A stretch of 30,130 bases of DNA from an uncultured Candidatus Poseidoniales archaeon (GTDB lineage Archaea; Thermoplasmatota; Poseidoniia; Poseidoniales; Thalassarchaeaceae), in assembly GCA_964470075.1 (NCBI GenBank), contig CAYYAH010000001.1, positions 1-30,130 of the forward strand, written 5' to 3'. Each line of letters opens with the position of its first letter. Position 1 is the stretch's first letter. Below are positions 1-30,130 of the stretch, piece after piece. Position numbers and translations under genes: made by a program. Below the pieces are notes generated by a model that was given only the letters and a program-made list of their open reading frames with translations, did not search any database and had not been told where the DNA came from.

Positions 1-3000
1 TATCATCATCGGGATCGCTAGCATCCTGTATCCTGTCTCCATCCGTATCGAGATAGCAATCGTTGCTGGAAATCGCACCCTGCTGCAAGGTTATGTGGTT
101 CTCTGGGCAATCCTCGTAACCAGTGTTCCCAGACCCTATGACGTAACTGTCGAGTGGTGCAGGAGTCTGTTCCGACTGTCCTTCAGTTGAAACGTAGTAT
201 CCCGGGCTAGAGTCATCGCAAGAGAGTTGGCCGGGCAAGTCTTGGTATGTCCCGGGGCTGCAAGCGGTCTGGGATGCGCTGGCCTGCTTGTCTACGAAAT
301 ATCCCGGATCAGCGGGCATGCAATCTGCTGCACTGCCTGAAGATTGAGATGGGTTGTAGGTGCCAGCCGGACATGCTGACTGAGAAGTCGAAGCGAGAGA
401 GGAAACAAAGTAACCTGGATCTGCTTCCAAACAAGCTGACTGGGCCGAGTTTGGCTGATAGGTTCCCAGCGCACACTCAATCTGCTCTGGCGTTCCCCAC
501 TCGCCGGCGTAGTGGCCCGGTTCTACATCCATGCAATCATCTCGGTCATCAGAGCCTGTCTCCGGATTGTATGTTGTTGGAGGGCACTGCTTCTGTGTGT
601 CAGAAGCGATGCTGTCGACATAGTTCCCCGGTTCAGCTAGTGTGCACGAAGACGAGCCTGCGTACTGCTGGAACGAACCCAATTGGCATTCCAACTGAGT
701 CTGATAGTTCGTCCCAGGAACATAGTGTCCGGGATCGGCCATGATGCACGAAGATTGTCCTATGCTCGGCTGGTAGGTTCCTTTTGCACATGGAATCTGA
801 TCTGCTGCGCCAGCCATCGGGACGTAGTTTCCTGCATCGGATGGCAAGCAGTCCGAGGCGGAAATTGATCCACTCTGGGGGTTGTACGTACCAATCGAGC
901 AGGCGTCCTGATAGGTTGAGCCAGGGGCACTAACGTAGTGTCCTGGGGATGCCTGATTGCAAGCCGTCTGCGAGGTGTTTGCAGTGTATGTTCCGGGCGT
1001 GCATGGAGTCTGTGAAATAGCACCTGGAGAGGATACGAAGTATCCGGCATCGGCCTCTAGACAGGAAGTCTGACCAGATGCTGGCTGATAATGTCCGGGC
1101 GTGCATGGAGTCTGGTATGATGATCCAGGATCCGGAACCGCATAGCCGGGATCTGCGTCCATGCAGTCATCAGCGGAAGAGGACCCAAGAGACGGATTGT
1201 ATGTCCCCGACGAACATGGAGTAGGAGAAATGGCTGCGCTGGTATCGACGTAGTGTCCTGATGGAGAATCGATACATACTGAGGCTCCGGAATTGGGCTG
1301 GAATGTTCCTAGATCACATGCCGTCTGATTGGCCGACCCTGTGCTCGGAACATAGTGGCCCGGGTCAGCAGCATTACACCTGTCGGATCCAAAGAGAGGC
1401 TGGAACGAGCCGATGTCACAAGGAGTCTGAGAGGTCGCAGCTATCGTGTTCACATAATGACCGGGGTCGGACGGAAGGCAGTGAGATTGGCCAGTGCTCG
1501 GCTGATAGCCGCCAACCTGGCAGGCTGTCTGATTGGTTGCTGCTGTAATAGAAACATAGTAGCCCGCAGAGGCATCTATGCACGATGATTGTCCGGTGTT
1601 AGGTTGATAGGTGCCGTAGTAGCATTCAGTCTGCGAGGCAGAGGCCGTAGTATTCACAAAGTGACCGGCATCAGCATCCAGACAAGCCGATTGAGCGATT
1701 CCTGGCTGGTAAGTTCCAATTGAGCAGGCCTCCTGACTGGTTGCTCCTGTGGTGTTGACATAGTGGCCCGGAGAGGCCGGGTTCTGGTCAGCAGCCGCGT
1801 AGACATCGACATAGTGTCCGAGTGTTGCTTGGATGCAATATGTTTGCCCAGGCGCCGACTGGAAATTTCCAGGGGTGCACGGATATTGTGTGGTCGAACC
1901 AGTCGTATTGACGAAATATCCGGGGGCTGCATCGATGCATGAAGACTGTCCAGTACTCGGTTGGAAATTTCCAGGAGTGCACTGGTAGTCGGTTACTCCT
2001 AACTCGGCCTCGATACTCAAGTTAGGGTCTCCGACCACAAATCCGTCCAATGTCGAGAATAGCCAAACTTGCAATTGGTACTGTCCAGTTCCATTCCACG
2101 GTGAGACGAGGATGTACAGCATAGAATCTGACGAGAAGTTGGTGTTGTTCGTCGAAGTCTCATCATACGCAGTCGTATAACTAGAATTAAGGAGATTGAG
2201 ATTCTCGTCATAGATCGCCAAATCAAAATCTGCACCTGATGGAGATGTCAATCCAACACTTATTCCTGAGTCTCTCGGGACACTCATCATGAACAGGTCC
2301 TGAAGGTCTCCACTGGAGTGGATTGTCCCGTTGTATAGGGCACTATTTGCTGAGATATTGAATGCCGATGAATTGTATGAACCTGCATCACCGAAGTTCA
2401 GGTTTGAGTAATTTCCTGCTGCGCTGTCGACGCACGAAGTCTGTCCCACCTGCTCTTGATACGTACCCGGGGAGCATGAAGTCTGAGATGTTGCTTGTAC
2501 CATAGAAACGTAGTTCCCTGCGGAGGAATCGTAACACAAATCGTAACCAGAGCTGGGTTGGTAGGTCCCTACCATGCATGGTCGGTGATATAGATCTCCT
2601 GTAATCGCAAAGTGGCCTGGCTCAGCCGGTGAGCAGGCCAGTCTACCCCAGTGCCCTGGATCACAGTTCATCCATCTAGTTGGGTTGTTTGGATAGGGGT
2701 CAGAGGCTCCTGAAACACCGTCTCCATCATCATCTCCAGTCATGTGAGTATCAAGGATATTGACTATGCCATCTCCATCCATGTCTTGGTCTGAGTAGGC
2801 TATATCAGCACCACTAGTGAAGTTCATCGTGTGAGGAGTTAGCAGATCATCGGTTGTGCCATCGAACTCACCTGCCTGCCTGCCCCAACACTGTACAGAG
2901 TAGTCATCGAGAATGGCACATGTAGAGTCTGTTCCCGCCGAAATTGCAATTGCAGTTCTACCGGAACTCAGGCTTGTATGGACTGGTGTGTTGCCGTTCT

Positions 3001-4405
3001 CTCCAGTGCACCCACTAGAGGCTATGACAGAGCTGCAGGTGCCATCTCCCCATTGCCCATAGGTATTGACTCCCCAGCAGTTGATGGATCCGTTATCCAA
3101 AATCGCACACATGTGAGACGAGATTCCATCGATTGCTTCTGCTGTTCTACCGGTTGGGATGTCAATATGCACTGAGCCATTAGTAACTGCTCCATTCAAT
3201 GCTGAGGATGTATAGGTCTGCCCCCAGCAGTAAATCGAACCGTTCTCAAACAACGCGCATACGCCGAATCCAGGCGTAGAGATGGCGACTGCTCTCATTC
3301 CAGTAGAATGATTGACTTCGACAGGAGTATTACTGTCGCTGGTGGTTCCGTCACCTAGATTTCCATAGCCATTGAATCCCCAGCACTTGACAGCACCTGA
3401 ATTAGTAATAGCGCAAGTGAAATCGGTTCCAGTCGATATGGCTACGGCGGTTGTGTTTGTTCCTAAATCGACGCTGACTGGAGAGTTTCTATTGGAGTTC
3501 GAACCATCCCCCAGTTGGCCTAGGTTGTTACGGCCCCAGCAGTTGACTGAGCCATCCGTGAGAATAGCGCAGTTGTGGTTGTTGCCGTTTGAAATCGCTG
3601 CGGTTTGGTGGCCTCCGAAGTTTACAGTGCCGTTTGACTGAGAAAAAGAGCCCAGTCCCAGTTGGCCGTAGTTATTGGGGCCTGTGCATCTGAGGCTGTA
3701 GTTATCGAGTAATGCACAGTCTCCGGCTAGTGACACCACATCGTCATTGGTGTAAACAGGTTGCCCACCGCCGGTGCCAGTAGAGAAGGTCACTCTAGTC
3801 CCATTGTTCAGGATTATGGTAGGCGAGCCTGAGTTCATTTCGAAGATGGAGTGGGTGAACACCGAATCTCTCTGCGAGCCAGGCTGATTGAAGCCTAAGG
3901 AAGGGGTCGAAGAGGTGAACTCCGATACGGTCCACGAGTCTGTGCCCCATGAATCTCCGGAGGTACCTCCGTTACCATTGGCGAAATTTACCGCAAGAAG
4001 GAAGGTCACATCTCCCGTACCGGTAGAAGGAGCAGTCCAATCAACTGTCCATGTTCTTGCGTTGGAATTTGAATGGGTGACCTCTCCACTTACTATCTGG
4101 GCATTGGTGCCCGGGTTGGAGAAAGTTCCCGTTGAGGCGTCCAAATTGAATCCGCCATTTGTACCGGAAACTCCTCCTGATCCTCCAATTGAAAGAGAGT
4201 AAACCGTTCCAGGAGTATAACCTGAGCTTGGTATGCCCGTGGTCAGTGTCGGAGTCACTGTGTTTGTGCTGCCATGGCAGCCTCCGCAGCCTGAGCTGGA
4301 AGAGCCAGTCTTGCCGGAACTGTTGGCAAAGACTCCCTCGGGTACAGCCAGCACCATTACCATCAGTATCATTATTACAATTGCTCGTTGTCCTGACTTC
4401 TCCAT
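1..4405 (-). CDS. Giant secreted surface protein, partial (runs off left edge, >1468 aa): signal peptide, choice-of-anchor-V/reeler-like domain with CxxCH, RCC1 repeats, DxDGDG Ca-binding repeats, ephrin-receptor-like Cys repeats, PPC-like domain
   Basis: Translated by hand from ATG 4405 (MEKSGQRAIVIMILMVMVLAVPEGVFA|NSSGKTGSSSSGCGGCHG) to base 2 with no stop. RCC1-type motifs CAILTDGSVNCWGRNNLGQLGDG and CAITNSGAVKCWGFNGYGNLGDG (about 3720-2840). DMDGDG/DDDGDG (about 2790-2710). GADFDLAIYD PPC-like block (about 2400-2050). Ends LDTDGDRIQDASDPDDD. Not in the ORF track. Confidence 0.93.
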   Translation of the reverse strand, partial: MEKSGQRAIVIMILMVMVLAVPEGVFANSSGKTGSSSSGCGGCHGSTNTVTPTLTTGIPSSGYTPGTVYSLSIGGSGGVSGTNGGFNLDASTGTFSNPGTNAQIVSGEVTHSNSNARTWTVDWTAPSTGTGDVTFLLAVNFANGNGGTSGDSWGTDSWTVSEFTSSTPSLGFNQPGSQRDSVFTHSIFEMNSGSPTIILNNGTRVTFSTGTGGGQPVYTNDDVVSLAGDCALLDNYSLRCTGPNNYGQLGLGSFSQSNGTVNFGGHQTAAISNGNNHNCAILTDGSVNCWGRNNLGQLGDGSNSNRNSPVSVDLGTNTTAVAISTGTDFTCAITNSGAVKCWGFNGYGNLGDGTTSDSNTPVEVNHSTGMRAVAISTPGFGVCALFENGSIYCWGQTYTSSALNGAVTNGSVHIDIPTGRTAEAIDGISSHMCAILDNGSINCWGVNTYGQWGDGTCSSVIASSGCTGENGNTPVHTSLSSGRTAIAISAGTDSTCAILDDYSVQCWGRQAGEFDGTTDDLLTPHTMNFTSGADIAYSDQDMDGDGIVNILDTHMTGDDDGDGVSGASDPYPNNPTRWMNCDPGHWGRLACSPAEPGHFAITGDLYHRPCMVGTYQPSSGYDLCYDSSAGNYVSMVQATSQTSCSPGTYQEQVGQTSCVDSAAGNYSNLNFGDAGSYNSSAFNISANSALYNGTIHSSGDLQDLFMMSVPRDSGISVGLTSPSGADFDLAIYDENLNLLNSSYTTAYDETSTNNTNFSSDSMLYILVSPWNGTGQYQLQVWLFSTLDGFVVGDPNLSIEAELGVTDYQCTPGNFQPSTGQSSCIDAAPGYFVNTTGSTTQYPCTPGNFQSAPGQTYCIQATLGHYVDVYAAADQNPASPGHYVNTTGATSQEACSIGTYQPGIAQSACLDADAGHFVNTTASASQTECYYGTYQPNTGQSSCIDASAGYYVSITAATNQTACQVGGYQPSTGQSHCLPSDPGHYVNTIAATSQTPCDIGSFQPLFGSDRCNAADPGHYVPSTGSANQTACDLGTFQPNSGASVCIDSPSGHYVDTSAAISPTPCSSGTYNPSLGSSSADDCMDADPGYAVPDPGSSYQTPCTPGHYQPASGQTSCLEADAGYFVSSPGAISQTPCTPGTYTANTSQTACNQASPGHYVSAPGSTYQDACSIGTYNPQSGSISASDCLPSDAGNYVPMAGAADQIPCAKGTYQPSIGQSSCIMADPGHYVPGTNYQTQLECQLGSFQQYAGSSSCTLAEPGNYVDSIASDTQKQCPPTTYNPETGSDDRDDCMDVEPGHYAGEWGTPEQIECALGTYQPNSAQSACLEADPGYFVSSLASTSQSACPAGTYNPSQSSGSAADCMPADPGYFVDKQASASQTACSPGTYQDLPGQLSCDDSSPGYYVSTEGQSEQTPAPLDSYVIGSGNTGYEDCPENHITLQQGAISSNDCYLDTDGDRIQDASDPDDD
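160..1981 (-). repeat. Coding tandem array of 17 Cys-rich units (34 or 37 aa; consensus CxxGTYQPxxGQxSCxxAxPGHYVxxxxxxxQTx)
   Basis: First-Cys codons start at 1981, 1879, 1726, 1624, 1522, 1420, 1318, 1216, 1105, 1003, 901, 790, 688, 586, 475, 373 and 262 (spacing 102, 111, once 153 nt). Two to three further units lie at about 2410-2670. Confidence 0.92.
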
Positions 4406-4408
4406 AAT

Positions 4409-4414
4409 ATCACC
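4409..4414 (-). promoter_or_regulatory. Shine-Dalgarno-like GGTGAT
   Basis: GGTGAT just upstream of ATG 4405, matching the archaeal anti-SD consensus (GGAGGTGA). Confidence 0.55.
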
Positions 4415-4439
4415 ATGCACTCTTGAGGCAAAGACGTTG

Positions 4440-4455
4440 GTCGGACATGTCCGAC
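4440..4455. promoter_or_regulatory. Perfect 16-bp palindrome GTCGGACATGTCCGAC, candidate operator
   Basis: Exact dyad in the intergenic gap, 35-50 nt upstream of the surface-protein ATG. Confidence 0.4.
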
Positions 4456-4530
4456 TGTTGTCAATTAGCAGAGGAGCGGTTATCTAGGCAATATGACTAT
4501 TCCTGCGTCTCGGACACTAATGCATCACTA

Positions 4531-6300
4531 CTAATTGCCCCTCCAGTAACCAGGTAATTCCAGCTGTGTGACCGCGAACGCTTGCTCGGTCGAAGAGAAT
4601 TTTCTCTTGATCTCTCGTGCGCGTGCGGATACCAGACGCCAAGCGCCCTTACTGCTGATTCCAGGAATCGATTGTAACTGGTGTTGTGTCGCTGTGTTCA
4701 CATCGAGCCCTAGTTCGACCCCGGTTATACTACGCTTACCGTGGCCTGTAACCATGATGTCAGATGATGTTTCGAGGGGGATTCTATAGGGAACTCCGAC
4801 AAGAATCGGATATGCTCCAATCTGTCGACCGAAGGTTACTCCGGGCTTCCCTCGGATGTCCTCATTCCGGTACTTCGGGTCGAGAACTTGTTCGGGCCTT
4901 CGTATTCGGTCATCTTGTGCCTCCCACCAGATTTCCCTGAGGATGGTCCCAGTGGGTAGCATCTCCTCTAGGAGAGGTGAATCAATTTCATTCCTGACCT
5001 CTCTTTTGAATTTCTTGAAGGAGTTCTCAGGTACCTCTTGGAAGCCCTGCCCCTCGACCTGTCTGATGTTTATTCTCCTAAGCCAGAGGCCCTCAGACCT
5101 CAGGGTTCTGAGGAGTTCCATATTCATCTGGTAGCTCGCCTCTGTCTCGCCATTCAATCCGGCGATGAAATTGAGTCCAGGGAGGAGTTTTGGAAGTCCC
5201 CTAGCTCCCCTACTTCTGCCGAAATCATTGATGTGTCTGACGGCAGTCTTGAGTTGCTCAGGGTTGCAGTTCAACCAGTTCTGTTCGTGTACCTCCGGGT
5301 CAGCCGACTCAAGTCCGAATGAGAGGACTGCTCCGTCAGATAGTGTGTCTACGAGTGTTCTGGTTATCTCAGTCGAAGGCTCAATGCTCTCAGCCACAAT
5401 TGAGGGATTTGCGTTATCGACATGTAGAATCTGAATCCTGTCGTCATCGCGCGCGCCATGCAGTACTTTTGCTATTGGTTCGGGATTTGGAATTGGGTAC
5501 TCTAACTCCTCTACTCCTTCCGCCTTGTAAGTGTAGATATCTGTAGCCCCTCCTATCCTGATATTGACGACTCCAGAATCCAATGCTGCTGTGATCTCTG
5601 TCAATACGTCTTCCTCGGAGCGCCATAGAGGCAAGCCCTTCTTCGGCTCGATACAGAATCTGCAGCCGCGTTTGAATCGAACGCATCCCTGATACAGTTC
5701 AATCTCGTAAGTCAGCGGACCTAATCTGCCATCTTCTGCTATCAGATCGGGATGGTCCGTTACGGCCCTAGAAGAGGCTCCTGAGAGTGCCCAATTAGAC
5801 CACTGCTCAGGAGTTCTCTTTCGGTGCTCCCAGATTCCTGTCGAGATGAAGTTATCGAGGGTCGCATCGGTGTCTTGGACGGCGCAGAACAGGTTGGAGC
5901 GTAATGGAGTCCAGCCGTCATACCTCCAATGACGTATAGCCCACCCTCCACACAGAACTGGTGAGGATGAAGGAATAATCGAAAGTACCTCGTCGAGTTC
6001 CTTTCGACTAATCGGAGTGCCTCTGACATATTTCCCAGGAACTATTGCCCCTGCAAGAATCACTGCACCGTCAAGTCCTGATAGTTCACTGCGTAGAGAT
6101 ATTCTTTCCTCCGGATTGGAGAGGCGTTCCTTGTGGTGCAGCCTCCACTGATCGATTGTCATGTAGTTGTAAGGAATTCCACGGGACTCCAGAACGCCGC
6201 AGATGTATCTGATATGAAAGCCAAGGTAGTTCGGGACTCCGAACGCAGCGGGCTCATCCTCGTATCCGTCTAGGACAAGCCAACCTTCCAGTTGTTCCAC
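4531..6300 (-). CDS. Radical SAM protein with C-terminal helix-hairpin-helix (COG1031-like)
   Basis: N-terminal LDGYEDEPAAFGVPNY; YEIELYQGCVRFKRGCRFC (Cx6Cx2C); GLESAD; TFGRQIGAYPILVG; HhH DVNTATQHQLQSIPGIS. GTG start. Confidence 0.88.
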   Translation of the reverse strand: MEQLEGWLVLDGYEDEPAAFGVPNYLGFHIRYICGVLESRGIPYNYMTIDQWRLHHKERLSNPEERISLRSELSGLDGAVILAGAIVPGKYVRGTPISRKELDEVLSIIPSSSPVLCGGWAIRHWRYDGWTPLRSNLFCAVQDTDATLDNFISTGIWEHRKRTPEQWSNWALSGASSRAVTDHPDLIAEDGRLGPLTYEIELYQGCVRFKRGCRFCIEPKKGLPLWRSEEDVLTEITAALDSGVVNIRIGGATDIYTYKAEGVEELEYPIPNPEPIAKVLHGARDDDRIQILHVDNANPSIVAESIEPSTEITRTLVDTLSDGAVLSFGLESADPEVHEQNWLNCNPEQLKTAVRHINDFGRSRGARGLPKLLPGLNFIAGLNGETEASYQMNMELLRTLRSEGLWLRRINIRQVEGQGFQEVPENSFKKFKREVRNEIDSPLLEEMLPTGTILREIWWEAQDDRIRRPEQVLDPKYRNEDIRGKPGVTFGRQIGAYPILVGVPYRIPLETSSDIMVTGHGKRSITGVELGLDVNTATQHQLQSIPGISSKGAWRLVSARAREIKRKFSSTEQAFAVTQLELPGYWRGN

Positions 6301-6336
6301 GGTAGGACGTGTAGGCTAGAGGTATTCACCGCTTCG

Positions 6337-7599
6337 CTAGTTTCGGCGGGGTCGACGTCGGCCACGGCCTCCACTTGGTTTGGATTCCTGGACCGTTATC
6401 TTGCGAGAATGAATCTCGGTGTCGTTGAGTTCTTTGATTGCAGACGTACCTTCTTTCTTGCTCGAAAAAGTGACGAATGCGAATCCTTTGGAGCGGCCAG
6501 TTTCCTTGTCTGTCGCGATATGAACGTCCTTGAGATTCCCATGGGCTGAAAATATCTCTCTGAGTTCGTCCTCGGTTGCATCGTAAGATAGTCCTCCTAC
6601 AAACAGCTTGGCTCCCATCGACTCCTCGGCCTTCGACCTAGCAGCTACCAGAGTCTTTCTCTCATTGGCTAGTTCTTCCTTAGTGGCCGTGCCTTCCTTG
6701 ACCTTGTCCATACAGTCTCTGCACCTGATTGGCTTGCCAGGAGTTGGTTTGAACGGAACTTCGGTCTTGGTTCCACAAAGAGTGCATGTTGTCGGGTGCA
6801 TCTCCCTCCTAGGTCTACCTCCTCCTCTGCCGCCACCTGCTTGGGCAGCTCGCTGGCGTCGGATAGACTCGGGAATCTCGTGAGACATTCCTCTGCGGTG
6901 ATCTGCTACTGGAGAAAGGTAGGGGCGAGCGCCGTCATGGCCCAACATCGCTTCAGCTTCGGCAGACCAACGGGCACCGGGGCGGTTGAGCGACTGGATA
7001 TCCTCACCGAGAGTGTGACCATGGCCGAAGCCGTTCGACAGAACTCGGAATCCAGTATAGTCGCAACGAGAACAAGTGACATTGAAATCTGGAGTCTCGC
7101 TACTGGCCTCGAGATCAAGTCCACACTGAGGACAGATGGCGTGTAAGACCCCTAGATTGGGGTCGTCGCGAGTTGTTGCCTTCATCATAGGTTCGAGTTC
7201 GGTTACACGGGCCCGGATGATGTCTCTCTTGCGCATCGCGTCGCCGGCAGAAGGAAGGAAACGGTCGACGAAATTGGTGACATAAATGTCCGCGAACAAC
7301 TCTTCTGCAGGGACATCTCTGTGGCCTCCTTCCTTGTCCTCAATGTGAAGAACTCTGACCTCTGCGGTCTTGGGATTGATTCGGTTGACTTCGGCGATGA
7401 TAACATCACCAATCTGAGGAGAATTGACAGATGGCCGAGAAGAATCTACAGAGATTGTGCCCTCACTGTGGACTAGGGTTCCTGTGACGATTGCTACTGA
7501 GCCCGATGAATCAGTGTAAATGCCATCTCCTGCATCTACTCCCTCAGGAATGACAATGCTTGAACCGGGCGTGACGAAGTCCCCTGACTCAGCAGTCAT
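6337..7599 (-). CDS. csl4: Exosome cap subunit Csl4 fused to CxxC-x17-CxxC zinc finger and RRM domain
   Basis: FVTPG N-terminus, S1 domain (PQIGDVIIAEV...DIIRARV), zinc ribbon LGVLHAICPQC..CSRC. Then CTLC-x17-CRDC, then RNP2 KLFVGGL and RNP1 RSKGFAFVTF. Start moved to MTAESG (7599); track start 7659 overlaps the upstream stop. Confidence 0.88.
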   Translation of the reverse strand: MTAESGDFVTPGSSIVIPEGVDAGDGIYTDSSGSVAIVTGTLVHSEGTISVDSSRPSVNSPQIGDVIIAEVNRINPKTAEVRVLHIEDKEGGHRDVPAEELFADIYVTNFVDRFLPSAGDAMRKRDIIRARVTELEPMMKATTRDDPNLGVLHAICPQCGLDLEASSETPDFNVTCSRCDYTGFRVLSNGFGHGHTLGEDIQSLNRPGARWSAEAEAMLGHDGARPYLSPVADHRRGMSHEIPESIRRQRAAQAGGGRGGGRPRREMHPTTCTLCGTKTEVPFKPTPGKPIRCRDCMDKVKEGTATKEELANERKTLVAARSKAEESMGAKLFVGGLSYDATEDELREIFSAHGNLKDVHIATDKETGRSKGFAFVTFSSKKEGTSAIKELNDTEIHSRKITVQESKPSGGRGRRRPRRN

Positions 7600-7655
7600 C
7601 GGCCCGCCGACCGGACAACCCCCTATGAACGGTCCGGCCGGGTTGAGCCGTAGGC

Positions 7656-8270
7656 TCATGGTGGCAATAGGCGCCAGAAAGCGGCTCTAGTCTTGCCTCT
7701 CTGTCTGCTGTGATGAGAATACGCTGCTGGCAGTGCAAAGTCGGCCTCGCCGTATCTCTCAACGGACCACCCGTGCTCCTCGAACAGAGGCTCGATGTGG
7801 CTTGACTCTGCACTATGCATGAGGTGCGAGGGTGTTCGAGCAGCTAGTATGGCATCGAGGAATGGGCGATCCGCCTTGGGAGATTGTCGACCCCATGGAG
7901 GGTTGCTGATTATGACGTCAACTGAGTCTAGCTCAATCGAATCGTTTCCAATACTGGCTTGAGTGACTTCAACCAAGTCGGTGAATCCCAACTTATCTGC
8001 ATTTTTACTAGCTATATCGCAGGCGGTCTGATCGACCTCAATCAGAGTTGTTCTCCCTGCACCGAGTGCGATGGCGCCCAAGCCGAGCACCCCATTCCCT
8101 GCTCCCAAATCAGCAACTGAGCAGCCCTCATGCAAGTCGCCGAAGGTGGAAATGTCGGTTAGCCATCGAGCAGCTAAGTCTCCATTGGTAGAGTATTGCT
8201 CGAGTTCGACCGATTGAAATTGAATTTGCTCGAGACTAGAGAGCAACATCGCCAGCCTCCTGACTCGCAT
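7656..8270 (-). CDS. METTL5-family (COG2263) N6-adenine RNA methyltransferase
   Basis: ELEQYST, SAM-binding DLGAGNGVLG, catalytic NPPW. Adjacent to csl4 as commonly seen in Euryarchaeota. Likely start MRVRRL (8270). Confidence 0.87.
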   Translation of the reverse strand: MRVRRLAMLLSSLEQIQFQSVELEQYSTNGDLAARWLTDISTFGDLHEGCSVADLGAGNGVLGLGAIALGAGRTTLIEVDQTACDIASKNADKLGFTDLVEVTQASIGNDSIELDSVDVIISNPPWGRQSPKADRPFLDAILAARTPSHLMHSAESSHIEPLFEEHGWSVERYGEADFALPAAYSHHSRQRGKTRAAFWRLLPP

Positions 8271-8373
8271 GATTACCGAAAGTCCGTCCCTCCTAAGAAC
8301 CAATTTAGAGTTCTGACTTAATTGGGCCTCTCATAGTTCAAATACTCCCGATTTCAATTATCTGTCGAGCCCG

Positions 8374-9432
8374 ATGTCTGATATGCTATCCTACGGTCTT
8401 CTAGCCATCGTAATTGGACTTGTAATCCTACTGGTATATGCTCTTTCTCTGCTGAAATCAATACAACAGGAGTCTGCAATGATTCGTGACCAAGCTGCTC
8501 AGATTCACACGCAGGGAGAAGTTAACAAGGAGGCAATTGGGAATTTGGATTTCTCTGTCAAACCGGAAGTCATCACCGCGGGAATAGCCGCTAGTGGAGA
8601 GACTCTGAAGGGGGCTGTCGCAGGCACAATGAAAGATCTGAAGATTTCCGAGGACATTGGAAACATCAGGAGTTCTGCAGATTCTGTGGCCAGCGAGGTA
8701 GCAGAGATACAGAAGATATTCCTCGACAAGCAAGCTGCCGCTGGTTGGGCAGAGATAGAATTGGAGAGGATATTGAAGGACTCCTTCGCTAATGTTAGCA
8801 TCAGGAAAAAGGTTCCGAAACTAGATAGTATTCCAGATGCTAGTCTGAAACTATCAGACGGTAGAATCCTTTGTATCGACTCAAAGTTCCCGGTTAAAGC
8901 GTTCAGAGATACTCTGGCTGCTTCAGAGGGAGGCGAGGGTGGCGAGGACGGCAGATCCCGAGTTGGTAGTAAGAAGGCGTTTCTTGAGGCAGTCAAGGGA
9001 CATATCGCCAAAGTCGAGTCGAGTTACATCAGACCTGATTTAGGGACTACCGAAATCGCGTATCTGTATATTGCATCTGAGAGAATATACGACTACATGA
9101 TTACTCCAGACAATCAAGAGGAGTCAGCACTTATTCGGGATGCAGCAAGTAGAGGGGTTGTCGTCTGCTCGCCGAACACTATGATTGCAAATATGCATCT
9201 TCTACATATCTCTGAGAGGGCTATGGGGATTGCTGAGAAGTCAGATGAAATTATCAGAGGTCATGCGCGTCTCAGGAACGATTTGAATATCCTGCATTCT
9301 GTTTGGGGAACTCTCAGCTCTCAGATTAGTAACTCCTATGCGAACCGTACCAAACTGCAGGAATCGATGGAATCCCTAGAGCGAGCGTTGGACTCACTCG
9401 AGAGTCTAGATCTGAGTGGGGATGAAGACTGA
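8374..9432 (+). CDS. rmuC: RmuC-family DNA recombination protein
   Basis: N-terminal TM, coiled coil, PD..ILCIDSKFP nuclease-like motif, YIRPDLGTTEIAYLYIASE, VVVCSPNT. Confidence 0.85.
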   Translation: MSDMLSYGLLAIVIGLVILLVYALSLLKSIQQESAMIRDQAAQIHTQGEVNKEAIGNLDFSVKPEVITAGIAASGETLKGAVAGTMKDLKISEDIGNIRSSADSVASEVAEIQKIFLDKQAAAGWAEIELERILKDSFANVSIRKKVPKLDSIPDASLKLSDGRILCIDSKFPVKAFRDTLAASEGGEGGEDGRSRVGSKKAFLEAVKGHIAKVESSYIRPDLGTTEIAYLYIASERIYDYMITPDNQEESALIRDAASRGVVVCSPNTMIANMHLLHISERAMGIAEKSDEIIRGHARLRNDLNILHSVWGTLSSQISNSYANRTKLQESMESLERALDSLESLDLSGDED

Positions 9433-9450
9433 GTACTCCTTCCGGCACTC

Positions 9451-10032
9451 ATGGTGGACTGGGGTTCTATCGATTATCACCCGGTAGTTCATCTTCCTGA
9501 TGAGTATGAAGTTAGAGACTTCACATCCGGCGACTACTCTCCCTCGAAATACGAATTTGATATCGGACGATACGATGAGCTGCGACCTGGGATGTATTCT
9601 ACTGAACTCTTTGCAGGAGAGAGGTTTCTCCATGTAGGGATAGACATCGGAGGGCCAGTAGGGACGCCATGTATGGCATTCATGGAAGGTGAAGTCTCAC
9701 ACTTCGGCTACAATCCAGCAGCCGGAGACTACGGTAATGTTGTCATAACCAAGCATGAGATTGGTGGAGTTCCAGTTTGGGCCTTGTACGGGCACCTAGA
9801 TGCCGCCTCAATAGAAGAGAAACAGGTCGGACAGAGGGTCGAATCCGGAGAGGTGGTTGCTTGGTTTGGTTCATTCGAGGAGAATGGTGGCTGGGAGCCT
9901 CATCTACACTTCCAATTGTCTCTAATTGAGCCCGAGACTCACGATTTACCCGGAGTAGTCGCACCTGAAGATAGAAAGCATGCTCTGGAAGTCTATCCCG
10001 ACCCTAGGAACGTGCTCGGACCACTCTACTAA
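9451..10032 (+). CDS. M23-family zinc metallopeptidase, no signal peptide
   Basis: HxxxD (HVGID, 9631-9645), LYGHL, HxH (HLH, 9901-9909). Confidence 0.9.
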   Translation: MVDWGSIDYHPVVHLPDEYEVRDFTSGDYSPSKYEFDIGRYDELRPGMYSTELFAGERFLHVGIDIGGPVGTPCMAFMEGEVSHFGYNPAAGDYGNVVITKHEIGGVPVWALYGHLDAASIEEKQVGQRVESGEVVAWFGSFEENGGWEPHLHFQLSLIEPETHDLPGVVAPEDRKHALEVYPDPRNVLGPLY

Positions 10033-11066
10033 ACTGTAGACAGGTGGGCCTTGAGTGATTCGATTGGGGCCATCTCAGAGGGGTCGTTTGCCTTGAGTGC
10101 AGCCAGCATTATCGAAACCCAATCTGTTACATGTGTGGCATACAACAGTCGTTCCAGTAGATTCTCTCCCTCACATTCGATTCTCCATGAGACCTGATTC
10201 TCCACATTGTCCATCATCCATTGCATCCTAGTCTGACTGCGTGGGTGAATGCCTTCACAGGTAAGTACTATCATCGCTCTAGATTGGCCCTCAGATTGCC
10301 ATGCAACAATCTCATTGTGATTCATCTCGGGAACCTCAACGGGATTAGCGAAGCCATTCGCATTCTCGTTGATCTGGCAAGCGAAGCGATATCCAACAGC
10401 GCCCATCTCGGTCGGGGAGATGATTCCGATTTCTCTTCCCACTAGAGACTTTGCCATAGTCTGCCACATCGCATCCCCTCCGGAAGGATCTGCTTGAACT
10501 GATGCATCCCTTAGCCTAACGAGCATCTCTGCCAAGTCTCCCTCATCGGGCCTTCTGAGAAGTCCCATGTCCCAACAAACTGCGACTTGAGCACCGAAGA
10601 TGTGACCGAATGCTGTCCTAGGCATCTGCCCTCCGGGGACTTCAATCAAGGTGGCATCATCACTACCCAGAACTAAATCTGAAAGTTTACCTCCTGAAGA
10701 AACCGCAATCACAGAACCTCCTGATTCTAAGGCCTCTCTGACGCCGTCCAGCGTCTCCTCGGTGTTTCCAGAGTAAGATGTGGCAAGAACTAGCCACTCT
10801 GGGCCCCACCAACTCGGTAGGCCGTAGTCGCTCCAGACTACAAATGGCATACCTCCCTCGGAATCTGCCAGTGACTTTAGGAACCTACCTCCGGCTCCTG
10901 ATCCACCCATCCCGAGGCAGACAATCCCACTCCAGTCGGTATCGGAAACCAATCCAGTCTTTTGACTAATTGCCGCCTCGAAGTCGTCAACGAAGGAACG
11001 GGTCAAGTCTGCCATATTGGCCGAATCGTGTTGCGAAAGCAATTCTGAGACATCGGAATCACTCAT
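10029..11066 (-). CDS. Bifunctional phosphoglucose/phosphomannose isomerase (SIS domains)
   Basis: GMGGSG, SYSGNTEETL, QINENA, EMNHNEI. Confidence 0.88.
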   Translation of the reverse strand: MSDSDVSELLSQHDSANMADLTRSFVDDFEAAISQKTGLVSDTDWSGIVCLGMGGSGAGGRFLKSLADSEGGMPFVVWSDYGLPSWWGPEWLVLATSYSGNTEETLDGVREALESGGSVIAVSSGGKLSDLVLGSDDATLIEVPGGQMPRTAFGHIFGAQVAVCWDMGLLRRPDEGDLAEMLVRLRDASVQADPSGGDAMWQTMAKSLVGREIGIISPTEMGAVGYRFACQINENANGFANPVEVPEMNHNEIVAWQSEGQSRAMIVLTCEGIHPRSQTRMQWMMDNVENQVSWRIECEGENLLERLLYATHVTDWVSIMLAALKANDPSEMAPIESLKAHLSTV

Positions 11067-12117
11067 TGACAGGCCTCCTTCTAGCAGGTAGGGCTACCCA
11101 TGCGCCGTCTATGAAGCCGATGCGTATGCGATTGGCTTGGCCATCATCGTCGTAGGGTAGAGCCACTGTCACCATCCTATAATCGGTGGGATCCATCACC
11201 TCAACGGCTGAACTGTCTCTATTCATCACCTCGACAACATGCTGCTCCCTGCTTGGACAGACGATGTTGGATTTCTCCATATCCCTCCATGACGCACCAG
11301 ATCTCTCGTATCTGTCAAGTCGGCGTAGACTTGGGCCATCACTCTGCCAGCCATCAATCATCCACAACTGCTTCCTGAAGCGGACAACGTCGTCTAAATC
11401 GTAAGCTGGTTTACGATAACTCAATGTCAGCCTAGTGACATCAATACCGTCATTTGAGCCGACAACTGTAGAGGTCTCCTTGATGGTGCCTCCATGAGAC
11501 CTGACGAGTCTTCTTCCCCAATTTCTAGCCATCGCCTTCGAACCAAGTTGTAGGTCCCAGCCACCTGTCACCTGGCCCTCCTTAGTGATGAAAAACATAG
11601 GATCTGATTCCATATTCTCAAGCATCTCGTCCAATGTTCCTCTCAACTGCTTGAGTTCGACATCATCCAAGCGCCTTCCCGCGGACCTCAGTTGTACAGT
11701 GGCTTCGAAGTACGACCCGGCCTTCCTAGTACATGGTGTGCAGACGGCGTTGCTTGTCTGAAGTAGCGATTCGTGACTGTCATCGAATTGGTAGCCCTCG
11801 ATGGTACCCGAAACCCCGACGTGCAGTCTACATGTTCGATCGTCGATTACCGCTACAGAGAAAGAAACCTCAACATTCTGCGCGCGCTCATCGGCAACCA
11901 GATTCTCTCTGATTCTCAAATCTGCGATGTCCTCAGCATCCATCTTAGACCATCTTCCACGCACTTCATACGAGTCACACTTGGCACAGCGGGACTGTTG
12001 TATCCTCTCTGGTAGTTTTGAGAGTTCAGTTCGCTGCCTGAGGCAGGTTTCGCACATCCTCTCCGAGGTCAGGGGCGGAGGTGCCCCACAAATGATACAG
12101 AATGCTCCCTCGGACAT
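11059..12117 (-). CDS. nmd3: Nmd3-family large ribosomal subunit biogenesis protein
   Basis: Four CxxC pairs (CIIC, CETC, CAKC, CTPC) and SYFEATVQLR. Confidence 0.9.
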   Translation of the reverse strand: MSEGAFCIICGAPPPLTSERMCETCLRQRTELSKLPERIQQSRCAKCDSYEVRGRWSKMDAEDIADLRIRENLVADERAQNVEVSFSVAVIDDRTCRLHVGVSGTIEGYQFDDSHESLLQTSNAVCTPCTRKAGSYFEATVQLRSAGRRLDDVELKQLRGTLDEMLENMESDPMFFITKEGQVTGGWDLQLGSKAMARNWGRRLVRSHGGTIKETSTVVGSNDGIDVTRLTLSYRKPAYDLDDVVRFRKQLWMIDGWQSDGPSLRRLDRYERSGASWRDMEKSNIVCPSREQHVVEVMNRDSSAVEVMDPTDYRMVTVALPYDDDGQANRIRIGFIDGAWVALPARRRPVNE

Positions 12118-12180
12118 ACTCCTCGCCGGTCTGCGCCTCGCCGCCCCGTTTCAAGGGTTCCCGTAGGGAAAAACGCGTTC

Positions 12181-12330
12181 TCACTCACTTTCTTCGGGTA
12201 ATACGGCATCCTCAACCGCTGTCAGGCGGGCATCCACGTCATACAACCTAGTTACTAGGCGATAGACATAGGCGCCGATTAGTCCCATCATTGCTGCGTA
12301 GGCCAGTCCAAGTTCAGTCACACCACTCAA
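12181..12330 (-). CDS. CcmD-like single-TM peptide (49 aa)
   Basis: TTG start overlaps the ccmC stop (TTGA); TGA at 12183-12181. Translation MSGVTELGLAYAAMMGLIGAYVYRLVTRLYDVDARLTAVEDAVLPEESE is one TM followed by a charged helix. Not in the ORF track. Confidence 0.65.
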   Translation of the reverse strand: MSGVTELGLAYAAMMGLIGAYVYRLVTRLYDVDARLTAVEDAVLPEESE

Positions 12331-13040
12331 TGTATCGCCCCCTCGTCCAGTTGGCGCTGAAGGTGAGACAGTCTTGATTCCATCCTATGCAATGTGTCAG
12401 TAAGTATGGCGAGGCCTGCGAAGAGCAAAAGAAACGAGCCGAAGCCTAGCATCATTACTGTAAGAATCTCCGGAGCTAATCCTGACTCTTCGCTCTCGAT
12501 GACTACGATTCCTGGGTGACGTTCCTGATACCACGTTGTCGCGAGGGCTGTTACAGGGACTAGGGCGAACCCAAAGAGTCCGATTGCAGCGATGGTGTCT
12601 CTAGTCCCTTGGCCATCAGGCTGAGAGCCTCTCGCCAGAACTAAGAACACCGAAACTGCAGTCAAAAGCCCGTAGGTGTTGAGTCTCAAGTCCCCCCAAT
12701 CCCAAGGGACTCCCCATTCTGCTGAACCCCATATAGGGCCTGAGATGACTACTCCCAGTCCAAACAGCAGGGCCAAATCAGAACCCGTACAAATCATCCT
12801 CCATCCGAGTTCCGAACGCCTAACATACCAGGCTAATGAGCCTACGAAAAGGGTGCAGTATGCGAGGAAAGATGTCCAAGCAAATGGGACATGCCAGTAG
12901 AGAATCCTGTATGCCTCAGGAGAATTCCACGCTTCAGGGTCGACTGTAGGAGCCCAAATGAAGCCCAAAAGTAGAGTCAGAGTAGCCCCTATGAGGCCAA
13001 GCGCCATGAGCGTGATGCCCGCTCTTGAGACTCCAATCAT
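12327..13040 (-). CDS. ccmC: Heme exporter / cytochrome c biogenesis protein CcmC
   Basis: Trp-rich WGSAEWGVPWDWGDLRLN motif; both His ligands (YWHVP, ERHPG); about 6 TM. Confidence 0.9.
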   Translation of the reverse strand: MIGVSRAGITLMALGLIGATLTLLLGFIWAPTVDPEAWNSPEAYRILYWHVPFAWTSFLAYCTLFVGSLAWYVRRSELGWRMICTGSDLALLFGLGVVISGPIWGSAEWGVPWDWGDLRLNTYGLLTAVSVFLVLARGSQPDGQGTRDTIAAIGLFGFALVPVTALATTWYQERHPGIVVIESEESGLAPEILTVMMLGFGSFLLLFAGLAILTDTLHRMESRLSHLQRQLDEGAIH

Positions 13041-13078
13041 GAGGGTGCGAGAATGCTGCTAGTCATCAATGCTAGTTC

Positions 13079-14491
13079 TCAGGCATCAGGTAGAAAAACT
13101 GCGACTGCCCAGACTGCTGCGGAGATTAGGCTTGCAATGATGCAGGAGATTAGAGGGTCGCCGATACTCAGTCCAAATGACATCCCATCGGTCATCATCA
13201 GAGATAGTGCGTCGGTCAGCTGTAGGAATGGCCAGACGAGAACTAGTAGCAGCAACGAGGCAGCAGCGGCTGAGGCCCTGCGCAGATCTGCAACCAGTAA
13301 ATGCAAAGCCGCTGCTGCTGCTGCGAGATCGATGATAATCAGAGCAGGTAGCCAGAGCCAGCGAGTGACTTCGGAGTGATTAGCGAATTCTGAGGGATCA
13401 ACCAATATTGCCCAAGCAAGGTACGTTATCGGTAAGGGCAGTATAATTGAGGCTCCAACCAAGGAGTAGGTCTGCCTTGCGCTAGGTCCAATCATAGCAT
13501 TCCACCAAGCCCCGCATCTCTCTTCGGCGAGACGGCGAGTTAGTGCGGGTGAGATGACTGCGGTGATGAATGCTGGAGCCAATACTAAGGCAGCGACTAG
13601 GTCGTTTCCGACATGAGCCATGTCAATTTCCCCTACTAGCGCGTAAGATAGTAGTAGAGCGACTAGAGCAGGTGCGGCTCTACCAATGGTATCTAGTGGA
13701 TTCCTAGTCTCCATCCTGATTGCCCATCGAATCAGTGCTCCGTGCACGCTTTGCTCAACCGGCAGGAGTGGTTCTGGCAAGTCGGAAGGTGTTCCTTCAG
13801 AGTTGCCTTTTGACTCGTTCAGTTTTCCGTTTGCGACTTCCATCTCGCGGTCACAGCAATTGATAATCGCTTGGTCGTGAGTCGCCACCATCACTGCGTG
13901 GCCATTTTGTGCGAGCCCCCTCAACCAGCCAATCAAGAGTTCTTTGCCGTCTCGGTCCAAGCCTTCGGATGGCTCGTCCAGCATAACTACTCTGGGCTTT
14001 GCACTGAATGCTGCTGGAGCCAAACCACACAGAACTGCCAGACGACGACGCTGTCCGCCAGAAAGCTGAGCGACTCTGTCGGCCCTGCGGTGCTCGAGCC
14101 CCCAGTCCCTGAGAGCATCCGAAGCAGACGGTTCGGACATTTCTCTACCAGCGACCTTGAGTGCAACCTCAAGCCTCTCTTCAACAGTTTCCTCACCGCA
14201 AATTCCATCTCTCTGGAGAGTCAGGCCGGTCGGCGGGGGCTGATTCCTTCTCCCTTCGTGATCGCGGATAACTTCCATCTTTCCAGATTCGCTCTGTCTA
14301 TCAACCACTCCTGCGGACAAAGGTAGTATTCCTGCACATGTCTCAAGCATGGTGGTCTTCCCTGAGCCGTTGTCTCCAGTGAGAGAAACAATCTCCCCTG
14401 ATGAGAGTTCGAAATCAACGCCCTTGAGTACTGTCGTACTTCCTCTATCGACGGAGATGCCTGACGCCTGTAGCATCGGGCCTGTTGCCAT
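13079..14491 (-). CDS. ABC ATPase fused to CcmB-like permease (CcmA-CcmB fusion)
   Basis: Walker A GDNGSGKT, signature LSGGQ, Walker B VMLDEP, H-loop THD (about 14476-13817), then a roughly 6-TM domain (about 13741-13082) directly upstream of ccmC. Start is probably 14491 or 14476. Confidence 0.8.
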   Translation of the reverse strand: MATGPMLQASGISVDRGSTTVLKGVDFELSSGEIVSLTGDNGSGKTTMLETCAGILPLSAGVVDRQSESGKMEVIRDHEGRRNQPPPTGLTLQRDGICGEETVEERLEVALKVAGREMSEPSASDALRDWGLEHRRADRVAQLSGGQRRRLAVLCGLAPAAFSAKPRVVMLDEPSEGLDRDGKELLIGWLRGLAQNGHAVMVATHDQAIINCCDREMEVANGKLNESKGNSEGTPSDLPEPLLPVEQSVHGALIRWAIRMETRNPLDTIGRAAPALVALLLSYALVGEIDMAHVGNDLVAALVLAPAFITAVISPALTRRLAEERCGAWWNAMIGPSARQTYSLVGASIILPLPITYLAWAILVDPSEFANHSEVTRWLWLPALIIIDLAAAAAALHLLVADLRRASAAAASLLLLVLVWPFLQLTDALSLMMTDGMSFGLSIGDPLISCIIASLISAAVWAVAVFLPDA

Positions 14492-14582
14492 GAGTCCGGG
14501 AGTATGCTGTATCGTTTGAGTGATTCCATACGACGAAGCGGCTATTCGCATAGACCTAGGCGCAGGGACAAGGGGAAGTCGA

Positions 14583-15602
14583 ATGAGTGCATTTGATTGG
14601 TTCGATATTTTGTTGCTGGCTGCAATACTATGCGCAGCGGTTGCTCCATTTGTGTGGGCAGTGCGCTCTGAGACCAGCGTTGCGCTAGCAACAGTTCTCT
14701 CACTCCTCCTAGTCTCATTTGTTCAGTTCGCAGAGTCGACATTGGGGGGCTTTGCAATGAGTCAATCATGGGTGATAGATTCTATGGGGATCAAGCCGAA
14801 CATTATGACAAATACAGCAGAGTCCTACCGAATGGTGACTGCAGCGTGGCTGCACGCTGACTGGGTTCATGTTCTTGGAAACATACTCGTCGTGGCTTTG
14901 GTCGGAGTCCCCTTGGAACAGCGCCTTGGCGCTCGTAGGTGGATTGTAGCATATTCTCTAGGATTCATGGGAGGTAACATCGCATGGATTCTAACTCATC
15001 CAGAGTCATCAATCCCTGCTATTGGGGCCAGCGGAGCGGCATTCGGGCTACTGGGGGCATACATGGCATGCTGGCCAGAAGATAAGATTGAGTTCCCACT
15101 ACTATTCTTGATTAGGGCATGGCCGGTTTGGCTAATTGTCTTCGTTAGACTTGGACTTGAGGTCTGGCAGATTTACGACTTACAAACTGCGACTGCTGGA
15201 CAGTCTAATGTTGCCCACATGGCACATGTCGGCGGATTCTTCCTAGCGTATCTGCTCGCAAGACCGCTGGCGCGAGGCGCGCCGAGCTCCCTAGACGAAC
15301 CTTCGGGAACCTCTGGCGCAGAGCGTTCTACTGCAATGAGAGAGCAAGCGAAGAGTCGTATGGGTAGTCTGGAAGAAGATCCTTGGGCCATAGCAGGAAA
15401 ACCGCTTCACGGCGCCGCTAATAGAATAATGACGCGTCTCAGAGAAGAGGGGGATGAGTTGGAAACTAGAAGGGCATGGCTAGAGGAGCTGTCTGAGAAT
15501 GCTATCTGCCCTACATGTGACGGCGAGATTGTAACAGAGATGGATGGTGAAATCTGTCGTCTCAGATGTACGCTCTCTGGCTCCCATCTCAAGTGGCCGT
15601 AA
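14583..15602 (+). CDS. Rhomboid intramembrane serine protease with C-terminal Cys/His zinc-ribbon-like tail
   Basis: WLHADWVHVLGN, GASG (Ser 15030), AHVGG (His 15225); tail CPTC..CRLRC..H. Likely start MSAFDW. Confidence 0.9.
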   Translation: MSAFDWFDILLLAAILCAAVAPFVWAVRSETSVALATVLSLLLVSFVQFAESTLGGFAMSQSWVIDSMGIKPNIMTNTAESYRMVTAAWLHADWVHVLGNILVVALVGVPLEQRLGARRWIVAYSLGFMGGNIAWILTHPESSIPAIGASGAAFGLLGAYMACWPEDKIEFPLLFLIRAWPVWLIVFVRLGLEVWQIYDLQTATAGQSNVAHMAHVGGFFLAYLLARPLARGAPSSLDEPSGTSGAERSTAMREQAKSRMGSLEEDPWAIAGKPLHGAANRIMTRLREEGDELETRRAWLEELSENAICPTCDGEIVTEMDGEICRLRCTLSGSHLKWP

Positions 15603-15670
15603 TCGCATCCAGACTACGCCGATACAGGTTGGGATTATACAGCATCCGAGTTTGGCTCTCTGTGAGAGCC

Positions 15671-18600
15671 ATGCCAGATAGCACTAGGATGAGGATTCCG
15701 CTAATCATCGCGCTTCTTGTGTTCGTGATGGATGTCTCAGTGGCTGCTGGAGCCTTGGTACCCTCGCCAAATCAACCTTCGGATAGCATATCAGATGGCT
15801 CTATTGATGCGGATTTACCCCCTCTGATGTGTGGAGATAGTATCTGTCTCGACAAAGATCGGTCTCCTGGATTCCCTCCTCCCGGGGCCGGCTGGCCAGT
15901 TGAGGAACCCGGGTGGTGGTTCGGCTACTGGTACGACCTAGATTCCAATGGGATGGATGACAGGTTGCAGAGAGTGATTGCCGGCCAGAGGAATTCAGTC
16001 TCCACCACCTCGATAACCGGGGCAGATGGGCTCCCAACGGTTGCAATTGTAGTGGATTATTCATGGCATCCGGGAACCGAAGACATCAGTGCAATCAAGC
16101 AAGTTCTGTACGACCATGGATGGGATGAGGAGGGATCGTGGTTCGACCCTCTTGGCATCCTTGATTCAATTGTCATCGATCATGTCCCGGTCAGTTCATT
16201 GATTGACATCTGGTCTCTCGATGGAGTGGTGATGATTGAAGAGCAGAATGTCATTGTCCCTCTACTCGACAAGGCCACTCGTGGCTCCAAGGTGAGAGAT
16301 TCGGAAGTCTTTGATGAGACTATGCGAGACTTCGGCTACGATGGCTCAGGCGTTGTTATTGCGATTCTTGATACCGGTGTAGACAACGAGCATTTCTCAC
16401 TCGATGACTTCTCCGACTCGAACAATGACAATGAGAAGGATCCGGACGAATTGGCTGATCCAAAGTGGTTGGCAGGTTGCGACGCCACATCGTGGAGTTC
16501 ACAGGACTGTGACGATGGTAGTTTAGACCCAGATGATGGGGACGGGCATGGCACTCATGTTGCAGGAATCGCCCTAGGTACAGGAGATTCCCGTAGAATA
16601 AACCAAGGATACGCCCCTGGAGCTTACCTAGTCGATGTCAAGGTCATGACTGATGCTGGTGCTACCAATTCCGCTGCAACCCTCAGGGGCATTCAGTGGG
16701 TAGTTGACAATGTCGATACTGATTGGGGCAATAACGATTCTAGCGAGGGCATTCAAGTGATGTCAATGTCGTTCGGTTCCGCTAGCCCCGGCGGGGATGA
16801 TGATCCCGGAGATAACGGTACAAATGCCGATGCTAGGGCAGTAGATGCTGCGGCTGAAGCTGGGATAGTTCCCGTAGCTGCAATCGGAAACGATGGTAAG
16901 CGCAGGGTGACTTCGGTCGGAGCCTCTGACAGTGCTATCACGGTTGGAGCAATCGATGATGAGAACACCATTGAGCGTGGAGACGATATGATTGCATCCT
17001 ATTCAAACTCGGGACCCAGAGAGGATGATGGCGATGACAATGAGTGGGAAGAACTCAAGCCCACGGTAGTAGCTCCTGGATCTAACATCATGTCAGCGCA
17101 GCATGCTGCTTCAAGCAGCACTCTGCCGGGCGCTCCCAAGCCTCTGGCCGAGGATAGTTACACTCAGTTGACGGGAACCAGTATGTCTTGCCCTGCGGTA
17201 GCAGGATTTGTTGCCGTCATGCTCCAAATCGATGATGGTTTGAAGCCTCAAGAAGTCAAGGACCTTCTACAGAACAATTCCGAGACTCGTGGTCAGGCAT
17301 CTCTTCCCGATATCAGTAACAGATGGAACGAAGACTACGGATTTGGAATCATCGATGGCAATCTGATTCTGAATGCCATGCTTGGAGGAAACGTTGACCC
17401 TGGCCCTGGTAATGGAACAGAACCTCCACCTACAGGCTCTGGAGAATGGGTTGTAATGGAGAGTCCTGAAGAAGATGCTTGGCTGGTCGAGGGTGAGACT
17501 TACAGCGCCAGAGGACACATCGACGAGGACAAGGATACTAACGGCACGATTGAGGAGGTATCAGTCAGAGTTTCTTACTCTCACAGGCCTGAGGGGGAAC
17601 CGAAACAAGAGGTCGTATTGGTCGACTGGCATGCAGCGCAAGGTACGACTAACTGGACTACTCCATTCACTCTGCCAGAATTTTCTGAAGATGAGATTGA
17701 GGTAATCGAAGTAATCATAGAGGCTCAAGCCAGAAATGAATTTGAACAGTGGAGTGAGGTTGTAGAGCAGAAGCACGAAGTCGGCCTCGTAGCGGTAACA
17801 ATGGGAGGCCCCAGTGGCCAAGAGGCTGTTTCAGGTAGTGTCAATGTCTTCGGCACATGGGAATCGGTCAATGGCGGCACCGTTCAATGGAGAATAGGTA
17901 CGGAGCCTTGGGAAACTGCACAGACATTCGGAGGTAGTGGCAGCTCCAATGGCGACTGGTCTGTAACATGGAACACAGAGAACGTGGATGATGGCTTCTA
18001 CAGAATCTCGGCCAGAATGGTCAGCGGCGACGGAATCTACTCTGAGGAAGTCAAGAGAGTTGTCGAGGTCGATAATGATCCGCCAGCGCCTAATCTGATT
18101 TTCAGGACTGGGCTGTCAGTAGAGGAGTATGGAACACCCATCAGTGAGACGTACGTCAATACATTCCTTGAGATCAGGACAGAAATCCGCAACGATGGTG
18201 ATATGACTGCCTCCGACTTAGCGATCTCACTGTACGAAGATGGAGCTCGTAAGGATGAGATGGTGCTACCCAGCATCGATAGTGGAGATATCGTTGAGGT
18301 GGTCCTATATTGGAATCCAACCACTATTGGAGACAAGACTGTGTTGGTTTCCCTCGACCCTGCGAATACAATTGAGGAGTTGGATGAGACGGATAACGAT
18401 CAGTCGATTACATTCCCTGTGATTCAAAGGCCCCAAGGAATTGATCTTGCATTCAGAGATGGGGCCATCAGAACTGAGCCTCCGATTCCAAGACCAAACG
18501 ACCAATTCCTGATTACGGCTAGAGTTGACAATCTTGGTTCGACCGACGCAACGAGTGTTGAGGCTTCTCTTGAGATACACAATGGCCTCGGATGGGTACT

Positions 18601-20401
18601 GGTATCCTCGACAGCGATTCCACTTGTGATGGGGCAGGGTGCCTCGCAAATCTCCTTCGCGCATCGCGTGAACGGGTCTGGACCGGTCCACGTCAGAGTA
18701 ACTATTGCCGGGTCTGGACTGGCAGATTTGGACTGGTCGAACAACCAAGTAGAGTCAACAGTCCTCGTCGATGAATCTACTCTAGCTGGCTCTCGATCCA
18801 TGACATTCGGTACTGGAGAAGTTCCAATCAGGCTGATAGATCTGGATGATGAGGGATTAGTAATTACTGAAAAAGAGGGAGTGCTATCTCTGTATCGGCT
18901 GAACTCCAATAGGATGTTGACCTCATGCACGAATGTATTGGATGAGATGTGGTCAGGTGATCTCGCCTTCAGTAGTACAGAGGATGGTTGGGCTCACATT
19001 GTTTGGACTAGGCGTTTCATTGACTCCACTGGTTACTTCAGGCAGACACTTAGTTACTCTACAATCGATGCAAGTTGTGAAATGACACCAATTCAGGACC
19101 TGATGCAGCCAATCCTGCTATCTGACGGGAAGTATTGGGGAATAGATATCGATGTAGACGATTCGGAGATACTCGTCTCAGGATACCATAGAGAAATGAT
19201 GACTGGTGGCTCGTTCGGTGACCAGACTAGTGTTTTCATCCTACATGCGGACGCGCCTACTAAGTCCTCAGACTGGTCACTAACTCCGAATGTAGTAGAT
19301 GAGATTGATTTGATTCCTGGAGAGACTACATCTCTTGATGTGGAGTTCGGAGATGATGACGGCGCACATCTTCTATACAAATCGACTAGAAGCGATTCGA
19401 CAGGAATAGAGAGGCATGGTCTTTGGTATGCGCACGGAATGGTTGAGCAGTCATCTTGGACATTCAGAAAATCCATAGCTGATGATGTTACTCTTGCCAA
19501 GATGAAGGTGTTTGTGATTGATGATGATGAGAGGATAGTGGCAACTTGGAAACAGGGCGAGGGATTGGAGGCCGAGATGGTAGCAATGATTGCCGATTCG
19601 TCATTCAATGCAATCGAAAATCTGACTGCAACATTCCCTGCTAGGGGTATGACGACTATCGATCTTGTTGAGACGAGTAGGGGCGTCCAGATTCTATTCG
19701 ATTTAGTTGGCCCTACTGGTCCACAGGTGAACTACGGAATCATCGACCCCGAAGAAGGATGGTTTGGTATTTACGATAGGCTAAATCTTGGCAATCTGTA
19801 CTTAGTTGACAGGTCCCCTTCGAGTAGTGAGACTTTGTTTATCCATACTTCTGCTAGTGGTTGGCAGATTAGAGCAGTGATTGATGATTACGATCCCAAC
19901 AGAGTCGGAGATTCTATACTAGAGAAATTACGCCACCAATTAGGCCTAGATGAACAGAACTTCAACATCCTACTTGGTGGCTTTGCTATCGCGGTGCTGC
20001 TACTTTGCACTGTCATCCTAGTGAGTCTCTCAGCTAGAGGGCTCAGATGGGTCAGAAGAAACAGAAGTGTTGCCTCGGGAGTTGTGATGTTAGAGGAGGA
20101 TGTGGTAGATGTGGTCGATGATTCTGACATCAAGGTGGTAGCAGAAATTGAGTCCGAAGAATCGGAGGAAGTCGAATTAGTAGAAGAAGTGGTAATTCCT
20201 ACTTCTACGCCAGAGATGCCCCCTGCCACTCTGCCTTTACCAGAGATGCCTGCGCCTCAGGGAAGTGGTGAACCGGGTCCGCCTGCACCGCCTCCTCTGA
20301 ACATGCCAGTAATCTGTCCTAGTTGCTCTAGCAGATTCGAGATTGCAATGGGCAATTCATCAGTAAACTGCCCAGTTTGCGATAAGCGGATAGTTCTCTG
20401 A
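15671..20401 (+). CDS. Large membrane-anchored subtilisin-like (S8) protease with Ig-like and two CARDB domains, C-terminal TM and zinc ribbon
   Basis: Catalytic triad ILDTG (16370), HGTHVAG (16547), GTSMS (17180). CARDB ends EELDETDN and DLDWSNN. TM about 19967-20035. Tail CPSC..CPVC. Start 15671 or 15689. Confidence 0.92.
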   Translation: MPDSTRMRIPLIIALLVFVMDVSVAAGALVPSPNQPSDSISDGSIDADLPPLMCGDSICLDKDRSPGFPPPGAGWPVEEPGWWFGYWYDLDSNGMDDRLQRVIAGQRNSVSTTSITGADGLPTVAIVVDYSWHPGTEDISAIKQVLYDHGWDEEGSWFDPLGILDSIVIDHVPVSSLIDIWSLDGVVMIEEQNVIVPLLDKATRGSKVRDSEVFDETMRDFGYDGSGVVIAILDTGVDNEHFSLDDFSDSNNDNEKDPDELADPKWLAGCDATSWSSQDCDDGSLDPDDGDGHGTHVAGIALGTGDSRRINQGYAPGAYLVDVKVMTDAGATNSAATLRGIQWVVDNVDTDWGNNDSSEGIQVMSMSFGSASPGGDDDPGDNGTNADARAVDAAAEAGIVPVAAIGNDGKRRVTSVGASDSAITVGAIDDENTIERGDDMIASYSNSGPREDDGDDNEWEELKPTVVAPGSNIMSAQHAASSSTLPGAPKPLAEDSYTQLTGTSMSCPAVAGFVAVMLQIDDGLKPQEVKDLLQNNSETRGQASLPDISNRWNEDYGFGIIDGNLILNAMLGGNVDPGPGNGTEPPPTGSGEWVVMESPEEDAWLVEGETYSARGHIDEDKDTNGTIEEVSVRVSYSHRPEGEPKQEVVLVDWHAAQGTTNWTTPFTLPEFSEDEIEVIEVIIEAQARNEFEQWSEVVEQKHEVGLVAVTMGGPSGQEAVSGSVNVFGTWESVNGGTVQWRIGTEPWETAQTFGGSGSSNGDWSVTWNTENVDDGFYRISARMVSGDGIYSEEVKRVVEVDNDPPAPNLIFRTGLSVEEYGTPISETYVNTFLEIRTEIRNDGDMTASDLAISLYEDGARKDEMVLPSIDSGDIVEVVLYWNPTTIGDKTVLVSLDPANTIEELDETDNDQSITFPVIQRPQGIDLAFRDGAIRTEPPIPRPNDQFLITARVDNLGSTDATSVEASLEIHNGLGWVLVSSTAIPLVMGQGASQISFAHRVNGSGPVHVRVTIAGSGLADLDWSNNQVESTVLVDESTLAGSRSMTFGTGEVPIRLIDLDDEGLVITEKEGVLSLYRLNSNRMLTSCTNVLDEMWSGDLAFSSTEDGWAHIVWTRRFIDSTGYFRQTLSYSTIDASCEMTPIQDLMQPILLSDGKYWGIDIDVDDSEILVSGYHREMMTGGSFGDQTSVFILHADAPTKSSDWSLTPNVVDEIDLIPGETTSLDVEFGDDDGAHLLYKSTRSDSTGIERHGLWYAHGMVEQSSWTFRKSIADDVTLAKMKVFVIDDDERIVATWKQGEGLEAEMVAMIADSSFNAIENLTATFPARGMTTIDLVETSRGVQILFDLVGPTGPQVNYGIIDPEEGWFGIYDRLNLGNLYLVDRSPSSSETLFIHTSASGWQIRAVIDDYDPNRVGDSILEKLRHQLGLDEQNFNILLGGFAIAVLLLCTVILVSLSARGLRWVRRNRSVASGVVMLEEDVVDVVDDSDIKVVAEIESEESEEVELVEEVVIPTSTPEMPPATLPLPEMPAPQGSGEPGPPAPPPLNMPVICPSCSSRFEIAMGNSSVNCPVCDKRIVL

Positions 20402-20408
20402 GGTCCTC

Positions 20409-21044
20409 ATGGTGTCAATTCTACTTGCTTCTGCATCCGAGCGTAGGCGCGAGATTCTGTCCGGAGTTGTAACTGAATCTACACGATTCGAATCCAGAGC
20501 TTTGACTTCTGAGGAAATTGATCCTTCGAGTGGAATCGATGTGTGTGAGCGGGTAGAATTGATTTGCTCTGCTAAGGCGAAATCGGCTGCACAAGAAATT
20601 GCAATAAGTCGTGAGGAAGTTGATTTTGTCGTCGTTTCAGATACACTAGTCGAAGACCCCACAGATCCATTGATTGCCTTGGGCCAGCCAGATGATGAAT
20701 TGATGGCCACCAGTATGTTGCTAGGACTTTCAGGAAGGGGGCATCGTGTGTGGTCTTCTACTGCAATACTATACTCTCCCGGACATTATAGGAAGGGAAC
20801 GGAAATTCTGCACGGAGGATGGACGGCCGATATTTGGACTGATTCTGCAGTGGTTGAGTTCGATGAATTATCTCAAAGTGTGTTGGCGAATCTCGTCTCG
20901 AGCGGTTCTTGGAAAGGTAAGGCTGGAGCATACGACTTAGCAGGAATGGCTGGAGAACATGCATCTTTGGTCGACGGCGAGGAAGTCACTGTTCTCGGAT
21001 TTGCCCACAGCGCAATGAAAGTCATTACTTCGCTAATTGACTAG
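20409..21044 (+). CDS. maf: Maf-family nucleotide pyrophosphatase
   Basis: ILLASASERRREIL, SDTLV, LSGRGH, GKAGAY. Confidence 0.88.
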   Translation: MVSILLASASERRREILSGVVTESTRFESRALTSEEIDPSSGIDVCERVELICSAKAKSAAQEIAISREEVDFVVVSDTLVEDPTDPLIALGQPDDELMATSMLLGLSGRGHRVWSSTAILYSPGHYRKGTEILHGGWTADIWTDSAVVEFDELSQSVLANLVSSGSWKGKAGAYDLAGMAGEHASLVDGEEVTVLGFAHSAMKVITSLID

Positions 21045-21535
21045 ACAAAGGTCACTCCGCCGTGTTTGAGAACAAACTCCCGCTGTAGATCGTCGAACCA
21101 TTCCAGCATACCCGAGTTGAATAGAACCTCTATTACCTCGGGATCAATCAATAGGTCATCTTGGATTCCCTGTAGAGTACCAGGTGCCGCACCACACGAA
21201 ACACAGGCGCCATCGAGGTCGAGAATTAATGCAAGATGGTCTCCTGTTGGAGTATTCTCGATTCTGCTCTGGGTCACCACCAATCCTCCTCCATGTCCAT
21301 CCAATGCTGCTCTGACTGGACCAAGTCTGGCCATCAGAGCTGGTACAAGATCCGGGTCATCTGAATTTGCCAAATCCACTAGGGAAAGTGCTTCCAATCT
21401 GGTTATCTCCTCGGGGTCATGAGACTCTAGAGTCCGTCGCTCTGATTCTCTCCTCATGGCCTCCTCTATCTGAGCCCTGTAGGCTTCTTCAAGAGAATCT
21501 GCAGCCGACTCTTCTGAATCACGTGTTGGATCCAT
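21041..21535 (-). CDS. NifU/Nfu-domain Fe-S carrier protein with acidic N-terminal extension
   Basis: VRAALDGHGGG..LDGACVSC (Nfu CxxC); divergent from sufCBD. Confidence 0.85.
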   Translation of the reverse strand: MDPTRDSEESAADSLEEAYRAQIEEAMRRESERRTLESHDPEEITRLEALSLVDLANSDDPDLVPALMARLGPVRAALDGHGGGLVVTQSRIENTPTGDHLALILDLDGACVSCGAAPGTLQGIQDDLLIDPEVIEVLFNSGMLEWFDDLQREFVLKHGGVTFV

Positions 21536-21558
21536 GAGCAAGGCGAAGTGGTGGTGTG

Positions 21559-21596
21559 ATTTTAGGGTGACCGAAAACTCAAGCAGACATTCAAAA
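21559..21596. promoter_or_regulatory. Back-to-back TATA-like elements for nfu (21559-21565, minus) and sufC (21590-21596, plus)
   Basis: CTAAAAT ends 23 nt before ATG 21535; TTCAAAA ends 23 nt before ATG 21620. This fits leaderless archaeal promoters. Confidence 0.4.
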
Positions 21597-21619
21597 GGGA
21601 TCTATTCCGGGAGAATGTC

Positions 21620-22408
21620 ATGACAGCCGTATCCGAGGGCGCCGTCGCCTTGATGGAAATTGTAGACTTGCATGTCGGGATAAACGAAACAAGCATTCTC
21701 AAAGGCATAGATTTGAGGATTCTCCCGGGAGAAGTTCACGCCATTATGGGTCGAAACGGAAGTGGCAAGACTACTGCAGCAAATGTGATTATGGGGCACC
21801 CTGATTACGAAGTCGAGCAGGGTGATGTTCTACTCAATGGAGAAAGTCTACTCGAAGAGGATCCTTGGGAGCGTGCGCGTCAAGGAGTGTTTCTCTCTTT
21901 CCAATATCCTCAGGCTGTTCCGGGGCTCCAGGTGGGCAACTTCCTGCGTAAGTCAGTAGCGAGTATCAGAGGAGAGGATGCAGCCAAGGGTGCCGAGTTC
22001 AGGAACGAATTGAATGAGGCGATGGACCAGTTGAATATTCCTCGCAGCTTCCTTTCTAGATATGTCAATGACGGATTCAGTGGTGGCGAGAAGAAGCGTT
22101 TCGAAATTCTCCAGATGATGCTGCTAAAGCCTAAACTCGCAATCTTGGATGAGACAGATAGTGGACTCGACATCGACGGAATCAAGACTGTTGCATCAGG
22201 AGTTAATGCGGCTGTCAGAGGTACTGATTCAGGCGCCTTGATAATCACCCACTACTCAAGGATTCTAGAGCATGTTAAGCCGGACTTCATTCACGTATTG
22301 ATTGGGGGCAAAATCGTCGCTTCAGGCGGCCCCGAGTTGGCGACTCAACTCGAAGAGAACGGTTACGACTGGGTTGAAAAAGCAGCCGCAGCAGAGGAGG
22401 TCGTCTAA
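21620..22408 (+). CDS. sufC: Fe-S cluster assembly ATPase SufC
   Basis: [45 protein letters not shown]. Confidence 0.96.
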
Positions 22409-23820
22409 TGCCCGAAAATCAAGAGGCCAGAGAAGCCGTAGGGGACTACAAGGCAGGATGGAATGACACTGAGAATTCGACCATCAGATTCGACTTCGGA
22501 CTCTCCGAAGAAGTAGTCAGAGAGATTTCCAAACTCAAGGAAGAGCCGGAATGGATGACTGAACTCCGCGTCAAGGCATACAAGCACTTCGTCGAGCGTC
22601 CGATGCCCAAGTGGGGCAATACAAGTGCACTCGATGAAATTGATTTTGATTCTATTTGCTACTACCTGCGATCATCCGAAGCAACCGAAAAAGACTGGGA
22701 TGATGTCCCAGAAGAGATCCGAAATACCTTCGACAGATTGGGAATCCCAGAGGCTGAGCAAAAGTGGCTCTCTGGAGTTACTGCACAGTATGAATCCGAG
22801 GCAGTATACCACAGTATCCGTGAGGACTTGGAGCAGCAGGGCGTCATCTTCCTAGACATGGATAGCGGACTTAGAGAATACCCTGATTTGGTCAAGGAGT
22901 GGTTCTGCTCAGTAGTTCCACTTACTGACAACAAGTTCTCGGCTCTAAACACTGCAGTTTGGTCTGGTGGATCATTCATCTACGTGCCAAAAGGAGTTCA
23001 TGTCGAAATGCCTGTCCAAGCGTACTTCAGAATCAATGCGAAGAACATGGGACAGTTCGAGAGGACACTGATTATTGCCGACGAGGGCAGTAGCATACAC
23101 TATGTCGAGGGTTGCACGGCACCAAGTTACTCGACCGACTCATTGCACTCTGCGGTAGTCGAGTTGATTGCGCTACCTGGGGCTCACATCAGGTACTCGA
23201 CTGTTCAGAACTGGAGCGCAAATGTGTACAACCTAGTCACAAAGCGAGGTATTGCGCATGAGAATGCAAAGATTGAGTGGGTGGATGGAAACATTGGTAG
23301 CAAGTTGACGATGAAGTATCCAGCTGTTATACTGAAGGGAGAGGGCGCTCATGCAGAGGTAATCTCGGTTGCATATTCAGGAGATGGGCAACATCAGGAT
23401 GCGGGGGCGAAAATCCATCATCTGGCATCCAACACTACCAGTAAGATTCTCTCCAAGAGCATAAGCAAGAATGGAGGAAGGGGGACATATAGAGGGCAAG
23501 TCACAGTATCTCCGAAGGCTGAGAACTGCAAACTGAATGTAGTTTGCGATGCACTGATTCTAGACGAAGAAAGTCGCTCTGACACTTATCCGACCATGGA
23601 GGTCGCAAATCCAACTGCAAGGTGTGAGCATGAGGCTAGCGTTTCCAAGGTCAGCGATGACCAGTTGTTCTATCTGATGAGCAGGGGCCATTCCGAAGAA
23701 GAGGCTCTGGCAATGATAGTAAACGGATTTTTCGAGCCATTTACCAGAGAGTTGCCAATGGAATACGCAGTTGAATTGAATCAACTGATGGCCCTTGAGA
23801 TGGAAGGAAGCATAGGCTGA
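22408..23820 (+). CDS. sufB: Fe-S cluster assembly protein SufB
   Basis: [38 protein letters not shown]; TAATG overlap with sufC. Confidence 0.96.
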
Positions 23821-23829
23821 GGTGGTAGC

Positions 23830-24945
23830 TTGCAAACTGCTGCTGATTATCTATCGCTCCCCCAGCCCGAGAGGGCTGATCATCTATGGAGATACACTCC
23901 TTGGAGAAGGATTCATCCCACGGGAGATGTAACGGAAGTTCCAGAGGTTGGTTCGGCTGCCGTCTCGATAACCAAACTCGATGGTAGTCCTGCTCCAGAG
24001 GGAGTTTCACTAGAGTGCGTTGATTCATCCCTGGGTGACTTGCCTGATTCAGACCCCGTTACTCTTGCATTTCTTGGAGCGATTACAGCAACTTCTGGAT
24101 GGGAAGTCAAAGTGGATTCGAAATTCAATACAGATATGCCTCTTTTACTCGACATCGATACCGGAGAAGGTAGCTCTGCGGTTCACCTGAATTTGGACAT
24201 AGGAAGTCTGAGTGAGTTCGAACTGATTACTCGGGTTCGAGGGGCTGCAGATTGGTTTGGACTGTTGAAGACAGGACAGATAGGCCCTGGGAGTGTTATC
24301 AATGACATTGTGGTCGGAATCATGCAGCAAGGTACGATGCTCAGAGTGGATTCCTGGGATATCGGCAGAGATGCTCAGATTCGTGCAGGTACCGTTTCAT
24401 CAGGGTCAGATAGAACCAAGGCTGATTTGAGATATCTCCTGAAAGAATCTGGAGGTAGTGTCCGAGTTCTTGGGTCAGTTCTAGGGGCCGGTTCAATGCA
24501 TCTTGACCATCATGTAGAGATTCTACACGATGCACCTGAGACTTTCAGCAGACTCTCTTGGCATTCGGCATGTGGTGGCGACAGTAGGACTGTAGGTACA
24601 GGGATGCTGAAGGTGATGGATGGTTCAAAGGGGGCCGATGCAGCTCAGATTTTCCACAATCTTCTACTCTCCAAAGATGCTGAAGCTGATTCGATACCAG
24701 AGTTGGAAGTTCTCGAACATGAGGTCGTGGGTTGTGGCCATGGTACTGCCAATGGACCTCTGGATGAAAATCAGTTATTCTATCTGCAAGCCAGAGGATT
24801 GGATCCATCAGAGGCCAGAAGAGTACTGATTGCAGCCTTCCTTAACTCAACACTCTCTGAGATGGGTAGTGAAATGCTGCATGATTGGTTGATTGCCCTA
24901 CTGTCTTCTGAACTGGAGAGACTGGGTTCTGGAATGGACAACTGA
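23830..24945 (+). CDS. sufD: Fe-S cluster assembly protein SufD
   Basis: WRYTP, NLLLS..AEADSIPELEV, CGHG, FYLQARG; TTG start after GAGGTGG SD. Confidence 0.9.
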   Translation: MQTAADYLSLPQPERADHLWRYTPWRRIHPTGDVTEVPEVGSAAVSITKLDGSPAPEGVSLECVDSSLGDLPDSDPVTLAFLGAITATSGWEVKVDSKFNTDMPLLLDIDTGEGSSAVHLNLDIGSLSEFELITRVRGAADWFGLLKTGQIGPGSVINDIVVGIMQQGTMLRVDSWDIGRDAQIRAGTVSSGSDRTKADLRYLLKESGGSVRVLGSVLGAGSMHLDHHVEILHDAPETFSRLSWHSACGGDSRTVGTGMLKVMDGSKGADAAQIFHNLLLSKDAEADSIPELEVLEHEVVGCGHGTANGPLDENQLFYLQARGLDPSEARRVLIAAFLNSTLSEMGSEMLHDWLIALLSSELERLGSGMDN

Positions 24946-24972
24946 TTTGTGCCCTCTGCCTCAGGGGCCTTC

Positions 24973-25113
24973 GTGGACATAGACCACTGTGAAGACATAA
25001 GGTGCGGATGCGGATTCACTGGATCGGCGATTCCGATGAGGCAGCACATGGAGTGTCCGAGATGCCGCAGAGTGGTCGAGGCGTGTTGTGAAGGAGTTCC
25101 GGACTATTCCTAG
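24973..25113 (+). CDS. Cys-rich microprotein (46 aa, 7 Cys, 2 His)
   Basis: MDIDHCEDIRCGCGFTGSAIPMRQHMECPRCRRVVEACCEGVPDYS. GTG start (alternative GTG 24949). It fills the gap exactly and its TAG overlaps the convergent gene's stop. Not in the ORF track. Confidence 0.6.
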   Translation: MDIDHCEDIRCGCGFTGSAIPMRQHMECPRCRRVVEACCEGVPDYS

Positions 25114-25898
25114 GAAGTGCGGTCTCTGTAGCTGGATAGTAATCCCGTCATCAATACTCCTGCTGCAGCGCCGAACATCATTCCTTGCTCCTCAAAACTG
25201 CTGCCTGCCAAGTCTCGAAAGGCCAGTGTCATGGCGCCCGTCATTGGGATTACGAACACAGCGAAGCGTGTGGCCCATTGTCTAGGATTTGGTGCCCTTC
25301 CCATCGGTCTAAGAACTAATGAGCTTGACTTCTGAATAATCTGCCACTCGGCATTCTCTGCCCCGATTTTGAGTCGTTGAATGACGGCTGGCCTAATTCC
25401 AGGGTCAGCAGATTTTGGACGAGTATCATCCCCATGTCCAGTAATTAATTTCAGGCGACCAAGACTTGCCCTGTTCTCTAACAACATATCCACCAGAGCT
25501 GCGGCTGAAGGTGTATCTAGACCATGCAAATCCACTACCAAGACTCCTCTGTCTCGTCGTATCTGCTGCTCTACTGACCAAGATCTAGAGGCAAAAACAT
25601 ACGTTCTTTCTTCTATCGGAGCAAGTATTGCTCTGACTTTGATTACCTCTGCCTCTCTGATAGATGCCATGTCTCTGCCAGATGCCGATTGTTCTCTCAA
25701 TCGATGTAGGGCGAATGTAGTCACGATAACCGAGGCTGCTAGACCTGAAACTACACCTGAGCGAACGGCCTTCGGAACATCTGGGTCATCGAGGCCACTG
25801 AGGAAGATGACGATGAATGAACCCATGACTGCAACCATGGAACCTACAACGATCCCTAGCCAAAGAGCATCCCTAGCACCCAAGTCGGCCACAATCAC
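25110..25898 (-). CDS. Four-TM membrane protein with central Smr/MutS2-type nuclease domain
   Basis: VDLHGLD..LKLITGHG (about 25541-25305) between two N-terminal and two C-terminal hydrophobic helices. Confidence 0.75.
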   Translation of the reverse strand: MIVADLGARDALWLGIVVGSMVAVMGSFIVIFLSGLDDPDVPKAVRSGVVSGLAASVIVTTFALHRLREQSASGRDMASIREAEVIKVRAILAPIEERTYVFASRSWSVEQQIRRDRGVLVVDLHGLDTPSAAALVDMLLENRASLGRLKLITGHGDDTRPKSADPGIRPAVIQRLKIGAENAEWQIIQKSSSLVLRPMGRAPNPRQWATRFAVFVIPMTGAMTLAFRDLAGSSFEEQGMMFGAAAGVLMTGLLSSYRDRTS

Positions 25899-25920
25899 CG
25901 GATGCGGTTATCGCTCAAGA

Positions 25921-25927
25921 GTTCAAG
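25921..25927. promoter_or_regulatory. Candidate bidirectional TATA-like element (GTTCAAG/CTTGAAC)
   Basis: Centred in the 50-nt gap, 21-22 nt from both start codons (25898 and 25949). Confidence 0.35.
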
Positions 25928-25948
25928 GGTAGTCGGAATAAACATGAA

Positions 25949-26719
25949 ATGCTACTGAGTAATGCTGAAATCATGGTTGGGCGCAATGGGCTATCTAGCC
26001 GTGATCGTGAGCAGAAAGTTGGGAGAAACGTCGCCGCTGCGATTGGGGCGTATCTGTTGCTTTGCTTCCTAGCTCCGCTTCTGTTGCCAGAAGGAACAGT
26101 TCCAGAACTATCTGGCCGGGCTAATGCATTGGACTACGCTAGTGAGAGTAGTTGGGGCAATCAGGATCACGGAGAAAATGCGGACTTGGGGCATGACCAA
26201 TCAGCTCATGGAGGAACATTTGCTTGGTCGGATTTGAATCCGTTGTGGGCTTTTGTCTACGCCTTTGGCGATTTGAATTGCCATCAGAAGCACGAACGTT
26301 CTTGGGAAATTAATGGGAACCAGATGCCGGTCTGCACTAGAGATGTAGGCATCTTCCTAGGACTGGTTATTGGAGCTGCTTTGTTCGGCCTCAGAGGTCT
26401 AAACAGATGGACTGTTCGCGATACTTTCCTGTCGGTTTTTCCTGACGAGATGTTAGAGCCTCTGTATCTCAAAGACAGAAGAATGGTAGCCATGCTATTG
26501 CTAATTGGACTCGGCCTTGTACCCATGGGGGTAGACGGATTTACCCAACTTCTTACCGAATATGAATCAACTAATCCTGTTAGAGTAATCACGGGACTAT
26601 TCTCAGGTCTGGTTATTGGTTGGTGGTTCGCGGCTGCCCTGTGCGCTCGTGCATCCTTCTTCGATGATGATGCGGCGAGAGTATCTCTCCCTGCCAATGC
26701 CAGACTGATGATGAAGTGA
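25949..26719 (+). CDS. DUF2085-family membrane protein
   Basis: CHQKHERS, MPVCTRD, PMGVDGFTQL, ESTNPVRVITG. Confidence 0.85.
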   Translation: MLLSNAEIMVGRNGLSSRDREQKVGRNVAAAIGAYLLLCFLAPLLLPEGTVPELSGRANALDYASESSWGNQDHGENADLGHDQSAHGGTFAWSDLNPLWAFVYAFGDLNCHQKHERSWEINGNQMPVCTRDVGIFLGLVIGAALFGLRGLNRWTVRDTFLSVFPDEMLEPLYLKDRRMVAMLLLIGLGLVPMGVDGFTQLLTEYESTNPVRVITGLFSGLVIGWWFAAALCARASFFDDDAARVSLPANARLMMK

Positions 26720-28063
26720 TTATGCAGAGCCTTGCCACCAAGTCACAAGTCCACTAGGTCCAGCCGGTGCGCTGCCACCATCTACTCCCGGTCCGAGAAG
26801 AGAAATCCTAGCTAGAGTATCATTAATCGCAGATGGGTATTGCCCAGATCTTACTATCTGCCCCATGGAATATCTGAGATGAGTCGTGGGATTGTCTTCT
26901 ATCCACTTCCTGATTGCTTCCTTTAGTGGCCATATTGCAAGCATAGTCATCCCTACTGCTCTGTAACGCTGCCTGAGCAGGGATCGTGGTGCATCTCTTC
27001 CAAGTAGGGACTTGTGTTTGTGGACCCAGTCAGTATGCTCGTGGAGGTACTTGACTATTCTCTGAGTGTGGCGCTCGGAGACTGTCCTAACTGGCCCTAG
27101 TGCAGCGCGTAGCTCTGAGATATCTGCAGATGGTACAAGTGAGAGTGTCCCACAGACTGAAGACATCGAATGAGAGAATATGCTCCTCGAGATGTCTACC
27201 CTAGAGTCCTTGGCAAGATTTCCTAGCACTGATGAGTGTTCTTTCTGGGCATCACGTAGAATTCGCCAAGGTGCAAAACCTCCGAGCCAATCTTGGCTCG
27301 ATCCATAAGGCTCGACTCCAATGCCACTTAGAGTGGTCTGGCCCTTTCTTGTCCTTAGGAGTCTTCGAATTAGATGCCTTTCCACCGTTTCCACATCGAC
27401 ATTCAGAGGCAGGTGGCGATTGTGGATAAATCTGCGAATCCTCCTAGTAAGTTCGACTCTGAACTCGGCTTCAGTTCCTTCATTCAGTATAGGTCCGATG
27501 AGCGCGCCCATGTCGAATGGTGTCGGCATCTCAATCTCTCCAGATAGTAGCGATGCATATCCCTGCCTGATTCTTCTTTGAAGGTCGGTGGTTTCGAAGT
27601 ACTCTTCCTTATCGCTCAGAGCCCTGAGGGTTCCACTTTGTATTCTCTTCATGGCAACCTCAGGATTACAGTCGACCCAGATGCATAGGTCGGGCACTAA
27701 GGCTGCTGAGTTCATATTCGCGACTCGTTCTACTCCCGCTCCTCCGACAATTCCTTGATAGACAAGGGAAGAGTGAATGTTTCTCTCACTGACTACGGCC
27801 TTGCCTTCCTCGAGTCTTGGAAGTATCCAGCCATGAGAATGGTCTACCCTATCGGCCGCGAAAAGTCCGGCCTCCTCTTCAGGCGGCATCTTTCTCTTGC
27901 GAACAGCATCGATTGCCAATCTACCCAGAGGGTGTTCCCTCCTAGGTTCTCCAGTCACTTCTACCGAGGTGAATGAGAATTCCTTCTGAAGGACCTCAGA
28001 GACTATCTTTGTGGCCAGCCCCTTGCCGCTGCCATCTCCTCCTTCTATGGTAATCAGATACAC
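26720..28063 (-). CDS. tmk: Thymidylate kinase with ~230-aa C-terminal extension
   Basis: IEGGDGSGK P-loop, EP, LFAADR, SSLVYQG, PDLCIWVD; kinase domain about aa 1-215. GTG start. Confidence 0.82.
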   Translation of the reverse strand: MYLITIEGGDGSGKGLATKIVSEVLQKEFSFTSVEVTGEPRREHPLGRLAIDAVRKRKMPPEEEAGLFAADRVDHSHGWILPRLEEGKAVVSERNIHSSLVYQGIVGGAGVERVANMNSAALVPDLCIWVDCNPEVAMKRIQSGTLRALSDKEEYFETTDLQRRIRQGYASLLSGEIEMPTPFDMGALIGPILNEGTEAEFRVELTRRIRRFIHNRHLPLNVDVETVERHLIRRLLRTRKGQTTLSGIGVEPYGSSQDWLGGFAPWRILRDAQKEHSSVLGNLAKDSRVDISRSIFSHSMSSVCGTLSLVPSADISELRAALGPVRTVSERHTQRIVKYLHEHTDWVHKHKSLLGRDAPRSLLRQRYRAVGMTMLAIWPLKEAIRKWIEDNPTTHLRYSMGQIVRSGQYPSAINDTLARISLLGPGVDGGSAPAGPSGLVTWWQGSA

Positions 28064-28074
28064 AGAAGGCCTCC

Positions 28075-28824
28075 TTAGTCTCCCGTATAATCAGTGAACT
28101 GGTCCTTGGACAAGTTCACCATCCCCATGCCAATCAGTATCAACATTGGGCCAATGAAGATCATTCCTCTACTCCACAATCCGAAGAATGCCAACCACCA
28201 TGTCTTGCGGTAGCGGTCTCCTCTGTAAGCCTCCAATCCGCTGACCATTCCCGCTAGACCAGCTAGCAGAGTCATTGCTGCAATCATTGATCCAATTAGA
28301 ACTGATTCGGCAAGGTGGCTTTCGCCCGACATGTCGATTTTATCGACTCCATTCCCCGGAGTTAGTGTGACTGAAATCTGGCCATGATCCCCTGGAACTA
28401 GAGTGATTTCGACTGTACGATTGCCTGGGTGTTCAACCAATAGAGTGGAAGTTCTTCTAGGGACATCCTTCACAGAAAATCGGCCTCCAGAATCAGTTTC
28501 ATCAACGCCAACAACCAGGCCATCAGAATCAATCAATGAGACTGTAACGCCTTCTGCTGGCTCGCCGCCGGTGCCACTGTCTTGCAGGGCGGTAATGGCA
28601 GTTCCATTGACATCCGCAACGCCGTCAGAGCCATCCAATTGGCCCGAGAGAATCTCTCCAACATTAGCTGAAATTAATGCAATGCCCAATAGAAGTCCAA
28701 GCAGGCTCCCGACGAAAATCATCAATCCGCCAGCCACTCTAGTGGCTGGATCAATTGAGAGGTCATGCAGCCACAGTTCCATGGCACTATAATCATCAAA
28801 TTCATCTCCGTCTGAATCAGTCAC
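28075..28824 (-). CDS. Membrane protein with carboxypeptidase-regulatory-like (transthyretin-fold) extracellular domain
   Basis: N-terminal TM; PAEGVTVSL..TDSGGRFSV..LLVEHPG; two to three C-terminal TMs. GTGA overlap with the upstream stop. Confidence 0.7.
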   Translation of the reverse strand: MTDSDGDEFDDYSAMELWLHDLSIDPATRVAGGLMIFVGSLLGLLLGIALISANVGEILSGQLDGSDGVADVNGTAITALQDSGTGGEPAEGVTVSLIDSDGLVVGVDETDSGGRFSVKDVPRRTSTLLVEHPGNRTVEITLVPGDHGQISVTLTPGNGVDKIDMSGESHLAESVLIGSMIAAMTLLAGLAGMVSGLEAYRGDRYRKTWWLAFFGLWSRGMIFIGPMLILIGMGMVNLSKDQFTDYTGD

Positions 28825-29846
28825 TGCTCCTCGGCCTCCTGTGGTAGTACATCGCTAATCTCCGAAGGCTGTTCAGGTTGTCGCTTGGTGATTAATACGA
28901 TGAGAAATCCCATGAAGGCACTTAGTAGTCTCATTGAACTGAGGAATATGATGAGTACTGCAATCACTAAGAAGGGCCATATAACGCTCAGAATCGACAA
29001 AATCATTGAATCAGATTCTGACTCAATCATCTGCTCTTCGGATGCGAATGAAACCAAGTGCATAGAGCTCCAATTCTTCCCAGTGAGAAGGAAAGCGTCG
29101 CTACATCCTGCGGTATTCCACTCAGAACAGTACTCTGGCACATGTGCAATCCCATTCAGTACAGCATTGGGATCTTCCGACTCGCCATTAGATAGAGAAG
29201 AGGCATCAATAGTGTACAACACATCTCCCGATGATTTGTCAATAGCAACAATCAGATTACTGCCCCAAACATTCGCATAGATGACTTCTCCAACACATTC
29301 AAGCTCGTTCAGCATGTCAACTTCGGCCACTCCGTCACTCACAGTGATGGTCGATATTACTGAGAAGTCAGAGGAGTCTCTGAATGTCAAATCGGAAGTT
29401 CCGTTTGACATCACGAGGTAGTCTCCGTCGTAGCATAATCCCCAACCCTCTCCGGAGTAACTCAGGTTAGCAACTAATTCGAAGGATTCCAGATCGAATA
29501 TGAGGACTGTTTCTTGCTTCCAAGTCAGCATGAAGATGGCATCATTGACGATGGTCATCCCTTCGCCGAAATAGGACTCGTTTAGATTCGTGATTCGCAG
29601 AACCTCGCCGCTCTCCGGATCTACCTGTCTTAAACTAGATTGCCCATACAGTCCGGTACTCTCGTAGAGAAATCCGTCATGCATCTCAAGTCCCTGTGTA
29701 AAGGCAGATTGGTCATGCATATGCGTCGAAATAACTGTAATTTCTGCGGTCGGTATCTGGGCTGTAGCGAGTGATGGAGAACTGAGGATAAGGGCGCCGA
29801 TAAAGAGAGTGTAAAGGCGACTCGCCTCAGAGAACCCGCGGCCCAT
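28821..29846 (-). CDS. Glutaminyl-peptide cyclotransferase (plant/bacterial beta-propeller type), secreted, C-terminal TM anchor
   Basis: AFTQGL, ESTGLYG, FGEG, LTWK, GEGWGL, LNELE, YANVW, VLNGIA, LTGKNW. Start moved to MGRGFS (29846): signal peptide follows and ATTTTAAC lies 22 nt upstream. Confidence 0.9.
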   Translation of the reverse strand: MGRGFSEASRLYTLFIGALILSSPSLATAQIPTAEITVISTHMHDQSAFTQGLEMHDGFLYESTGLYGQSSLRQVDPESGEVLRITNLNESYFGEGMTIVNDAIFMLTWKQETVLIFDLESFELVANLSYSGEGWGLCYDGDYLVMSNGTSDLTFRDSSDFSVISTITVSDGVAEVDMLNELECVGEVIYANVWGSNLIVAIDKSSGDVLYTIDASSLSNGESEDPNAVLNGIAHVPEYCSEWNTAGCSDAFLLTGKNWSSMHLVSFASEEQMIESESDSMILSILSVIWPFLVIAVLIIFLSSMRLLSAFMGFLIVLITKRQPEQPSEISDVLPQEAEEQ

Positions 29847-29922
29847 GTACGAACGATGCTCCATCGATGTTAAAATAGGTCCTTGAGCGCAATGTGATTG
29901 GTAACAACACGGAGTGTTGAGT

Positions 29923-30130
29923 ATGAATTCGGGCTTTGGCAGCGTGTCACGCAGAGTTTCGGTGTCGTTGATACTATGCATGCTCATGGCCAGCCTCTCT
30001 CCTTTGGTATTGGCCGATTCCGGCCAGGAAGATATCGGTCCTGCGGTCATGTCTGGTGATTTATCCGACTTTACACCCTCTATTGAGGGCAAGCGGTACA
30101 TGTTCACTAACGATTCTGAACCAGTTTTCT
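29923..30130 (+). CDS. Secreted protein, N-terminal fragment (runs off right edge)
   Basis: MNSGFGSVSRRVSVSLILCMLMASLSPLVLA|DSGQEDIG... is open to the window end with a clear signal peptide; divergent from the cyclase. Not in the ORF track. Confidence 0.75.
   Translation, partial: MNSGFGSVSRRVSVSLILCMLMASLSPLVLADSGQEDIGPAVMSGDLSDFTPSIEGKRYMFTNDSEPVF

Follow-up and report, generated by a model that had tools for sequence, protein, structure and literature searches.

A giant, probable surface protein of Marine Group II combining an RCC1 propeller with a rod of ephrin-receptor-like repeats

The window analysed here, a 30,130-nucleotide stretch from the start of a contig of an uncultured Candidatus Poseidoniales archaeon, carries most of a gene for an uncharacterised member of a widespread and common surface-protein family built from known modules. 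From the N- to the C-terminus, the protein comprises a signal peptide, a choice-of-anchor V domain, a seven-bladed RCC1 propeller, two DxDGDG motifs and 19 Ephrin_rec_like repeats, and the repeat array is split by a beta-sandwich inserted after unit 2 (Table 1). We consider it reasonably probable that the protein is a membrane-anchored surface spike, in which a rod carries at its far end a head that holds binding modules for an external ligand. The original prediction, made from the letters of the sequence, had listed a single frame of more than 1468 residues with a signal peptide, a CxxCH domain, RCC1 repeats, DxDGDG motifs, about 20 CxxGTYQ-type repeats and a PPC-like domain. These sequence features are not chance resemblances, and all of them were recovered, the last by its fold and not by a sequence match to the PPC family.

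The gene occupies the minus strand as a stop-free open frame that runs from window position 4420 to position 2 and off the start of the contig. Translation from the orthologue-supported ATG at 4405-4403 gives exactly 1,468 codons (window 2-4405). The 3ˊ end is truncated by the contig end, such that the missing part is the C-terminus (the last ~270 residues) and the window copy represents the N-terminal 84% of a protein whose length, judged from orthologues, is ~1,740 residues. Neither the strand nor the missing C-terminus had been stated in the original prediction, which had proposed that the contig be extended leftwards. When this was attempted in the organism's own assembly (63% complete), the last ~270 residues were absent from all other contigs. 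Contig C50 was considered as the continuation and rejected, as it holds a complete paralogue.

Table 1. Features of the truncated gene and its product. Residues are numbered in the stop-to-stop frame P0001, which begins 5 codons ahead of the ATG.
Feature	Residues	Window positions	Strand	Basis
Start codon ATG	6	4403..4405	-	Orthologues all start MEK.GQR there
Signal peptide (predicted), cut after VFA	6-32	4325..4405	-	Basic n-region and hydrophobic core in sequence
Tip domain, choice-of-anchor V (NF041895), Reeler-like beta domain		3911..4324	-	NF041895, 3.8e-28
CGGCH motif	45-49	4274..4288	-	Inside NF041895 domain
Seven-bladed RCC1-like propeller	~190-532	2825..3853	-	Pfam, AlphaFold2, Foldseek
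Acidic linker, two DxDGDG calcium-type motifs	540-585	2666..2803	-	Motif search
Cys-x9-Cys hairpin and repeat units 1-2	586-682	2375..2665	-	Unit list; model pLDDT 87-98
Beta-sandwich insert, PPC/collagen-binding-domain fold	687-804	2009..2362	-	Foldseek
Repeat units 3-19, Ephrin_rec_like	811-1420	161..1990	-	PF07699; 34-residue period, two Cys per unit
Last Cys pair and start of thrombospondin-3-like calcium repeats		2..160	-	Gene cut by contig end

The predicted signal peptide cut lies between VFA and NS, and the F-A ahead of it is invariant in 22 orthologues. The overall composition (K+R 1.6%, D+E 9.2%) is consistent with an exported archaeal protein. There are 58 Cys residues, an even number, and no Cys varies in two orthologue alignments, one of the propeller region and one of repeat units 1-4, from which we infer that disulfides form. 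N-glycosylation sequons are not enriched (25 observed against ~20 expected from composition), and glycosylation of the protein is assumed. Three marine metatranscriptomes contain fragments of the gene with 0-5 mismatches; these are contigs of RNA libraries, in which DNA can be present.

The domain that directly follows the signal peptide matches NF041895 with 98.4 bits against a cut-off of 42 (residues 18-162). This placement is typical of the family, which spans 5,350 clusters: among the 150 best representatives, almost all have an NF041895 domain that begins at about residue 20-35. The Pfam Reeler profile also detects the domain (1.1e-4) and matches 14 of 32 NF041895 family members. Two Cys, one His, His116 and Asp156 are invariant in 32 diverse members of the family. 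A profile of this domain had no matches among PDB sequences, and AlphaFold2, run on residues 28-600 with 24 orthologues, modelled it poorly (pLDDT <50).

The propeller is far better defined. RCC1 profiles match residues 244-519 (PF00415, 3.2e-21, 76.1 bits; PF13540, 2.6e-28, 97.5 bits; PF25390, 6.5e-38), where the cut-offs for the first two are ~22 bits. AlphaFold2 closes the region into seven blades with a pLDDT of 85-95, and Foldseek matches this model to UVR8 (TM 0.78, E 7e-24, ~380 columns), with HERC2, RPGR, RCC1 and the plant CR4 ectodomain as further matches. Invariant Cys-x9-Cys pairs occur in six of the blades, along with one additional invariant pair of Cys residues. The acidic linker that follows has its DxDGDG motifs at residues 544 and 563, and its Asp and Gly residues are invariant in the orthologue alignment. 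Of the profiles proposed for scanning in the original prediction, PF07699 and PF00415/PF13540 exceed their cut-offs on this protein, PF02412 (TSP_3) matches the linker weakly with 17.1 bits against a cut-off of 25, and PF04151 gives no match.

The repeat array consists of 19 units of 34, 37 or 51 residues with two Cys each. PF07699 (Ephrin_rec_like, formerly GCC2_GCC3), the family of Eph receptor and ELAPOR1 modules, matches the protein in 10 stretches with 147 bits against a cut-off of 23.1 (1.3e-43), although each repeat scores only 20-30 bits; a search of the genome returned 12 separate matches in the window, nine of them above the cut-off. The number of units and the layout of their lengths are identical in relatives that are 35-89% identical, as expected for a length-constrained spacer. 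Pairwise identity among the units averages only 39% in gapped alignment, so the array is old.

Structurally, the rod and its insert are modelled by AlphaFold2 with high confidence (pLDDT 91.9, pTM 0.81). The best PDB match to the rod is the mastigoneme rod protein MST1 of Chlamydomonas reinhardtii (E 1.7e-10), followed by ELAPOR1 and the EphA2/A4 cysteine-rich domains, and Foldseek assigns a probability of 1.00 to 9vqm, 2x10, 4m4r and MST1. The proposed link with eukaryotic surface proteins is thereby borne out at the level of fold. At the level of sequence, the repeats matched no PDB entry, and hence no eukaryotic chain, at E up to 1. Compared with the PDB members of PF07699, the unit of the window protein is 34 residues long with two Cys, and alternate hairpins are Cys-free. 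Two Cys per 34-residue two-hairpin unit defines a Cys-poor PF07699 subtype that is shared with bacteria, and the window repeats lack the pattern of about one disulfide per hairpin found in MST1 and Eph receptors.

The insert was named a PPC-like domain in the original prediction. No PF04151 match is found in the whole protein at E up to 0.1, and residues 670-815 match nothing in Pfam at E up to 10. The fold nevertheless resembles that of PPC domains (5sv5, TM by target 0.69, rmsd 2.4 Å), of the clostridial collagenase ColG collagen-binding domain (1nqd, TM by target 0.76, rmsd 2.2 Å) and of the C-terminal jelly roll of Thermococcus Tk-SP (3afg, 22% identity). Unlike the PPC and collagenase domains, which stand at the end of a protease, this sandwich lies inside a repeat array.

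Full-length orthologues (1,742 aa), named Ca. Thalassarchaeum, share the gene neighbours and domain order of the window copy and are 89% identical to it (for example MFL2498452.1, over 99% of the query). SufB from the window likewise carries the name Ca. Thalassarchaeum. NCBI labels the orthologues 'choice-of-anchor V domain-containing protein' and JGI 'alpha-tubulin suppressor-like RCC1 family protein'. In the orthologue P0004, the 269 residues that extend beyond the window copy contain TSP3-like repeats followed by a membrane helix, and end in a cytoplasmic tail that is highly conserved. TSP3 profiles (PF02412/PF18884) give 23.7 and 18.9 bits on this region against a cut-off of 25, and DxDxDG motifs are visible. 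The signal peptide is present in the window copy, whereas the single C-terminal membrane helix is seen in orthologues only. The topology of the protein rests on these orthologues because the C-terminal anchor is absent from both the window and the 63%-complete assembly.

These features suggest a spike-like type I membrane glycoprotein, with glycosylation assumed, on the surface of Marine Group II (Thalassarchaeaceae) cells. At its base, as judged from the orthologues, one membrane helix would be joined to a conserved cytoplasmic module of ~50 residues, and a calcium-binding thrombospondin-3-like segment would lie next outward. A rigid rod of 19 two-hairpin units would follow, each pinned by one Cys pair, with the PPC/collagen-binding-like sandwich after unit 2. 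Beyond the rod, a short calcium-type linker would lead to the propeller with its Cys pair in six blades, and the Reeler-like choice-of-anchor V domain, with its conserved Cys/Cys/His/His/Asp site, would be outermost. The rod might act as a spacer of fixed length, ~40 nm by analogy with the 11 Å per hairpin of MST1, that keeps the propeller and tip off the cell, where they would bind an external ligand such as a polymer, a particle or another cell. The conserved tail presumably couples the protein to something inside the cell. A stalk presenting a binding head had been proposed from the outset, and this reading is supported by the confident rod-plus-insert model and by the likeness to the MST1 rod and the Eph cysteine-rich domain; the orthologue topology places the propeller and tip distal to the anchor, and the Cys residues of the aligned regions are invariant. 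The 'thrombospondin genes' of Poseidoniales have previously been read as adhesion genes (Rinke et al. 2019, PMC6461757).

A structural role is the first alternative to be weighed. Many copies of the protein, together with its paralogues, could form an outer layer comparable to an S-layer, a glycocalyx or mastigoneme hairs, which would provide spacing and protection from grazers and viruses instead of capturing a ligand. MST1, the best solved match to the rod-plus-sandwich region (9b4h, 8wa2, 8tx1; 313 aligned columns), is a filament protein whose extracellular rod consists of ephrin-receptor-like cysteine-rich modules with a disulfide ladder, the disulfides being spaced about every 11 Å (PMC10602792). 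The fixed length of the rod also agrees with a coat, as do the lineage-wide spread of the family (PF07699 in 47 of the 59 sampled genomes of the host family) and the position of the gene among housekeeping genes, in a gene order that is conserved around the orthologues. Furthermore, the genome contains one or more complete paralogues of the protein, including that on contig C50, as well as several further giant proteins with TSP3 repeats. The resemblance to MST1 has limits, however. MST1 polymerises into a filament, carries nine Ig domains and a hydroxyproline-rich helix, and lacks a propeller and a membrane helix; its disulfides number about one per hairpin, against one Cys pair per two hairpins in the archaeal protein, and sequence identity is 14%. 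No lattice-forming or polymerising region was identified, the propeller, the PPC/collagen-binding-like sandwich and the Reeler-like domain are typical binding modules, and a passive layer does not need a conserved cytoplasmic tail. A coat or hair function is therefore a possible but unlikely explanation.

The tail itself raises the question of signalling. By analogy with the plant receptor kinase CRINKLY4 (ACR4/CR4) and animal Eph receptors, a ligand bound by the head might be signalled through the helix and tail, in this case without a kinase. CR4 (7a0j, 7a0k; Foldseek E ~1e-10) has the same order of ectodomain parts, namely an extracellular seven-bladed propeller, TNFR-like cysteine-rich modules and one membrane helix. 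Moreover, all orthologues, including those with as little as 51% overall identity, retain the ~50-residue tail, as does a sister subfamily without the tip domain. Beyond this shared order the two proteins diverge, since CR4 has a short cysteine-rich region and a cytoplasmic kinase, whereas in the archaeal protein the 19 units are interrupted by a sandwich, a tip domain is present and the ~100-residue tail contains no known domain. A Pfam search of the cytoplasmic tail at E up to 10 gave a best E of 0.014 and no recognisable signalling domain, and ESM Atlas was uninformative. A comparison of gene neighbours revealed no partner gene conserved beside the orthologues, and a rigid rod of tens of nanometres is poorly suited to transmitting a conformational change. 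A transmembrane receptor of this kind seems decidedly improbable.

A separate question concerns the origin of the repeats, which the original prediction had suspected to be eukaryotic. Import from eukaryotes by Marine Group II archaea would agree with literature that places the origin of PF07699 in early eukaryotes and attributes one bacterial case to gene transfer (PMC6993872). Within Thermoplasmatota, the repeats are almost confined to Poseidoniales (among 201 sampled genomes, a single match fell outside the order at E up to 1e-5). Likewise, the AlphaFold DB neighbours beyond close archaeal relatives bear eukaryotic-type names (SCUBE2, GCC2/GCC3, mastigoneme-like), and the ESM Atlas neighbour clusters with recorded taxa are eukaryotic (Cnidaria, Haptophyta). 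However, the same 34-residue two-Cys unit forms arrays of 8-10 units in soil, freshwater and marine members of Acidobacteriota, Chloroflexota and Actinomycetota (PF07699 1e-20 to 3e-58). These arrays come from a degenerate DNA pattern scan and are a sample, with the phyla counted among the matches listed; approximately four chance matches are estimated, and loci with a single match (Ureaplasma, Marinicella) may be chance. The bacterial units are as similar to those of the window protein (identity 0.33-0.41) as the latter are to each other (0.36). Low per-repeat PF07699 scores, the lack of a eukaryotic PDB chain by sequence, and the age and positional stability of the units also argue against import, which we regard as very unlikely.

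Two of the bacterial proteins resemble the archaeal protein in overall build. L045, from a marine Acidimicrobiaceae MAG, and L057, from a Blastocatellia MAG, both have a signal peptide, a beta-propeller head and an array of 34-residue units. In L045 the head is an RCC1 propeller, a shared build that also counts against a eukaryotic origin, and there is a C-terminal hydrophobic anchor, whereas L057 has an FG-GAP propeller and no such anchor. Both proteins are shorter (~800-1,050 aa), and neither yielded a choice-of-anchor V or PPC-like domain.

Finally, the tip domain could be a redox or metal head on a stalk, whose Cys/Cys/His/His/Asp site binds heme c, copper or iron and would exchange electrons or capture metal at a distance from the cell. 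The invariance of this site across the family is in keeping with such a role, and CGGCH occurs shortly after the signal peptide. Genes resembling ccmC and ccmAB are located 8 kb away, CcmE is encoded elsewhere in the genome, and in the same genome heme-copper oxidase subunit I has a domain of the tip type at its N-terminus, a fusion that recurs in other organisms. The spacing of the motif is less favourable. Where the window copy has CxxCH, Cx4CH is found in 23 of the 28 motif-carrying orthologues among those listed, and CxCH predominates in the choice-of-anchor V domain family (107 of 138 members) and occurs in the oxidase fusions that were checked (contig C52, P0242, P0281). We know of no heme c attachment site with one-residue spacing. 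Because the family mostly has CxCH, a heme reading of the CxxCH was judged unlikely, and CGGCH is probably not a heme site. The two Cys could merely form a small disulfide loop, and the domain usually caps ordinary adhesin-type stalks (PKD, Big_5, fn3, TSP3), which leaves a redox or metal head as a highly doubtful account of the whole protein. The related idea that the Reeler-like domain is a metal or redox centre, and a module common to the spike and the outer face of oxidase subunit I, is a long shot.

Marine Group II archaea rank among the most abundant surface-ocean microbes. To our knowledge, no member has been brought into culture, nor has their cell envelope been described. Proteins such as the one described here probably make up a large part of what particles, algae, viruses and grazers encounter on the surface of these cells. 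Ephrin_rec_like has been considered a eukaryotic invention (PMC6993872), yet its Cys-poor 34-residue subtype serves as a standard building block of stalks in archaea and in three or more bacterial phyla. Similarly, the invariant Cys/His site of the choice-of-anchor V domain and its fusion to oxidase subunit I make this domain a testable candidate for cofactor binding. Neither the repeat subtype nor the cofactor candidate changes the basic reading of the protein as an uncharacterised member of a widespread family. If the tip does prove to be a metal or redox centre, the spike would present a site for redox activity or metal capture tens of nanometres off the cell, and respiration and surface proteins in the ocean's most abundant planktonic archaea would share a cofactor domain that had not been recognised before.

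The frame of the studied surface protein lies on the minus strand, is free of stop codons and leaves the sequence at its end. From an ATG that is the start in all orthologues it runs for 1,468 codons, the length given in the original prediction. The signal peptide, CxxCH motif (CGGCH), RCC1 repeats and DxDGDG motifs named there are all present, and about 20 PF07699-like repeats had been expected where 19 units were found. The source assembly (1.13 Mb) is 63% complete, and the window corresponds to bases 1-30,130 of its contig C1; the contig end therefore cuts the gene, and the C-terminus is missing. This segment was not found on any other contig of the same assembly.

Features of the studied protein and of related loci. 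Residue numbers follow the stop-to-stop frame, which begins five codons before the ATG.
Feature	Position	Evidence or remark
Open frame	window 4420 to 2, minus	
Start codon (ATG)	window 4405	
Signal peptide	residues 6-32	ends VFA/NS; residues before the cut invariant in 22 orthologues
Choice-of-anchor V (tip) domain	after signal peptide	NCBIfam NF041895, 3.8e-28
CGGCH	residues 45-49	inside choice-of-anchor V domain
RCC1 repeats		PF00415 3.2e-21; PF13540 2.6e-28; PF25390 6.5e-38
DxDGDG motifs (2)	residues 544 and 563	
Cys-rich units (19)		Pfam PF07699 Ephrin_rec_like, 1.3e-43
120-residue insert	between units 2 and 3	
16-base palindrome	window 4440-4455	GTCGGACATGTCCGAC
S8/CARDB protein	window 15566-20401, plus	1,611 aa; subtilase S8 1.7e-47
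C-terminal module	P0004:1688-1742; P0025:1692-1741	orthologues; outside window
Tandem paralogues (at least 3)	G027 contig C1 317,700-324,700	~1,020-1,076 residues
Orthologue in G027	~675-677 kb	1,701 residues
Tip domain-oxidase fusion	C52 ~1525-3867, minus	locus L018:1-2022:-; COX1 3.3e-142
Further tip-domain protein	C37 794-1636, minus	
Acidimicrobiaceae MAG protein	L045 1926-5090, minus	
Blastocatellia MAG protein	L057 1261-3642, plus	

In a model of residues 600-900 (AlphaFold2, 44 homologues; pLDDT 91.9, pTM 0.81), the repeats fold into successive short two-stranded hairpins, and a beta-sandwich is made up by residues 687-804. The top PDB match to rod and insert in Foldseek is the Chlamydomonas mastigoneme protein MST1 (9b4h, E 1.7e-10, 313 aligned columns), followed by ELAPOR1 and the EphA2/EphA4 ectodomains. 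In MST1, the cysteine-rich tandem closely resembles its counterpart in Eph receptors and builds a rod whose disulfides form a ladder spaced at ~11 Å (PMC10602792). By the same search, the insert matches the jelly-roll domain of Thermococcus Tk-SP (3afg, 22% identity) and superposes on two solved domains, the PPC domain of Bacillus anthracis collagenase (5sv5, TM 0.69) and the ColG collagen-binding domain (1nqd, TM 0.76). The predicted PPC-like domain is therefore correct as a fold, although PF04151 (PPC) has no sequence match in the protein. In the model of residues 28-600 (AlphaFold2), the propeller reaches pLDDT 85-95 and the tip domain is unusable (pLDDT <50). Foldseek matches the propeller to UVR8 (TM 0.78, E 7e-24), HERC2, RPGR and RCC1 and, more weakly, to a plant receptor kinase ectodomain, that of CR4, where a propeller and TNFR-like cysteine-rich modules likewise occur together.

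The rod is old, and its length is fixed. Its units share a mean identity of 39% (maximum 62%, gapped alignment) and have not arisen by recent duplication. Unit lengths follow the order 34, 34, insert, 34, 51, 34 x5, 37, 34, 34, 37, 34, 34, 37, 34, 37, 34, and both number and pattern are identical in orthologues at 89%, 68% and 51% identity and mostly retained in a sister subfamily of ~1,600-1,700 residues that is without the tip domain. The 58 cysteines, an even number, are distributed over the tip (2), the propeller (14), a Cys-x9-Cys hairpin (2), the units (38) and the region after them (2). They are invariant where covered by two orthologue alignments (propeller region; units 1-4) and presumably form disulfides. 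At MST1's 11 Å for each of 38 hairpins, the rod would be ~40 nm long.

A rival to a prokaryotic history of the repeats is their import by Marine Group II archaea from eukaryotes, and the eukaryotic origin suggested by the original prediction does have points in its favour. The published view traces PF07699 to early eukaryotes and explains one actinobacterial case by gene transfer (PMC6993872). Named structural neighbours in AlphaFold DB beyond close archaeal relatives bear typically eukaryotic names, and where taxa are recorded for neighbouring ESM Atlas clusters, these are eukaryotic. PF07699 occurs in 60 of 121 sampled Poseidoniales genomes (47/59 in the window's family, 10/59 in the other large family); among 201 sampled Thermoplasmatota genomes, a single one from outside Poseidoniales carries it (E up to 1e-5). 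However, when species-representative prokaryote genomes were scanned for CxxGxYQ motif pairs with a spacing of exactly 34 codons, the matches listed were mainly Poseidoniales but included multi-match arrays in Solirubrobacterales, Acidimicrobiia, other Actinomycetota, Terriglobales, Blastocatellia, Chloroflexia and Dehalococcoidia. Seven of nine such loci that were translated carry 7-10 units at 34-residue spacing, and the other two carry 2 and 5; most have signal peptides, some have C-terminal anchors, and five score 1e-20 to 3e-58 against PF07699. Bacterial units are as similar to those of the studied protein (mean ungapped identity 0.33-0.41) as the latter are to one another (0.36 by the same measure). 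A sequence match to the repeats is absent among eukaryotic PDB chains. These findings make the Cys-poor 34-residue subtype a prokaryotic stalk module present in both domains, and a specific transfer from eukaryotes to Marine Group II is not supported by these sequence comparisons. The wider architecture also argues against such a transfer, because a marine Acidimicrobiaceae protein (L045) carries an RCC1 propeller on a rod of the 34-residue repeats, with a PGF-like C-terminal anchor, and a Blastocatellia protein (L057) an FG-GAP propeller on the same rod. The propeller-on-stalk design thus recurs across both domains.

The tip domain was found by profile search of 1.84 billion cluster representatives in 5,350 proteins, nearly always right behind the signal peptide, and elsewhere it caps PKD, Big_5, fn3 and TSP3 stalks. 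In 32 diverse members, 14 of which match Pfam Reeler, five positions never vary: two Cys and a His, plus another His and an Asp (here His116 and Asp156). A metal or redox site is possible, and a small disulfide loop formed by the Cys pair is an equally simple reading. Classical heme binding at CGGCH is unlikely. Among 138 motif carriers in the best 149 of the 5,350 proteins, the spacing is CxCH in 107, Cx4CH in 16 and CxxCH in 12, and we know of no heme c attachment site with the one-residue spacing; among 28 listed orthologues with the motif, 23 have Cx4CH and only three, the window's protein included, have CxxCH. A motif census of the 63%-complete genome showed no canonical CxxCH cytochrome c; CcmC-like, CcmAB-like and CcmE genes are present, with the CcmC-like and ABC transporter genes 8 kb from the studied gene. 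Heme-copper oxidase subunit I can also carry the domain as an N-terminal fusion, both in other organisms and in this genome, where the C52 protein consists of a signal peptide, a choice-of-anchor V/Reeler-like domain with CNCH, a membrane helix and COX1. The same fusion occurs in the unrelated cluster representatives P0242 and P0281. Four to five further small or mid-sized exported tip-domain proteins are encoded on C37, C7 (two genes) and C5 (a 391-aa frame near CcmE), each with Cys-x(1-3)-Cys-His immediately after the signal peptide.

A search of 5.8 billion proteins listed more than 5,300 relatives, a lower bound. Full-length orthologues have 1,742 residues (89% identity over 99% of the query); in them, the rod is followed by thrombospondin-3-like DxDxDG repeats, a single hydrophobic helix and a ~100-residue cytoplasmic tail. 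The tail contains a ~50-residue module, GQLVW.D.SG.VY.QNPDGS...F....G.W, that is kept in every orthologue and in the sister subfamily and has no Pfam family (best E 0.014). Comparable W-rich tails close other Marine Group II surface proteins (P0234, P0289, P0300). The 90% cluster includes MFL2498452.1, a 'choice-of-anchor V domain-containing protein [Candidatus Thalassarchaeum sp.]', and the window's SufB clusters with proteins also named Candidatus Thalassarchaeum. Together with the window's NMD3 gene, these names place the source among Marine Group IIb archaea (Thalassarchaeaceae).

Contigs carrying the 89% orthologue share with the window the upstream genes for radical SAM, Csl4-RRM, methyltransferase, RmuC, M23 peptidase, PGI, NMD3 (an archaeal and eukaryotic factor, encoded in the window) and a CcmC-like protein, and ordinary metabolic genes lie downstream. 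The gene is therefore located in a conserved housekeeping region rather than an island. The palindrome, which is perfect, lies in the 125-base gap that separates the upstream radical SAM gene from the studied gene, 35 bases ahead of the ATG, and is a candidate for a regulator site or terminator stem. Elsewhere in the window, a second giant exported protein with subtilase and CARDB domains is encoded beside a rhomboid protease gene. A paralogue of 1,069 residues is encoded in full on contig C50; it combines a signal peptide and seven RCC1 blades with DPDGDG, ~13-20 repeats, a membrane helix and a basic tail. The complete 1.6-Mb genome G027 of the same family holds tandem Ephrin_rec_like paralogues. 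Several further frames of 830-1,690 residues with thrombospondin-3-like calcium repeats are located on C12, C126, C121 and C16. Giant surface proteins take up a notable share of this small genome's coding capacity.

Nine studies include at least 17 marine and estuarine metagenomes with near-identical DNA, and two studies include three marine metatranscriptomes with pieces of the gene. The three RNA runs gave 6, 2 and 5 contig records on a 6.4-kb stretch, all except one on the gene and several with 0-1 differences; the best run had none on the neighbouring radical SAM gene. These records suggest that the gene is transcribed, and DNA carry-over in the RNA libraries is a possible source of them.

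The domain order, the propeller, rod and insert folds, the conservation and the topology in orthologues are established by this analysis, and from it we infer a spike whose binding modules are held off the cell by a spacer. The propeller, the Reeler-like tip and the PPC/collagen-binding-like sandwich would be the putative binding modules held outward, calcium and disulfides would stiffen the spacer that keeps them at a distance, and the conserved cytoplasmic module may tie the spike to something inside the cell. Rival readings are a structural coat, a receptor, and a redox or metal head on a stalk. The binding spike is consistent with Rinke et al. 2019, where 'thrombospondin genes' of Poseidoniales are classed as adhesion genes (PMC6461757). 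The family is annotated by NCBI and JGI and is otherwise unstudied, and our literature search found no paper describing archaeal PF07699 proteins. New here are the Reeler-like tip subfamily, the argument from motif spacing against heme, the fusion of tip domain and oxidase, and the direct demonstration of the same 34-residue repeat subtype in bacterial phyla.

What the first reader, a model, noticed from the sequence alone, without database searches (positions are those of the whole stretch)
6337..7599. Exosome subunit Csl4 with a built-in zinc-finger + RRM + Arg/Gly RNA-capture arm
Seen: one uninterrupted frame with Csl4 (7599-7024), a ~70-aa linker ending GGGRGGGRPRR, CxxC-x17-CxxC (6807-6712), an RRM with intact RNP1/RNP2 (6609-6376) and a GRGRRRPRRN tail. 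Known: archaeal Csl4 is normally about 190 aa, RRMs are rare in archaea, and the zinc finger matches the TIGR04272 type. Eukaryotic exosomes recruit substrates through separate RRM and zinc-knuckle adaptors (RBM7/ZCCHC8 in NEXT, Air1/2 in TRAMP). Inference: a convergent, covalently attached targeting adaptor for the archaeal exosome. I know of no description of this fusion. Strongest candidate for a new system in this window.
Basis: partly seen in the sequence, partly recalled or inferred. Interest (0 to 1): 0.78.

Follow-up and report, generated by a model that had tools for sequence, protein, structure and literature searches.

The report
Exosome cap Csl4 with RNA-binding arm
In Marine Group II ocean archaea the only gene for Csl4, a lid subunit of the RNA-degrading exosome, is a real, conserved fusion to a zinc finger, an RRM RNA-binding domain and arginine/glycine tails, which probably gives the machine a built-in arm for catching RNA, although nobody has tested this.

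Summary
Window 6337-7599 (-) is one 420-aa gene made of a Csl4 core, a conserved extension, an RG linker, a CxxC-x17-CxxC zinc finger, a spacer helix, an RRM and a basic tail. It is not an artefact. Hundreds of independent assemblies carry the gene. Every Thalassarchaeaceae (MGIIb) genome searched has this architecture. Poseidoniaceae (MGIIa) have Csl4 + extension + two RRMs and no zinc finger. A third Poseidoniales variant has one RRM. Sister lineages of the same class have plain Csl4 at the same locus, after the same methyltransferase, and carry free-standing RRM and RGG-zinc-finger genes elsewhere. The genome encodes Rrp4, Rrp41 and Rrp42, and relatives keep DnaG. All arm domains are under purifying selection. 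The most conserved stretch of all is a predicted-disordered motif (aa 221-243) inside the supposed linker. The best reading is an exosome cap subunit with a tethered RNA-capture arm. This is supported by a published engineered Csl4-RBD fusion that works in vitro, but it is untested here. I found no paper describing the fusion. This scan has already followed up the same fusion on at least eight other genomes. It is a new variant of a known kind, of moderate interest.

The parts
6337..7599 (-). Whole gene: 420 codons plus the stop (6337-6339). It is the only Csl4, the only RRM and the only zf_Tbcl_2 found in this 63%-complete genome.
7027..7581 (-). Csl4 core (aa 7-191): N-terminal domain, S1 domain and Zn ribbon with Cys156/159/176/179. 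It is acidic (pI 4.5, computed on aa 1-191).
   Evidence: NF034126 at 93 bits; Foldseek 2ba1_A, TM 0.73; the four Cys are invariant in 24 sequences; pI
6871..7026 (-). Poseidoniales-specific extension (aa 192-243). It comprises GFGHG, a predicted helix LNRPGxRWSxEAE (201-218), and then the motif LGHDGARPYLSPVADHRRG (221-243), which is predicted disordered but is the most conserved segment. It is absent from the plain Csl4 of MGIII, f51 and other families that I read.
   Evidence: Invariant G192 G194 G208 R210 W211 D233 R235 across MGIIa and MGIIb; pairwise identity 0.82 for aa 221-243; pLDDT below 50; the plain Csl4 proteins end at ...YGxG
6808..6870 (-). Arg/Gly-rich linker (aa 244-264, pI 12). 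It is poorly conserved and predicted disordered.
6700..6807 (-). CxxC-x17-CxxC treble-clef zinc finger (aa 265-300; Cys272/275/293/296).
   Evidence: PF23477 and TIGR04272; 61% identical over 38 aa to a free-standing 60-66 aa protein of a sister family; lowest pN of all regions, 0.01-0.05
6616..6699 (-). Charged spacer helix (aa 301-328; modelled helix 307-328).
   Evidence: the least constrained folded part
6385..6615 (-). RRM (aa 329-405) with RNP2 LFVGGL and RNP1 KGFAFVTF.
   Evidence: RRM_1 at 77 bits; the fold matches RRMs at TM above 0.9; G372 and F375 are invariant and F373 nearly so
6340..6384 (-). Basic Arg/Gly tail (aa 406-420, pI 12).
7600..7632 (-). Conserved non-coding motif ccgTTCATAGGgggttgtccggtcg, 10-33 nt upstream of the ATG at 7599. 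It is probably a TATA-type promoter of a leaderless mRNA (inference).
   Evidence: The DNA is conserved in the window's genus, G075 and G092 although the reading frames differ
7656..8303 (-). Upstream small-domain (MTS) methyltransferase. It is the conserved partner of csl4 in MGIIa, MGIIb, MGIII, f51 and a more distant Thermoplasmatota contig, and so marks positional orthology.
4531..6300 (-). Downstream radical-SAM + helix-hairpin-helix protein. It lies directly after the fused csl4 in all eight Poseidoniales loci whose downstream sequence was held, at 60-70% identity. It was not found after the plain Csl4 in MGIII or f51.

Best explanation
The gene encodes the Csl4 cap subunit of the archaeal exosome of a Thalassarchaeaceae (Marine Group II b) archaeon. 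Its exposed C-terminus has permanently acquired a tethered, basic RNA-binding arm.

Shown here:
- The N-terminal 191 aa are a complete Csl4 (N-terminal domain, S1, four-Cys Zn ribbon).
- It is the sole Csl4 in the genome.
- It sits at the orthologous locus, after the same methyltransferase as plain Csl4 in sister lineages.
- The genome encodes Rrp4, Rrp41 and Rrp42.
- The arm consists of a conserved extension, an RG linker, a Zn finger, a spacer helix, an RRM with intact RNP motifs and an RG tail.
- Every folded part of the arm is under purifying selection.

Inferred:
- The Csl4 core docks on the Rrp41/Rrp42 ring as usual.
- Up to three arms per complex project from the cap on disordered tethers of about 40-60 residues.
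- The arms bind single-stranded RNA through the RRM beta-sheet. The zinc finger and the RG stretches add affinity.
- This raises the local concentration of RNA 3' ends at the S1 pore, and so increases and biases substrate capture for phosphorolytic decay or tailing.

The family-specific cargo (zf + RRM in MGIIb, RRM + RRM in MGIIa, a single RRM in a third lineage) on a shared extension suggests that substrate preference has been retuned between lineages. The strongly conserved disordered motif at aa 221-243 is most likely a docking site for another protein, or a contact back onto the complex.
For: Identity and reality:
- Domain hits, structure.
- More than 500 homologous clusters from NCBI, JGI, ENA, Tara and Logan, on contigs up to 336 kb.
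- 10 of 10 MGIIb genomes and 19 of 20 MGIIa genomes carry a fused frame.
- Short metatranscriptome contigs tile 6580-7173 without indels.

Exosome context:
- Rrp4-Rrp41-Rrp42 lie on contig C65.
- This is the only Csl4.
- Synteny is MTase - csl4 in both fused and plain lineages.

Selection:
- pN is 0.01-0.15 against pS 0.55-0.85 in every domain.
- RNP aromatic residues and all eight Cys are conserved.

The arm is basic (pI 9.9) and the core acidic (pI 4.5).

Feasibility:
- Hou et al. 2014 (PMC4227792) fused an RNA-binding domain to the C-terminus of S. solfataricus Csl4.
- The chimera gained the added domain's strong poly(A) binding, and with it the exosome degraded A-rich RNA faster.
- They chose the C-terminus because the Csl4 N-terminal domain anchors the protein to the ring.

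Zinc binding by this finger family was shown by ICP-MS for M. mazei small proteins (PMC12704099).

The same site has been extended repeatedly. Arg/Gly tails follow plain Csl4 in other Thermoplasmatota.

In Poseidoniales the only RRMs found are those on Csl4, whereas sister lineages have free RRM genes.
Against: - There is no experiment on this protein or on any Poseidoniales exosome, and the organisms are uncultured.
- Binding of this divergent Csl4 core to the ring is not shown. The core scores 93 bits against 150-205 bits elsewhere in the phylum, and the complex prediction gave no verdict.
- RRMs can also mediate protein contacts, and no RNA specificity can be read from the sequence.
- DnaG, the known Csl4-dependent RNA-binding partner, is retained, so the arm is not needed to fill a gap.
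- The metatranscriptome evidence consists of short contigs, and RNA libraries can contain DNA.
Confidence: 0.6

Rival explanations
1. The arm is mainly a protein-docking or regulatory module rather than a substrate catcher. The conserved disordered motif (aa 221-243), and perhaps the RRM used as a protein-binding surface, would tether the exosome to another machine such as the ribosome, aRNase J/ASH-Ski2 or DnaG. Alternatively they could fold back to gate the S1 pore (autoinhibition).
For: - Aa 221-243 is the most conserved segment (0.82 pairwise identity) yet is predicted disordered. This is typical of a short linear docking motif.
- MGIIa has a different but equally conserved sequence at this position (0.80), and a second conserved tail motif, SSRELQAMREEE.
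- Archaeal exosomes are known to associate with DnaG through Csl4 (PMC3672285; PMC4227792).
Against: - The RNP1 and RNP2 aromatic residues that contact RNA are conserved in all variants.
- The RG stretches and the basic tail are classic RNA-binding elements.
- Docking and RNA capture are not mutually exclusive.
Confidence: 0.15
2. The arm takes over, or competes with, the role of DnaG as the RNA-binding accessory of the Csl4-exosome. In this reading the Poseidoniales exosome works without DnaG, and DnaG is kept for another function.
For: - Poseidoniales DnaG has the lowest scores in the phylum (319-355 bits against 418-548).
- In most of these genomes only profile positions 1 to about 280 match. 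The C-terminal domain, which binds the exosome in S. solfataricus, is not recognised (PMC4227792).
- The arm starts directly after the Csl4 Zn ribbon.
Against: - DnaG is present in 26 of 26 Poseidoniales genomes searched.
- The same truncated profile match occurs in families with plain Csl4 (f4, f29, f38), so it is not specific to the fusion.
- Poseidoniales Rrp41, Rrp42 and Csl4 also score low, which points to general divergence in the lineage.
Confidence: 0.1
3. The protein moonlights or acts mainly outside the exosome as a general RNA chaperone or cold-type RNA-binding protein, as small bacterial RRM proteins do. In this reading the Csl4 part contributes only its S1 domain.
For: - The RRM resembles the bacterial/cyanobacterial Rbp type (NF058537, 86 bits, just under the cut-off of 100), and databases name some members 'cold-inducible RNA-binding protein'.
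- The lineage has no other RRM gene, so whatever the ancestral free RRM protein did must now be done by this protein or has been lost.
- The Csl4 core is divergent.
Against: - It is the only Csl4 in genomes that keep Rrp4, Rrp41 and Rrp42.
- The N-terminal ring-anchoring domain and the Zn ribbon are conserved.
- It sits at the orthologous locus.
Confidence: 0.1
4. The fusion is an artefact: an assembly chimera, a read-through of two genes, or a recent loss of a stop codon.
For: - Some databases hold 124-155 aa gene calls that start at internal Met residues.
- One scaffold has a TGA inside the Csl4 part.
Against: - The short calls are contig-end truncations.
- The TGA case is a single scaffold, and its two halves differ in identity to the window.
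- The intact frame recurs in hundreds of independent assemblies and in all genera searched, at 51-100% identity within MGIIb, with purifying selection across the junctions.
Confidence: 0.01

Closest known systems
Canonical archaeal Csl4 exosome cap subunit (A. fulgidus Csl4 in PDB 2BA1; NCBIfam NF034126; about 180-200 aa)
   Same: It has the same three-domain core (N-terminal domain, S1, four-Cys Zn ribbon), and 2ba1_A is the best structural match. It is a single copy next to the same methyltransferase gene and co-occurs with Rrp4, Rrp41 and Rrp42.
   Different: The window's protein has 229 extra C-terminal residues carrying a conserved extension, a zinc finger, an RRM and RG stretches. Its core sequence is unusually divergent: 93 bits against 150-205 bits in the rest of the phylum.
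Engineered Csl4-NT chimera of Hou, Klug and Evguenieva-Hackenberg 2014 (PMC4227792): S. solfataricus Csl4 with the RNA-binding N-terminal domain of DnaG fused to its C-terminus
   Same: An RNA-binding domain is attached to the C-terminus of full-length Csl4. In vitro the chimera bound poly(A) strongly, as the added domain does, and its exosome degraded A-rich RNA faster. This is the mechanism proposed here.
   Different: The chimera is artificial and carries a different RNA-binding domain without a long tether. The natural arm has three kinds of RNA-binding element plus a conserved linear motif.
Eukaryotic exosome adaptors NEXT (RBM7 RRM + ZCCHC8) and TRAMP (Air1/2 zinc knuckles)
   Same: Functionally, an RRM and zinc modules bring RNA to an exosome whose cap contains Csl4.
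   Different: - They are separate proteins that work through the Mtr4 helicase, not covalent parts of Csl4.
- Their zinc modules are CCHC knuckles, not CxxC-x17-CxxC treble clefs.
- No homology is implied beyond the generic RRM fold.
The resemblance is an analogy recalled from general knowledge and was not tested here.
Small free-standing prokaryotic RRM proteins (Rbp type, NCBIfam NF058537) and free CxxC-x17-CxxC small zinc proteins (TIGR04272; M. mazei proteins shown to bind Zn, PMC12704099)
   Same: - The arm's RRM and finger belong to these families.
- Sister lineages of the same class encode both as separate genes of 60-121 aa, with their own RGG stretches.
- The free finger protein is 61% identical to the arm's finger, including the RPxREMH lead-in.
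   Different: Here the two modules are domains of one exosome subunit, and no free copy was found in Poseidoniales. The function of the free proteins is unknown.
Csl4 with a plain Arg/Gly-rich C-terminal tail in other Thermoplasmatota (P0272, P0294, G029)
   Same: RNA-binding-type sequence is added at the same place, directly after the Zn ribbon, in the same MTase-csl4 gene context.
   Different: These have only a 70-120 aa low-complexity tail, with no folded RRM or finger and no Poseidoniales extension motif.

Membership tests
Csl4 (exosome cap subunit) | N-terminal domain + S1 domain + C-terminal Zn ribbon, recognised by the family profile over its full length | tested here: met
   NF034126 profile positions 1-178 of 180 match at 93 bits, just above the cut-off of 90. 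The Foldseek top hit is 2ba1_A (E 3.8e-15, TM 0.73), followed by eukaryotic Csl4 chains.
Csl4 (exosome cap subunit) | Four zinc-ligand Cys in the ribbon | tested here: met
   C156, C159, C176 and C179 are invariant in 24 sequences.
Csl4 (exosome cap subunit) | Orthology: single copy at the conserved csl4 locus, in a genome with Rrp41, Rrp42 and Rrp4 | tested here: met
   This is the only Csl4 hit over the cut-off. The order MTase-csl4 is shared with plain Csl4 in MGIII, f51 and L057. Rrp4, Rrp41 and Rrp42 lie on C65.
Csl4 (exosome cap subunit) | Physical binding to the Rrp41/Rrp42 ring | tested here: inconclusive
   The complex-prediction job returned no verdict. This needs reconstitution.
RRM (PF00076) | Beta-alpha-beta-beta-alpha-beta fold with RNP2 and RNP1 motifs bearing aromatic residues | tested here: met
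   RRM_1 at 77 bits over profile positions 1-70. The model has the expected strands and helices at aa 330-405 and matches solved RRMs at TM 0.9 or more. The motifs are LFVGGL and KGFAFVTF.
RRM (PF00076) | Binds single-stranded RNA | not testable with these tools
   Needs EMSA, SELEX or CLIP.
CxxC-x17-CxxC zinc finger (TIGR04272 / PF23477 zf_Tbcl_2) | Profile match over the whole ~37-aa domain with exact CxxC-x17-CxxC spacing | tested here: met
   TIGR04272 at 51 bits (cut-off 36) and PF23477 at 50 bits (cut-off 27). The Cys are at 272, 275, 293 and 296.
CxxC-x17-CxxC zinc finger (TIGR04272 / PF23477 zf_Tbcl_2) | Zinc binding | not testable with these tools
   Shown for two M. mazei family members by ICP-MS (PMC12704099), but not for this protein.
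NEXT/TRAMP-type exosome adaptors | CCHC zinc knuckles (CX2CX4HX4C) and action as separate cofactors through an Mtr4-type helicase | tested here: not met
   The sequence has no His-containing knuckle and only two CxxC...CxxC sets. The module is covalently part of Csl4. The protein is therefore not a member, and the resemblance is only a functional analogy. A helicase partner was not searched for.

The most novel reading that the evidence does not exclude
Poseidoniales have turned the exosome cap into a modular, lineage-tuned RNA-targeting device. A shared docking extension on Csl4, with a strongly conserved linear motif for an unknown partner, carries interchangeable recognition cassettes: zf + RRM, RRM + RRM, or a single RRM. 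These cassettes were captured from the lineage's own free-standing small RNA-binding proteins. The result would give a prokaryotic exosome sequence-selective substrate choice of the kind that eukaryotes achieve with separate adaptor complexes. It would also imply that the uncharacterised free RRM and CxxC-x17-CxxC small proteins of other archaea are exosome cofactors.
Probability: 0.3. Interest if true: 0.7.

Novelty: new variant of a known kind. Interest (0 to 1): 0.52.

Why it matters
Marine Group II archaea are among the most abundant archaea of the surface ocean, and they are uncultured. How they control RNA turnover is unknown.

A cap subunit with built-in RNA binders is a natural experiment on how exosomes choose substrates. 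The covalent link says which proteins work together. The three cassette variants offer ready-made specificity swaps. The published engineered Csl4 fusion shows that the idea is testable with recombinant proteins.

The fusion also gives a functional lead for two families of small archaeal proteins with no known role: free RRM proteins and CxxC-x17-CxxC zinc proteins. By the logic of gene fusion, they may act with the exosome.

The fusion does not overturn anything known about exosomes.

Tried and rejected
1. Complex prediction of Csl4 aa 1-262 with the genome's Rrp41 and Rrp42 returned no verdict: score 0.76, against 0.80 for a control in which Rrp42 was replaced. It is not evidence either way.
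2. The split-gene idea is rejected. The 124-155 aa gene calls that start at internal Met residues are contig-end truncations (L025). The exception is one scaffold (L024) with a TGA at the Cys159 codon, and the two halves of that scaffold differ in identity to the window.
3. The longer 440-aa start (ATG at 7659, overlapping the methyltransferase stop as ATGA) is rejected. Homologues start at the Met of 7599. The apparent 'PFIGG' conservation upstream is DNA-level conservation that persists when the frame differs.
4. A tree of 62 RRM domains was built to find the donor. Each fused type and the free MGIII/f51 type are monophyletic (support 99-100), but the backbone is unresolved with 77 columns. 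Neither the donor nor the number of fusion events can be called.
5. The hypothesis that DnaG lost its exosome-binding C-terminal domain because of the arm is inconclusive. The same truncated profile match occurs in families with plain Csl4.
6. Long Csl4 open frames in other families (G335, G082) are only stop-free upstream sequence in GC-rich genomes.
7. A protein-atlas search with the extension (aa 192-264) gave no usable hit.
8. An Rfam scan of the whole window found no RNA family.
9. Literature searches for Csl4 with RRM, with MGII or Poseidoniales, and for RRM with Marine Group II, found no description of the fusion.
Full report
**What is there**

Window 6337..7659 (-) is one open frame. 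The start that fits all homologues is the ATG at 7599, which gives a 420-aa protein, P0001.

Profile searches find three modules:
- Csl4 (NF034126): aa 7-191, profile positions 1-178 of 180, 93 bits against a cut-off of 90.
- A CxxC-x17-CxxC zinc finger (TIGR04272 at 51 bits, PF23477 at 50 bits): aa 265-300.
- An RRM (PF00076): aa 332-402, 77 bits, E 1e-21.

The protein has exactly eight cysteines. They form the Csl4 zinc ribbon (156/159/176/179) and the finger (272/275/293/296). RNP2 is LFVGGL and RNP1 is KGFAFVTF. The Csl4 core is acidic (pI 4.5) and the arm from aa 244 onward is basic (pI 9.9).

An AlphaFold2 model built on a 24-sequence alignment has these features:
- confident Csl4, finger and RRM folds;
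- a helix at aa 201-218;
- a long spacer helix at aa 307-328;
- disorder at aa 221-262 and 408-420.

The best PDB match is A. fulgidus Csl4 (2ba1_A, E 3.8e-15, TM 0.73). Eukaryotic Csl4 chains follow, and the RRM matches solved RRMs at TM 0.9 or more.

**It is real, and it belongs to a clade**

A search of 5.8 billion proteins returned more than 500 clusters. The best 120 are listed: nearly all are full-length (61-100% identical), and a few are shorter calls. They come from NCBI, JGI, ENA, Tara and Logan, on contigs up to 336 kb. The names given include Candidatus Thalassarchaeum, Poseidoniales, 'CxxC-x17-CxxC domain-containing protein', 'cold-inducible RNA-binding protein' and, once, 'exosome complex RNA-binding protein Csl4'.

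The organism is a Marine Group II b archaeon: Thermoplasmatota, Poseidoniia, Poseidoniales, Thalassarchaeaceae.

Short contigs from four marine metatranscriptome runs tile 6580-7173 without indels. This stretch runs from the RRM start through the finger, linker and extension into the Csl4 ribbon. The support is weak, because the pieces are short and RNA libraries can contain DNA.

Gene calls of 124-155 aa that begin at internal Met residues are contig-end truncations. A single scaffold has a TGA in place of the Cys159 codon.

**Distribution**

Across 401 Thermoplasmatota genomes, Csl4 was found in 375. The best-scoring frames, all outside the class, are mostly 185-220 aa.

Searching the class with the whole protein gave the following:
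- Thalassarchaeaceae: 10 of 10 genomes have Csl4 + finger + one RRM in one frame.
- Poseidoniaceae (MGIIa): 19 of 20 have Csl4 + the same extension + two tandem RRMs and no finger. Pfam confirms two RRM_1 stretches and no zf_Tbcl_2.
- The sister family f3 (probably MGIII, judged from its place in the class) has plain Csl4 ending just after the ribbon, plus a free-standing RRM gene on another contig.
- Family f51 has plain Csl4 (186 aa), a free RRM protein with its own RGG tail (121-aa frame), and a free 60-66 aa RGG + finger protein.

That free finger protein is 61% identical over 38 aa to window aa 262-299, including the RPxREMH lead-in. The free RRM is 34% identical.

The exhaustive scan of 1.84 billion cluster representatives used aa 1-262 as query. 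It found only about ten long (387-487 aa) clusters, all of the Poseidoniales type. Otherwise it found canonical Csl4 of 180-200 aa.

That scan also revealed two further architectures:
- A third Poseidoniales form, P0259: Csl4 + extension + one RRM + a Lys-rich tail, in the same gene order.
- Plain Csl4 followed by a 70-120 aa Arg/Gly tail in other Thermoplasmatota (P0272, P0294 and G029).

Gene order supports orthology. The order methyltransferase - csl4 holds in every MGIIa and MGIIb locus, in MGIII, in f51 and in the distant contig L057. In L057, RpoL and TruD follow. In Poseidoniales a radical-SAM/HhH gene follows instead.

My reading is that csl4 was extended in place. The Csl4 C-terminus is a recurrent site for RNA-binding add-ons, and Poseidoniales absorbed modules that their relatives still encode as separate small genes. 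In Poseidoniales no RRM or finger was found outside this gene.

RRMs are patchy in the phylum rather than very rare: 48 of 131 genomes have one.

**The 'linker' is not just a linker**

Aa 192-243 is shared by both families. G192, G194, G208, R210, W211, D233 and R235 are invariant, within the pattern GFGHG ... LNxxGxRW ... AE ... D.R.

Aa 221-243 (LGHDGARPYLSPVADHRRG...) is the most conserved segment of the protein within MGIIb, at 0.82 mean pairwise identity. The comparison values are 0.69 for S1 and 0.62 for the RRM. MGIIa has a different but equally conserved sequence at this position (0.80). The model nevertheless predicts the segment to be disordered. This pattern is typical of a short linear interaction motif, and its partner is unknown.

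Within the genus, synonymous sites are near saturation (pS 0.55-0.85). Non-synonymous differences stay low: finger 0.01-0.05, extension 0.08, core 0.06-0.11, RRM 0.12-0.15. Only the spacer helix and the RG linker are relaxed.

**Exosome context**

The genome is 63% complete. It encodes Rrp4 (cut by a contig end), Rrp41 (310 bits) and Rrp42 (238 bits) in a row on contig C65. This gene is its only Csl4.

DnaG was not found in this incomplete genome. It is present in a same-genus genome (350 bits) and in 26 of 26 Poseidoniales genomes searched.

Poseidoniales DnaG scores are the lowest in the phylum. Most of these proteins match only the N-terminal and TOPRIM parts of the profile. The same is true of families with plain Csl4, so I draw no conclusion from it.

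**Mechanism**

Established knowledge, from PMC3672285 and PMC4227792:
- The Csl4 N-terminal domain anchors the cap subunit on the Rrp41/Rrp42 ring.
- Csl4 itself binds poly(A) poorly.
- DnaG binds through Csl4 and adds RNA affinity.
- An engineered fusion of an RNA-binding domain to the Csl4 C-terminus bound poly(A) strongly, and its exosome degraded A-rich RNA faster.

CxxC-x17-CxxC small proteins of M. mazei bind zinc (PMC12704099).

From this I infer the following. The Poseidoniales Csl4 docks normally. It projects up to three basic arms per complex on disordered tethers. The RRM captures single-stranded RNA, helped by the finger and the RG stretches, and feeds it to the S1 pore.

Rival readings are listed in the rival explanations: protein docking or regulation, replacement of DnaG, and a role outside the exosome. 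None is excluded.

The NEXT/TRAMP comparison is a functional analogy only. The finger is not a CCHC knuckle, and the modules appear to be home-grown.

**Novelty and score**

I found no paper that describes the fusion.

This scan has already followed up the same fusion on at least eight other genomes, with the same conclusion. I reached my reading before seeing those notes and re-tested it here.

- the MGIIa two-RRM and the one-RRM variants;
- the RGG-tail-only Csl4 of other lineages;
- positional orthology with plain Csl4;
- the free-standing precursor-like genes;
- the highly conserved disordered motif;
- the precedent of the engineered fusion.

I do not know whether the earlier follow-ups also noted any of these.

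It is a new variant of a known kind. It is of moderate interest, and the function is untested.

Noticed in passing
window 7600-7632 (-): The DNA motif ccgTTCATAGGgggttgtccggtcg lies 10-33 nt upstream of the csl4 start. It is conserved in the window's genus and two other MGIIb genera although the reading frames differ. It is probably a TATA-type promoter of a leaderless mRNA. Some gene callers translate it as a spurious 'PFIGG' N-terminal extension.
   Followed up: partly
window 4531-6300 (-): A 589-aa radical-SAM + helix-hairpin-helix protein with no NCBIfam family. It lies directly downstream of the fused csl4 in all eight Poseidoniales loci whose downstream sequence was held (60-70% identity). 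It is not found after plain csl4 in MGIII or f51, and it replaces the RpoL gene that follows csl4 elsewhere. A possible functional link was not examined.
   Followed up: partly
L055:582-1529 (-) (G029); proteins P0272 and P0294 (L057:3001-3831): Other Thermoplasmatota have a plain Csl4 followed by a 70-120 aa Arg/Gly-rich tail, in the canonical MTase-csl4-rpoL-truD context. G046 (L054:992-2098) has a shorter tail of about 45 aa.
   Followed up: partly
L056:596-1759 (protein P0259): A Tara Oceans scaffold carries a third architecture: Csl4 + extension + one RRM + a Lys-rich tail with RELNAMLEE, a motif also present in MGIIa tails. It has the same flanking genes as the window.
   Followed up: partly
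L024:524-526 (scaffold SUTE22-1 ... scaffold_3488): One metagenome scaffold has TGA where the window has the TGT codon of Cys159 in the Csl4 zinc ribbon. Its left part is about 85% identical to the window and its right part about 99-100%, so it looks chimeric or recombinant. It could be a sequencing error, a pseudogene or a strain variant.
   Followed up: partly
own genome contig C66, L003:49-909 (-): A bacterial-type RNase PH (TIGR01966, 231 bits against a cut-off of 141) is present alongside the exosome's Rrp41/Rrp42. This is unusual for an archaeon.
   Followed up: no
family f18 of the phylum scan (for example G019, G047, G053, G071): This Thermoplasmatota family mostly lacks a Csl4 match (5 of 24 genomes have one), although 13 of the 19 genomes listed without a match are 80-97% complete. 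It carries 1-3 free-standing RRM genes (11 of 12 genomes).
   Followed up: no
L014:1943-2503 (+) (G193, MGIII-like): The plain Csl4 of this genome keeps only two of the four zinc-ribbon cysteines (…SRCKKS…KCEQSE…), so the ribbon is probably degenerate there.
   Followed up: no
Poseidoniales genomes: DnaG of all 26 Poseidoniales genomes scores 319-355 bits against NF003108, compared with 418-548 bits elsewhere in the phylum. Csl4, Rrp41 and Rrp42 are also low-scoring. The whole exosome set seems fast-evolving in this order.
   Followed up: partly
protein P0284: A 219-aa database protein joins an RmuC-like N-terminus (RmuC is the divergent neighbour at window 8374-9432) to the Csl4 extension and finger. 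It is most likely an assembly or gene-call chimera.
   Followed up: no

Follow-up and report, generated by a model that had tools for sequence, protein, structure and literature searches.

A membrane-clamped Smr-domain protein of Poseidoniales archaea, possibly an RNA-directed module at the cytoplasmic membrane face

A gene in an uncultured Candidatus Poseidoniales archaeon (minus strand, 25110..25898 of the window, that is, of the whole 30,130-nt stretch of DNA analyzed) encodes what is, as modeled by AlphaFold2, an integral membrane protein with its Smr domain clamped on the cytoplasmic face between two pairs of transmembrane (TM) helices. The reading preferred here, tentatively, is that the protein may act at the cytoplasmic membrane face, restricted to the membrane, both to bind nucleic acid and to cleave it as an endonuclease, with RNA as the likeliest substrate. 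An earlier reading made from the sequence alone (the sequence-only reading) had proposed a TM-TM-Smr-TM-TM architecture and called it undescribed: the model does place both TM pairs around the Smr domain, and literature searches (including membrane-bound Smr and Smr in Poseidoniales) turned up no paper describing a membrane-clamped Smr protein.

The gene (P0001 in the list of open reading frames) starts with GTG and, stop codon included, accounts for a translation of 262 aa, modeled with a mean pLDDT of 85.7. The order of elements in the model is two TM helices, a linker helix, the Smr domain and two further TM helices, the helices spanning residues 8-34, 41-72, 77-102 (linker), 205-231 and 236-255. 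All of the features given in this and the next two paragraphs are on the minus strand. TM1 (residues 12-34, 25797..25865; model helix 8-34) is the strongest hydropathy peak, at 2.46; TM2 (residues 45-65, 25704..25766) is also a hydropathy peak, and its model helix (41-72) extends into the cytoplasm, to residue 72. The cytoplasmic linker helix (residues 77-102, 25593..25670) is seen both in the model and in the consensus of family alignments A1 and A2, where it has the conserved pattern E-V-x-x-L-R-x-x-L-x-P-I-E. The Smr core, delimited from Pfam, orthologue scores and structural matches, occupies residues 113-200 (25299..25562) in the order beta-alpha-beta-alpha-beta-beta, and runs into a junction that is invariant in the family alignment (L-R-P-M-G-x-A-P, residues 196-203), just before TM3 (residues 209-227, 25218..25274, from the translation; model helix 205-231). 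TM4 (residues 239-255, 25134..25184) is defined by the model helix at 236-255 and by invariant columns, including G243-x-x-x-G247, and is followed by a basic tail, Y-R-D-R. A Kyte-Doolittle scan detects TM1, TM2 and TM3; TM4, which is Gly/Ala-rich, falls under the scan threshold, yet is helical in the model. In the model the final strand of the Smr core stops at residue 198 and the TM3 helix begins at 205, leaving a tether of about six residues, so short that the Smr domain should be kept within a few nanometers of the bilayer.

The orientation of the protein is predicted from the distribution of charge across 122 homologues. Lys plus Arg average only 0.12 and 0.94 in the two outer loops, the TM1-TM2 loop (0.12) being acidic, as compared with 3.66 and 2.74 in the flanks of the Smr domain and 1.93 in the C-terminal tail; the net charge of the soluble part is about +6. 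This family-wide positive-inside count agrees with the cytoplasmic Smr loop proposed in the sequence-only reading from a few basic residues. The outer loops are only 10-12 residues long, and neither the alignment nor the model has an extracellular or sensor domain.

Identification of the central domain as Smr is supported by orthologue scores, fold, and three motifs in register with those of a characterized Smr protein. The window's own protein matches Pfam PF01713 over residues 122-177 (profile positions 1-51 of 77) at 15.2 bits (E 0.024), or 17.2 bits in a genome scan, below the gathering cut-off of 25.7 bits, so the assignment rests on the orthologues, the fold and the motif register. The profile check recommended at the outset therefore has a divided outcome: the window's own copy falls short, but orthologues pass (36.4 bits in G005, 30.5 bits in G011), and PF01713 is matched by 17 of the 26 members of alignment A1 (best E 1.5e-6) and 26 of the 38 members of A3 (1.5e-8), with no other Pfam family recurring in either set. 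The two motifs that the sequence-only reading had picked out are where it put them in the translation: DLHG, the DxH or LDXH motif, at residues 123-126 (25521..25532), and TGHG, the TGxG motif, at residues 153-156 (25431..25442), in register with the DLHG and TGRG of N4BP2, respectively. Column counts add a third, I-R-P-A-V (residues 168-172, 25383..25397), in register with the R-I-K-P-A-V of N4BP2. Among 122 homologues, the DLHG columns have D in 117 and H in 90 (the wider motif V/I-D-L/M-H is conserved across homologues, and reads V-D-L-H in the window's copy), while T153 is found in 117, G154 in 119 and R169 in 121; the middle residue of TGxG is R or K in most orthologues and His here. A sequence search of the PDB with the domain-centered profile A3 gave N4BP2 Smr entries as its top three matches (E 0.015), with all three motifs in register; the full-length profile A1 reached N4BP2 only at E 1.9. 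An exhaustive single-sequence HMMER search returned 29 representative clusters, all from the protein's own family or fragments of it, and no canonical Smr protein. Profile-profile comparison of A3 with A5, an alignment of four small soluble Smr proteins from archaea, yielded a probability of just 2.9%, although the DLH and the G-rich loop did align; with so few sequences, A5 is too thin a comparator for this figure to be informative.

The sequence-only reading had also predicted an Smr/IF3-C fold for this domain, and the AlphaFold2 model bears this out: among 48,161 chains scanned without preselection, Smr domains are the solved structures that match the alpha/beta domain best. These include 2zqe (Z 7.6, rmsd 2.0 over 72 of 80 residues, 28% identity), 2vkc (Z 7.3-7.6), 3fau (Z 6.4, rmsd 1.8) and YdaL (SmrA, PDB 3QD7; Z 5.8), the leading values of Z 7.3-7.6 being moderate and of a size that the tool describes as common. 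Next, at Z 5-7, come RNase E, SepF and IF3-C domains; identity in the structural alignments is 24-30% to Smr chains, as against 6-16% to other folds. A Foldseek search of the PDB with the whole model ranked Smr chains first, though with the score so diluted by the TM helices that nothing came at E <= 0.001, and the neighbors in AlphaFold DB and ESM Atlas are Smr, DUF1771-Smr, CUE-Smr and PPR-SMR proteins.

The family comprises 119 homologues, down to 34% identity, and is restricted to one order. The Smr gene is single-copy, and matches without internal stops were found in 156 of 201 Poseidoniales genomes; with a broader profile, the counts for the two main families were 42 of 42 genomes (Marine Group IIa) and 17 of 21, and 0 of 241 genomes elsewhere in the phylum. 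The distribution survey suggested earlier thus gives an order-wide gene with no counterpart in the 241 other genomes of the phylum. Genera g8 and g13, most of g12 and part of g5 lack the gene through clean deletion. The sequence-only reading had expected the DLH and GxG motifs to be conserved among orthologues, which holds in part: both are retained in 17 of 20 genera sampled, but they have been lost together, with the protein kept, at least four times, and lineages keeping the protein without DxH include g5, g17 and g21. Of 151 aligned rows, 107 have both motifs, 38 neither, 6 the H only and none the GxG only; a sign test for co-loss on three to four independent events gives p 0.5, so with so few events the co-loss is descriptive, without statistical support. 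Together, the motif losses and gene deletions indicate that nuclease activity is not universally required and that the protein is dispensable. Retention of the protein after loss of DxH and GxG suggests that binding, and not cutting alone, may be under selection.

Head-to-head with the Smr gene is a gene for a DUF2085 membrane protein (plus strand, 25949..26719; Pfam DUF2085, 8.7e-23), whose true start, judging by orthologue N-termini, is probably the ATG at 25973. The two genes have in common a short divergent control region (25899..25972, unstranded) containing an AT-rich AATAAA element and, on the minus strand 23 nt upstream of the Smr start, the motif CTCTTGAGC, identified from an intergenic alignment of two genera. 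As a candidate order-wide motif CTCTTGAGC was rejected: it is conserved in genera g1 and g4 only. DUF2085 is adjacent and divergent to the Smr gene in all 25 comparison loci; DUF2085, dTMP kinase and the genes beyond them keep a fixed arrangement, and the other flank varies; synteny within Poseidoniales is generally high. DUF2085 is present in 200 of the 201 genomes of the order, including genera that lack the Smr gene. Since it persists where the Smr gene has been deleted, there is no signal of co-loss and the genes are not interdependent. Co-folding of the two proteins (alignments A2 and A4) gave no verdict (score 0.00, in a run made without controls) and counts neither way on binding, and the literature searched had nothing relevant on DUF2085. 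Very large exported proteins are encoded in the same window.

Evidence for expression is a weak hint, as RNA-library contigs are no proof of transcription: one of 167 nt covers 25128-25294, inside the Smr gene, three others cover the 3' end of DUF2085, and sequence shares in four metatranscriptome runs from one study are small.

The favored possibility, a membrane-restricted and probably RNA-directed module, could work as follows. The two N-terminal TM helices and the linker helix hold the N-terminal side of the Smr domain, and the linker of about six residues joins its C-terminal side to TM3-TM4; this double anchor would confine cleavage to a layer at the membrane surface. The substrate could be mRNA, or ribosome-mRNA complexes, reaching that surface while membrane and secreted proteins are being made. 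In lineages without DxH and GxG, binding itself would be the selected function, as in Bacillus subtilis MutS2 and E. coli SmrA. The RNA-directed reading is adopted because the characterized Smr proteins SmrB, Cue2, NONU-1, MutS2 and SOT1 act on mRNA or ribosomes (PMC11806357; Saito preprint). In vitro, MutS2 and N4BP2 can nick DNA as well through their Smr domains (PMC3200294), and RNA is preferred here over DNA by analogy with the characterized proteins. A more specific version, in which the protein is a location-gated RNA quality-control enzyme and the first archaeal counterpart of SmrB and Cue2, cutting, or in lineages without the motifs just capturing, mRNA or ribosome-mRNA complexes at the inner membrane face as membrane and giant secreted proteins are made, is considered quite improbable.

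Another possibility, somewhat unlikely overall, is that the protein is a non-catalytic membrane adaptor: its Smr domain would bind a ribosomal subunit, RNA or protein, with nuclease activity vestigial or secondary, and would tether or regulate a partner at the membrane, perhaps together with the DUF2085 protein. In its favor, conservation is stricter in the TM3-TM4 hairpin, the L-R-P-M-G junction and the basic tail than it is in the catalytic motifs, and retention of the protein after DxH and GxG had both gone, in four or more lineages, has parallels in B. subtilis MutS2 and SmrA, whose Smr domains bind ribosomes without cutting (PMC11806357; Saito preprint). Joint conservation of both motifs in 17 of 20 genera and 107 of 151 sequences, however, argues that catalysis matters in most lineages. 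The order-wide head-to-head pairing with DUF2085, on the side of the locus that stays fixed while the other varies, would fit a shared role, but is offset by the generally high synteny in Poseidoniales and by the occurrence of DUF2085 in nearly every genome, with or without the Smr gene.

It is unlikely, too, that the protein is a DNA nuclease posted at the membrane, nicking or cutting viral or other foreign DNA as it enters, with confinement to the membrane sparing the chromosome. The in vitro nicking by MutS2 and N4BP2 (PMC3200294) and the modeled position of the Smr domain, very near the membrane where such DNA would enter, are consistent with this, and SNIPE provides a precedent: an anchored, cytoplasm-facing nuclease that cuts injected DNA and whose anchor averts self-damage (PMC13190303). 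The genomic evidence points the other way. No PADLOC model matched the protein, two orthologues from Marine Group IIa or the neighboring DUF2085 protein; the outer loops of 10-12 residues leave no extracellular or sensor domain; the persistence of catalytically dead versions would be odd for a pure defense nuclease; and the gene lies in a constant housekeeping neighborhood rather than a variable island. A single-copy, order-restricted, syntenic gene with this pattern of deletion and motif loss points to vertically inherited housekeeping rather than to defense or a toxin. The defense or toxin nuclease that the sequence-only reading offered as its alternative is thus a poor fit to a single-copy, order-wide gene with housekeeping synteny and no PADLOC match.

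The principal model of that reading, a nuclease of the SmrB/Cue2 collision type cleaving mRNA between ribosomes stalled on the SecYEG translocon, is regarded as improbable. In its favor are an Smr domain with DxH and GxG that is predicted to face the cytoplasm, the very large exported proteins encoded in the window, and the fact that a review consulted names no archaeal no-go-decay nuclease (PMC11806357). Against it are the loss of the gene in several genera and the lack of recruiting modules: Pfam detects no KOW, CUE/UBA or MutS2 ATPase domain in the query and 38 relatives, and no uS2-binding hook was found, although the SmrB hook has no Pfam model. The geometry is also unfavorable. Judging from published ribosome-translocon structures, the large subunit of a ribosome docked on the translocon stands between the membrane and both the small subunit and the mRNA path, and the interface between 30S subunits at which SmrB docks would be distal to the membrane; with about six residues between the Smr domain and TM3, and the N-terminal side anchored as well, an SmrB-like position there seems sterically unlikely. 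Specific docking between collided ribosomes on the translocon, as by SmrB, is accordingly given little credence in its own right.

Chance convergence on the common IF3-C-like alpha/beta fold, with an unrelated function, is the least credible reading of all: Z scores in the common range, next-best matches to RNase E, SepF and IF3-C, the occurrence of the same fold in SepF-like membrane-tethered domains, the below-cut-off score of the window's copy and the low profile-profile probability against four small archaeal Smr proteins would all allow it, but it is largely refuted by the higher identity to Smr chains than to other folds, orthologue scores above the Pfam cut-off, three motifs in register with N4BP2, and Smr as the sole recurrent Pfam family.

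In bacteria and eukaryotes, it is Smr nucleases that cleave mRNA where ribosomes collide. Smr domains were stated to be absent from archaea in a 2011 review (PMC3200294). Marine Group II, a whole order of archaea that are very abundant in the ocean, now has one gene with a eukaryote-like TGxG Smr domain, set within a membrane protein. An active domain would illustrate a novel means of keeping a dangerous nuclease in check, with both its ends clamped to the bilayer, and would offer an entry point to RNA or DNA surveillance in archaea not yet cultured; the catalytically intact, dead and deleted versions form a natural comparative series. Should the location-gated reading prove true, it would be an archaeal no-go-decay nuclease with a eukaryote-type (family-2) Smr domain.

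Among known systems, the closest resemblances in sequence are to family-2 Smr proteins, defined by TGXG in place of HGXG together with a conserved LDXH (Fukui and Kuramitsu, 2011, PMC3200294). The archaeal family has both, and shares with human N4BP2/B3BP (2VKC, 2D9I, 3FAU), yeast Cue2 and C. elegans NONU-1 the LDxH-type motif, TGxG, R/K-P-A-V and a long loop after TGxG; a helix precedes the Smr domain, much as DUF1771 does in eukaryotic proteins. The family-2 description further specifies that Smr sits at the C-terminus of a larger protein other than MutS2, usually a eukaryotic one, whereas here the domain is internal to a 262-aa archaeal protein. N4BP2, Cue2 and NONU-1 are soluble, multi-domain eukaryotic proteins (CUE/UBA, DUF1771, kinase) with Smr at the C-terminus; the archaeal domain is flanked by TM hairpins and lacks ubiquitin-binding modules.

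E. coli SmrB (YfcN; 7QGN/7QGR), a stand-alone Smr endonuclease at collided ribosomes, is likewise a small protein with a single Smr domain, bearing DxH and GxG, as its main part, and may be a counterpart in function, in the quality control of mRNA and ribosomes. Unlike the archaeal protein, it is soluble, has HGxG, carries an N-terminal hook that binds uS2, and inserts between two 30S subunits; in the archaeal protein the membrane anchor is double and the tether is of about six residues, with no hook detectable (there being no Pfam model for one). B. subtilis MutS2 and E. coli SmrA (YdaL, 3QD7) have lost DxH and retained the Smr domain, as have g5, g17 and g21, but MutS2 has ATPase, clamp and KOW domains, SmrA is soluble, and neither is embedded in the membrane.

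Endonucleases at the membrane are familiar from bacterial mRNA decay, in which the endoribonucleases RNase Y (with a TM helix) and RNase E (with an amphipathic anchor) operate at the inner face of the membrane. The DNase-I-like subdomain of RNase E has the same fold as the archaeal Smr domain (Z 6.5-7.0), but RNases E and Y are large, multi-domain, bacterial and unrelated in sequence (11-16% identity). SNIPE (PD-lambda-1 of E. coli; PMC13190303) differs in having a GIY-YIG fold, a single TM helix and a DUF4041 DNA-binding domain, and in being a patchily distributed defense gene, where the archaeal gene is core, vertically inherited and without a PADLOC match; like the archaeal protein, it places a cytoplasm-facing nuclease at the membrane, where location limits cutting.

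The Smr gene (25110-25898, minus strand, GTG start) encodes a predicted protein of 262 aa in which a cytoplasm-facing, family-2-type Smr domain is predicted to be fixed to the membrane on both sides. The TM-TM-Smr-TM-TM layout proposed in the sequence-only reading proved correct, given a hydropathy scan that finds three clear hydrophobic segments plus a fourth, Gly/Ala-rich one, and a confident AlphaFold2 model (37-sequence input alignment; mean pLDDT 85.7). In the model, helices 8-34 and 41-72 and a linker helix (77-102) precede a beta-alpha-beta-alpha-beta-beta domain at residues 113-198, which is followed by helices 205-231 and 236-255. Both nuclease-linked motifs can be read in the translation: DLHG at residues 123-126 (nt 25521-25532, minus strand) and TGHG at residues 153-156 (nt 25431-25442, minus strand). 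A plus-strand ORF at 25381-25932 was rejected as an antisense shadow of this gene, all homology being in the minus frame. A single marine metatranscriptome contig (167 nt, one mismatch, depth about 9) covers 25128-25294, in the 3' part of the gene, and three more contigs of that study fall on the 3' end of the neighboring DUF2085 gene: a weak hint that both are expressed.

Orientation in the membrane was assessed by counting charges in 122 full-length homologues. Mean K+R is 0.12 in the TM1-TM2 loop and 0.94 in the TM3-TM4 loop, both net acidic, versus 3.66 in the 15 residues after TM2, 2.74 in the 15 before TM3 and 1.93 in the C-terminal tail. By the positive-inside rule, this distribution predicts a cytoplasmic location for the Smr domain and for both termini; for the Smr loop the sequence-only reading had suggested this side from basic residues after TM2 and at the C-terminus. 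The soluble part has a net charge of about +6, and the window's protein contains neither Cys nor N-x-S/T sequons. At about 200-230 aa, the orthologues of Marine Group IIa are shorter; they have two N-terminal and one or two C-terminal TM helices and keep the Smr domain on the same side.

The Pfam score of the window's own protein would be an unsafe basis for calling the middle domain Smr, because the match is weak and below the 25.7-bit cut-off (15.2 bits over profile positions 1-51, or 17.2 bits in the genome scan); orthologues from two other genera do exceed it (36.4 and 30.5 bits), so that this check holds for the family and not for the window's copy. Among relatives Smr is the only recurring Pfam family (17/26 and 26/38 members; best E 1.5e-8). 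When a domain-centred family profile was searched against PDB sequences, the top three matches were all N4BP2 Smr (E 0.015), with DLH, TGRG and R/K-P-A-V in register. The Smr fold expected for the central domain was recovered: Smr domains are the best solved structural matches within Foldseek's list and again when 48,161 chains were scanned without bias, namely 2zqe (Z 7.6, rmsd 2.0, 72/80 residues, 28% identity), 2vkc (Z 7.3-7.6) and 3fau (Z 6.4, rmsd 1.8, 30% identity). Neighbors in AlphaFold DB and ESM Atlas are Smr, DUF1771-Smr, CUE-Smr and PPR-SMR proteins; whole-architecture matches there are limited to Thermoplasmatota archaea. Measured against the motif definition of Fukui and Kuramitsu (TGXG and LDXH; PMC3200294), the domain is a family-2, eukaryote-typical Smr.

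To judge from the names of homologues, the window belongs to Poseidoniales (Candidatus Thalassarchaeum and relatives), and the gene is characteristic of that order. A full-length profile finds it, always in single copy, in 156/201 genomes; a profile including Marine Group IIa sequences finds it in 42/42 and 17/21 genomes of the two main families and in 0/241 elsewhere in the phylum, sister family included. Only 29 clusters came out of an exhaustive HMMER search through 1.8 billion representatives. Pfam Smr itself is rare in the phylum (10/251 genomes at E <= 0.001). The sister family of the same class has stand-alone soluble Smr proteins of 84-85 aa (L059 1495-1752, plus strand; L061; L064) with I/V-D-L-H-G and an H-G-H/Y-N/H-L-G loop, and one Marine Group IIa genome encodes, besides the membrane form, a further soluble protein of this type (155 aa; L060 1276-1743, plus strand).

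All 25 comparison loci have the Smr gene head-to-head with the DUF2085 membrane-protein gene (25949-26719, plus strand, in the window), the Smr ORF in the four most distant being placed by ORF lists and the family profile. Beyond DUF2085 follow a long dTMP-kinase fusion, a CarboxypepD_reg-domain protein and a glutamine cyclotransferase; the opposite flank is variable, and in the window holds a suf operon. Genera g8 and g13, along with most of g12 and part of g5, lack the Smr gene, and there sufD directly abuts DUF2085 on the same strand with a gap of only about 10-320 bp (L038-L042, in small genomes of 1.3-1.6 Mb): a clean deletion. DUF2085, present in 200/201 genomes of the order, does not depend on it. 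The Smr gene is thus vertically inherited, order-specific and non-essential, neither a mobile nor an island gene.

DUF2085 is the more conserved partner (58% mean column identity), with C103, H104, C121, R123 and D124 invariant and a loop that is His-rich, acidic and apparently external; three papers give the family a passing mention. Judged by the N-termini of orthologues and by an AATAAA element about 30 nt upstream, its true start is probably the ATG at 25973 rather than 25949. In the intergenic region, a 9-nt element on the Smr coding strand, CTCTTGAGC (25913-25921), lies 23-29 nt upstream of the Smr start codon, just downstream of a conserved ACCC (GGGT on the plus strand) in the window, loci L002 and L003, and relatives. 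Genera g1 and g4 share the element, more distant ones do not; a promoter or operator role in the shared divergent control region is possible. At the other end, a 54-aa Cys-rich ORF (24949-25113, plus strand), just after sufD, converges on the Smr gene, their stop codons (TAG on each strand) overlapping by two bases; tblastn matches at 61-92% identity in g1, g6 and g9 indicate that it is probably a real small protein. The dTMP kinase protein (26720-28063, minus strand, 447 aa) has its kinase domain only at residues 3-174; no Pfam family matches the C-terminal extension of about 270 aa, which is kept full length across the order (42-89% identity, all comparison loci).

What might such a protein do? 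From its placement, the Smr domain would act on nucleic acid no more than a few nanometres away from the membrane's inner face, the double anchor limiting its reach. The substrate we tentatively favor is RNA at the membrane, either mRNA or ribosome-mRNA complexes, because nearly all characterized Smr proteins work on mRNA or ribosomes and because the gene behaves like a housekeeping gene. Another possibility, a fairly unlikely one, is that the protein is mainly a non-catalytic membrane adaptor. The expectation that DxH and GxG would be conserved among orthologues held in 17/20 genera, which argues against this, but both are degenerate in g5, g17 and g21, and these lineages keep the protein. 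Of 151 sequences, 113 retain the His of DxH and 38 have lost it, requiring at least four changes on the tree; 107 have both motifs, 38 neither, six have the His with G-x-S, and none has GxG without the His. Joint loss gives p 0.5, with too few independent events for a test; its direction is that expected of a real active site now and then given up as a unit, and similar abandonment has been described for SmrA and Firmicute MutS2. Like the retained lineages without motifs, the stronger conservation of the membrane part speaks for the adaptor: Marine Group IIb shows no variation in the junction L-R-P-M-G, in the hairpin of TM3 and TM4 (F-R-D-L-A-G; G-x-x-x-G in TM4) or in the tail Y-R-D-R, so that a function besides catalysis is also under strong selection.

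Slightly less probable is a membrane-stationed DNA nuclease that works on the principle of SNIPE, a reading weakened by the gene's core-gene behavior. The related suggestion of a defense or toxin nuclease fits poorly with vertical inheritance without island-like behavior, and no PADLOC model matches the protein. The mechanism first proposed, an SmrB-like nuclease between translocon-stalled ribosomes, is improbable. Published ribosome-translocon structures put the large subunit between the membrane and both the small subunits and the mRNA path; in the model, the last Smr core strand ends at residue 198 and the TM3 helix starts at 205; and Pfam finds no known ribosome-docking module beside the domain in the query or its relatives. 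Short tether, membrane-distal small subunit and missing module together strain the idea. A chance fold resemblance to Smr can be dismissed as very improbable: other IF3-C-like folds (RNase E subdomain, SepF, IF3-C) reach Z 5-7, with identities of only 6-16%.

The domain belongs to the Smr superfamily and resembles family 2. A 2011 review considered Smr missing from archaea (PMC3200294); the phyletic survey of Saito et al. places it "mainly in Asgardarchaeota and Thermoplasmatota", and the accessible portion of that text describes no architectures. Recognizing the domain is no novelty, since one ESM Atlas cluster has already been labelled "putative Smr domain-containing protein" automatically. 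The membrane-clamped architecture appears to be one: in line with the sequence-only reading, which knew of no description, full-text literature searches turned up no account of a membrane-embedded Smr. The architectures of SmrB, MutS2, Cue2/N4BP2 and PPR-SMR all differ from that of the Marine Group II protein, a clear, conserved oddity of a very abundant uncultured lineage.
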